Below, in pieces: positions 1-64,000 of a stretch of 64,000 bases of DNA. This DNA is from Selaginella moellendorffii (lineage: Eukaryota; Plantae; Lycopodiophyta): NCBI RefSeq assembly GCF_000143415.4, contig NW_003314297.1, positions 310,001 to 374,000 of the forward strand, written 5' to 3'. Each line of letters starts with the position of its first letter. Position 1 is the stretch's first letter. A program made the position numbers and the translations under genes. The notes beneath the pieces were generated by a model. It searched no databases. It worked only from the letters and a program-made list of their open reading frames with translations, and had not been told where the DNA came from.

Positions 1-2
1 GG

Positions 3-179
3 ATCAGCACCCCGGGGATGAGCGCGAGCTTGGCCTACTTCGACACGTACAGGCGCTCGCGACTGCCCGCGAATCTCGTCCAGGCGCAGCGCGATTATTT
101 TGGAGCTCACACCTACGAGCGAGTGGATCAAAGCGGGTGGTTTCACAGCGAGTGGCACAAGCTCGCGTCGGCCTTGTGA
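3..179 (+). CDS. PGD: 6-phosphogluconate dehydrogenase, C-terminal end (gene starts before the window)
   Basis: The frame from nt 3 reads [58 protein letters not shown] (TGA 177-179). [20 protein letters not shown] is the 6PGD C-terminal signature. Not in the ORF track. Confidence 0.96.
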
Positions 180-1292
180 GGGAGGAGCCGTGAACACGCA
201 CTTTTGGTGCGCGTCGGTTTTGGATGGATAAAAGGCCATGGATGGAGACCCTCTTTTCTTTATACTTTTTGATTATTTGGATGGACTAACTTAAAAAGGT
301 AATAAACCAAGTCCATCTTAAACCATGCCATCTTCGTCACCCTTGTGATACATTATCGTGAACAATGCAACGGACAAAGTCTTTCAACTTTCCTTCCCAT
401 AAAAATGCCTCGTTCCTCGGACGACCTTTGTTAGCTCCCATTTTCGACTCCACAATGCCTGCTAGCCGGTCAAGTTTCGTTGCTAGCCGGTCGATGCTGT
501 ACACGTATAGGACAGCATACTTAAAGGAAGATCATCGAGCGGAGGTGGCATACCTTGGCTGCCATGTGGAGGATCGTCTCCTTCGCGGTCTAGTTAAGGA
601 ATGAAATAGGGCAGTGTTAAGTATTCTAAAGCAAACCAAAGAAAATTCTTTGATGGAGGAACCATGGCAATTGCAATGACGTTGAGATTGCTGGGCAAAA
701 TGCACGATCGATGGTGGCAAGGGCATGGTGTTGGCTGATTCACAGCCTTTGGGAATCATCACTGGCGTGAAGAAGCCGGCATCGTTGTGGATTTTGTCTT
801 GTGAATGTCCCGTGGCGAGTTGACATACCCTTTGCTCTTGAGTCCGAGAGCTAAGGAGCTTGTGGGAGTGAAGTAGTGGAAAGAATTTTCTCGTGTTTAA
901 TGCTTTCGTTCCTCACAGTCAACGGTAGTCAATCTTGGTCAGTCTGTCAATATTATTCCATCTCTTCTTCCTGCAGCAACAAGCAGAGCCTGGGTATGGC
1001 GGGGAAACGCGAAGCTGTGCACGATCAGGCGTCCCGGGGCTACTGTCACAAAAATGCAACACAGGCCTCAAATAAACCTTGCACGGCGGTGGTAGAATCC
1101 TGCTTTAAGAGTACTTGGATTCGAAGAAACATGATACACACAACTAGTTTAGTTGTCCTTCACCTCTGCAAGAACAAGCATTTGATGAGAAGAGGAAGTC
1201 TCACTCCTCCATTGCACAACCCGCTTCACCGCCGCCTACCTGCGAGAACAAGCATTCAATGAGAAAGAAAAATACATTGAAAAACCGAATCC

Positions 1293-4200
1293 TTACTCTT
1301 CCATTGCACGAACTTCTCCCGCTTCACCACCGCCGGCAGCTTCCTTGACATCGATGGTCACGTCGTACTCCTGATCGCAACCGAGGTACGCGTCACACAT
1401 GAAGTAGAGCTTATAGTTCTTGACACCCGCCTCCTGCGGAGTGAACTCCAGCTTGCACTTGTTCCTCCGCTGCAGTGTCACCCTCTTGATCGCCAGCAGC
1501 ACATTGTTCGCAGTGTCGCCGAGAACTAGCCACCACCCCTCTTCCCTCGTCTTTGCAAGCCTGGGAGCCTCCACGATTCCAACCTCCTCGTTTCCTTCCA
1601 CTTCCCTCTCCAGCGTCACCTGAACAGCAACTGGCTCTCCCACGGTCGCCTCTGCCTCGTCCAGCACCTCGAAAGCCATATCGATGTTTGGAAACCGGTT
1701 GCACGTCCGAGCGATTGCTAGCAGCTGCGAGTCGTCCATTCCCAGCAGCTCCCGCCTTTCCCCGTCTTCCATCTCGAGCAGATCAAACACCGTCTCCACG
1801 TTCCTCTCCTTGCACTTCTTCGCTAGATCCTTGGTGAAGTGCGGGAGCTGCAGGAGCACCGAGTCTCGCTCCCACAGTCCCTGCGTTACCATCTGACTTA
1901 TCTCCATGGCTGCAAGCGCCGGGTTGAGCCAAGCGTTGCTGGCTATCACGTCGACCATGGCCTGGAGAAGCTTGATTGCCTGGAGCAGCACCTCACGCTG
2001 GTCCATAGCCAGATTACCCGGGACGGGATGCCTGGAGAAGTGAGCTTGCAACAGCGCGTTGGCCTTGAGGTGTGGATCCGAGTACTTCGGCTTGTCAACC
2101 GAGAAGCGCTGGTGGTTGACAAGCTTTCGGACGATATCCTCCTCGCCAGGTCTCACGGGAAGAGTAGCGTACTCGGACGCAGAAGCCAGGATCTCCAGCA
2201 AGCCTTTCATCTTCGTCTTTGCAGTCAGAGAGTTGCTGAAGAGCTCGATGGTAGTGTATCGTATGTAGTAGTAGGACGCGATCATTCCCAGGTTGAGTGG
2301 CGACAGCTCCATATCGTCCTCCACTGCGATACACTTGCTGGACTCCAGATCGTTGAGAGTCGACTCTACAAGCTCGGAGAGATGATCCGAAAGGTGCCGA
2401 TGGCTCACGCCCTGAAGGTTGTAGTAGTTTGGATTCTGAGTCAGCCTCCGGTACATGAGCGTCCATGTCAAGTAGTCCACTGCATCCTGCTTGTTCTCGA
2501 TGGTATGCACCACTATCTCTGCGTTGAGATGGTCGTGGATGTAGTGATCCAAGTGGCTCTCCACGGGGAAAGGCTCGTACAGGAACTTCTTGTAATACTC
2601 CTTACGAGGAGCATGGCATAAGATGACACACTTGCCAGAGCTGTCCACCAGAGGCCTGCTTGCACGCCCCATCATCTGCAGAAGATCCGTAATAGGATAG
2701 TCTGTGTGAGCGTTCTCTCTGCCGTCGTAGTACTGCGTCCCCATGACCACCAAGAGGTGCGCAGTAAGTGTCATCCCCCAGCACATAGAGCTGCTTGCAA
2801 CGCACACCTGAATGGCTCCGGCACTGAAGAGTTCCCCAACAATGTCTTGCTCGGTTGGAGACAAGCCTTCGTGGAGATATCCGACACCACCTTGCAGAGT
2901 CTCCTTGAGCTCGGGATCCCTTATCCGCTCCAGCAGGGGCTCCAAATCCTTCTCAGTGCACTGCAAGAAGCTGTTCCCGCCGGCCAGCGCGTAGAGAACG
3001 AGGTCGGAAGCAGTAGAGCGTGCATGCTTCCTCGTAGGAACAAAAACCAAGGCCGGTTTTCCACCCTTGGCATGCTGGAGAATGGCTGTGAAAGTTGGCT
3101 TCGTCATCGCTTGAACCCGAGCTTCAAAGTTCGTGATGTCGACTCCCTGAATGTGGATCTCGAGTGGAACTGGTCGCACAGCCGGAGAGAAGTTGAAAAG
3201 TCCGTGGGAGCTCGCTCCGATCCAGTCACCCAGGTCCTTGGCATTAGCCAGTGACGCCGACAGTGCGACTATCCGGATTTTGTCTCCAGCTTGCTTCGAG
3301 ATATAACGCATTCTAGAAACAATAACTTCCAGAACCGGACCACCTTCACCACCGATCAAGTGAAGCTCGTCTACCAGGAAGAGATTAACCTGTCCGATCT
3401 GCTTCCGCTGCTTCCACCTTCGTGACAACACATCCCACCTCTCTGGTGTGCTGATAATCACCTGGCCTCTGTCCAAAAGCTTCAAGTCCATAGCAGTTTC
3501 CCCTGTCAGCTGCACCACTTGAACTTTCAAGTCGGCGAACTTCTTTTCCCAGTCCTCAAACCGCTCCTTCGCAAGAGCTTCTTTCGGAGCAATGTAGACA
3601 CATTTACCACCTCCAGTGTCCGCGTTCTTTTGCAGCATGCGTAGCACGGCAAACTCTCCACAGATAGTTTTTCCGCTTCCCGTTGGCGCTGCAACAAGAA
3701 CGTTGTCATCTGTGTTGTAGAGAACCGTGAACACCTGTGTCTGAATAGGATTGAAGTGCTTGAACTGCTGGTAGAGAGCTTCAAAAGAAGGCTCCCGCAA
3801 AGCTGTGACCGGAAGAGGCTGCAGGTCCAGAAGCTCCGTTGGAGGTGGATACTTCTCGGGTAGAATCAAGTGCCTGAAAGAAACCGGAAGCACAGTCTCC
3901 GCTTTCAGCCACCTGTCCGAGATGACACGGATAAAATACTGCGGCGGCATCGGCTCAAAAATCGGAACTGTGAAGCTCAGGTTGTGGTCATCCTCCACGT
4001 ACTGCATCTTGAGTAGGAAATACTCGTGGTGAAGTATGGTCTCGCCATCATTATCCTCCACGATGACCCAAAATGGCTCCACAAAGCCATGAATCTTCTC
4101 GTCCCACTGAAAGTCCGGTGTGATGGTCAGGTCCACCTTGAGCACGGACCTTGTGATGGGTTGAACATGTGCGCTCAGCTCCAGCTTTGGAAACTGATGA

Positions 4201-7200
4201 ACGAACTTGTGGATCATCTTTCCAAGTTTCGGAATGCGGATAAGCTCTCCGATCTCCTGCGATGTCAGGTCATAATACCGCTCCCACGCATAATCCTTCT
4301 TCTCAATCTTGGTGAGAACGTCGATTGGAATGCCTTTGAACTGCCGCAACGGTGTCTGCGTGCTCCACATTCTCCTCTGGACCATTTTGCAAAGGTTGAG
4401 AGCCTTTTCAGCCAGTTGAGCCCAGCCCCGCTTCAAAACAATCTCAAACAATGCGCGCATCAACCGTCCGGCACTCTGCAAAACCATGCGCACGTTAGTT
4501 TGAAGCAAAGTGAAGTCCAATTCTCTTACCTGTGTTATGAACGTCATATCTGTGAAGAGAGAGAAGCCTTCAAGCTTCAGCTGCGATATGTAGGCTTGAA
4601 GCAGTACGTTGATCTTGGCGGACGGCTCCTCCAGACTCTCCTTGACAGGTACCGGAACTCTGTCCAATAACTTGGCGAGCTCAAGTTTTTCTTCCTCCCT
4701 GACCCCAACATTCTTGAACTCTTCGCTTTGTGAAAACAACCGGCACAGTTCGATCTCTCCCATCGTTGGCTTTAGGTGCTCATTGTACGTGGCCATTGTA
4801 CCGTGGCTGATATAGTAATGGCTAGCAATTCGGCCAAGGTCCGTCACCTGGAAATAGCCACTCTTTCGATCATATTTCACCAGATTGTTCTTGTCCAGAA
4901 TTGTTGCCGCAGTATGAATCTACAAAAAACAAGGTTAAGTAACGTTTTCAGATTTTCTATTACTAAAAGTGCTTACCAAGTCCGCCCTCCTCTCCTCCAA
5001 TGTTTCGTCAGTCTCGAGTACTTCTGGGTTGACGCCATAAAGCAGTGGGTTCCGCAGCATCCGGATATACAAGTACGTGTAGCCAAGCCACGCACAAGCC
5101 TCCCTCGCATTTTGCACGCTCCCAAGCACAATCTCGGCGTTGAGGTTGTCCGGCAGCTTGGAGATGAACTGACTTTCGATTGGAAGCTGCTGGTTCATCA
5201 GTGAAAGATAATACGAGAGCTCGCTGTGGCCAGTGATGATAATGCCTTCGCCAGTGCTATCAAACTGAGGCCGTCCAGCACGCCCAAGCATTTGCATCAC
5301 GTCCATGGGACTTAGCTCCGTCCAAGCACCTTTCTCGGGATTGTACACCTGAGTCCCTTTGATGATAACGGTATGGGCCGGAAGATTTACTCCCCAAGCT
5401 AGAGTCGCAGTCGAAACCAGCACCTGGATATGCCCGTCTGCGAAAAGTTCCTCCACAAGAGTTCTGTCGGCTCTCGCCATTCCAGCGTGGTGAATGGCAA
5501 AACCGTACGACAGAAGGCCTTTCAAGTCCGTGTTCTTCACGTTCTCCGCCTCGGTCCGCAGGATCTCACTACTAGCGCTGTCTCCCTTCAAGAATTTCCC
5601 TAGAGTATCATTTGTGAGCGCCGAGTCCCGTATAGCTTTTGCTGTCTTTGCCGTCTCCTTCCGAGAGTGCACAAAGATGAGAATCTGGCTCTTTCCCGCA
5701 ACAGCCAACACCTTCTCGTAGCAAATCTCGTTCATGAGCTGGAACCTTTGAAGCGGCTTCTTCACGGATATCCCAACGTACTGCTGACTCAAAGGGACCG
5801 GCCGGAAGCTGTTGTCGAAGTGAAACAGGCCCCTCGACTTGTCCACCCTCAGGAACATGGACACGTCCACGTAATTCGGCAGTGTCGCGGATAAGCCCAC
5901 CAGCCTGATCATATCGTGCGTTGTTTCAACCTGGCGAAGTGTTCGAGCCACAATACTCTCCAGAACTGGACCACGGCCATCGTGCAGCAGATGAATTTCG
6001 TCGATGATAACCAGCTTGACAAGTTGAGTGTAGGCCCTGTCGCCTGATTTTCGGGTGATGATATCCCACTTCTCCGGAGTCGCTACGATGATGTGCGTCT
6101 CTTCAATTTGCTGCCGAGAAAGCGACTGATCTCCAGTGAGCTCCTTCACTACAACACCATAGTCCGCCAGTCTCTTCTGAAGATTCCCAACCATCTCAGC
6201 GACCAAAGCCTTCATCGGAGCAATATAGACGATCTTTGTGTGACTGAGATCAAAAGTACCATCCGACTCCTGCTTCGAACCAAGCTCTTGAAGAATGGTG
6301 AGCAACGCAACGTTGGTCTTGCCAGCGCCTGTTGGTGCGCAAAGGAGAATATTTTCCTGAGTAAAGAGAGCCGTCTCGTAAACTCTGCTCTGGATGCGAT
6401 TCAACGTTTTCATCTCCTTGAATGCAGGCTGAGCCCAAGACGGCAAGTCCGATATCTTGACCAGCTCTTCACCTTCCTCCATTGGCTTCACCTTCATGGC
6501 AGGAACATGAACTTCCTCGTATCCTTTCTTCATCGTCCTGTAAGTGCCCTCCGGAAGCTCGCACTTTTTGTTGGCCATGAACAGGCCCTCCTTCTCAAAC
6601 GCCAGGTCTTTCAAGTCGAGAAATTGCCGCTGGCCTTGCCATCCTCCTTCCAAGACCACCTCCCTCTCCGGCCTTCGATCCTTTTCTCCGTCACCACCTT
6701 CTTCACGGAGTTTCCTCGCTTCCTCACGGATACTACGCTCCAGATTCTTTTGCCGCTCCTGCAAAGGCTCGATCTCGTTAGATAAGAAAGAAACAAGAAT
6801 ATGTAAATACATTACCTTCGCAGTCGCTCGAGTAGCGTGGAGCTGCTCCAGAATTCCCGACAAAACCGAACCTCCCTCCGTCATCTCATCTTCAATCCTT
6901 TTCCTCTCTTTATCGTCCTGCGATCGGGCCAGCCGAGTGCACCAGACAATCTTCCACCTGTTCTTGAGGAGCAACTTAATGAGCCCAAACTTGTCATAGT
7001 CCAGGAGCATGACGAGCCTGTTCTCCACGTCCCTCTCATCGCCCTCTCCAAGAGTTTGCAGAACCTCCTCGGCAAGCTTCTGGCTGTGCTGAGGCTCAAT
7101 CTCCTCGTACGCCTGAGTGATCTTCCGCTGGAGCCAGTACGCATCGATATCCTGGACGTTGAGTCCTTCGTCCGCCTCCTCCATGTCCTCGTCATCGAGG

Positions 7201-7955
7201 CCTCCCATTTGCATTGCTGATGCCTCGTTCGTCTCCTGACCATCTTCCTCGTTCTCACTCTCCTCCTGGACTTCGTCAACATCGCTCTCCTCTTCCTCGT
7301 CCTCCTCCTCGAACTCCACAGCCACGCCGATATCATCATCCAGAGCCTCCCCGGCAGCACCGCCAGCGTCACCACCATCGTAGAAGTCGACAATGATCTT
7401 CCCGATATTCACGAGCTGGTTGAATCGCTCCTGGCCAAGCTCGTTGAGCAGCTTCTCCAGCTCCTTCTTCTTGTCAGAGTCTTTCATCTTGTCATTCTTG
7501 AGCACCACTAGCACTTCGTCCGCCGCTCCACGCAGCACGTCCTGTGGCTGGTCCCCAAACTGCTGCTGGATCGTGCTGAGCAGTGCCTCGTATGCCGCCC
7601 GCGTCTCTTTCGTCTTTGGGCGATAAGTTCCCTCTTCTTGCAGCGACAAAACACTCTCCTCCTGTGACCCCTTTGATCGCTTGCTGGGCCGCCGCAGCAC
7701 ATCGTCCTGATTCTCCTTCTCCTTGCGCTTGCTGGCCTTGGCCTTCTTCTCGAGGAGCTCCGGCGGCTTGCCATGATCTACTCTATCCCCAAACCGCCGC
7801 GGATCTATCCTACCCCAGAGGCTCTCCGGCTCACCTGTGGGCTCGTGAGTGTCGCGCGGCCGTGTGTCGGTCGTCAGCACCAGACTGGAGTTGGCGCGGT
7901 ACTCGTACTGCTTGAACCGGGCGTGCGCCTCAGCACCGCCTCCCAAATGCGCCAT
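1293..7955 (-). CDS. BRR2: U5 snRNP 200 kDa DExH-box RNA helicase BRR2 (two Ski2-like helicase + Sec63 cassettes)
   Basis: ATG 7955 ([27 protein letters not shown]). Two helicase cassettes: [12 protein letters not shown] and [16 protein letters not shown] introns at 6759-6815, 4920-4976 and 4476-4529. Confidence 0.98.
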
Positions 7956-9007
7956 AGCTTCTGCCCTAGTTCCCAAAGCCCTAAATCGGATATTTGTGTG
8001 AATATTCTCTGGTGAGATGTTAAGTAGCTTAAATAAAGTTCTTGAGGAGGAGTTTTATCAGTGCTGGTTGACACCACTGTTAAAATCTAACCTCATCCTT
8101 GTGCCAATTAATCTTTGCTGTACACTAACAAGTTCACTATACATGCTCATTTTGGAAAATGTATGCCTGGGAAATCATGAACAATGCAAAAATTTATTAT
8201 TAACCAAGAAGAAATATTAAAACAAAATCCATAAAACAAACATGGAAAACTCAATTTGTTTCTCTTTTGTTTTAATCTCGAAAAAGTTCTCCAACCGTGC
8301 CAATGCTTACCTTTATTAAGCTTGTGCATATCAGGACTCATTTGGTCGTCAATAAGTTTATGTATTATATAATCAACCCTGTCCTCTTCAGGTTTGGCAT
8401 AGATTCTGCCACAAGCACACTCAATAGCCTTGCGTGGTAGTCTAAAATGTATAGCTGGTCTTCCACCTCCTAGCTCATCCTCCGTAGTTCCTAAGCCCTA
8501 GATCCTGATATATTATTCTATTCTGCCCTCAAATTTAAGGAATCTTATTATTTGAATCTAAAAGATAAATATTAGGATTTTAAATTGAGCAATATATAAT
8601 GATGCCAAATGGGTAGCACAGTAGCACTGTTGTTGCCTCTTACAGCAATGAAAGAAAAAAAGGAGGTGCAAAAGACGTGCATATTTATGGTACTGGGTAT
8701 TGGAGATACATTCAGCTGTAATCTTTTGTTCATATTATCATGGTTCAATTTAGGGTGGATGAATTGTCTATGTCAATGTGAATTCTATGTACCCAATGAT
8801 GGAACTCTCTTGTTGGAGCATCACAAGGAGAGCATCACGGTATGGTATAAGGTCAGCATCGCACCCGTTGGAATAGGACACGTCCGGATGTGTGCCAGGT
8901 GTCACTAGAATAAGAACCAACCTCCCTTCACATATATCCTCGTCAACAACTCTCATTCATTAACTGTGCGCTATGGCCGATACATAGTCTCTATTGTGTA
9001 GAACACT

Positions 9008-9070
9008 CTAGCGGCGCCGCTAGGAGACTTATAGAGACTAGCGGCGCCGCTCCCGCCTAGCGTCGCCGCT
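9008..9070. promoter_or_regulatory. Three CTAGCGGCGCCGCT-like motifs upstream of the hydrolase gene
   Basis: Perfect 16-bp palindrome CTAGCGGCGCCGCTAG at 9008-9023; copies CTAGCGGCGCCGCT (~9038) and CTAGCGTCGCCGCT (~9057), ~150-200 bp upstream of ATG 9216. Regulatory role is inferred only. Confidence 0.4.
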
Positions 9071-9215
9071 GTCCACAAAATTCACGGTGGAGGATTTAGT
9101 ATTTTGGGTTTTGGAGCACGAACCGGGCAAGATCACGAGCGCCTTGCCTGGGAGCCTCTCCGGATCCCGCATTGCGGCAATCGAATCGGCAGATCGGGCG
9201 AGCGGGCGCCCGGCA

Positions 9216-10949
9216 ATGTCAGGGATGAAAGCCGATCGTGTCAGCTACACGGAGGTGTGATTTCTCGGCCAGGACGAGCTCTAATCCGGATCTTTCTCCC
9301 TTTCTGTGCAGGAATTCATCTACAATTCCAGAGGCACGAGGCTTTTCACTTGCCGATGGATCCCGCTGCGCCAGGATGTCAAGGGATTGGTCTTTCTTTG
9401 CCACGGTAACGCGAAATATTTCCTGTTCTACCGAGATCTTCCTTGAAATATGCGTTCTTGGATCGCTCTTTGTGCTCCTAGGATATGGAATGGAATGCAG
9501 CCGATTCATGAAAGGTATCGAGGCATTGATCGCTAGAGGTCGGCAGTGATAAATTCTCATCTTTATCCAGGAACTGGACAACGCCTGTCAAGAGCTGGAT
9601 ACGCGGTGTTTGGAATCGACTATGAAGGCCATGGAAGATCTGAGGGGCGGAGATGTTACATTCGCAGCTTCGACTATCTCGTGGACGATTGCATCGTGTT
9701 CTTTAAGAACGTCCGAGGTGAGAACCTCCATGGAATTGTTATTTCATCGTCAACACTTTTGGATCCCATAGAATGGCCGGAGTATAGAAGGAAGCCATGC
9801 TTTCTTTACGGCGAGTCCATGGGAGGCGCTGTGGCGCTACTCGTCCAGAAGAAGACTCCAGGCGAATGGAACGGGGCAATCCTGGTGGCTCCAATGTGCA
9901 AGGTATAAACAAAACAAAGCTCGTGATTTTCTCCAAAGTTTACACTATCTTTGTCGCAGATATCAAAGAATATGAAGCCGCATCCACTGCTAATTCGCGT
10001 CCTCGTGAAGCTGGCCCGCACGATCCCGACTTGGAAGGTCGTCCCCATCAAAGACGTGATCGGCCAAGCCTTTAAAGATCCTGTGAAACGAGAGGAGGTA
10101 ACAGATACTCATCTCTCTCAAGCTTTTCTCTTTTCCTTCGCTTACGACTTGCAAGCAATCGAACTATAACTCGTTCACCTAACGTCATGAGGTTGTTTTC
10201 CAGATCCGAGACAACCCTTACGTCTATCAAGGCCGCCCACGATTGCGGACAGCGGTGGAGATGCTCTACACAAGTCTCAATCTTGAATGTCAGCTCCATG
10301 AGGTACGACCACCTTCCAAGCTTTTCTTAAATCGCATCGTATCGCTGGCGAGCTTTCTCTTTTCTAGGTGAAGCTCCCATTTCTCGTGCTCCACGGAGAG
10401 AACGACGTCGTCACGGACCCGGCCATCAGCCAGGAGCTCTACGACTCGGCCGGGAGCCTGGACAAAGCCATCAAGATCTACCCCGGTATGTGGCACGGCC
10501 TCACGTCCGGAGAGCCCGACGAGAACATCGACATGGTCTTCGAGGACATAGTAACGTGGCTCGACATGAGGTGCCCCCCCGGAAGCCTGGCAGCCAGTCC
10601 CATACGATTCTCGGACATCCAGACGCGACGAGCAATGCTGGCTTGCAGCAGCCCGCTGAGGCTGGAGGACGCTCACACCAGGCAGCCGGGCATGGTTGGA
10701 TCGCTGCGGCATAGGCATCTCACCGGCCAGACCAGCGAAGCGTCCAGCGTCCCCGCCAGCCCGATGAGACTCTTCGAGTTCCGGAAGAGAGACCTGGCGT
10801 CCTCGCCGAGCGTTCCCGCCAGCCCCATGAGAGACTCGGAGCGCAAGTGCTTGCGGTGGATGGATCACAAAGGTGGCGACTCTTGCGCTCGCGGTGCTGC
10901 AAGACACGACCACGCGAGTCACCGGCTTCCAGCGGTGATGATCAGATAG
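9216..10949 (+). CDS. Monoacylglycerol lipase / caffeoyl shikimate esterase family alpha/beta hydrolase, multi-exon, with C-terminal extension
   Basis: Spliced: MSGMKADRVSYTE|EFIYNSRGTRLFTCRWIP...LVFLCHG|YGMECS...GIDYEGHGRSEG...LYGESMGGAV (nucleophile)...LHGENDVVTDP...YPGMWHGL (catalytic Asp/His). Confidence 0.93.
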
Positions 10950-11018
10950 CAAAGCTCCCAAACGCATAAAAATAAGAAGAAGAAGGCGGAGAATTCAAGT
11001 GAGAGGTACTCCCTTTTC

Positions 11019-11560
11019 TTATTTCTTTTTGGGACGTTTACGTTTCCTCTTGCGTTTCTCTTTCTCTCCTCCTAGATTCCCAGGCACTGCCACTCTTGTG
11101 TGGTCCTGTGTGGCATCTGGGACAGTGGATCCACGGCTGGTGGTGGCGTTATGCTGTTCCATTTTCCTCTTGTTCTGTGTCGACTGAGAGACAGAAAATG
11201 TACGCCAGATGAGAGTGCGTTTTTTCGATCGATACAAATACTAACCGGTCGCGTCGCAGTCTGATGGTGTTTCGTTTGTACGGGGTTTGAGTTTGATTGT
11301 GTCGCTGTGCTAGTGTTTGGCAAACTGCTAAACTCCTTGTCAGCCAAGAAAAAACCAAAAGAGAGGAAAATCCAAATCCAAAACACTAGATTACCTTATG
11401 GGATTCTCTTGCTCCTCGTCATTGCCATCGTCGCTGTTTTCTTTCGCAAAGAAGTCATCCTCGCTCATGTCCACCGCGGAGTCATTCTCTTCCTCGCTAC
11501 CAGTCTCTGCAAAAAAATGGTTTCTTGTTAGCACACACAGAGACACAGAGAGAGAGAGAG

Positions 11561-11615
<55 letters not shown>

Positions 11616-12383
11616 TATTCTTGGTAGCAAAGAAGGAATCTAAGGAAGCTCATACCTTCTTCCTCGAGCTCCACACCAGCGGCGGCGGCTGCCGCAATAT
11701 TAGCACGGATCGTCTCTCGCAACTTCTCCCGACGAGCAATCGCGTGTGAGTCGGCGTTCTCCATGAACAAAGAGACGTACTTCTCGCTCTTTGGGAAGAA
11801 CTGCTCAAGAAAAGTGGCAGGATTTCAGGAGAAAAGATTGGAATGGCACTAACCTTGATGTATTCCAGGTCTTGCTTTAGTTGCTGGAGCTTGGCAGCGG
11901 CCTCGTCCTTGGATTTCTCATCGGGAGCGTTCTTAAGTTCCTTCTCGGCACGCCTCAATCCCCTCTCGACCTTTCTTCGCTCTACCTTAGGCACATTGGA
12001 ACAACAACGCTCGTGTGATTGGACCGATCGCGCAAAATAGAAAACTCACCGACGAATTTCACTTGCTTGTAGCGTTTGGAGATGTTGCGATCCACTTTGA
12101 CGCGGGAGGGCTGCAGCCCTGGATTGTGATTGTCCTTGAGCTGCTTCAAGCGGCTCTCCTGGGCCTGCCGCACTTCCTGCGAGAGATTCTGCGAGACAGA
12201 AAGGGGAGGAGAAATCCTCGGTGGCTGCGAGCAATCCAAGCACAATACCAGCTTCAGCAGGCGCTGAATGTCGCGAATCTGCCTGCCAAGCGACGCTTGC
12301 TTCCTCGCCCGCTCCAATCCATTCTTCTTCAAGGGCTTGGACCGCACATCCAATCGCCTATTTGCGCCACGATCTGGCGCCAT
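11019..12383 (-). CDS. EFG1: rRNA-processing protein EFG1-like, multi-exon
   Basis: Exons give IRDIQRLLK...ISKRYKQVKFV-ERRKVER...LKQDLEYIK-FFPKSEKYVSLF (Efg1 pattern), an acidic SEDDFF segment and a basic KRKRKRKRPKKK end. Confidence 0.85.
11532..11615. repeat. (AG)n microsatellite in an EFG1 intron
   Basis: Directly visible long AG run with a few AC interruptions. Confidence 0.97.
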
Positions 12384-12659
12384 CGCTGTGACAAATGGGA
12401 GCGCGATCGATCTAAAACCCTACATTAGAGCCCTAGATCATTTGCTCCATCCACTTTGTCAGCCGCCGGATCAGCCCGCATCCAACGGCTATTGTCTCGT
12501 GACACATGGCAAATCAAAGGCCGAATTTTAGGGTTCTTGGGGAAAATCATGAGCGAGGAGGGAGATGGAGATCTCCGGGCGCTCTTGCTGCTGGTGATTC
12601 ACGCAAGGATTTTGTAGAAACAGGCGAGCGATTCTAGAGTTTCTAGCATTTAGATCAGG

Positions 12660-13668
12660 ATGAGGAAGGCGGCAGGGGATGCTCTGAAGCAGGCTTTCAT
12701 GTCGAGGGAGGATTACGAGAGCCTGCCTGTGGGAAACAAAGTGTGGGACAACCTGGCGAGGCCAGTGCTCCTGTGGGCGACGATTGTTCTAGGAACCGCG
12801 GTGTTTGTCGCTGGGATCGCCATGACCGCGATGGTTTTCGAGGTAGGGCGGTGGCATTCGTGCTCCAGGAAACGTTTGACGCCATTGCCAGCAGCCTCGC
12901 TCGGTGAATCGCGCGCCGCCTATCTCCTCACCCAGGAGGAGGCCAGGATCTACTTCTGGATGGTCATCTTTCTCCCTACCGCGGCTTTCTTCGCGGTGGC
13001 CGTGGTGTATCTAGCATCTGGTAAGCTTGCAAAAGTTCTTTGGATCCCATTGATGGTTTTTTTCTCGCCAGGAATCGTGGTGGCTTACGCAGCTCCAAAG
13101 CGGCATTTCATGGTGAGAGTCGTGGAGAACAGCTGCTGCGCTTCCAAGCGAGGTAACCTCTCCTTTGGAGTTCTTGCTAGCTCTTGATCAAGCTCCCCCA
13201 GGAGGCGTGCGCTGCCTGTCCACTCTCAACTTGAGCTTCATGGTGGCCGCCATCCTCATGGCGCTCTTCCTGGGCTCCAGCATCGTCACCCTCGACACGG
13301 GCTGCTCGATCGCCCTCTTCTGGTGCTACGAGGTGGTGTGCTGGGGGCTGGTTCTCCTGTTTGGGATCACGGCCTTCTTCTTGCACCGAAAGGCGGCGGT
13401 GGTGATGGACGAGGGCCAGCACTTTGGCAGCCGGACGGTGGGCATGGAGATGCTCGAGGCCAGCGCGGTGCCGCCTTATGAGATGGAGAGGAGAGTGAAC
13501 GCCGGGTTCCGGAGCTGGATGGGATCGTCGTCGGTGCTGTCTTCGTCGGACGAGGGCGAGGTGGACGAGATATTCGGGGAGAGTTTTGGGCTGGACGACG
13601 ACGATGTATGGGACGAAGAACAAGGGGTCATGCACGTCCGGAGCAACAATGATATTACCAGGGGGTGA
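12660..13668 (+). CDS. Uncharacterised plant multi-pass membrane protein (3 exons)
   Basis: Several hydrophobic helices, a CCASKRGG-VRCL segment, an acidic tail, and two short GT-AG introns (~13021-13071, ~13153-13201). Confidence 0.8.
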
Positions 13669-14157
13669 TATCAAAAGTTTGCAGATCTTTATCATGTGTA
13701 CATTTTGTTGATTGGAAGTCTTTTTGACAGACTTTTCCTCTTTTGTGTCCAACGTTTTTGGAAAAAGCGCTAGTTCTGGAATCCCAAAGTTTATCGACTT
13801 ACTAATTTTTTTATTTTTTATTTTCTGTGTTTTCTACTTTTATGTACTAATGAAATAAGGATTAAATCCCCAAACTAAGTGGCCACAAAAGTTAGTTAAG
13901 CAATCTTTTTTAGCTAATCTTTTTGGGCTTGATAACTTAACTTTATAAGTCAATTGTGAGATAATAAACTTTAGTCTAACTAAATAATTTATTATATAAA
14001 AAACATGAAAATTGTTGTTTAAAAATAATTTACTGCATATTTTGGGTTACTTAACTGGTTCACATAGCCAGGAATGAATTGATCAAATTGAAGTTATAAT
14101 TTCTAAACATAGGATTAATCAACTATTAAATGGTAGAATAAACTAGAATATAGGATG

Positions 14158-14340
14158 TGTGAGTGCTTGGGATATAAGAATAAATATATTAATTGAAGTT
14201 TAAACCTGCTTATTTATGAAAATGGATGGACCAAATTCAGTCCTCTAAATGAACGGTCCATATATTATAGTACTATAATTAATGTATTACCTAGCCAGAG
14301 TAATATATATTATATACATATATTTTACAAACTTTATACC
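14158..14340 (+). repeat. Dispersed direct repeat, copy 1 (possible LTR remnant)
   Basis: TGTGAGTGCTT..GATAT..GAATAAATATATTAATTG...GACCAAATT.AGTCC...CATATA.TATAGTACTATAATTA is shared with 19612-19717; its 3' part is shared with 16331-16438. Confidence 0.75.
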
Positions 14341-16330
14341 GTTTTTCCCTTTGAAAGATGAAAAGGTAATGATAATAAGTTAGATGAAACATTTGGAGTT
14401 TCTATTAAGTAATTATAAACTATCACAAGAATCTGAAACTCCCACAAAACCACCAACAAAGTTGTTGACAACCATGATTAAAACAAAATTCAAAGTTATG
14501 ACACAAACATTCACTGACTACAGAATTCTAGTAAATTAGTTGTAACTCGATATGCAACTACCAAATGCTTAAATCAACCATAAAGCTATAATTTTGAACC
14601 GAAGCAAAAGACTTTGAAAGTTATTATAATTTATAAATCACCATTGTAGCAAATAATACATTCCATCTCTAAGTTTGTTTATCAACGATCCTTCAAAACC
14701 ACCATTAGCTTGGACTCATAACTATAAATAGAATTTGCTTTTGCATCTTCCCTTTGGTCAATATTTGAGGCTCATATTAATTTAAACTCATTACTATTGT
14801 CCATATTTAGCATTGTATATGAGAGGTTGGATTGTTTTCCACATCCTCTTTATTGCCTTTTTGAAGGAAATTTTTTTCTTTTAAGCTTGTTCGAACTTGT
14901 TATATTTGTCTTCACTCTACCATCTTTATTCGGCCTCACTTCATTATTACATTTATTTGGCTTCACTAAATTAGGGTTAAATATGCCATTTGGGCTTGTT
15001 ATGTTCATCCTCACTTCACAATTTATATTGTTTGTCTTTGCTCCACTACTATATCCATTTATCCTTACTCTTGGGGCCAAACTTGCATCCATCCCCTCTC
15101 AACCCTCCTTTGAAGAAAAAAAAGTTTAAAGTATTGGGGCAAAAAAGAGAAAGCAAGAAAAGGGAGGAAAAAACATTGTGAAAGAAAAAAAAATGAACAA
15201 AAAAGCATTTGAAAAGGAATTTTCAACAATTGTCAAAGTAGAAATGGGGAGAAAAGAAGGAAATATATTTAAAGTTTGGAGAATAGAAGATCTATTATAA
15301 TAAAATGCTTTGGCTAATATAAGATAAACAAAAGATTCACATTGCTCAACTTCTTCAATACATAAGTTAACACTTAAGACATAAAAACTAATAAAGAAGT
15401 CCACACTTTCAAGATAACCCCTCAATGATAAAATAAAAGCTCTTACATTCACTCAACCTGAAATTTTAACCAAAGTGACTTAACATTTAGAATAGGGAAT
15501 ATTTAATACTAGAATTGATTCTCAACTTCATGTAAATACTCAAACATCTAAATTAGTATAAGAAGGATAGAAAACACTTAACTCAACATCAGATTATAAA
15601 TGAAAATCATAAAAGTCAGAAATGATTAATGTGCCAAGAGAAGGAAATATTGCAAACGAGGAAGGAACACTACGAACATGAGAAAGTGGCTTAAACCAAG
15701 AAATAAAAAAAGGTTGGGAAAGAGTAGAAAATAAAGTAAAAAGATCAAATGACAAATTAAAGATTGACACTTACCCTGCGAATCTTTAAAGCTTTCTTCA
15801 TAATAATCAAGTTCCTCATCACAATTCAGAATCCATTTGAGTTAGTAAACATTATTTTCCTATAAACTTGATCCTTGAACATTCTCCAAAAATTGGATTG
15901 TATCATCTATAGCTTACCAATTGATATCATGATTATGCTCCATATTAACAGAAGATGGCAAAACACCGAGAACAAGACAAGCTATATAATCACATCCCAT
16001 AGAAGTTGGAAATGGCAACACAACTAAAGATAAGTGCAACATAAATATGATGACACCCCACAATACCAAAAACTCAATCCAATTGTATAACATCAACAAC
16101 CTTAAATGATATATTCTTTGATTGATAATTGTGGTAGAAGAAGAGAATGTAATGAAAATTATAAGAAAGAATAGATTTAAGCATAGTGATAGTTAAAATT
16201 CTAGATCTTACAAAAATATAATGCAAATATTGATCTAAAAGAGAATGAAGAAATAAGAATAAAAATATGATCCTGAACACTATAGCAAAGCATTGCTGAA
16301 AAGCTTTGCCCTTTAGAGACAAATTGCAAT

Positions 16331-16438
16331 AGATGGACAAATTGCAAATAGACAGTCTATATACTATAGTATTATAATTAATGTATTATCTAGCTAGAGT
16401 AATATATGTAATATATACATATATTTACAAACTTTATA
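16331..16438 (+). repeat. Dispersed direct repeat, partial copy 2
   Basis: TATAGTATTATAATTAATGTATTATCTAGCTAGAGTAATATATG...TTTACAAACTTTATA closely matches ~14265-14338. Confidence 0.8.
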
Positions 16439-16799
16439 GATGTTTATAAGCTATAAATACAAGATCAATCTAAATGAATAACAACTATTATATGGTAGAA
16501 CATCCCAAAATATCTAATACTCAAGATATTTCCTACAGGTTTAACAATAACTAATAATATTGCTTATTCCCTTTAAAATTTATATATATTTATATATTTA
16601 TTATGCATTACAAGCAATAACAGTTATTTATCTTTTCTAAATATTGAAAAGGTTAGAAATAATAATTTATTTATAATAATTGTTATATTCTCATTTTTAT
16701 AAGATTGCTCTAACTTGCAATCTAAATTTTTATGGTTATGAGATTGCTCTAACCTACAAAAAAAAATTGTTAGAAATAATAATTTGTATTAGTACCTTT

Positions 16800-18650
16800 A
16801 AAATGGACTTGGCATTTGCTCAAACAATACACCACTTATATCAAGAGTTTGCATTAGGTAAAGCATATATATTTCAATCCATTGAGTAGAAATAAAATGC
16901 AATGATGTATTGTGCCCTATGGAGGATTGTAGAAAAGACCCTTTCAAGTTGAAAATGACCAATTCAAACATAAGATATGTGGAATTATGGAAATATTAAA
17001 CTGCTGATATTTTCCATAAGTTTTTATATACTTAGACATATCTAGGCATATCTAAGGCCAAAAAACTACTAGCAAACTCTCTCTATAAAATGTAGCTATG
17101 AGTTAATATAAGATATAGGTTCTATTAATTGATACTTAACATAATCATCAATATACATCAACATATCATCACCACCTTAAATTTCTTTGCATACACAAAA
17201 GGTTGGGATTATTACAAGACTCACTACCATCAAAAACATTTTACAACCAGCTAATTTATCACTCTTCCTTTTGGGTAGTGTGCATCTTTGGTGTTGGCCA
17301 CAATTGAAGGATTACCTCCACACTTTAAGAATACATTGCCTAGCCATCATCAAGTTGTGAAGAGAAAGAGTGCGGATGATACACCATGACAAACTTAGTG
17401 CCATAGTGTAATAAGTTAAATGCCTTTGAAAATTTTTTACACTTAAGAATTGAAGTCACTACCATATGATTTGTTTCAACCAATTATTAAATCTATAGAG
17501 ATAGGCATAGAACTTGAAAATTCACATATCACTACCAAACACTCATTATATATGGCTAAGTACTTCTTATGAGTAAATGACTAGTATAAGCAATAGGATG
17601 TCATTGCCATGACCTATCCCCAGATTCTTGCATCAAATTAGCACCTAAGCTAGCATTAGAAACATCTATTTGAAGAATAAATCTTTGTGAGAAATCAAGA
17701 TATTGGAAGATTAGTGTTGTAGTCAATAATTGTTTAACCTTCATACAAGCATGTTAGCAATGATGAGACCACTTATAAGACAAATCATGGCAAAGAAAAT
17801 CTGTAGCATTTTAGGAGAACTAAGAGACAAACCTTACCAAATAAGTGACCAATTTGTGCAACTTAGCAATATTCATCCACTAGACATATGTTCTTTGGAT
17901 CTGGTTATACACCTTAAGTCTTGATTAAACTTACATTTACTTCTCAAGTTGATGTAACACTCATTTCATATGACATAAGTGATCCTCCCAATAATTCATA
18001 CACATGATTTATTGATAGTATGCATGAGCAAACTTTTTAAACCCCTTGAGCATCTCATCCATTATATGTTGAAATGTGGCAAAAGCCCTAATCAAACTCA
18101 TGAAATCCAATAGGCATGTGAAAAGCAATTTTCACAACATCTATAAGATCCATTAGGATTTACTGATACTTTAATAAATCAAATATTATGAAGTACTGAT
18201 TATTGCCTAACTCATTCATCAAATCATCCACCTATGGTAAGGGGTAAAAGTCAAGTAGAGTGATATCATTAAAATGCTAATGATCAATTGGTACCATTAG
18301 ACTTTTGTATTAAATATAGCTTTATTGCTTAAGGATTATAAAACTAATATATCACTCATAAGTCAAGCATTTGTCTTTTTATTAAGGTCGAAGTCCCATC
18401 TTGAATCTCAAGTGCAAAAACTATAATAAGTATGCATATTAAACTATCAAGGGTTTATTTTCAGTTGGTAGCCAAGATGAAGTTTTAAGTAGGCAGTGCA
18501 CTAAAAGATGCTAAGGCCAAAATGATAACACTCAAGTCAAGCATACTTGGAGATTAAGTCATGGATGCCTTAACTATTTGCCATAATCCTCTTCTTTCTC
18601 CATAAATCCTTCATTATTCCTCCCCAAGGTTATAAATGATATCTCCTTCC
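16800..18650 (-). mobile_element. Degenerate Ty3/gypsy pol (RT, RNase H, integrase remnants)
   Basis: Minus-strand remnants: FNDITLLDFYPLP*VDDLMNELG...YFIIFDL...KIAFHMPIGFHEF...AFATFQHIMDEMLKG (RT, ~17950-18300); FILQIDVSNASLGANLMQE...HPIAYTS (RNase H, ~17580-17690); a weaker integrase-like trace near 16850-16950. The order is gypsy-type. Boundaries are approximate. Confidence 0.85.
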
Positions 18651-19052
18651 TCTCCTATATAATCGTGTCCTCTCCTAGAAGAGTCATCAACTTTCACTAT
18701 AATCCACTCTCCTAATCCTAATTGAACTTAAGAGAAAAGAGAGCATGTGAGGAGATTTAAGTGATAGCATTAGATAGACTAGGCTACCCACTAAATCCAG
18801 GATTTTCTCCTTCTAATAGTGTATATCCAAAAGATATAAAAAACAATTCACTTTTGGATATAAAAAACAATTCATTTATATCTTAAAGAATATGAATGAA
18901 AATATGAACAATAAAGTAAAGAAAGAACAACTAGATATCAAGTGGAGCAAAGAAGCCACAAGTCTGAGAAGTCCAAGGAAAAGGAGTAAATAACCACTAC
19001 TTAACCAGATACTAAGGAAAAACTTGAGGAGGATTAAGTGGATTTCTAGTCT

Positions 19053-19330
19053 TTGCCAACACCAACCACAAGAAGTAGAGTAGTAGCAACAACCAGTTTA
19101 GCAACAACCCTAACAACAATAAGCAGAACAACCTCTACAGTAGCAACAGGTATTGATTATGGTAACAACAAATATAAATATACCATCTTTAATGGTATGG
19201 GAAATCCAGACATGCATGTGACAGCATTCAAAAATACATCTACAACAAACAACAAGGTAAGTGTAGTATACTATATCTGAAACCTTTGTAGCAAAACGTG
19301 CACAGACGATATGTTGTAAGCATGAAAGCC
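19053..19330 (+). mobile_element. Retrotransposon gag-like fragment
   Basis: KYKYTIFNGMGNPDMHVTAFKN resembles the FxGxxDPDxHxxxF start of retrotransposon gag capsid domains. Confidence 0.5.
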
Positions 19331-19611
19331 AAATGAGCTTGTGCATGATAAATACCTGGTTCACCAGGTCTTGGAATGCCCTCATGGCCAGAATAAATAG
19401 CCTAGGTATTAGTAACTACCAACTAGGTAACATTGCAACCTAGTATATGAGTACCAGTCGGTAGCTGTTAGATTCAATGGTTATATATTTGGTAGCTATT
19501 GATACCTGGGCCATCCATTTGATGGCTACACCCTAAGAAATTTTTTTTGGCAATTTAATACACTTCCCTTATTATTTACATTTGAGCATCATTCTTGGTT
19601 ATATTTCAATT

Positions 19612-19717
19612 TGTGAGTGCTTATGATATGGGAATAAATATATTAATTGCGGTTTAGACCTCTAGACCAAATTTAGTCCCTCATGGACGCTTCATATACT
19701 ATAGTACTATAATTAGT
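19612..19717 (+). repeat. Dispersed direct repeat, copy 3 (truncated by gap)
   Basis: Starts TGTGAGTGCTT like copy 1 and runs into Ns. Confidence 0.75.
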
Positions 19718-20308
19718 NNNNNNNNNNNNNNNNNNNNNNNNNNNNNNNNNNNNNNNNNNNNNNNNNNNNNNNNNNNNNNNNNNNNNNNNNNNNNNNNNNN
19801 NNNNNNNNNNNNNNNNNNNNNNNNNNNNNNNNNNNNNNNNNNNNNNNNNNNNNNNNNNNNNNNNNNNNNNNNNNNNNNNNNNNNNNNNNNNNNNNNNNNN
19901 NNNNNNNNNNNNNNNNNNNNNNNNNNNNNNNNNNNNNNNNNNNNNNNNNNNNNNNNNNNNNNNNNNNNNNNNNNNNNNNNNNNNNNNNNNNNNNNNNNNN
20001 NNNNNNNNNNNNNNNNNNNNNNNNNNNNNNNNNNNNNNNNNNNNNNNNNNNNNNNNNNNNNNNNNNNNNNNNNNNNNNNNNNNNNNNNNNNNNNNNNNNN
20101 NNNNNNNNNNNNNNNNNNNNNNNNNNNNNNNNNNNNNNNNNNNNNNNNNNNNNNNNNNNNNNNNNNNNNNNNNNNNNNNNNNNNNNNNNNNNNNNNNNNN
20201 NNNNNNNNNNNNNNNNNNNNNNNNNNNNNNNNNNNNNNNNNNNNNNNNNNNNNNNNNNNNNNNNNNNNNNNNNNNNNNNNNNNNNNNNNNNNNNNNNNNN
20301 NNNNNNNN
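19718..20308. other. Assembly gap
   Basis: Run of N. Confidence 1.
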
Positions 20309-21647
20309 AGTGGTTACATTATATTTGATGTAGTGCTGACTAGAATCATCGTACTAAAATCAAACAACATTTAGAATCCTTGACTAGGTGGGATACGAAT
20401 ATGGAAGATCTAGAAGACTGAGTTGTGATGACTCTTGAAAACCTTCTCTTCCTTAGCAAGTCATAATTCAGTAGCTCATAAATTTATTACAGGCATAGCA
20501 GCAATGCTTAATTTGCTTTATTTTGTCTCTGGAGTCTCATAAAGGTTTGCAACATAATACACTTCCTAATGTGTGTAAGATTTTTAGGGGCCACTTTTCC
20601 AGATCTTTGAAGCATTGAGCAGGTCCAGATCACTATATCCAACAAAAACAACATATTCTATACCAGTTCCTCTTTTACAAAGATAACTGATGTTACTGCA
20701 AGTGAAAACCATGTCACCTACAACCATTTTTTAAAAGCCACTTAACATTACGTTCCAATTTATTAGATCCTTTTTAGGCATTACATTGAAGGGTATGCAG
20801 TCAAACAGATCCTTGGCTCAATCAATCTTTATTTAATTGAGGTAGTTGTTTTGCATAAAGCTATATACACCATAGTGTTGCGAAGTACACTCCACCATCA
20901 CCATGCAGTTTGGGCGGTGCCTCCTAGAGTGTATTTACTTTTAAAGATCCATCATCTATATCTATACACCTTTATCTGCAGAGCATGATATATCGTTTCC
21001 TAAAGATGCTTCTGGTGTATGCTCTTGGATTGAGCAAACTCACTGTGTGATTGAATGACATGAAGGTGTGTTGGTTTTAGTCATGCTACCAAGTCAAAGA
21101 TCAAACACCGGTTTATAATTAGTTCTAAGTAGCATTAAATTTTATTTACGATATAATTAGAGAAAAAATAATTACAACCACTGTATTAAAGAATATTTTA
21201 AAATATACTTGAATATTTTAAGAATATGCATTACATCCCAACATCACTTGTGTTCTATGTCAGCAGGAACATCTCTTGCAAAAATTGGATGACCGAGTCA
21301 CTCTTGTTCCTCTAAAGAGAAAAGAAAGGATGAAAGAAAAACAAAAAGCTAATTTCATCCATCAAATCGCGCATTGTCAGTGAAGCTGACGCCACCGGAA
21401 CAAATCTGGGGGTGAGAGAGAGAGAGCCGCCCGTCCAAGAAATCCAAGAAAAAAACAAGCGAAATGAGGCTCGAAATCAGGAATAATCGCTTCGATTGCG
21501 ATGGATGCGTCGTCCTCTCGGCGATTGAAGGCTTTTCAAGCGAGAAACACCAATCCTGATGCAGGCATCAGCGGCATCTGACACGCCACCGTTAAAACCG
21601 ACGGCAGAGAAACTTCAGGCTCAGTGGCACAAGCATTGTTTCATTTC

Positions 21648-22241
21648 TTATTTGTTTCTCTTGAGCACTCTAGCTCGGCTATTGCTGAAGAAATTTTCAA
21701 CCTGAAACATCATGAAAATGATAAACAAAAAAGAAACATCAATAATCTTACCTGTTTCTTCGTGATGCCCAAGTCTTGTGCAAACTTCAGTTTTTGTTCT
21801 TTGCTTGGAAACCTGCAGGCATTCAAGCTTAGATCCTGGCAAGCCCAGAGATTGATAGAGCTTACGGGTTCTGCCGATAAGCATAGAGCCATGAAAGCAT
21901 AACTTCAACTGCCTGTTTGGGCAGATTTCCCCTCGTTCCCGAGAGCTCTCGTCTGCGTTTTAGAGTTGTTGCCGGGGATTCCTGGCAGCCTTTCTCGCCA
22001 GCACTGTTGTCTTCGTCTAGCTCGATCAGGAACTCTTGGAGATCATGCTCTTTGGACAGATTGCCCCTCGTGCCTTTCTCGCTGGCACTTTTGTCTTCGT
22101 CTAGCTTCATCAGGAACTCTTGGAGATCATCGTCTTCAAACTGGCCTGTTATCGGAAGCGTTCCTGGAAAACAGCACTGTGAGAAACTGGCACTTGGTGA
22201 GAAACTAGCAGAGAAAAATGGTGGTTACCCGAGCTTGCCAT
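21648..22241 (-). CDS. Small divergent TALE-class homeodomain protein (141 aa, 4 exons)
   Basis: Exons 22241-22229, 22163-21866, 21812-21752 and 21701-21648, with GT-AG introns of 65, 53 and 50 nt, join to a 426-nt ORF ending KRRRELSGTRGNLPKQAVEVMLSWLYAYRQNPFPSKEQKLKFAQDLGITKKQVENFFSNSRARVLKRNK*. Confidence 0.85.
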
Positions 22242-24719
22242 AGGTGATGATCAAGAGAGTAATGAAATATCACACATAATAGGGTGGGAATCGATTGCTA
22301 GCTCGATGGTTGCTCGAGCTCGGCTAAGAAAATGAACGGCCGCACCACCTGAGCAAGAAAATATCGCACCGAACCAATCCATTAATTAACACAATTTAAT
22401 TCAGACGGCCTATGCGGTAGAATCGAAACCCGTCAATCCATCCTTGGAAACATGACTCGCGCGCTTTGGTTTCGGTCGTGAGTGAATCAGTGACCACCAA
22501 GATGCTGCTTTGCTATGATCAATTTTAAAAAGATGCAATAAAAACCGATAGCTAGCTGTTTTGGAGCTAAGAAAATATTTAGTTCAAAGTGCCTTTCATA
22601 TACCACCATTAGGATGCTTGCAGTGGCCATGCATCCCCACCGCGATTGCTGTCGCCCCGCGAGCGTTCTTGGGGAAGTTTCTCGTCGGGACCGGCGTGGA
22701 ATAGGCGGAGAGGATGTTCGAGTCAGCATACTTGCGCAATTTCCACTGCCATCAGCGCCACTGGAATTTTGTGATCTCCGCCTCTTGATCCAGCATGGCG
22801 AATCGATCAATCCGTGAACAACTGCGAATGAGCATGCACGCATAGTTCAGTGGATGAACTTGATCCGCCAGAGGAAGCTCATGCCAATGCTTTTCCTTCC
22901 TCTTAAGATTATAGCTAACCCGCTTGGTTCTCGAGTTTGATTACAAATCTTGCAAATCAAAAGCATGAAGTACCTTCATCTTATTGCAGCTGGTTTAAAA
23001 GAGCCGATTTCTCTTCACTCGAAAACGAACAGCACCTGGCCACTGGAATCTCCTCCTCCACAAGTGTGACAGGTCTGGAAATCAGTTCCAGCCAGAAAAA
23101 CCACCACAAACTTGTGTTGAAGCTCTCTTTGACTCTGCTGGCTCGACCACCAAGCGCGTGTAAAAATATAGCAGCAAACGCTTTATGAATTTTGGTTCGC
23201 TTTAGGATTTTACCTCTGCATTTTGCATTTCTCATTTCCCGCTAAATTTTGAATTGCTTATGCATCCAGAGAAAAGAGACGAACCTCCAGCAATCGATCC
23301 TGCCTGCCTGCCCGTCCAACAAAACCAAGAAACAAAAACAAGCAAATTGAGGCTTGAAATCGCTCGTCGCGTAGCTCAGAATCATCCGCTTCGATCGCGT
23401 CCTCTCGTCGCGATTGGGGCAATGCACATACACGTCAGATTTGATGGGCATCAAAACGGCAAATTTTTTATTGTGTTTCTTTATGTTAAAATCTCTAATT
23501 AGGTTTTGTCTGAAATCAAACTCGAAAATTTAAAGAGTCACTAGAACTTTTGTGTTGAAATGTAGATTTTTTTTTATGTATGTGCTTTTTCAGTACAAGT
23601 TTGTACATCCTTGCACAAGTTTATATATCCTTGCACCATCCAAAGCTTACAGGTGTGGCCGGGTGCTCATGATCTTTAAGAGGAAATGTATGGTGGAAAA
23701 GCAATTATCACAGATCAAAATGTGCATCATATAAAATCATCATAAATAGCACCTGTCCATGTTCTATGAGCGCCCTGTTACATTGAGAAGTCTCTTAAGG
23801 TCAAGTTCTTCGACATCCAGAGACCATTCCAGCAGCTTTGTACATTTTCTTGCCTTGTTCTCTAACAATCCAAGCAGATAAACTCAAGAAGAAAAGAAGA
23901 AGGTTCCTTTTGGAGCTAGCTCCTGGAAAAGATCAATCGACTGGTGGAGGGGTGGTCGCGCCCAAGTTTTCATCCATCCTGAAAGTTCTTGCTTCAAAAA
24001 GAATGGACGCTAGCTTTAGAAATTCCCAGTGCTTAGTGCCGTGATCAAACCAACCAGATGCTCTTCAAATCCTAGGACGAAGGGTAAATAAAGTTCATGT
24101 GTACATATGGTGGCCGGATCATGATGAGCCCACAACTGCTACATCAGCTGCAGCACCCGGATCTTCCTCATCCCTGGACCATCTCTTATATGGAGTGGAG
24201 GCCACTGCGTTCTCTCCCCAGATCGAAAATATGACCTGTAGAAGCATAGCTCGGTTGAAAAATTGCTCTTCTCACCAACGATGGAAGAATACAATCACCT
24301 CAACTTCAAAGATGTGGCTATTGCCTAACACCACAAAGCTTTCCTGGATGCAATAAACAACAACACAATCATTCAGCAAGAGTTCATAGTGTATAGTGAT
24401 TAAATTTATTAAACCTTAGTTGTGTTAAAACTTAAAAACCTAGAACCTAATAGCATTAATAACAAATACTCAAATTGATGTATTGATTTTTAATGGCAAA
24501 CCAAAAACGAAAGATTATAAAGAAGTCAGTGGAAGAATTTTTTGACTTTTATCCATTCCTTTTAATATTTGTAATTTCAAAGCAATAAATTGAACTGTTT
24601 GAAATGTTTGAACACGAAAGGTGATGTCTTTGATAGACAAATAAATTGCAATTTAATTTTCTTTAATTAAGAAAGATTTGTGGTTTATAATATTCCATTA
24701 CATGCTTTCATTGTGTTGC

Positions 24720-25800
24720 AGAGGTTGATTGATTCATGAAGGAGTATTTTGATCTCTTTGAATTTGACTTATTGTTTGGGGCCAAGGTTGCCACATGTCA
24801 TTTGATTCCAACCGAGAATGCTCGTCCAATCAAGGTTCTTGTTTAAAATTGGTTACCCAAAGAAATCAAGATTTTATGTGCAAACATTAAGGAGATGTTA
24901 AAAAAGGGTGTTATTCAGAAGTTGCGAAGTCCTTGAGCATGTGAACCTTATCTTGTGACAAAGTCTGATAGAAGTATTTTATTTGGTCTCTGAATTGTGA
25001 GCGGGTGTTCATGGATTTCAAAGAGCTATTGACAACTCCTCCAGTTTTGGCATATCCTGATTACACTTGACCTTTTATTTTGCGCATGAATGCTTTTGAT
25101 ATTGGTCTTGGAGGTGTGTTAATACAAGAGAGCCCGAGTGTGCTTAGTTAGCGCCATCCTATTGCATATATAAGGCATACATTACAACTAGTGGAAGTGA
25201 ACTACTCTACGACAGAGAATGAGTGTTTAGTAGCAATTTAGGGTTTTAAGAAACTTCATACATATCTACATGGTTCTCGGACATTCCTTGAAGGTGATCA
25301 TGCTGCTGTTACTTCATTATTAAAGCGAAAGAACCTAATTGGTTGTATTGCTCAGTGGGCTTTGAAACTTCAGATATATGATTTTGATGTTGTTCATCGT
25401 CTAGGGAGTTCTATGGCTAATGCTAATACCCCTTTTCAAGCTCCTCCTCCTCCTCCTCCAATCTCTTCTTATGTTTTTGACAAGTTTGTTATTCTAGCAT
25501 TTATGGATTTTCTAGATGAGGATTCTATACCATCGGCAATTGCTGTACTTAACGTTCAATATCCACAAGGTGTAGAGCAAAATTTATCTTCTCTTGATAA
25601 GGTTTATAAGGCTCATTATTCCAAGAGGAGGGGATGATATGAGGTCCAAGTGTATAGGTATAATGTCGTATATTAATATTAGTGTAGTGGGATTGTAGTA
25701 GCCGTCAAATTAGTTTTAATCCAGACCACTTGCTCTTGTATATAAGCTAGGGATTTTAGGCTAATTGATATGCACATTTTCTATATTCCCTTTCCATATT
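24720..25800 (+). mobile_element. Internally deleted Ty3/gypsy element: RT start, RNase H, PPT and 3' LTR start
   Basis: EMLKKGVIQKLRSP*A...LVTKSD (RT start), then LTTPPVLAYPDYT*PFIL...GLGGVLIQ...HPIAY...NYSTTENECL...QWALKLQIYDFDVVHR (RNase H). PPT AAGAGGAGGGGA at 25623-25634 is followed by TG at 25635. Confidence 0.88.
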
Positions 25801-25912
25801 CCATGCAAATTATTAATATTTAAAATTTATTTATTTACATTCTTGTATCAAATATTTAAAACTTAATAAAAAATGAATATGTCTAGTAACAAGAATTTTT
25901 GATAATTGAAAA

Positions 25913-26560
25913 TTATAATTTACAAGTTAAACCACTTTGCCACGTTGGTATATTTGGAATTCCATCTTTAGAAATTAATAAATTACAATCCTTTTGAACA
26001 TGAAATATTGATAGCATAACACAATTATATTTTCTACAATAAGTTCCACTTGACCAGTAATTATTTATATCAAAGGCTCCATATAAAACAAGATTACCAT
26101 CTTCTTGCATTCTCAATGTACAATCAAAACTTTTCCCATATGTTTTTGTACTCCAAAAAGCATTAATGGCAATATAAAATACAATATTACAATCATATTG
26201 CATTATTATTGTAAAACCTTTTGAATAATCAATTAATTCTTACCCAATTTTTAATGTTGCCAATGGCATGTTCTTATACCCACTTATAAGTCTAGTATTC
26301 AATGGGTTACAGAAGTAAGAAACTTTTGCTAATAGTGTAGTACTAGATGGAGATTTTGGGATATAATCTCTTATACTATATAATAAACCAAATACTCCAA
26401 CCTCTGGATCAAAAATAACTGTTAAGAAATATGCTGCAATATTGTTTATAATAATTGGGATAATTTCTCTACTAGCTCTTGTAAGTACATCCACTACTCT
26501 ATCATTTTCAACTAATTGTTTGCCTTGAGGATCAACACCACAATCTATAAAACTGAAAAT
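25913..26560 (-). pseudogene. Bulb-type (GNA) mannose-binding lectin domain gene with one in-frame stop
   Basis: Three QxDxNxVxY-type motifs: QYDCNIVFY, QEDGNLVLY, QKDCNLLIS. ORF 26240-26494 is in the same frame, separated only by TAA in ATLKIG*ELIDYSKGFTIIMQYDCN. The 5' end is lost in a gap. Confidence 0.8.
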
Positions 26561-26570
26561 ATAAAAATAT

Positions 26571-26670
26571 NNNNNNNNNNNNNNNNNNNNNNNNNNNNNN
26601 NNNNNNNNNNNNNNNNNNNNNNNNNNNNNNNNNNNNNNNNNNNNNNNNNNNNNNNNNNNNNNNNNNNNNN
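26571..26670. other. Assembly gap
   Basis: Run of 100 N. Confidence 1.
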
Positions 26671-26738
26671 ATATATATATATATATATATTAAAAATATA
26701 TATTAATTTTTAATATAAAAAAAATATTATATATTTAT

Positions 26739-26816
<78 letters not shown>
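26671..26816. repeat. (TA)n microsatellite
   Basis: Directly visible TA runs next to the gap. Confidence 0.97.
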
Positions 26817-26819
<3 letters not shown>

Positions 26820-28273
26820 TAGTGTGTTTCATGTTTAAACAAATGTCAAGAATATATGGTTATACTTTTTATATATAAAGTATAACTATATTTCATATAT
26901 CTCTTCATTTGCCAACTCCATTTGTCAAATACTAGAATTTAAATAGTTGCTATTCCTTAAACTATTTCTAGAAACTATGATGGCCTGGGATATGAAGGAA
27001 CATAATGAGGAGACACTTGTGGATTTGTAAGTAGTGCAATTTATTTTTGATCCCTTTGTATAAAGCGTTTCACATGCACAATTTCTGGAGGATTGGCATG
27101 TTGAATATCATGCCAAATTTCATAAACTTATAGTCAAACTTACTATAACACTTGATATAGCCCCTTTTATTGAGCAAAGAGCCTTTCAGATCCAAGGGAT
27201 CTGGAGAGGGAATAGTAAAGCAAGGAAACACAATAAGTAGTCATGGAGAGATATAAGTGATAAAAGCAGAAATAGAAGTACATAAATAAATTGGAATAAA
27301 AATAAAAGAAATGAAAAGATTTAAGATTCCTCCTCAACTTTCCATAACTGCCTTTGATGCTTATAGATTAAACATGCAAAAAAGACAAGTATGGTAAACA
27401 AGCACCTTTTCTAATTCATTTGCCATTCATTTAAGTTTCCCATACTGAGGCATCACTTCCAAGTTTCATATAATTAGGTCACAAGGATCTGTACATACAA
27501 GCAAATATTTCATCATCTTGCCAAAATACCCATTAGCAAAATTGAAAGTCTCAGGAAAAAAAATTATAAACTATATACACGGTATCTGTATATACTATAT
27601 AGATACAATGTTTGTATACCTCAGTAATATGAAATTATCAAGTTCTATAACTTTTTTGCCAACAAATGATATGTGCTCTTGAACCACCTTGAGCAAAGTT
27701 TTTCCATCACTTTGCCTTGACACGAGTCTGAGCACCGGCATAAAGTAGGACTCATTACAAAGCTAGTAACTAGGCTCCCAAACTTCCCATGGTGACTACA
27801 TAATACAATTGGATGATATGGTGAAGATTTGTGAATTTCCTCTATATTTGTAGGGTGATATGGCATTGTGATTTACAAACTTTGCAACATCTAGTATCTA
27901 GTTGGCTTTGACAAGCTCTTTCCCTTGTCAATGGGGGTGAGAATGTGGCATACTTTCGAGGATGCATGAAGAACTTGCTAGCTCAAGTGAATCCAAATAT
28001 GTATGAGTCTATCAAGTTGGGCCTGTTTTATTTGTTTGTAGCCCATATGCAGCATTCATTCATGGATATTGTCTACAAAACCCTGACAATACCAATGTGA
28101 TTGCACAAAGTGTACAGGAAATAGAGGTCTTAGCACCACATCCACATAGTATGCATTTCTTTCCTCATTTCATGGCCATCCATATTATTTTGGGAGATAA
28201 TAATATGATAATGATATAATGGGATATTATTTGGGATATTATTATAAATACTAGAGATATTATTAATTATTTC

Positions 28274-28710
28274 TATGAGGTTCAGATGTATAGCTATGAT
28301 GGCATATACTATTATTAGCGTAACTCCTATGTATAAACTAGGGTTTTTTGCTCTTATTGTGTTTTATGTTTTTGCATCATCTAGATTTCTCTTGTTCTTA
28401 TAGCTTTTTCATTTCTTCTCTTTTTTTTTCTTCTTTTCATTTATTTTTATGGTAGAGTAGTGTACTCCTCCTTTGCAGCAACCTCCTTCTCCTCTTACTT
28501 GGTGTAATTACTTGAAGCTATGTGGCTGCAATTGAATAATTAAACTTAGTTGATAGTAGTGTTTGTAACAATCTTCCAGATGATATGTACCATTAGTTTG
28601 ATAATTTTAAAATGATTGCCACCTATCATTCTTGGGATGATACCTAGCATCTAACGGGAGTTTCTCACATATCTTTAAATGATAGCATTGCAATGGTACA
28701 ATAGTTTAAG
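28274..28710 (+). mobile_element. Second LTR-like copy followed by possible decayed gag
   Basis: TATGAGGTTCAGATGTATAGCTATGATGGCATATACTATTATTAGCGTA resembles TATGAGGTCCAAGTGTATAGGTATAATGTCGTATATTAATATTAGTGTA at ~25638. Downstream FDNFKMIATYHSWDD is gag-like. Confidence 0.55.
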
Positions 28711-30013
28711 CATAATCAATTGTGCAAATTGAAGTCTTCTCTCAGGTGTCTTCAAGTGCATATTTAGATATACTAACAATAGTGATAATGCCTTCTAACA
28801 ATTGCATCATCTTTGTTAAAGGCCATTTAAGATGCTTATATAATTTGGCGTTTGCTTTCAGAGCCTCTTCTTTGGTATGAAACTAAATATGTTAGAGCGA
28901 ATCAAGTTAGGCATATTGTGGCCAGCTCTTTGTCAAGATCTTGTGAGACTTATGCATACACTTACCCTAAACAATAGTCTTTGATTGGCATAATGTTATA
29001 AGATATCATCTCTCCCACTTAGCTATATGTGCTTCAATTCCACTTCTTATGAGAGATACTTATATTCTAATGGAGATTAATACTATTATTGCCTATGTTA
29101 GGGTGAAGATGTAGTCATAGCTGTGATGTTTATTGCTGGGGGAGATGGTCCAAAGTTGAGTTGAGCTCACGAGTTGAGCTCAATTACAAGTCAACTCAAA
29201 TCAACATGGTCAACTAAAATTTCTACAAAGGAAATTTAAATTGAATAAATGAAGGTTCTAGCAAACTTTAAAATATTTAATATATAAATATCTAAGTAAA
29301 TATTTAAGATAAAAGTTTCTATAAGATTGAATTGTTTAGAAAAGACAAAGTTCACGAGAACTTACCTTTTGGAAAGCTATATTATTTTATTATGACTATT
29401 GTTACAATTATCATATTTTGATTTGACTACTTAATATTTTGAATACTTTTACAATTGTAGATACTATTTCTTCATTCAAAAGATTTTTTAAGGTTTTTGA
29501 GAAAATGGGAAGCAAAGAAAATATAAGATCTGTAAGTAAGAGTTGTAGTGCAAAGGAATGTAAGAATGTTAATTTTGTTTCACTACCACAACCTCTATAT
29601 TACACTCTTGGTTTTTATTACCCATTTAAGAATGTAGAGACCACTATCACGATTGATAAAAATGCTTCTATTACTTCTAAAACAATAATCTAAAGCAAGA
29701 GAAATGAAGAAATGAATAGCATGGCAGAAAACACCAAGAAATCTACTCTATAAAACTTTTTATGACATTTGTAATTTATGTTTTAATTCATATCAAAAGC
29801 TCTGTTGCCTGCCTATATCGCAATCCTCTCATATGATAAGACCAAGGTATGTTTTTGCAGTGAATCCTCATTAAAATTTTTCAGGAGTTGTTTGTGAATA
29901 ATAATTAAAAAATCAAAATTTTTCAAAAGACTCAAAAGTAATATCACATCAAAGAATCAATTTTATCTACATTTCCAAGACTGAAAGGCAATCTCACATG
30001 AGAGAATAGTAGT

Positions 30014-30108
30014 GTGCCAATGTGCTTTGCCACTATAATATAATTTATATTTCCTTGCAAGCGTGCCAATGTGCTTTGCCACTATAATATAATTTATATT
30101 TCCTTGCA
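30014..30108 (+). repeat. Perfect 46-bp tandem duplication (49-bp period)
   Basis: GTGCCAATGTGCTTTGCCACTATAATATAATTTATATTTCCTTGCA at 30014 and 30063. Confidence 0.95.
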
Positions 30109-30683
30109 GTCTACTTCCCTAGATATTTGGCATGCGTAGAAAAGAATATATATATATAGCAAAGTAGGATTTCATTATAATGATAGAGCATATGTATACA
30201 CGATAATCTAAAATTCTAGAAGCTCTTATGTTTACAAGCAAGTTATGATTATGAAGCCCCATTTCCAAGACTACCAAGGGCTAGATACGGTGGATGTGAA
30301 TGGTGACAATAATGAAGAATTTCACTTATATTACATGAAAGCCATGCTTGTGTTTACAAATAGAATTATCTAACTTATTTTTATATATATACACACAATA
30401 TGAGATGGTATAATTTATATATATAGATAATTTAAAATTTATATAAGCTCTTTATTTGAAATTCAATGGTTATAATTTATACTTATAAAAAGACTTAGAC
30501 TCCTTATTTAGTTTTTTCATATTTGTTTTAAAATTAAATCTCATCCATTATATTTTTGATAAATAGACAAAATTGAATATAAAACAGGTTTATATTAATA
30601 TTAGGTAAAGGTTATTAATATTAACCTATAGAAAACCTGGGTGTAACGAATATTTCTAGAATATTCAAGATACTTATTCAATA

Positions 30684-31352
30684 TCATAACTTGATATCAG
30701 AGTCACAGTTCTTTCTAAGCACGCTCTCCCTGGTGAAGGTGGCCAGGGGCCTCACATCCAAATCGCACCTCTCCACAAACTTCAGCCTGGGCGTCTTGAG
30801 CTTCCCGATCTGGAACCGGATCTTCACTCGAATCACCACCCGGAACGAGATCCTCTGCTGCGCCAGCGCCCTCAGCAAGCTGGAGGCCACCGCCCGCGGC
30901 AGCACCACGCCGTCCGACTCCACGTCCTTCTCCACGCTCGCCAAGGCTGAGCGCTTGGCCTGCGAGAACCCCGCGAGCACAGCCTCGCCCACCCGGATGT
31001 CGTCGAAGAAGACGTTGAGGTGGATGTCATCGAAGAGGATCTTGAGGCGCGTGTTTGGATTGGCCACGTCGAGGATCAAGCCCAGGTCCGCCTTGAGGAG
31101 CGCCGTGGAGAAGAAGGTGGTGGGCGAGGCTATGACGGCCCCGAGGTGCCGGACGGCGATGTCGCGGATGTGGACCTTGGGCGATTTGGGGTGGAAGGCG
31201 ATGTAAGTGACGAGCAGCAGGCACGCGAAGAGCAAGCCGAGGATGAGGAGAATGGTGACGATCCATGTCAGGATCGCGATGGCGGGATTGGGGTGGCACA
31301 GGTACCTGGAGGCGAAGTTCTTGTGGGCGTCGTGCTCGTCTTGTTGTTCCAT
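30684..31352 (-). CDS. NDR1/HIN1-like (LEA_2 domain) protein, intronless
   Basis: N-terminal TM helix, then PKSPKVHI, NPN motif (VANPNTRLKILFD) and a C-terminal C.....C pair. Likely ATG at 31352 (MEQQDE). Confidence 0.9.
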   Translation of the reverse strand: MEQQDEHDAHKNFASRYLCHPNPAIAILTWIVTILLILGLLFACLLLVTYIAFHPKSPKVHIRDIAVRHLGAVIASPTTFFSTALLKADLGLILDVANPNTRLKILFDDIHLNVFFDDIRVGEAVLAGFSQAKRSALASVEKDVESDGVVLPRAVASSLLRALAQQRISFRVVIRVKIRFQIGKLKTPRLKFVERCDLDVRPLATFTRESVLRKNCDSDIKL

Positions 31353-31770
31353 TTGCTCCTTTGATCTGTCAGTGTCTGTGCTCACTCCTGTTTGATCCAA
31401 GTGATGTGTTTCGCGGAGAAGGTGCCAAGGCATCAGTGTGTTTGACGCATTGTGAGCTTTAAGCTGTTTGCTTTGATCTCAATCGAAAGCATAACTTTAC
31501 ACTCGGCAACAAGAGAGGAAAGCAAAATGTTACAAACTCTCTAGTTTTTTAATTTGCTTGTTAGATCTTTGTTTTCCTGTAGAAGCATAACACTTCGTGT
31601 TTCTCAAGAAACTTTTTCTCGAGCATTGTGTTTGAGTTTTAAACTCCAGGATTGCCAGAGAAACAAATTCTTTCATTTGTGTTCTCTCTCCATACTTGTC
31701 TTTCTTACGCTCCAGAGATCGTCTAGATCGTAGATGATATTTCTACTAGATGATCGATGGGAGGTAAAAC

Positions 31771-32332
31771 TCACAGCTTGGAGGTAAACAACGATGGCCG
31801 CGAGAAGTACTTGGTGTGATGCCCACTCGCCACAATCTCGCCATTCTTCCCAGCTCTCCTCACCTCGGCCGATAGCATCACAACGTTCTTCCCCTTCTTC
31901 AAAACTTTAGACTCGATCTCGAGCTCATCCTGGGAGAGAAAAGGAAACCAGTTTAAGAGTTCTTGGATCCTTGCTCTTGACTCCAAACTCACATCGATCC
32001 TGGCGGCCGAGACGTAAGTGATGCTGAGGTCGATCGAGACGCCCGTGTTAGTGCCACCCACTGTGAGCACCGCCATGGTGCTCACGCAGTCGATGAGCGT
32101 GGCAATGGCTCCACCGTGGAGCGTTCCATATCCATTCTACAAACACAGTTATACCGGAGAGGGGATCACGGATCTTACTACATACGGCGAGATTGGCGGG
32201 CACGCGAATGGCGCAGAGGATCCGGCCTGCGTCGGCGGCCTTGATCTCCACTCGCTCGAGGACACGCGCATCAAAGCCACCGGGAGAGCTCCTGAGCGCC
32301 TCCAAGACTGCACGGCCTGCTGCCAACGCCAT
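31771..32332 (-). CDS. Hotdog-fold acyl-CoA thioesterase (ACOT13/PaaI-like), peroxisomal, 3 exons
   Basis: Spliced ...ANLA|NGYGTLHGGAIATLIDCVST...GVSIDLSITYVSAARID|DELEIESKVL...; ends SKL* (PTS1). Confidence 0.92.
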
Positions 32333-32806
32333 AGCTAATTAGGGCTCTATTATAATTCATAGTTACTTTTATCCAGGTCCTTTTAACAGTAAACTTTTGC
32401 TTTATAGAAAATATAATTTTCTAGCTTAAAAGGTACAGGGAAAACGTTATTTGTTTAAGTTAACTTAATTAATGTATTAATATTAACTGTTTTAACCTTA
32501 TTTTAACCTTTGGTACTTTTTTGTACTTTCGCTCATTTTGTTTTTGTGAAGCCTGACCGGCTCTTGTCAATGGCGGCCATAGTTTTCTTTAGTTTTCTTT
32601 GGCGACATTTACGTATATGCACGAGGCCTTGCACGATAAGTCGTAAAACTGGACCTGGCCTCACCTCAACTCCACACAAATAAAAAAGAAGAAATCCATT
32701 CATTCCAACGCAGTCACTGTTTTGTCTGTTCAATGGCCAGCGAAACATCCAAAGGTACGTGTGTAGTAGAAAGAACTCTCCCAAATCCTTAAAGTTGACG
32801 ACTCTC

Positions 32807-33421
32807 ATGCTAGATGCTCGAGCCGACCACGCGCGTTTCTTCTACTCCTACATTCCTGGAGTGCAGCAGTACAACGATTCGGGCTCTCGTGCCGTCAGGG
32901 ACCTCTCGGCCTGGAAGCCAGCGCTCAAGAATCCACTCCCCCAGTATCTGGGACAAACTCCCGCCGCCGGCCATCTCCAAAAGCCGGCCTTCTCCTTCCT
33001 CTCGGGAGCCCAGGGCACCATCGCTGTTCTTGGCGGTCCCCAGTGGTGGGAGCAAATCTGGGGCAGCAGCCGCGCCGACGACTACACCGTCTGGGGGATC
33101 AAGAAGGACAAAGTTCCCATCGGCTTCCACTGCCTGTCTCCGGCCTTCTTCAAGAAAGATCGTGGACGAGCTCCTCCCACCACCTCGGAAGTTCAAGGCC
33201 AGGTCCTTGTCAAGAGCGATCTCGTCCAGTTCATCGATGCCGGGGCGCTGGTGCTCGTCTGGAATGACCGCGGAAGCGGGGCCAGCCAGGATGTCTCCAT
33301 CTACACCTTGCCGGATCATCTCGGAGCTTTTGCTTTCCCGAACTATGATCCTCCTCCCAAGGGGACGTCGTACCCGATGATAAATCTCAGCAAGGGCCTG
33401 CTTGTCAAGCCCCCAAAGTGA
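32807..33421 (+). CDS. Intronless stand-alone beta-tripod / Vps62-like repeat protein (~204 aa)
   Basis: Three internal repeats: YNDSGSRAVRDLSAWKP, IWGSSRADDYTVWG and WNDRGSGASQDVSIY. Linkers QYLGQ and PIGFHCLS. GC-rich codons. ATG 32807. Confidence 0.75.
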   Translation: MLDARADHARFFYSYIPGVQQYNDSGSRAVRDLSAWKPALKNPLPQYLGQTPAAGHLQKPAFSFLSGAQGTIAVLGGPQWWEQIWGSSRADDYTVWGIKKDKVPIGFHCLSPAFFKKDRGRAPPTTSEVQGQVLVKSDLVQFIDAGALVLVWNDRGSGASQDVSIYTLPDHLGAFAFPNYDPPPKGTSYPMINLSKGLLVKPPK

Positions 33422-33615
33422 AAAAGGCTAGCGAGAGCGAAGGTGACTCGGGCAATACAAACGAAAGTTGTGTGAAGTATGTGTGATGGAAATAAGACAA
33501 AAACGAACTTACAGGCGTGATATACTCTTTTCCTATCAAAGTCGCGTTAACTACATACACAATCTGGAAACTGTGAGATAGTTCTTCAAAAAAGACATGC
33601 CTTTTAATCTTCTTC

Positions 33616-36600
33616 TCAGTAGGATTTTGGCCTTTTGCCGACGAGAATCCTGGAGATCTGGAGGCCTCTGCTGAAGGCCTGGTTGAAAAGGATCCTCGTC
33701 TGCATTGCCTGGAATCCTGGCAGCCAAGATAGAACCGCGGTCGGAACCATGACTAAGATCCCAATGCCGAGCTCGTAGAGGCGAGCCACCGTCACCACCG
33801 TTGGCCACATTCCTGTTCTCTCGAGAAAAGGCCTTCGCAGCACCTGTGCAATCTGTAGCAGTCCCCAACCAGTGGGGAGGAAAGCCAACAAGCTGACGAT
33901 CAAGTCCAAGAACCTAAAGCTTGTAAGCTCGATGAGGAGGATGAGCACCAGCACCGAGAAGAACAACGCGAATGCCTGGATTGCTCTGTAAGTGAGGTGC
34001 TCCCTCGTCGCGTACTTCTCGTGAGCGAAGGATAGTATCTTGTGAAGCAAGAACGCCACCACCACGTATATCCACGAGAGGAGATAAACCAGAATACTGG
34101 TGCTGTGGTTCGCGATGCCAAGCTGGTAGACAATGCCGTATTGGAAGAAGAAGAAGCGCAGGGAGAGGATCACCTCGAAAACTTTTCCCCATATGCCTGT
34201 CGTTCGCAAATGATCCTGCTCTTCGTCCCACCAAGATTCCCAGCTCTGGTCAGCCTTTACCAGGACCCCTCCTCTGTAGAACACCCAGTTGAAGAAATCC
34301 TCGTAGTCGTCCACGGTTTTGAGCCAGTCGAATCCCGACGGGTTGAAAACGAATGGTGCCAGGATCCATGTCAGTGCCAAGAACCAGCTTGAGAATGTGA
34401 GAAGAATGTAGACCACTGTGTCCTTGCTGAAGGAACCGTATGCCTCGTAAACGACCAGGAGAAGGGCGAGTTCGAGGCCTTTGATGAAGTGGCTTCTTGA
34501 GTAGAGCCTGTAGTTCTCCGCAAACCGCTCGTGCTTCACAACAAATCCTCGTCCGGTTGCACGATACTGCATCCAGAAAAACAAAACTATTAAACGGCAA
34601 GCCACACAATGCGTAAAACTGAATTACCTTGGCACCGCCATGAAGAAGAGTTCTTCCAAAATAGTGAGTCTTGGTGCCCATAGAAAATGTGAAAAACATA
34701 GAGGCTAGTTGAAGCTGGATAGTAAAAAAGTCCCAGACGGCCTTTGAGAATCCTCGCTCAATGGAGTTCTCCACAATCATTGGGAGCGCAGTGAAAAGTC
34801 CCAGCTGCACGATAAACTGCTGATTCAGTGCTGCCGTGAGAGCGCTGTTACTAGTTGAACTGGACAGAAGTCCACGCTCAACTCCGCTCAAAGCCAGATA
34901 TACTCGGCCCCAGAGAAAAGCATACACCGTCAGGACCACCATCATGTTGTTCAAGTAAAACCCGACTGTTGTGTAGTAGAAAGAAAGCATGCGGAAAAAG
35001 TCCAGTCGGTGTCCAAGGCGATAAACATCCCGGCTCAAAGTTTGTTCACCGTTGCCACTGGCCACCTTAGCCTCAAATAGAGCTATCTGATTTAATCCAA
35101 CATCTCGACCCTTGCCAACCTATACAGAAGACATGAGGTGTAAGTATGTCACTGCTAAAATAGCCACAAACCTGGATGTATTCGTGGTGAGTAACGTTTC
35201 CTCCCCTGAGAGTGCAGTTAAAACCCGCAAAAATGTCCTCGCTGATGTTGATAACTCTCGAAGCCTTGCTAATTCCACCTCGGGAGATAAACCAGAGCCT
35301 GTCGAAGACGTCTGGATGCCCGTAATGCATTCTCACTTTGAGTGGATTAGCTAAGACTCGCTGGCCAAGTGTAACAAAACTAGATTCTTGAGATGACATG
35401 AAATGCGCGAGTGAGGAGACTGATCCCGTAAAGACATGCTCACGAACTCCAAGAATAGTAGGCTTTCGCATACCATAATAGCGCGTGAACTCTTGGAGCA
35501 AGTTTCGCATTTTCAGCGCTTCTTCAAAATAGTTATCCTGTAAAAACGGAGAGGCTTAGCACAAATATGTCTAATATTATAGAGCATACCTGATTCATGT
35601 CAATCGTCTGAACAGCTTCGCCTCTGGTAAAGATTAAAGCGTGGTTCTGGTTCTCAGGCTTCCCTTCGCCTAGCTTTAGTGGACCAGGTAACTGGATCCT
35701 GTAAATCTCAACCTCTTGATTGCTGGCAGGATCGTATTTAACGAGAACCGAGTAGAAAGTTTTCGCGTCTCGTCCCGGAACCTCGTCCACGTATGCAATG
35801 CGCAAAGCTTCGAACTTCTGCATGAGGAAAAGTATCTCTTCTGCCTGGTGTTCGTTCTTGGCTTTCTGGTTGCCATATATCTGACAGGCCACCACGTACG
35901 TGAACTTCAAGCTTGACGCTGCTCGGTATTGCTCCTCCTTGTAAAGCGAGCCGCTTTGTCCGTGACCAAACGAGTCTCGGTGTACGTGTGACCCGTTCCT
36001 ACTATCGTCAGCCATGCTTGACGCCCGCGACAGCATTTCACGGTAGCCGTGAAGATCATTTTCCGATGCCGAATCTAGAAAAGCTTGAATCTGCAAAGCT
36101 CTGTATAAACAGGCTGAGCACCAACCAATCAGCAGAAACATGTGAGACAAACCTGTTGTAGTACATCATTCCACGTACGGTACGTGCGAGAGTCTGGCCA
36201 CGGTAAGAGGCCCAAAGGCGAAGTTCCAGACCTTTGTCCGCAGTCCACAAATCAGATTCTTTTATGCCAAGACTGCTCATACGTTCCAAGAAGTTGATCC
36301 ACTCGTCTTCGTAACAAAAACAAAAAAGAAAAAGAAAGTTCAGCACTTGCGTCTAGAAACAGCAAAGCAGAAACCTGGAAATATCTTTTGGAGGTAAAAC
36401 AGAATTGAGACTCCCTCCTCATTTTCATCAAGGAGCTCGTTCTTGGTGTACAAAACGGATTCGCTATAGTAGGGTGTTAAAACACTAAAGGACAACATCT
36501 TTTCCACCTGTGAAAGAAGGAAGTAAGCTAAACAAGATTTCAAGAAACACTCACCTGAGGAGCGCGAGGCATTGTCATAAAGAGAGAGTTACTGAAAAAG

Positions 36601-39600
36601 GAAATGCGTCGCCTTGCTTCCAAGTTGTGCGGAACACGTGAAATAGACTCTTTAGTACTTAATACAATGTGTACTCGTTTCAGCTGAGGGAAGAAATCGT
36701 TGTCTTCAGGGTCTGGTAGAATAATAGACTCAACGAAAGGAAGTGGTTGATCATTTCTCCGCGGTATTAAATAGTCTTGAAGACCTTTGTGCTTTGGAAA
36801 ATCGCGCACTACAACATCAAATAGATTTTGTAGAGCCGTTACTACCTGAAAAACATGCTTTTTACAAAATTAAGCACGGAAATAACTCGGGCAAACCTCT
36901 TTCGTGTCCTCCTGAGTCGGCCTTTTTAACAATGCTGCTATCAAAGGCAATACCCGCGAGTGAATGTTAGGAAGCTCATAAAGGTTGTATTCGTTGCAAA
37001 ACTTCCCCTGGCTAAGAGCGCTGTCGATCTGTTCAAACAGGCGAGTCAGGGTAGCGTGATCTTCGCTTTCCTCGTTGATAATTTTGCGAAGAAGTATATG
37101 TTTCAGGCTTTCATAGCATTCGATCACAGCGGATGGACGGAATTCGTTTTTACAAATCTTTCTCCACAACCTCCTGTCAGTATCCTGCCAATCTCTAGCT
37201 TGCCCAAGAGCCATTAAAATCTGAAGATGAAGTTCGTAAAAGAAAAGAAAAAAATAACGAACTAATGTACCTCGTTTCCCAATAAAAACGCTGGCCATTG
37301 CAGCACAGAGATGTTCCACTTGGGAGTCGGAACTTCCAGCAAATTGATTTCGCTACAGGTAAAAAGATTAGTAGCCGCACGTAACTACTGCTAATACCTG
37401 TTGGAAACCAGATCTTCCTCTCTGAAGGTGTTAATAATTTGATTCCAAACGTGCGCAAACCGCCGCCCTTCTATTTGTTTGGCCTCAATCTGCCAATACT
37501 CGTTAGAACACTACCTATTGCAACTGTTTATTACCTTCTTGTAGGGAGACCCAAATCCGTAACGAAGTTTTAACCTGTGCATCAAGTCTTTAAATGCTGC
37601 CGACCAACTTCCCCATAACCTGCATGCAAGTTCTCCCATTAGAACAGTGGGCAAAAGTACAGAAAACAAGTACCTGGGCCTTAAGAGTGATTCTTCAGGC
37701 ATAAGGTTGAACTGAATGGCACTAGCAAAGAAAGGAAACCGCAATCTGAATTGATGGATGCTTCTGATCTGAAGTGTAACAACAATGAATGTGGCAACTT
37801 CTTCAAAAGAGAGCGCATACCTCACCAATATGTGAAAATAGGCCAATCAAGGCACCAACTAATGACGAGAACACAGAGTACCAAATTTGTGTGTCCATAA
37901 AATAAACCTGAACTAACTCGGTCAATTTTATATTCCAAGCAGAAAAGAGACGTACCAGCACAACCGGAGCCCACAAACATACCGCTGCAATACGATTTCC
38001 TGTAATATAAACGGAGTAAGCTTGTACTCTAAAAGACGATCATCAGCATACCTCTTCCAAAGAACTGGTGCCACCTGTATTCGACGTTTGTAGTCCGAAG
38101 TGTGGCTCTTGTTGGTCGCACTAGTGGACTGATCTGTTTTAGAAAAAAAGAAAAAAACGATTACAATGGCTTCTGATAAAAATGTGGGGCACCTGGAATG
38201 CGTAGCTAAAAGAAAACTTAGCCGCCAAAACCATTATCCAGAATAATGTGTACCTGATTTTTATCACAAAACTCAGCAGTAGGAGGAATCCAGAAATACT
38301 CACTTTATGTTGTCATAAAGACTCTCACGTAACCCACGGCCGACAAAAAGCCTCGTCTGCATTATTAGAATCAGCAAAAGCTGCGTATTTGAATTCAGCA
38401 TACCTGAAACCACCACGTCATCAAGTTGAAGATTTTCCAGTCCTTGTTCTCGATGAAGTTCCGCACCCAGGGTAATATGAAGAGCAGTAGAGCTAGAACT
38501 TCCGGGGCTATAAATACCAATGCAGCTTCAATTAACATTTTCAGCCGCTGGTTTGCTGCGTTCGACCAAAATCCGTCCTGCCGGCGCTGGCGCCACATTT
38601 GACTGCTCGGACAAAAAGTTTAGTAAACCCGCCGATAAGAGTCTGATCTAGTTACCTGTAAAGGACTGCAAATACTATAACCCAAACAACGCCCGTAACG
38701 ACCTTTAAGACCATTCTTACTCCAAACATCATGGTCTCTCTTGACATAAGTCGCCTTTGCATCCAAATGTCCAACACAGCTGAACCCAAATATCAAGCGT
38801 CAATATGGCTTGCAAAGATCTTGTTTACCTTGAAGGATGCGGAGCCCAGCCCAGGTAATGAATAAACTAAAAAGGTGTAGCGAGATATCTTTTTGTCGTA
38901 GTGCAGTCCATGGAGGCCCTGCTTCCTCCCAAGTAATTAGAATTGATGCCTGTACAAAATGGTGCTGTTAAAAGGACAACATATGTGCACAATGTACCTG
39001 CAAGAAAAGTATATACATAACCCATAGGCGATCAAAACTCCTGTATAAGTTCCAGAAGGAGCGTTGCTCTACAAATCCAGTTTTTCCAACTTTATGTGTC
39101 AGCATGCCCTGTGGAAACTTAAGAGTAAGTTAACAAGTTCAGCTTACAGTGCTAGCATACCGCAGGCTTAACAAAATAATTGCTTCCCAAGTTCAATGGC
39201 CATCCTAAATGTTGAAAGCATCTGTTACTCCTGAGCAGGTAAACATGTGCAAGAAAACTGTTAGATATCCATAGCAGGAACTTCATACCAAAAGTATTCG
39301 TTCATATCATCGTAATTCCTCCATGCCGAATGAGGAGCTTTACCATCCTTGCTTGCCGCAGCTTCCTGCCGTGAAACATACGTTACAAAATTACGGTCTT
39401 AATGGTTCTCAACTCACTTCTTTGACGATGGCATATAGTGGAGTAATCACGTTCTTCAAATACCCATTTTCCCCGTGGCTTACAGGGCGAACAGGCATGG
39501 CTGACATTTCGTCAATGTAGTCTTCCAGTATTTGATTCAGCTCGTCAACCATCTGGGACCCCATTTCAGCCCACAAACGTGTGGAAGAGAGAACTTACAT

Positions 39601-40345
39601 TGTGGAATATGAAGGCGAGGCACTCGGGCATAAACCGAAGGTTGGCTGCCTCACCCCACACAAGAAAGTAGAGTGATATATAAAGTAGCTCCAGCCTCTC
39701 ATCCACCCTTCCGTCATATACTCTAGTTCATAAAAATGTAAAGAGTTAGAATCAATGAAGCATCTCCAGTACTTGAGTTTGTTTGGCCGTCCCATGAAGC
39801 TGCACCATAGTCTGTAATTCTTGAGCACTTTCTTACGTAGCTTGACTACCACCTTCTGGTCTAGCTGCACAAGTTTAAACCACGATGAACGAAAGACAGA
39901 AACTAGCACACGAAGTAACCTTACCCGATCGATGGGGTCTGGCGGTGGCGTGACTCTCATTTGCGAGTTCGCAAGCAGAAGTATCAAATGCTCTCTTTGG
40001 TTCTTCACATTTCCTTCCTGGATAACAGCTTGAGTCAAACTAGCTCCTCAGAGATGACACGCACCTGAAATCCAAAGAAACCTTGAAGCCAATCGAGAAG
40101 ATCCATCCCTTGTCTCCATTGAAAACCGGGAGGTTTTCTCAATTCTCCCACCGTCTGTAGTGCGGCAACAGCTGCCCGGACCTACACGCAAACAAACATC
40201 AATACGAGAGATACACAAAAAACTAAGCTTTTGCTAGAAAAATAGAATCGCGCCGTACCTCTGGAAAATGTAGCGCGACGTGATCCGCCAAGACATCGTG
40301 CACAGGAATGATGTTATACGCGGCCCCGGGCAGAGCTGGATTCAT
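33616..40345 (-). CDS. CALS12: Callose synthase (GT48), CalS11/12 (GSL1/GSL5) clade, more than 25 introns
   Basis: Short N-terminus MNPALPGAAYNIIPVHDVLADHVALHFPE-VRAAVAALQTVGELRKPP typical of CalS11/12; NVKNQREHL, VGKTGFVEQRSFWN, LRLWASYRGQTL, GEGKPENQNHA, SEDIFAGFN; ends QTRILFNQAFSRGLQISRIL. Confidence 0.96.
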
Positions 40346-40942
40346 CCTCGCTGTTGCTGCTACGAGCTAGAACCACGCTAGAACCCTAGAACTGACAGCT
40401 GAGCTCGATCTCGCGAAGAACTACTCGGGACGCATCCTCCCTGCTGCCGCACACATGCAATCTTAGACCGACGATCTGGAAGCGCGTACCTGACGTCGCC
40501 CGGAGCTGGAACCCTAGAAATGTGCTTCAGCCGGGCACCACTATCCGCGATCCCGCGAGGAAAGAGAAAAACGCGCCCGTCATTGCCCGTCTCTTGACGG
40601 CCCCAGATGCGCCTTTTTCCAACGGAAGCAATCGAATTGATACTGTTCCTAGCCGTTAGATAAACCTGTATACGGACTTTCCAATGCGAGATCTTTGTGG
40701 ATTTTCCTTGAGCTTTACATCCATTAAAAACCATGGAGAGAAAATGTAGCACTCGTGCAGTAAATTTTTTGCGCATGGAAGTCTCGACCGATCACCAACT
40801 TCAATATCGATTCGATCAAAGCGATCGAAAAATTAAATGGGAAGTGCTCGCATTCAGGGAAGAACTTTCCAGGTGATCGTGTTTTTACTTACACGGGGGT
40901 AAACTTCAACCATGGTAACTTCTCTGGGAGCTTTTCTCTTTC

Positions 40943-43350
40943 TCAGTCCCTTCCAGGCGGGCTTACGAGCTTCATGTTCCGCGCGTACGACCGCTTCTGG
41001 GCGACGAGATCGTCGACCGCCCGTACGCCGCCGTACCGCCCCGCGGCGGCCTTGCCGAGGGGCGTGGGAGAGTTCGTCTTCTTTGGCGAGCCCACCGGCG
41101 CTGGAGGTGGCGAGCAATTCGGCGAGGCGAATGGAGTTGCGTATGGAGTTCGTATCTGGAAGTGTCCCGAGGCTCTTCCTCGCCGGATGATGCTGCTGTT
41201 TAGATTCGAGTGAGCTGCTGCTGTTACTGCCGGGGAGTTGATTCGGCCTTGTCTGGCAGCGTCGTCGATGAACAAGACGTCGTCGATCCGAGCGAGGATG
41301 TTGAATGCCAAGCTCTCCAACACCCGCGAGTAGCTCTCCAGAATGGAGTGACCAACGTCCTAGAACGAAAGAAAGCTCTCATGAGAAACTCGAACGAAGC
41401 TTTGAAAGATCTTTACCCGGTTGTATTGGATCTTGTTCACGTCAAGCACGCTCTGGGGAAGTCCTGGAAACCGCTGCTTGAAGCTGAGAAGCAAGCTCTC
41501 CGCTCTCTCGACGAGCGTTTGCCTGTCAATCTCGGCGACGAAGTCCTTCACCTTTCCCCACGAAGACTTTGCATTTTGCTTGATCATGTCTTTCTGCTGG
41601 TGCTGCTGCTGCTGCTGTATTTGCTGGTGCTTCTGTTGATGGATCTTCCGCTGCCAGATGTGGATGGCGGCCTCCACTCGGTTGGCCGCCTCGAGTGCGT
41701 TGTGCTCGGTCGAGAGATTCAAGTGTTGGAGGAGTGCGTCCGGAGAGAACTTTTCGGCTGTCAGTCCTCGGTACATCACCTCTCCAAGGCAGGACTTGCC
41801 ATTCTACACGAGACCAGCCATCTTTACAGAATGAAACCGTGACAAAGCTGGATGCAACTTAAGTGTGTACCTTTGGGAGCGATTCCCAGAACAAGTCCGG
41901 GACCTCCATCTCCGAAAGGACTTGCCCGTTGATCGCCACGGCTGCCTTGAGGATCTGACTCGTGCAGTCTCGTTGGTTCTGGAGGCTCTTCCTGGCTTCG
42001 TCCGAGAGTCCATTGGGAGGCACCCGAGGCGTTGGAAGCCACCATTTCTCTTCCTGCCTTTGCAGCGAGTGCTGCTTGTTGTTGTTCTTGTTGGTGTCGT
42101 CTTTCTCGGAGAGAATGATTCCTTGTTCCACATACCAGAAGTCTGTCTCTTTGTAGCTATCGAGGGACTCCTACATGCAACAAAAACAAGACTGGCTAAG
42201 AAAGAAGAAAACAAACCATTCTAAACTCCAAAATTCTGGTGCTGACTTACCAGTAGCATTGTGTCCAGTTTTCGCAATGCGGGCAGATTGATGTGGATGT
42301 CTGAGCGAGGCCTGGTCACCATAACCTGCAAAGCACATGTGTCAAGGAAAAAAGAGGAGAAAAAAGAGATCTGGCTATGACCTCCAGATTGCTTCCATCT
42401 CTGAAGCTCTGCCAGGAAGGAACCAGCTCCACAATGTAGTCGCTTACGGAGAGAAGCCACTCCATTTCCCGTCGCCACATTGTTTTTCTTTCGTGAGACA
42501 GAGGCTCCAACCTCCAAAGCTCTCCAAACACGGACGCTGTATCGTAAAGAAGAAAAAAAAAAACAAGCCAACAAAAACAAAAGGTAGCTCGTCAGCTCTA
42601 CAAGTATAGCCAAGCCAGAGTACGAGGACAAAGAGAGAGCTCAAATCAAGTACTCTACCAGCAAGATTTGTGATGGCGTTGGAAATCGCGAGCGCTGTGC
42701 AAACGCCTTTGGCGCCTCCGGACATGTCTTCTCCAAGAAGAAGCTTCGCAAACTTCTCCTTCATCATCTCTACTTCTGAAAGAACAAAAAATATGTCATG
42801 TCGATCGAAGAGAATAGAAAAGAACACCACTCTCATCCAAAACCTTGAGAAGCACTAGGCTCTCATTCATCCAAAAACTTTGTGGAGAAACACTAGACTC
42901 TCATTCATCCAAAAACTTTGTGACTCCCATTCATCCGATTGGCTTCTCCCAATCTTTGTGGTGAAACACTACTCTCACTGGACAAACACTCAGCACAAGC
43001 AAGCAAGCAAACATGGTGGTTGCATTGGATTCTTAAAGAACGAACGATAAAAAAAGTACCAACGTACCAGAGGCATTGGTTTCACGCTTGACCCTCTTCT
43101 CCTCCCACGCGAAGCTGCTCACGCTCTTGCTATTCAGGCTGCTAGTGCTCACAGATTTCGTGGTAGAAGAACACGAGACCTCGGAATAGGAGCGCTCCCG
43201 CCTGCAAAGCGGCCATCCCAGCGGCGACGCATCGCTGCTGCTAGTGCTGGCGAAATCTTCCAGGAGCTCCTCCGGATCGTCGCGGCAAATTCTGGCGTCG
43301 TAGCTAGTGCTGGAGCTCAGGCCGTCGAGCAAATCCTCACTGCTATCCAT
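40943..43350 (-). CDS. ROPGEF: Rop guanine nucleotide exchange factor (PRONE domain)
   Basis: [92 protein letters not shown]; ends SPPGRD. Confidence 0.97.
42828..42978. repeat. Imperfect ~39-bp tandem repeat in RopGEF intron 1
   Basis: CTCTCATTCATCCAAAAACTTTGTG(GAGAAACACTA)-like unit repeated about 3-4 times. Confidence 0.8.
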
Positions 43351-44669
43351 TGACAGAAGCTATTTCGCCCCCATCCAAGAAAGAGAAGAAAAACTGGCCG
43401 GAGCTCCACCCACCTAGCAATCGCAAGAACGACCAAGAGGAGAAATCTAAGAAGCGATGCTGCGCATGGGAGAATGATTAAGTCTTCTGGCGACAGCGAT
43501 GATCGAAGCGAGTGGTAGCGAAATCCCTCGCCGCTGTCGAGCGCTCTCGGTGCGATGGCGTGACCGAAATGATGAATCAGTCGATCGATCGCAATGCAAT
43601 GGCAAGACACACAGATTGATCGATCGCGCGAGGCTCGCGAGGCGCGACTTGGTGGAATGGCCGCCCAGAGGAGGAAATCTTCTCTGTGCGATGGAAGACG
43701 AGGAAGAATCGGAGCGATGAATTATGGGAGACGCTACTTGAAAACAAAGATTGCCGATATCTCTTTGTCTTCATCCCCCGCTTCGCAAAGGCCTTCTTTT
43801 GCTCAAAAAAATAGAAAAAAAATTCCACCTTTATAATTTTTTTAACATATTTACCCTATTTACCCTTGCGCCTAAAAGAAGGTAACGGAAAAAATCCATG
43901 CCACGTGTTTGCGTACCGCATCCGGCGTCATCCCAGCCGCACGATGGACCCATCTAACGGGCAAGCTCCGCCTCCAAATCTTTAAAGGCGCCGGCGGCAT
44001 TGGACGTGTGTTAATTGCGTTGCCGGCCGGCGCTTGGCACATTTCCGTACAAAAGATATCGCGTACGAACGTTACATTTAGTCAAAAGAGTGACGGCCGT
44101 TAAACTGCTGGCGCGCGACGACGACGACGACGACAAGTACGGTAACGAAATGTGATGCTGGCGTATAAATGCTTGATTGAGAGTGGCCCCCATGCATGCT
44201 TTCCTTCCTTCGTTTATTCGCTGCTAGCCCTAGGCTAAAGCAAAAGTTCCTTTCGTTGGATTGGCATTTTTGATGGATTGGATTGGATGGAAGGAAGTAG
44301 TGGAAATAGTGGTTGTATAAACACTCGGATGTGACCGTATATACGCTTCACGCCTGCCTGTGATTGATAGTCACATACTTGTCGATTTTCTTTTCAGTCG
44401 ATCGATGCTTTTCACTCGACGAGCTGGAAAGTCAATGCCTTGGGAGATATAAAGTCCACACCCCTACCAGTAGCTCGATCCTTTCTTCGTTTCCATGATC
44501 TCGATCTTTCCGATTACGAGGATCACTGCATTGTAGTTTATTAGAAGAAAAGCTTTAGGATTGCCAAGCTCTTACGTCATGCCCCTCGTTTAGTGTCGAT
44601 AAGTAACTCACTCTGCGCGAGCGGCAGCGACAAAGAAAACTTTAAAGAAAGAGCCTCGTGTACCTTTTT

Positions 44670-46110
44670 TCAAGTACTACCAGGGTCCACGAGTACTCCA
44701 TCCTTGCTGGTGGCAGCAACAGGATCATCCAAGTGTTGCTCGCTAGAGAAACGAGCTTCTTCTCCTGGCGCAGCTTTTCTTTGAGTGGAGCAGCAATTCT
44801 CCGGCTGGTTGATGCCAAAGAATCCCGCCAGCACAGCCACAGCGCCAACAACGTTGACAGTTCCTGGAGCATGTCCACGAAGAGAATCAACCACCGCTGC
44901 TATTGGCACTTGGAGTGTGAGTCCAGCCGTTGCCACTGTTGTGGACGTGAGAAGCACTGCTTCGGCCCATAAGTAGTCGCTCAGGACGTTGTCCAGCATC
45001 CCTGGAGACAAAAACACGCGTCAGAGAAGAAAAAAGCACACTAGAAACTCGACCTTTGCCGACGATGAGTTCCCATTGTGTGGCCGTGAGCCTGTGAATC
45101 GGCTCCAATCCTGTGAAGTGTAGAAGCACCACGACCGGACAAAAGATGAGAGCGTTAAACAAACCAAGATACCCCAGGAAGAGAGCCGTGCTAACTTCTT
45201 CCGCGGACGAGTTCTCGTCCGGGAACTTCTTACGTATCAAGCTCGTATAGCAGGCGTAGAGCATCGCGGACAAAAGGCAGACCATATCTCCCACCACTGG
45301 ATGAGGCGCTGAGTCTTTTTGCAGGCTCTCGGAGTCTCCAAAAGCAACAACGGCGCTACCAGCCATGCAAAGAACGACGCTGACGATTTTCAACACCGTG
45401 AAAGTCTCGTTGAGAAACATCACGGACGCTATAAACGTGAACAAAGTCGAAGTACTGCTTAGAACGGTGTTCGACTGCGATCAAAAGAAAGAAAAATCAA
45501 AACTTGAGGTTTTAAGAGCAAAGAAAGTGTAACTTACAGTGACTGTCGTGTACTTCAAGGAAAGATTGAACGTAAACTGCGCGAAGAACCACACCGGACA
45601 GATGAGAGCACTGATCTTCGCGGTTTCCCTTCTCGACAATAATCTCCTCGCTGTGGAACTGGAGCTCTCTTCTTCGTCAGACACAACCTCCGAGCCACCT
45701 TCACTGGAAGCTTGCTTGTTCCTTGCGTCTGCCACAACCTCCGAGTCAACTTCACTGATCTCGGCACTGGAAGCTTGCATGTTCCTTGCGTCTGCCAAAG
45801 ATCCACCAATTTCAATGTCGGATCCAGCACCGGTTTCCAAAAGCTTGGCCTTCTCAGCGTTTGTAAGAACATGGTTCTTAGAGGCCGCCTCTCTCGTCTT
45901 GCGCGCCGCGTAGCGTCGCTTGATCCACCACACCAATTCCACGATCGGTATGTAAACCATAAACAAGCTGTTGCAAATGTAGGCGATGAGAAAGGGCGAA
46001 ATCCCGCTATCAACGACCGATTGCACCACGAAGCTAGCTGCGATCCAGATGACCGCAACCAAAACCACGCAAACCAGTCCTACGATCCAATTCCATGTCG
46101 CGCGCAGCAT
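44670..46110 (-). CDS. EamA/DMT-superfamily transporter (SLC35F/THI74-like), 3 exons
   Basis: VIWIAASFVVQ...PFLIAYICNSLF, WFFAQFTFNLSLKYTTVT-SNTVLSSTSTLFTF, DNVLSDYLWAEAVLLTSTTVATAGL; many TM helices. Confidence 0.93.
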
Positions 46111-46232
46111 TCTTACTCGGCGAGCTGATCTAAGCTGCGATTACCTCGCTCGCGCGCATGAACCCTAGAAATGCCTTGGAAATGTAAGCCCTAGAAGGGC
46201 AGAGGAATGCCACTTGGCTAGAACCCTAGGCG
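46111..46232. promoter_or_regulatory. ~120-bp bidirectional promoter with telo-box-like motifs
   Basis: Divergent ATGs at 46110 and 46233, with AACCCTAG/AGCCCTAG/AACCCTAG motifs between them. Confidence 0.55.
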
Positions 46233-47268
46233 ATGATTCTTCTCCACAGCGCAGCGATGATCGGGATGGTGCGACACGGATGCGGCGCTCTTCCGAGAAG
46301 GAGAATTGCTGTCGCAGCCGCCGCTTTGCAACGAATCAAGCTCCAGTCGCGGTGGAATCCTGGGGCAAGAATGTCGACCGAGGCCTGGAGCACGGAGCTC
46401 GCCTCGATTCCTCTCCTCCTCCAGGGGCGACATATTACGGTAGGTCCTCCAAGATTGAGATGGATCGATCGATAGTGATCATTTGCCCTCTCTAGATTCC
46501 TGACGATATCAAGAGCTATGTGGAGGACAAAATGGCCGACGCGATAATCGAGAGGAGCCATATGGTGAGAGAAGTGGATGTTCGCTTGTCAATGCGTGGA
46601 GAAGCCGAGAGTGGTCCAAGACTCTATCGCTGTGAGGTTTGAGTTCTTCCGTTTTTTTTTTCTCGTGAAGGCTTTAGTGAAGGCTTTGCTTTTGTTATTA
46701 GGCTACATTGTTCACGAAGAAGCATGGAGTTCTTCGTGCGGAAGAAGACGGTGGAAACATGCACGCTTGCGTTGATAATGCATCACGGCTTCTTGGGAAG
46801 AAACTTCTCAAGCTCAAAGATAAACTAGGACTCCACGGACGCCTCCGTTCCAGAGGTCGGATTCAATCCCTAGACAAAGCACCGATTCCTCCTTTTCCAA
46901 CCAACGACGAGGAGATTGAAGATGTTATTGCAGAGGCCGAAGATCTGGCAGTAGAAACGGAGGTAAGCAAAGAACATGTTAGTTCTTTTTTCTTATGAGG
47001 AACTTCGCAGATTATTAGAGAGAAGTTTTTTGACATGCTTCCTATGCGGCCGGAGGATGCACTAGAGGAAATGAAGAACATTGGGCATGATTTCTATGCA
47101 TTCCGGAATGTTAAAACTCGTAAGTTACCACCATTTTTTAATCCTCCTTTCTTCTTACCATGTGTTTCAGTCGAGATAAATGTTTTGTACAAGCGCAAGG
47201 AAGGTGGATATGGATTGATAGGCCCAACAGCTATACCTCAGAAGCTTGAAGAGGATCCAAAAACTTGA
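46233..47268 (+). CDS. PSRP1: Plastid ribosome hibernation factor PSRP1 (long HPF / S30AE family)
   Basis: Transit-like N-terminus; LLQGRHIT|...VREVDVRLSMRG...RCE|ATLFTKKHGVLRAEED; C-terminal domain KFFDMLPM...GHDFYAFRN...EINVLYKRKEGGYGLI. Confidence 0.92.
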
Positions 47269-47415
47269 TGGTTGGTGTTCTACACTAACGTTGGTCGTTT
47301 CTTCCTGCAGCAACAAAACAAAAAAAAATGTTTTTCCAACACTGTATGCGTGCGAAGAGGACTCATGAATCTAATCTCGGTAATTTCACTTGGTGCTTAG
47401 GGTTCATATGCAGCT

Positions 47416-48894
47416 ATGGCGTGTACCTCATCGCCTTCGCTGCCCTGTATTGTGAACAAAGGTTTTTGGTTTTATATCTTGCGTCATTTGCTTCAGTGCT
47501 CTCCCTTGCTACGCAGGTGAAAACGCCTGTTTGGAGATGCGCAATTTGGTTTCTGCTCGGGTCACTGGTATGTATTCTTTGTAGATTTTATTTTTATTTT
47601 TTTTCCTCTCATCAACAAGGCAATGCAGCTGTAGAAAGCCGAAGTTTTTCACTTGCAAGACGAAGTTTTGCAAGTGGACACAAGAATGTGATTGCCAAAC
47701 GAAGGACGCCCTGTGTGCGAGTTAGAGCCCAAGTAGCAGAAAAGCCTACCATTGACAATGCTACTGGTTTGTTTGTGACAATCTTGAGAAGGATGTTACT
47801 GACTTTTTCAATTCTGGCAGTCCTGGTTGTCGGCGGGGGTGGTGTTGGAATGGCTGTTACCAGAAATCTTGCCAAAGCCGGTTCATGGGTGACCGTCTTC
47901 CAAAGAAGTGAAAAGTTCCGCAAAGAAGTGGAGGAGCTGGGATCAATGTTGGCTATTGGCGATGTTCTTGAGCCATTGACAGTGGAGAAGGCCTTCAGAT
48001 CAAACTCGTTTGATGCGGTTGTCTGCACTGTTGGTAAAAAAAGAAGAAAACATTCTCTGGCTTTGACTCTTTTATTTCACAACTCTTGTAGGTGGAGGAA
48101 CTCAAAACGTGAAGGTGGACCAGGTATATAACTCTACGAATTCTAAGCATGTTTCTCTGATACGGTAAATCTGATAGGATGGCACAATTAATGTGATCAA
48201 TGCTGCAAAGAAAGCAAATGTTAAGCGGTTTATCATGGTAAGGAAGTTTTATGCGTAGCAATGGCACAAAACATCTTGTTTCCATTCCAGGTATCCAGCA
48301 TTGGAGCTGGAGATAGTGAAAAAGCCATCGATGCAAAGGTAGGAATTTTTCCTGTCAACGAAACTGAAGAAGCCGATTTCTTTTACACTTTTCTGCATTG
48401 CAGACTTTAGCAACGTTGGGTGAAGTCCTAAAAGCAAAAACCGTTGCCGAGGAAGCTCTGAAATCCAGTGGCTTGGACTACACCATCATTCGCCCTGGAG
48501 GCTTGAACAACGATGTGAGGAGAGTTTTTCCGTCAAACTGTTCCTTACACGCTATTCGCAACAGGCGCCATCGGGAAATGGAATCTTGACAGAGAATTCA
48601 AGCGTGGTGGGGCTCATATCCAGGACCGATGTCGCATCACTTGTAAGTCCCTGTAGCTATCGATGATTCGGCGTTTGAAGGCAAAAATAACTCTTGCAGA
48701 TCTTTCGCATTCTCTTTGACGAGCGAACTTACGGGAAGACCCTATCGGCTATAGACTCCCAGAGGGTATATATTTTCACGAATGTTCTCGGTTACTCGTT
48801 CGCGGAAATTCTGACGAACCCCTTGTTTATCTTTTTACAGTTGTTTCCACCTACAACTTCTTTGGACGGAATAGAACTGCTGGCGTTAAGTTAA
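47416..48894 (+). CDS. Plastid NAD(P)-binding Rossmann-fold protein (atypical SDR), multi-exon
   Basis: VLVVGGGGVG, FDAVVCTVGG, SSIGAGDS, AEEALKSSGLDYTIIRPGGL, GLISRTDVA. Start is approximate. Confidence 0.85.
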
Positions 48895-49063
48895 ATCTCT
48901 TCCTGCAGACAGAATAGGCAAGGAAAACTTGACTCTTTCTTCTGCTACTGTTGTTTGGGACTGCCACGAAGATTGGAATTGATTTTTCAATGAAGTCAGA
49001 CTCATAAACTGGAAATCGTCTACAGATCCTTATAAGCATTGTTGTCGTGGAGGGCGTGGAGTC

Positions 49064-50896
49064 ATGGCAAACTCAAACTCTAGGACAGCATGGCTCTACT
49101 ACTTGTTCTTGGACGGCACTTCTACCTTCGATGCTTGGCTCAATGCCTCTTCGTTCCAGGTACTGTGTCTTGTTTCTATGGCAAATCTCTGGTACTAAAT
49201 TTGTTCGTTTGTGGTTCCTTGCAGATTTCCCAGGTTCTTCTCACATTTCCCTACTCTTTCGCGCAATTGGGACTCGTCTCGGGGATTTTATACCAGCTAC
49301 TTTATGCTGTCATGGGCTGCTGGTCGTGTTACATGACAACCAGTCTCTACATAATTTACAAGGAGCGACGAGCGAAGCAAAACAACCCCATGGATTGCCA
49401 CGAATATCGGAGCATCCAGGCAATGCTTCGTTGAGGTTTTCGCCTTGCGCCATTCTTTTGTTTTCTAGTGCTCATCCTCTTCCTTGATTCCTTACAGTGG
49501 TACGAGGTGATGGACGGACTCTTGGGATGGCGGTGGAAAATAGCGGGCTTAGTCTTCAACACCGGTGATCAGTTTCTCACCTGCGTTATCTTCCTTGTAG
49601 GATGTTCAAGGTAAATCAACTCCATTTTCTTCTTTTTTTCTTAAAAAAAATTACGATTTTGTCTTATGAACAGTCTCACACATTCACTCAACCATCATCT
49701 CAACAAAAGAACGTGGACGCTTGTCCTCACAGGCTGCTTTTTAACAATGGTTTTGATACCACGGGCGCAGCACTACAGAATTTGGTCCTCCATCGGGATT
49801 GTGGCGACCACCTACACTGCTTGGTACTTGACAATCGCTAGCATACTCCTCGGTCCAGTGAGTCACTCAGCCCTTTCGATTATGTCTTCTCTTTGCTAAC
49901 TTTGAGAACAATCACGGTAAGCTTCTAAACAGGAACCCGATGTCAAGCACACGGCTCCACCCAGCACAGTACAGTACTTTGTTGGAGCGACCAACATGCT
50001 CTACGCATTCGGGGGACACGCGATTACCATGTAAGTAGTAGCAGACGCTTTATCATTTTTTAGTCTCTCAAAACACTGATTAATATCGATATCGAGCAGT
50101 GAGATAGCCGACGCGATGCGAGAGCCAAAGAAGTTTAAGGTGGTCTACTTCTACTGCATTCTCTACATCCTAACTCTCACGCTGCCATCGGCCATCGCAA
50201 TGTACTGGGCCTTTGGAGACACGATGCTCCACAACACTTACGCGCTCGCGGTTCTTCCACGCTCCAAGTTTCACGTTGCAGCAAACGTTTTGATGCTCTT
50301 CCACCAGGTAAAATTTTCCAAAACTTTGGTATGGATCTCGAAACTCGCACAAACCTCCAGTTCATGCAGTTCGGCTTCATGGCGCTCCCCATTTTTATGA
50401 AGTGGGAGAAGCTGCTGGGAATCCACAGGTCCAAAAACTACTGGCTCAAGGCGGTGTCCCGGATTCCAGTGGTACTGCTCGTCTGGTTTTTCGCGATCAT
50501 GACACCCTTCACGGGGCTCATCGACTCCATTGTTGGATCGATCTTCACGAGCTTCAGCGTCTACATTATCCCGTGCTTGGCTCATATGGTCCTCCACAAA
50601 ACATTCACCGCGAGGAAGGTAATGCTCTATCTTTATCATTTTTTCTCTCTGTGTGTGTGGGCGTTCTTGTGCTCGATCGATATGACTCGAAAGGTTTGGT
50701 TTTGTAGGACGCGATCGAGCAGCCTCCATTTTTTATGCCGAGCTGGGTCGGAATTTACTGCCTCAATCTCGCTGTTGTGTTATGGGTTTTGATCGCGGGT
50801 GTGGGACTTGGAGGATGGTCCGCGATCTCCACGCTTCTCGAGAACATCCGTAGCTTTGGTCCCTTTCCCAAATGCTTCCAATGCCAAGCAAAGTAG
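49064..50896 (+). CDS. Divergent AUX1/LAX-family auxin influx carrier-like permease
   Basis: Spliced: DAWLNASSFQ|ISQVLLTFPYSFAQLG...SIQ|WYEVMDGLLG...LNKRTWT...HYRIWS...TTYTAWYL...GATNMLYAFGGHAIT...YIIPCLAHM...FGPFPKCFQCQAK*; collinear with AUX1. Confidence 0.92.
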
Positions 50897-50977
50897 AGGC
50901 TTGACACTGCTTTTGAGCGCGAAACAGATTTAAATTTTAAATTTGTTTGCTCGGGTATTTAGGGTTCTAGCTTGGCG

Positions 50978-51981
50978 ATGGCGTTGAGGGCCGTGGTGCC
51001 GTGGACGCTGCCGGGAGCTGCGCCATTGCAGCTCAATGCTAGCAGCAGCGCCATCAGGTAAGGCGGCATTCTTGCTCTGGAGTGGGAAAAGAAATCGTCG
51101 CTATAGATGTGACGCGCAGGAGAATCCAAGGGCGGCGACCGTGATTTCGCGGAGGAAGAGCCTGGTCGGGTTCACGCTAGCGATGGGTCTGGCTGCGAAT
51201 CAAACGGCTGCACTGGCCAGAGAGGTCGAAGTGGGAGCCTATCTTCCCCCGGTCGAGTCCCTTCCAGGATTCGTGCAATTCAAGGCTTCTGGCAGAGATA
51301 CTCCAGCGCTTCGCGCCGGTAAGTGAAAACGATGGTCTGGTTCTACTGTGAGCCTAAGAAAGACCTTCAAATCTTCCTCTCTCTTGTTGTTTCTATCTTT
51401 TTTTCGATTCCTGAGCGCTAAAACTTTTTTTGTCTTCCATCTCAGGGAACGTTCAGCCTTACGAGTTTATTCTCCCATCGACTTGGAAGCAGCAGCGAAT
51501 CGCAAACATCTTGTCTGGGAATTATTGCCAGCCAAAGTGTGCCGAGCCTTGGGTGGAAGTCAAGTTTGAGGATGACAAGGAAGGGAGCCTGCAAGTGGTG
51601 GCAGCTCCCATGGTCCGGCTTACAAACAAACCAAACGCCAGGATCGACGAGATTGGCAGTCCCGAGAAGCTCATAGCTGCGTTGGGACCTTTTGTCACCG
51701 GGAACAGCTACGACCCTGATGAAGTGATTGAAACCTCCGTGAAGGATCGAGACGGAGAAAAAGTGAGCTTTCGTTTGGTTCCTTCCTCACTTACTAGCTT
51801 TCTTTCACAGTTCTATTGCTACACGCTTGAGACGCCATACGCAAAGACTGGCACTCACAACTTGGCAGCTGCGACGTCTAAAGGCAATGTGGTGCTGCTC
51901 TTTGTAGTGAGCGCAAGCGAATCACAGTGGTCCAAATCGGAGAGCGTGCTGAGAACAATTCTCGACTCGTTCAAAGCCTGA
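50978..51981 (+). CDS. PPD6: PsbP domain-containing protein 6, thylakoid lumen
   Basis: RR-containing transit (ISRRKSL...ALA), REVEVGAYLP, DTPALRAG-NVQPY, IANILSGNYCQPKCAEPW, LGPFVTGNSYD. Confidence 0.95.
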
Positions 51982-52624
51982 GAACTCTGGTAAGCAGGAG
52001 CTACATATTTACCACGCATAGAGCTCGCAATTACGTGTAAAGTTCTTACCCCACAGCACTCGTAGAAGGTACTTTGAAAGCTTGACGTTTCAATTTTTCG
52101 AAAGCCGTCGTTTTTGGCAGGGACAGAAAAGTCTTTTTAGCGTAGCACGATTTCGGCTGCGCGTACTTACATGAAAGTAAATATTGAGAAACATGTGAGA
52201 GGCACGACCAGGTTCTTGTCGCGAAGATGTTTGTTGATTTTTTCCCTTTTTGTGAGAAACGAGTTGACAGCTGCAGCTGTTTTGCCAGACAACCAGGATC
52301 GACGGGTTCCTATATCTTTTCGGGTAATATTGTCGAAACTTGGATGTGTTGGAATCTTGTACGAAGGTTGTTTGCCATGTCCAACTTGATAGATGCGTCC
52401 GGCAATGATACGGCAGCGCCGACCACTTCCACTCGCTCCAAATAATGTGGTGCGAGTTTTATTTTTCCTCACCAGTTCGTCAAAAAGGGGGAAAGGAGAA
52501 AAGCCATGGCTCTGTTTCTCTTTTTCGTTTTCCTTTCTTTTATAAACCAGGTGGCCTGTTCTGTGCTATCGATCCCTGAGGAACTTCAATTCAACTCCTC
52601 CTTCCAGCAAAGGCAAAGTCAAAA

Positions 52625-53094
52625 ATGGGAGAGGTAGTCTGAGTTTTTAATTTTTGCTTTGTTTTTGTAACAATGAATGCCACTCGCAGGCTGTGACTGT
52701 GGAGTTGATGGTGTCAATGCATTGCAAAGGGTGCTTCAGAGCCGTGAAGAAGGCAATCAGCAAACTCGATGGTAAGAAAACAGGAGCTCTCGTAACGCGT
52801 CATGTATCTTCCTGTCTCTGTTATCCAGGAGTAACTTCTTATAAGATAAGTTTCCAGGAGAAGAAGGTGATCATTACCGGCGATATCACTCCGGAGCTCG
52901 TTCTCAAGAAGATTAAAAAGACCGGCAAGACGGTAAGCTTGATCCCACCGCCGCCGCCACCAGAGCCAGAGCCTCAACCAGCGGCGGAAGAACAGCCACC
53001 TCCACCTCAAGAACAATCGCCACCGGCCGAAGAAGCAGCTGCCGCTCCACAAGAAAATCCTCCACCGCAAGACGAAGCAGTGGAGGCAAAGTAA
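52625..53094 (+). CDS. Heavy-metal-associated (HMA) domain metallochaperone, CCH/HPP-like
   Basis: MGE|AVTVELMVSMHCKGC...KKTGK followed by a Pro/Glu/Ala-rich tail; no CaaX box. Confidence 0.9.
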
Positions 53095-53572
53095 AGTTCG
53101 TGCTTCATAGAAATCCTCGTAAAGCAAAAGGAAGTTTGAGGATAGTGTGATAGAATCTTATACTTTTCTATTCATGAAAACCATGTATCAAATTATTTCA
53201 TCTCAGTCTTTGTACATTGCATTGTTTTTTAATAGTGTGATAGATTCATGGATAACTACCAAGTCTTTTCATGTCAATCTTATAACGTGTGAAGTTGTCT
53301 CATTGTTTTCCATGCAGTAAGTTTGCATCACTCTTGAAAACGTGCCTTGGTTCGAGGCTCATCACGGCCATGGTTGCTATTTTGGGGCCTTCTTATCTGA
53401 CACACGCCTATTATTCGCATCTGCGGCGGTGCTCCGTTTATGCAATACACTTGTAGGGTTAAGCAAGCTCTACATTTCTTTTGGCGCGATCCTTGGCCGG
53501 GAGCTAGGGTTCTTCCAGCGATCGAGCTGCCAATCCTGCGCGACAGGCGGCATTCTATCCCGATCCAGCGAT

Positions 53573-56762
<3,190 letters not shown>

Positions 56763-57033
56763 TTATTCGCGTGGACTGCCGCGGCGATACGAAGCGCTAT
56801 CAAACGTGAAGAAGCTTGTGATCTTTTACTTGTGCCTTGTATAAATGCTAGACATTTTTAATTGGAAGATCGGACGGCTTGGATGCACAATCTCGGCGGA
56901 ATGTAACAGGTGTGTAATGATTTAGCGCCGGCATTATGAAGATTCGCCGGAAGATTCGCCGGCGGCCGCCAGATAATGGATTTGATGAAAATCCCGATAA
57001 TGGTGATGTCATCATGATCGTAAGAAAAATCGC

Positions 57034-57198
57034 GCCGTTGGATCGCCGGGGATCTACGATCTGGATTCGTCCATCACCGCATGCCGTTGGATACTGGAGA
57101 GCCATTATACAGCCGACACGTGTCATGACAATATCCGCACATTATGACCTGTCACGCAATATTCTGCATGATGTCGTTAGATGTTCACATCAACGGCC
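57034..57198. promoter_or_regulatory. Cluster of MSA-like (AACGG) elements upstream of AHP
   Basis: GCCGTTGGAT at 57034 and 57083; ATCAACGGCC at 57189. Confidence 0.4.
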
Positions 57199-57625
57199 GG
57201 CATTCGATCTCTTAGATCAGACGGATTTCAACCGCATACGTGGCGAGCTGGTATCAGTCGATTCTACCAAATCCGACGATTGCGACGAATCCTCTACCGT
57301 ATGAGCCAAATCCCCCCATATAAATACTACTGTAGTTTTCAACTCCCGCCGTAGTAACGTGATTTACAGCGCGGTAAATTCCTCTCTTGCTTCTTTGTTT
57401 TTCACCTACTGAGAATCAATCCAAGCATGGCTATGGCGCTAGGGTTTTGATTACCTGTCTCGCTGCCTGGCGCTCTCTCTCTTCTATCTCTCTCCCTCCG
57501 ATCGAATGCGCAGGGGTATATAATTCGCGCTTGTCCGCCTGCTCTTTGCGCCGTGGATCGCCGTCGTCTCGTCGACAGGAATCGATAATCTTAGCATTCT
57601 TCTCAATCCCGTTCTTGGCTTGGCG

Positions 57626-58493
57626 ATGGATCCCGGAATGCTGCAGCGCCAGTATGTGGAGCTGATGCAAGCGTCGTTTCAGGAGGTAAGAGGAGGGATC
57701 CTTTAGCAAAATTTGGTGCTGGGAATCACTCTAGAATCTAGCGACAGAATTGTGTAACGCTCGCTCTCATTCGCATTCGCAGAATCTCCTGGACGATCAG
57801 TTCTCGCAACTCCAGCAGCTCCAGGATCCCACAAATCCCGACTTCGTGGCCGAAGTGGTGTCTTTGTTCTTCGAGGACTCGGAAAAGCTGCTCAATGATT
57901 TGTCAAAGACATTGTACGGTGGAGTAACTTAGCGTGGTTTTTTCCCCCTTCCACTTGCTTTACGTTCTGTACTTTCGCTCTAACTCGTTTATCTCTTCCT
58001 TCGTCCACAGTGAGCACAATCCGATGAACTTCAAGCAGATCGATGCGTACGTTCATCAGTTCAAGGGGAGTAGTGCCAGGTATTCTCGATCCAAAAACCA
58101 GCATTGTCTGTGTGTGTGGTTTTTCGTTCTAGTGTTCTTATCGTTTTGGATGTTTGTCAGCATTGGAGCTGCCCGTGTCAAGGCATTGTGCGTTGCTTTT
58201 CGTGCCTACTGCGAAGAGGAAAACCGGGACGGGTACGATAAATGAACAGCTTCGATCTCTCGCGTTCTAACGCATGGCTTTTCTCTTGTTTTGTCTCTTC
58301 AGCTGCTGGCAATGTCTGCAACAAGTAAAGCGCGAATTTTTCCTTGTCAAGACGAGGCTCCAGGCACTGCTCCAAGTAAGTGCCTCGGACACTTTTGTTT
58401 CACGCAGAGCTAATGACGCTGCTCCTTTTGCATGATTTTCAGCTGGAGGAGAAGATCATTGCTGCCGGTGGCACAGTCCCGCTGCTCGAATGA
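57626..58493 (+). CDS. AHP: Histidine-containing phosphotransfer protein (cytokinin two-component signalling), 6 exons
   Basis: LDDQFSQLQQLQDPTNPDFVAEVVSLFFEDS...DAYVHQFKGSSASIGAARVK; the phospho-accepting His is intact. Confidence 0.96.
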
Positions 58494-59565
58494 GATCAAT
58501 CGTGGTAGCAATATCGACCCCTCGTTACTTAAATGGCACTATGGATGGAGTGACCGTCTTAGAGAAGAGCACACACCGCGACTGGGCATATAGCTAGAAA
58601 ACCAAAGAGTTTTGTTCTTCTGGTCACTCGGTTCTCTTGTAGAGTTTTTGTAGATCCCTGTATTGTATGAATCATCTTTTCCTTGTGCTTACGGTTTGTC
58701 TTAAGAGCTATTGTTTTTGCAAAAGAAGTCGGAATCTTCGAATCCCTCGCGGAACAAACTGTTACGAGTGAGAATCTCGATATGATGATCCAAAGTGGAG
58801 CGTGATTCGAGTTGTCCCTGGCAAAGGATACCTCATTATTGGATTTTTCTTGTGTACGAAGCTGGGCGCTCGTACATTTGTCATCTTGTCGTCTCGCAGA
58901 TCTTTTCTCTCCAAAAGTTCTTCGCAACAATCTATGATGTCAATCGTCCAGCCCAGTCCAATCATCATCCGCGAAACATAGAAAGAACCTGTGCGAAGTC
59001 GAGAATCACGAGCAACGAACATAGAAAAAGCTGACACGATTGGATTTTTCCAGCACTCCCCCACAGCTACATTGTCTTGTCTTGATGATTTTACCACTCC
59101 CAATGTTAAACTCACTGGTAAAACATTGTAAGCTTTGTGGATGAAAGGTGGTGATGATCCTCGTATTCATATGGAAGATCCATGTTAATTACCACAAAGT
59201 AGATTTAAGGCTCGCGTATCAAACGAGAATGATCGTAGTGGCCAGCTACGCTGTCTGTCTAGAAGGCGTCTAGAATAAAACGCGCTTGCCTCTCATCCAG
59301 GACGCAGAGTTTTAACCGATTGATTCAAGCATGCCCGCCGAGGCCTCTGGAGCTCCTCTCCTTCCAGCGAGCCCAAGCCCACCGCCCAACCATCACTCCT
59401 CCCAAAAGATAAACCTGTGAGAAGAGAGAGATCGAGAACAAAAAGGAAAGATCTAAGCGCGAGAAGTATGGGACGAAAGAATTCTATGGGGACGCTCACG
59501 CGACTCGAGAATGGATTATGGGAGGGATGATTGCTCTCAAAAGATTATGTGAGAGATGATAGCTC

Positions 59566-59975
59566 TCATGCTCTCGACGCACAGTACTGATGCTTAGTTT
59601 TCTCTCTTGGATGATGGAGGTACAGGCTCCAGCATCGAGAAAGCCTCTCGTTCGTACTACTTACTCCTCTCACACGCGAAGAACAGAGGACTGGCGAGAA
59701 ATTTCTCTCTTCCAACGGATTTTCGGAGGAATCCGAGGATGGACGGATGAATGAATGCCGCAGTGCCACTGGCTGGCCTAGCTACGAGAGAAAGAGGAGA
59801 GAAAGAGGAGTGATCTGACCTGCCATAGCTTGGTGGCGCTACTGGCGTTCTCGTCACTGCCTGAGCTCATCTTTAGCTCCGCTGATAGAGGCCGCCGCGC
59901 CGGGAATCGCACCGTCGACGAGGTGGAGACGTCGCGCTCGTACACCGCGACATCGTCGCCGCTGGCAGCCTCCAT
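59566..59975 (-). other. Possible short spliced transcript divergent from the BEACH gene; product unknown
   Basis: GC-rich ATG exon MEAASGDD...KLWQ followed by GTCAG and a pyrimidine tract; no recognisable domain. Confidence 0.25.
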
Positions 59976-60372
59976 GGCTCGCCCTCCCTTGCCCTAAAAA
60001 TTCCCATTCTTTTCAACCCTTCGTTGCCCATATAGAATATTCGTCACGCCTTAGAATATGCTTTCTTGGTTAAACCCTAGCGAGGCTCGGAGCTCTTCTT
60101 TTGTGTGCATGCGTTCCGTACAAGAGGGAATGTATGGCCACATCGCGTTACCACGAGCTTGGCCTAGGGTTAGGGTTTATGGGAGGGATGAGCTGAGTCG
60201 CATTTGGAGGGCGCTGGGGATGCGCGCGCGACCGGGCGCGTCCAGCTGCTGGAGGAGGTAAAGAAATAAATTCCGGATTGATTGGCCCCAGGAATTTCTT
60301 CGTCAAGCTTAGATCTGGCACGCATCGGGTGTATAGCTTCTTTCCCTCCCCCGGATTCGTCAGCGCCAGGGG

Positions 60373-63300
60373 ATGGAAGGCCGCGATCCGAGCGACGATC
60401 TGGACTTTCGAGATGCGGGGGACGATGTAGATAGAGGCGCCAGTTATTTGGAGCACAGCGATGGATCGAAATTGGAGCGGAATCCGGCGGCGGTCGAGCT
60501 GCGCGCTAGATCTGGCGATGGCGGGCATGCAGAGGAATTGCCAGGGGAGGATTTCGACAATGTAAATCTGTTCGATAGGAGTGGCGGCATTGTAGAGGGG
60601 AAGATCGACGGGAATGGGTTCCACGATCTAGTTATGTCGTCGAGAAGAGAAGATGGCGGCGGGGAGATAGAAGAGGTTGATGAGTCCACCGCAGGAAATT
60701 CGCCTGGGTCCTCGTCGGTGGTGAAGCTCGAGGATCAGTTTGACGAGGTGAGCTTGAACGACAACGTCGGTACTCCCAGTGGTTTTTCCTCGGCCCGTGA
60801 CTCGGTGAGTAGCATCACCGTTTTAAACTCGGGGAATGCCAGTCCCAAGAGCTCGTCGCTGGGGTCTCCTCTCCACTCGCGGGGAAAGGCTGTTCTTCCC
60901 GACGCGTCTCCAGAGCTCATGCGCCTCATTGATTCGGCGATCCAGGGCGCCGACGCCGACCAGAAAAGCTTGCACAAGCTCAAGAGGGTGGTGGCTGGTG
61001 AAGAGAGTATAGAAGGTGGCGACGGCAAAGTTGACAATGATACTCGTGCGAGGCTGGTGGTGGAGATTCTTCTTGCAAAGATGGGTGGCATTGAAGCTCT
61101 GGACGACACTGCTGCGCCAAAGATGATGCTGAGTGCCGGGGCTGCGATCGTGGCCGGAGAGCTTATTCCTTGGCTTTCGTCAGAGGGAGATACTGGGGTT
61201 TTCGTGTCGCCGAGAACGAGAATCGCCAAAGGCATCACTATGACTCTTCAAGCATGCACGCGGAACAGAGCGATGTGTTCGGCGGCCGGGCTGCTCAGAG
61301 TTCTCCTAGAAGCGGCACGAATACTTTTCGCTCGAAAGGCAGCTGCTGAAGAACAAGGTCACGAGTGGGATGCTAGTCCTTTGCTAGATGCTATCCAGGC
61401 ACTGGGATCTCACTGTTTGACAGTAGTGGACCTCCGTCACTGGCTCTTCACGGTAACGGAGACTGGACAGTCGCTTGATCTTGTTCTCGCATTGGAGAAG
61501 ACAATGGCGGGAGAAGAAACGAGAGGTCCTGCCTACACTTTCGAGTTCGATGGAGAGAGTTCTGGATTACTCGGCCCTGGAGACAGCAAGTGGCCATTTG
61601 GCAACGGTTATGCGTTTGCTACCTGGCTTTATATCGAAAGTTTTGCGGACACACTCAACACTGCGACGACTGCTGCTGCCATTGCTGTCGCTGCGGCCGC
61701 GAAGACGGGGAAGTCGTCAGCGATGTCAGCAGCAGCCGCAGCAAGTGCTCTAGCGGGGGAAGGAACTGCACATATGCCTCGGCTTTTCAGCTTTCTGTCA
61801 GCAGACAACCAGGGAGTTGAAGCGTACTTCCACGGGCAGTTTCTCGTGGTCGAGAGTGCCGTGGCCAAAGGAAAGAAGTCGTCTCTTCACTTCACCTATG
61901 CGTTCAAGCCGCGGAGGTGGTACTTCGTGGGCCTAGAGCATATCTTCAAACAGAGTCTGATTGGAAAGGGAGACAGCGAAGTGAAGCTCTACGTTGACGG
62001 CAGGCTCTACGAAGCACGTCCTTTTGATTTTCCGCGCGTGTCCAAGCCGCTAGCGTTTTGCTGCATCGGCACAAATCCTCCACCGGCAATGGCTGGACTT
62101 CAGAGAAGGCGGCGTCAGTGTCCTTTGTTTGCGGAGGTCGGACCGATCTACATTTTCAAAGAACCAATTGGTCAGGACAAGATGAACCGGTTGGCAGCAA
62201 GGGGTGGTGATGTCGTTCCTACATTCGGGAATGGTGCTGGACTACCTTGGCTTGCTATATCCGAGGAATCGAGGGCCTTGGCGGAAGAAAGTGCAGCACT
62301 GGACGTTGAAATCGGGCCGAAGACTCATTTACTGTACCATCCTCAGCTGCTGATCGGGAGGTCGTGCATAGATATTTCTCCTGCGGGATCGTCAGGTTCG
62401 TAGTTAGTTTTGCTTGCTGACAAGTTTACTAATGATTTTTTGCTCCAGGTTTGCACAGAAGGCCGGCTGAGGTTCTTGGCCATGTCCACGTGGCTTCTCG
62501 CGTGAAGCCCATGGAAGCTGTCTGGGCGATGGGTGAAGGAGGTCCTCTAGCGCTACTCCCACTTGTGGTTGGAAGCGTCAACAAGGAAACGTTGCAGCCA
62601 AATGCTGGTGATATCACTCTCTCCGTAAGATCATCATTTCTATCGGGACCGATCTTGCGTATATTGGCTACTGCTCTCAAGTACCCAGGCAACTCGGACG
62701 AGATGACAAGAGGCCACGCACCAGAACTACTTGCACATCTTTTGGGCCACCTTCTGGTTATCTCATCAATTTCGAAGTCAGTGGACGGACAGGAAAGAGA
62801 CGAAGAGCTTGTGGCCGCCGTGGTGTCCCTTTGTCAGGCACCTAAGGGGAATGCTACCTTGGAAGTGCAGCTATACAGTAGCTTGCTTCTCGATCTGAAG
62901 CTTTGGAGCAGGTGCAGTTACGGCTTGCAAAAGAAGCTGCTATCATCACTTGCGGATATGGTTTTCACCGAGGAGAAGACAATGAGAGCTGCAAATGCAG
63001 TTCAAATGCTGCTGGACGGTTGTAGATCTTGCTACTGGATTGTTCCGGAGCCGCACTCGGTGCATTCATTTGCGGGTGGCAAAAATACTAGGCCTTTGGG
63101 AGAAATCAATGCTCTCGTCGACGAGCTTCTGGTGATTGTGGAGCTTTTAACTGGATCGGCTCAGGGACCTACTGCAGCGTCTGATGTTCGCTGCTTGGTA
63201 CAATTTGTTCTTGACTGCCCACAACCCAACCAGGTAAAAACATTTTCGTCATTAGCTTTGTCTTGCGAATTTACCTGCATGTTTGTGCTTGGCAGGTCGC

Positions 63301-64000
63301 GCGAGTTTTGCATTTATTGTATAGACTTGTTGTACAGCCAAATGCTGCTCGTGCTGCGACCTTCGCGGAGTTGCTGATGAAAAATGGAGTGGTTGAGATG
63401 CTCTTGACGCTCATACAAAGAGAATCCGAGATGGGTGAAAATTCCGAGGGCCTGAATTTGCGAGAACTGGACGAGGAAGAAGAGGGTGAAGAATTTGAAG
63501 AAGTGCCCGAAGGTGATATAACGAGGACAAGTTCTGATTCTGAGGCTCCAGTTCCTTCTCAAAAACCGGTGGGACACAAGAACGTCGGAGGTATCACATT
63601 ATCAATCAGTGCAGATACTGCTAGGAACAACTTCCGAAACGTGGATAAGGGAGATGGCATGATGCTCGGGATAGTTGGACTACTAGGGGCACTTCTCGTT
63701 GGGGGCCATCTCAAGAGTACCATAGGAAATACTGTCGCTGGCTCTGGAGCTGTTGAGTCACCTGGACTTGCGTCCTGGCTTTTATATGCGTTGCAGCGGG
63801 CGTTCCAGGTTGCTCCTAAGCGTCTGCTCACTCGTAACGTGTATTCTGCCGTCTTATCAGTTGTTGTGAGGTCCGAGGTAAACTAATTTTTTATTTTTTA
63901 TCAACGATGTTTGTGAACTAAGGCTTGTACTTTTTCCAGGGAGGAATGTCGTCTACGGATGATGGTTTGGCAATTTTTGATACCGTTCATCGATTTGAAC
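60373..64000 (+). CDS. BCHC2: BEACH domain-containing protein C (neurobeachin/LRBA-like), 5' part
   Basis: [81 protein letters not shown] (ConA-like region). Continues beyond the window. Confidence 0.93.

Follow-up and report, generated by a model that had tools for sequence, protein, structure and literature searches.

The homeobox gene on the minus strand of the window at 21648-22241 is probably an annotated, small and highly diverged stand-alone TALE homeodomain gene of BELL descent, from which the POX domain has been lost. The window is the whole stretch of DNA analysed here, 64,000 nucleotides of the Selaginella moellendorffii genome (contig NW_003314297.1, positions 310,001 to 374,000 of the forward strand). 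Across green plants, both meristem function and the switch from the haploid to the diploid phase are under the control of KNOX/BELL heterodimers, and land plants are held to have no non-KNOX TALE class other than BELL (PMC6219170). If functional, a BELL-derived gene devoid of the domain for heterodimerisation would depart from this pattern and would merit a test in a lycophyte. The immediate value of the gene is modest, as it is annotated, belongs to an already catalogued kind, has no expression support and shows weak allelic constraint. What is new here is that BELL-type intron positions are demonstrated directly in an orphan TALE, that the alleles of the two haplotypes are paired, and that the 5′ ends of their annotated models are seen to disagree.

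Gene structure and public record

The exon-intron structure was read directly from the window sequence, and the gene was found to consist of four exons and three GT-AG introns, all on the minus strand. Exon 1 (22241-22229, 13 nt) carries the ATG start and covers the codons of MASS plus one base of G5. This exon was predicted ab initio only, and the 5′ end of the model is uncertain. Intron 1 (22228-22164, 65 nt, GT..AG) has the same sequence in the other haplotype. Exon 2 (22163-21866, 298 nt) encodes an acidic N-terminal region with a repeat, a KRRR run and positions 1-24 of the homeodomain, comprising helix 1 and the TALE loop. Intron 2 (21865-21813, 53 nt, GT..AG) falls behind the second base of codon P24, the BELL-type position 24(2/3), and is followed by exon 3 (21812-21752, 61 nt), which encodes homeodomain positions 24-44 with the PFP loop and helix 2. 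Intron 3 (21751-21702, 50 nt, GT..AG) lies between Q44 and V45, at position 44/45. Exon 4 (21701-21648, 54 nt) encodes homeodomain positions 45-60, which include the recognition helix, and the TAA stop; it too is the same in the other haplotype.

The exon lengths (13 + 298 + 61 + 54) add up to 426 nt, equal to 141 codons and a stop. When the exons were searched one by one against proteins, their translations agreed letter for letter with the public 141-aa protein EFJ20825.1 (SELMODRAFT_417865; UniProt D8S3W4, "Homeobox domain-containing protein"), which is on record from one genomic contig only. An earlier reading made from the sequence alone had proposed a four-exon, uninterrupted 141-aa ORF with canonical introns of 50-65 nt, and both the exon arithmetic and the identity with EFJ20825.1 bear this out. 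The same reading called the gene hidden; since the public record is identical, and its model dates from the genome release, this description was wrong. The gene is real, correctly delineated and already annotated, and genes of its kind have been published for S. moellendorffii. The locus tag itself was not mentioned in the literature searched.

Both haplotypes are present in the assembly of S. moellendorffii. A search with the homeodomain region recovered a second copy of the gene, SELMODRAFT_407891 (P0159, 236 aa), on scaffold GL377572.1 (locus L001). This locus is collinear with the window from 38548 to 21417 at 96-98.7% identity and has the same neighbours, apart from an insertion of 5.5 kb in the window that L001 lacks. 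The collinearity fits SELMODRAFT_417865 and SELMODRAFT_407891 being an allelic pair.

The homeodomain and the N-terminal region

The protein is a TALE homeodomain by profile, loop and predicted fold. Pfam Homeobox_KN matched residues 96-135 of the 141-aa protein at 46.8 bits, the cut-off being 24, the Homeodomain profile gave 33.1 bits, and exon 3 by itself (20 aa) reached 16.3 bits on Homeobox_KN. The C-terminal 66 residues could be aligned free of gaps with the solved homeodomains of Meis2, TGIF1, PKNOX1 and PBX/Exd (E 1e-12 to 1e-10). As there are no gaps against Meis2, TGIF1, PBX1 and 26 other TALE homeodomains, the three-residue TALE loop is present; the stretch concerned reads W19-L-Y-A-Y23-R-Q-N-P24-F-P. 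In the AlphaFold2 model, helices are placed at residues 87-99, 108-118 and 122-139, with a pLDDT of ~96 over 85-135. The protein ends 5 residues past helix 3.

Helix 3 reads V45-E-N-F48-F49-S50-N51-S52-R53-A54-R55. The DNA-contact residues N51, R53 and R55 are kept, the core residue W48 is replaced by F, and S52 and A54 stand in place of the usual A52 and R/V/K54. The changes W48>F and I50>S, with N51 and R53 kept, had been pointed out before and are exactly as described when read from the translation of exon 4. Two adjacent phenylalanines at positions 48-49 are rare, being found in about 4 of the ~190 other homeodomains in the match set; F48, and also S50, are seen in other TALE homeodomains of that set. 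An insertion of five residues behind the KRRR run leaves the N-terminal arm with R5 only, and positions 2-3 are not basic. A further feature reported earlier, PFP in place of PYP, holds for the allele in the window, but the other haplotype has the canonical PYP, so that PFP is allele-specific.

The N-terminal 80 residues are badly ordered in the AlphaFold2 model, with the exception of one helix at 16-30. Inside exon 2 there is an in-frame tandem duplication of 84 nt (21988-22136, minus strand), the copies of which (22136-22072 and 22052-21988) are 89% identical over 65 nt. The duplicated motif is DLQEFL..LDED.SA.EKG, and the first copy is followed by a partial echo of the homeodomain start, GTRGNL(S/P)K. 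The duplication was found in both haplotypes. That the repeat might be a hidden domain, such as ELK or POX, was considered and rejected, as there is no Pfam support for it at E<=1.

Intron positions and relation to BELL genes

The two introns within the homeodomain, at 24(2/3) and 44/45, agree in position and in phase with the introns of a POX-carrying BELL gene (protein P0081, locus L002). With the splice points marked by slashes, the junction at position 24 is CC/GT...AG/G here and CC/GT...AG/T in the BELL locus, and that at position 44/45 is CAG/GT...AG/GTT here, matching CAG/GT...AG/GT in the BELL locus. The sequence-only reading had named these as BELL-type intron positions, and direct comparison with the BELL gene confirms it in both position and phase. 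In a KNOX gene (protein P0030, locus L003), the homeodomain is interrupted by one intron only, which follows PYPS, and positions 24(2/3) and 44/45 are free of introns. The 24(2/3) intron is specific to plant BELL genes, while the one at 44/45 is ancestral and widely shared (PMC6219170). PMC2775110 says the same of the latter, which also occurs there in PBC, TGIF and IRO genes and in several non-TALE classes. Being common to many classes, the 44/45 intron is weakly diagnostic.

By pairwise identity, the homeodomain does not group with BELL. Measured against one BELL and one KNOX representative, it is 37% identical (48.9 bits) to BELL P0081 and 43% identical to KNOX P0030, and it reaches 45-51% with TGIF, MEIS and fungal TALEs; judged by such pairwise identities it is no nearer to BELL than to KNOX or TGIF-like proteins. 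Its identity to any other TALE is only 37-57%. Because both BELL homeodomain introns have been retained, descent of the gene from the BELL (non-KNOX) lineage is supported, and the POX (SKY+BELL) domain would since have been lost.

Searches for relatives gave nothing closer. In word-indexed searches of protein collections with exon 2 and the homeodomain region, no orthologue or close relative was recovered, only the gene itself and its allele. An exhaustive search of representative proteins likewise returned no close relative, and its top scores belonged to multi-homeodomain proteins of unrelated eukaryotes, summed over their repeats. The ESM Atlas yielded generic Homeobox_KN clusters only, with scores below 0.9. 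Many of the top-scoring metagenomic and protist relatives were themselves seen to carry 3-8 tandem TALE homeodomains per chain, one example being a protein of 622 aa with 8 matched stretches.

These data also bear on the suspicion that the model is a chance chain of ORFs or an artefact of gene prediction, which appears extremely unlikely. The exons are short, the first of them just 13 nt, and no transcript was found. Against this, the Homeobox_KN score is accumulated over three exons whose canonical GT-AG junctions keep the reading frame, the introns match those of a real BELL gene in position and phase, the predicted fold is confident, and the same structure recurs in the second haplotype. 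A chance ORF chain is effectively refuted by the homeodomain score together with the intron congruence.

Absence of a partner domain and the 5′ end of the gene

Canonical plant TALE proteins were expected in the earlier reading to carry SKY/BELL or KNOX/ELK dimerisation domains, and these had been described as absent from the gene. In Pfam searches at E<=1, no match to POX (PF07526), KNOX1, KNOX2 or ELK was obtained in the protein, in its first 80 residues, in the N-terminal extension of the other allele or in the upstream ORFs of the minus strand. When the 797-aa BELL protein (P0081) was compared by tblastn with the whole 64-kb window, no match was obtained either, and the two methods agree with the earlier description. 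An upstream exon encoding POX/BELL, with which this would be an ordinary BELL gene, was sought as well; there is none in the window, and the gene is not an ordinary BELL gene. It does not belong to the KNOX class, having no KNOX1, KNOX2 or ELK domain and no KNOX-type intron placement. The next genes upstream are unrelated, an LEA_2 gene at 30684-31433 and a 4HBT thioesterase gene at 31771-32085.

The GenBank gene models of the two alleles differ at their 5′ ends, and both ends are ab initio choices only. The model of the other allele (P0159) has ~96 extra N-terminal residues from upstream exons, which are spliced into the same exon-2 acceptor and have no Pfam match. In the window, a TGA (where L001 has TGG), a deletion of 12 nt and an insertion of 2 nt interrupt the corresponding upstream exons (22596-22843, minus strand). 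Translation might also begin at 22110, where there is an ATG in frame.

The disagreement of the models raises the question whether the four exons are the 3′ part of a longer gene, with 5′ exons upstream that possibly encode a dimerisation domain. This reading we hold to be very unlikely. It draws on the longer P0159 model, which uses the same acceptor, and on the 13-nt first exon being backed by ab initio prediction only. However, the added residues match no Pfam domain, the TGA and the 12-nt and 2-nt indels of the window allele mean that coding is not conserved even between the haplotypes, no POX or KNOX similarity is seen in the upstream ORFs or in the window, and the upstream neighbours are unrelated to TALE genes. 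A stand-alone homeodomain gene of BELL descent remains the preferred reading.

Expression

Transcription of the gene was examined in public sequence data. No read (0) fell on the gene in three RNA-seq runs labelled S. moellendorffii, ~12% of each run being read, where the species is given by label alone and no gametophyte tissue is stated. In 19 RNA-like assemblies of S. moellendorffii, none of the gene's words was present. The sole run contig bearing the gene (X1) is unspliced and DNA-like. Over window positions 21702-22900 it is exact to this haplotype in the gene body and carries the SNPs and indels of the other haplotype upstream of ~22418. X1 looks like genomic DNA, and its composition resembles a haplotype switch in the de Bruijn assembly of a heterozygous plant; being unspliced and showing such a switch, it is uninformative on expression. 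The end of X1 coincides exactly with the boundary of intron 3 and exon 4, probably by coincidence. Spliced transcripts across the three introns, proposed earlier as the check on the gene, were not found in this weak test of three partly read runs and 19 assemblies.

Divergence between the alleles

Comparison of the alleles over the whole model gave 7 nonsynonymous and 3 synonymous changes, together with one in-frame indel of 3 nt. Omega between them is 0.61, an estimate that rejects neither 1 nor 0.3-0.5 but does reject 0.1 (p=0.006). The coding sequence has diverged by 3.1%, the 5′ flank by 2.1% and the introns by 2.4%. Exon 4, which encodes helix 3, as well as exon 1 and intron 1 are identical between the alleles, and both haplotypes retain the ORF and all six splice sites. 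Three of the replacements (window/other allele: Y/N23, F/Y25 and L/Q32) fall on conserved positions of the homeodomain.

Simulations were used to judge what these figures mean. An unconstrained ORF at 3% divergence is still open 62% of the time, and the intactness of both alleles is therefore uninformative. Neutral drift down to 37-57% identity, modelled with substitutions only, leaves the frame open in ~1-3% of simulations. As the frame, the six splice sites and the homeodomain signature have been kept in spite of the divergence from other TALEs, we infer a long past period of purifying selection; constraint at present appears to be relaxed or is uncertain. A dN/dS near 1 or disrupted alleles had been named earlier as the marks of a recent pseudogene. 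Of these, the first cannot be told apart from what is observed, as an omega of 0.61 is indistinguishable from 1, and the second was not seen, both ORFs being intact.

It is possible, though we regard it as doubtful, that the gene is a recently inactivated relic, that is, a BELL-derived homeodomain gene which was functional for long and is now drifting neutrally and unexpressed. The indistinguishability of omega from 1, a coding divergence no lower than that of introns and flanks, and the replacements at conserved positions 23, 25 and 32 are what would be expected of such a relic. The lack of RNA reads and transcript contigs points the same way, as does the location of the gene, which borders on rearranged, repeat-rich sequence, with the 5.5-kb insertion upstream and haplotype collinearity lost ~230 nt past the stop. 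The survival of the ORF would also be expected, at the 62% given above. On the other hand, both alleles keep the ORF, the splice sites and an identical exon 4, and their sole indel is a multiple of three. An omega of 0.3-0.5 is compatible with the data and leaves moderate constraint possible, and the RNA test is a weak one in which no gametophyte tissue is stated.

Comparison with known TALE proteins

The gene of BELL descent proposed here shares with plant BELL genes the three-residue TALE loop, the introns at 24(2/3) and 44/45 in the same phase, and a small, non-basic residue at position 54 (A here, V in BELL). It differs from them in the absence of POX, in a homeodomain only 37% identical to that of P0081 that has F48, S50 and S52 where BELL has W48, I50 and A52, and in its length of 141 aa, as against ~500-800 aa.

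The closest description in the literature is that of Mukherjee et al. 2009, who report five or six unclassified Selaginella TALE genes without a KNOX/BEL co-domain (PMC2775110). As presented there, these "uncharacterized TALE" genes are from the same species, do not cluster confidently with KNOX or BEL and have no recognisable KNOX/BEL co-domain; intron positions, alleles or an N-terminal duplication are not discussed for them in that main text. Membership of SELMODRAFT_417865 in this group is the best explanation, and it is a candidate matched by description, not by gene list. Taken together, the TALEs of Selaginella comprise 5 KNOX, 2 BEL and 5-6 orphan genes. Later phylogenies left out sequences without co-domains (PMC5637896), and owing to this exclusion the Selaginella orphan TALEs appear to have gone unstudied since 2009.

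Animal TGIF and the short fungal and protist TALEs provide the best homeodomain matches. The resemblance of helix 1 to TGIF and fungal TALEs, suggested earlier, is upheld by the shared RGNLPK...WLY and by these matches of 45-51% identity. Like the Selaginella protein, these TALEs are without MEINOX- or PBC-type domains, and TGIF also has the 44/45 intron (PMC2775110). They belong to other kingdoms, however, and their helix 3 has the canonical W48, I50 and R54, unlike the gene here. Similarity of this kind extends to numerous lineages that are unrelated to one another, and so reflects general TALE conservation and not orthology.

The Class-B and Mam-B non-KNOX TALEs of chlorophytes (Joo et al. 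2018, PMC6219170) are likewise fast-diverging and without a recognisable PBL/BELL-type domain. They are green-algal proteins, for which KNOX binding through regions outside the homeodomain was shown by yeast two-hybrid. The sequence-only reading had suggested a partner-independent activator. Partner independence is not implied by the missing domain, as chlorophyte non-KNOX TALEs with no recognisable PBL still bind KNOX (PMC6219170).

The alternative proposed in the same reading was a microProtein competing with the KNOX/BELL system. Classical microProteins keep the interaction domain and have lost the DNA-binding domain. The label does not suit the Selaginella protein, in which this architecture is reversed, the homeodomain being kept and the interaction domain missing. 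KNATM microProteins are likewise small TALE-family derivatives able, in principle, to interfere with KNOX/BELL; they keep MEINOX and lack the homeodomain (PMC4617109), the reverse of the situation here. With the homeodomain kept and the interaction domain missing, the protein, if it competes at all, would do so for sites on DNA rather than for partners.

Possible function

We infer that the protein binds DNA, and the same holds for any present function, the chances of which are roughly even. If it acts today, it would do so as a homeodomain-only DNA-binding protein with an atypical recognition helix (F48, S50, S52 and A54) and a reduced N-terminal arm. At the base-contacting positions 50 and 54, and in the arm, the protein departs from KNOX as well as from BELL. 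Its target preference would, through the altered helix 3 and arm, differ from that of KNOX/BELL dimers. The canonical POX-MEINOX contact with KNOX would not be usable, which would leave the duplicated acidic/hydrophobic N-terminal motif, modelled as partly helical, as the one surface that might serve in activation or in contact with a partner. The unusual residues, namely W48F, H23Y/N and the lost basic residues 2-3, could reflect decay rather than a new specificity.

A bolder proposal, which we consider unlikely, is that the gene represents a third type of TALE factor among land plants, one that is functional in Selaginella and perhaps in lycophytes at large. Such a factor would be BELL-derived and homeodomain-only, with a re-tooled recognition helix (S50 and others), and would evolve fast through a role in the gametophyte, gamete or zygote. 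It might reach new targets without KNOX, or might modulate KNOX/BELL through a cryptic N-terminal contact, by analogy with the algal Class-B proteins.

Surroundings in the window

Capture of the gene by a transposon was considered and rejected, as there are no flanking terminal inverted repeats and no second copy in the window. The insertion that sets the window apart from the other haplotype is an AT-rich stretch of ~5.5 kb at 24710-30274, in which letters near 26570-26680 are given as N; the other haplotype does not have it, the corresponding junction being at L001 8240-8257. Because it is missing from the collinear haplotype, a transposon probably inserted here. The sequences that this insertion parts in the window are spanned in L001 by an annotated gene model of 315 aa.

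Downstream of the gene the region is repeat-rich and rearranged. Collinearity between the haplotypes ends ~230 nt past the stop, and between window 21108-16849 and L001 12810-17557 only patches of 79-92% identity are found, one of them inverted. Farther along the minus strand, at 1293-7976, two ORFs of 1195 and 1013 aa encode a BRR2/SNRNP200-type spliceosomal helicase that is almost intronless, with Helicase_PWI, BRR2 plug, DEAD, wHTH and Sec63 domains.
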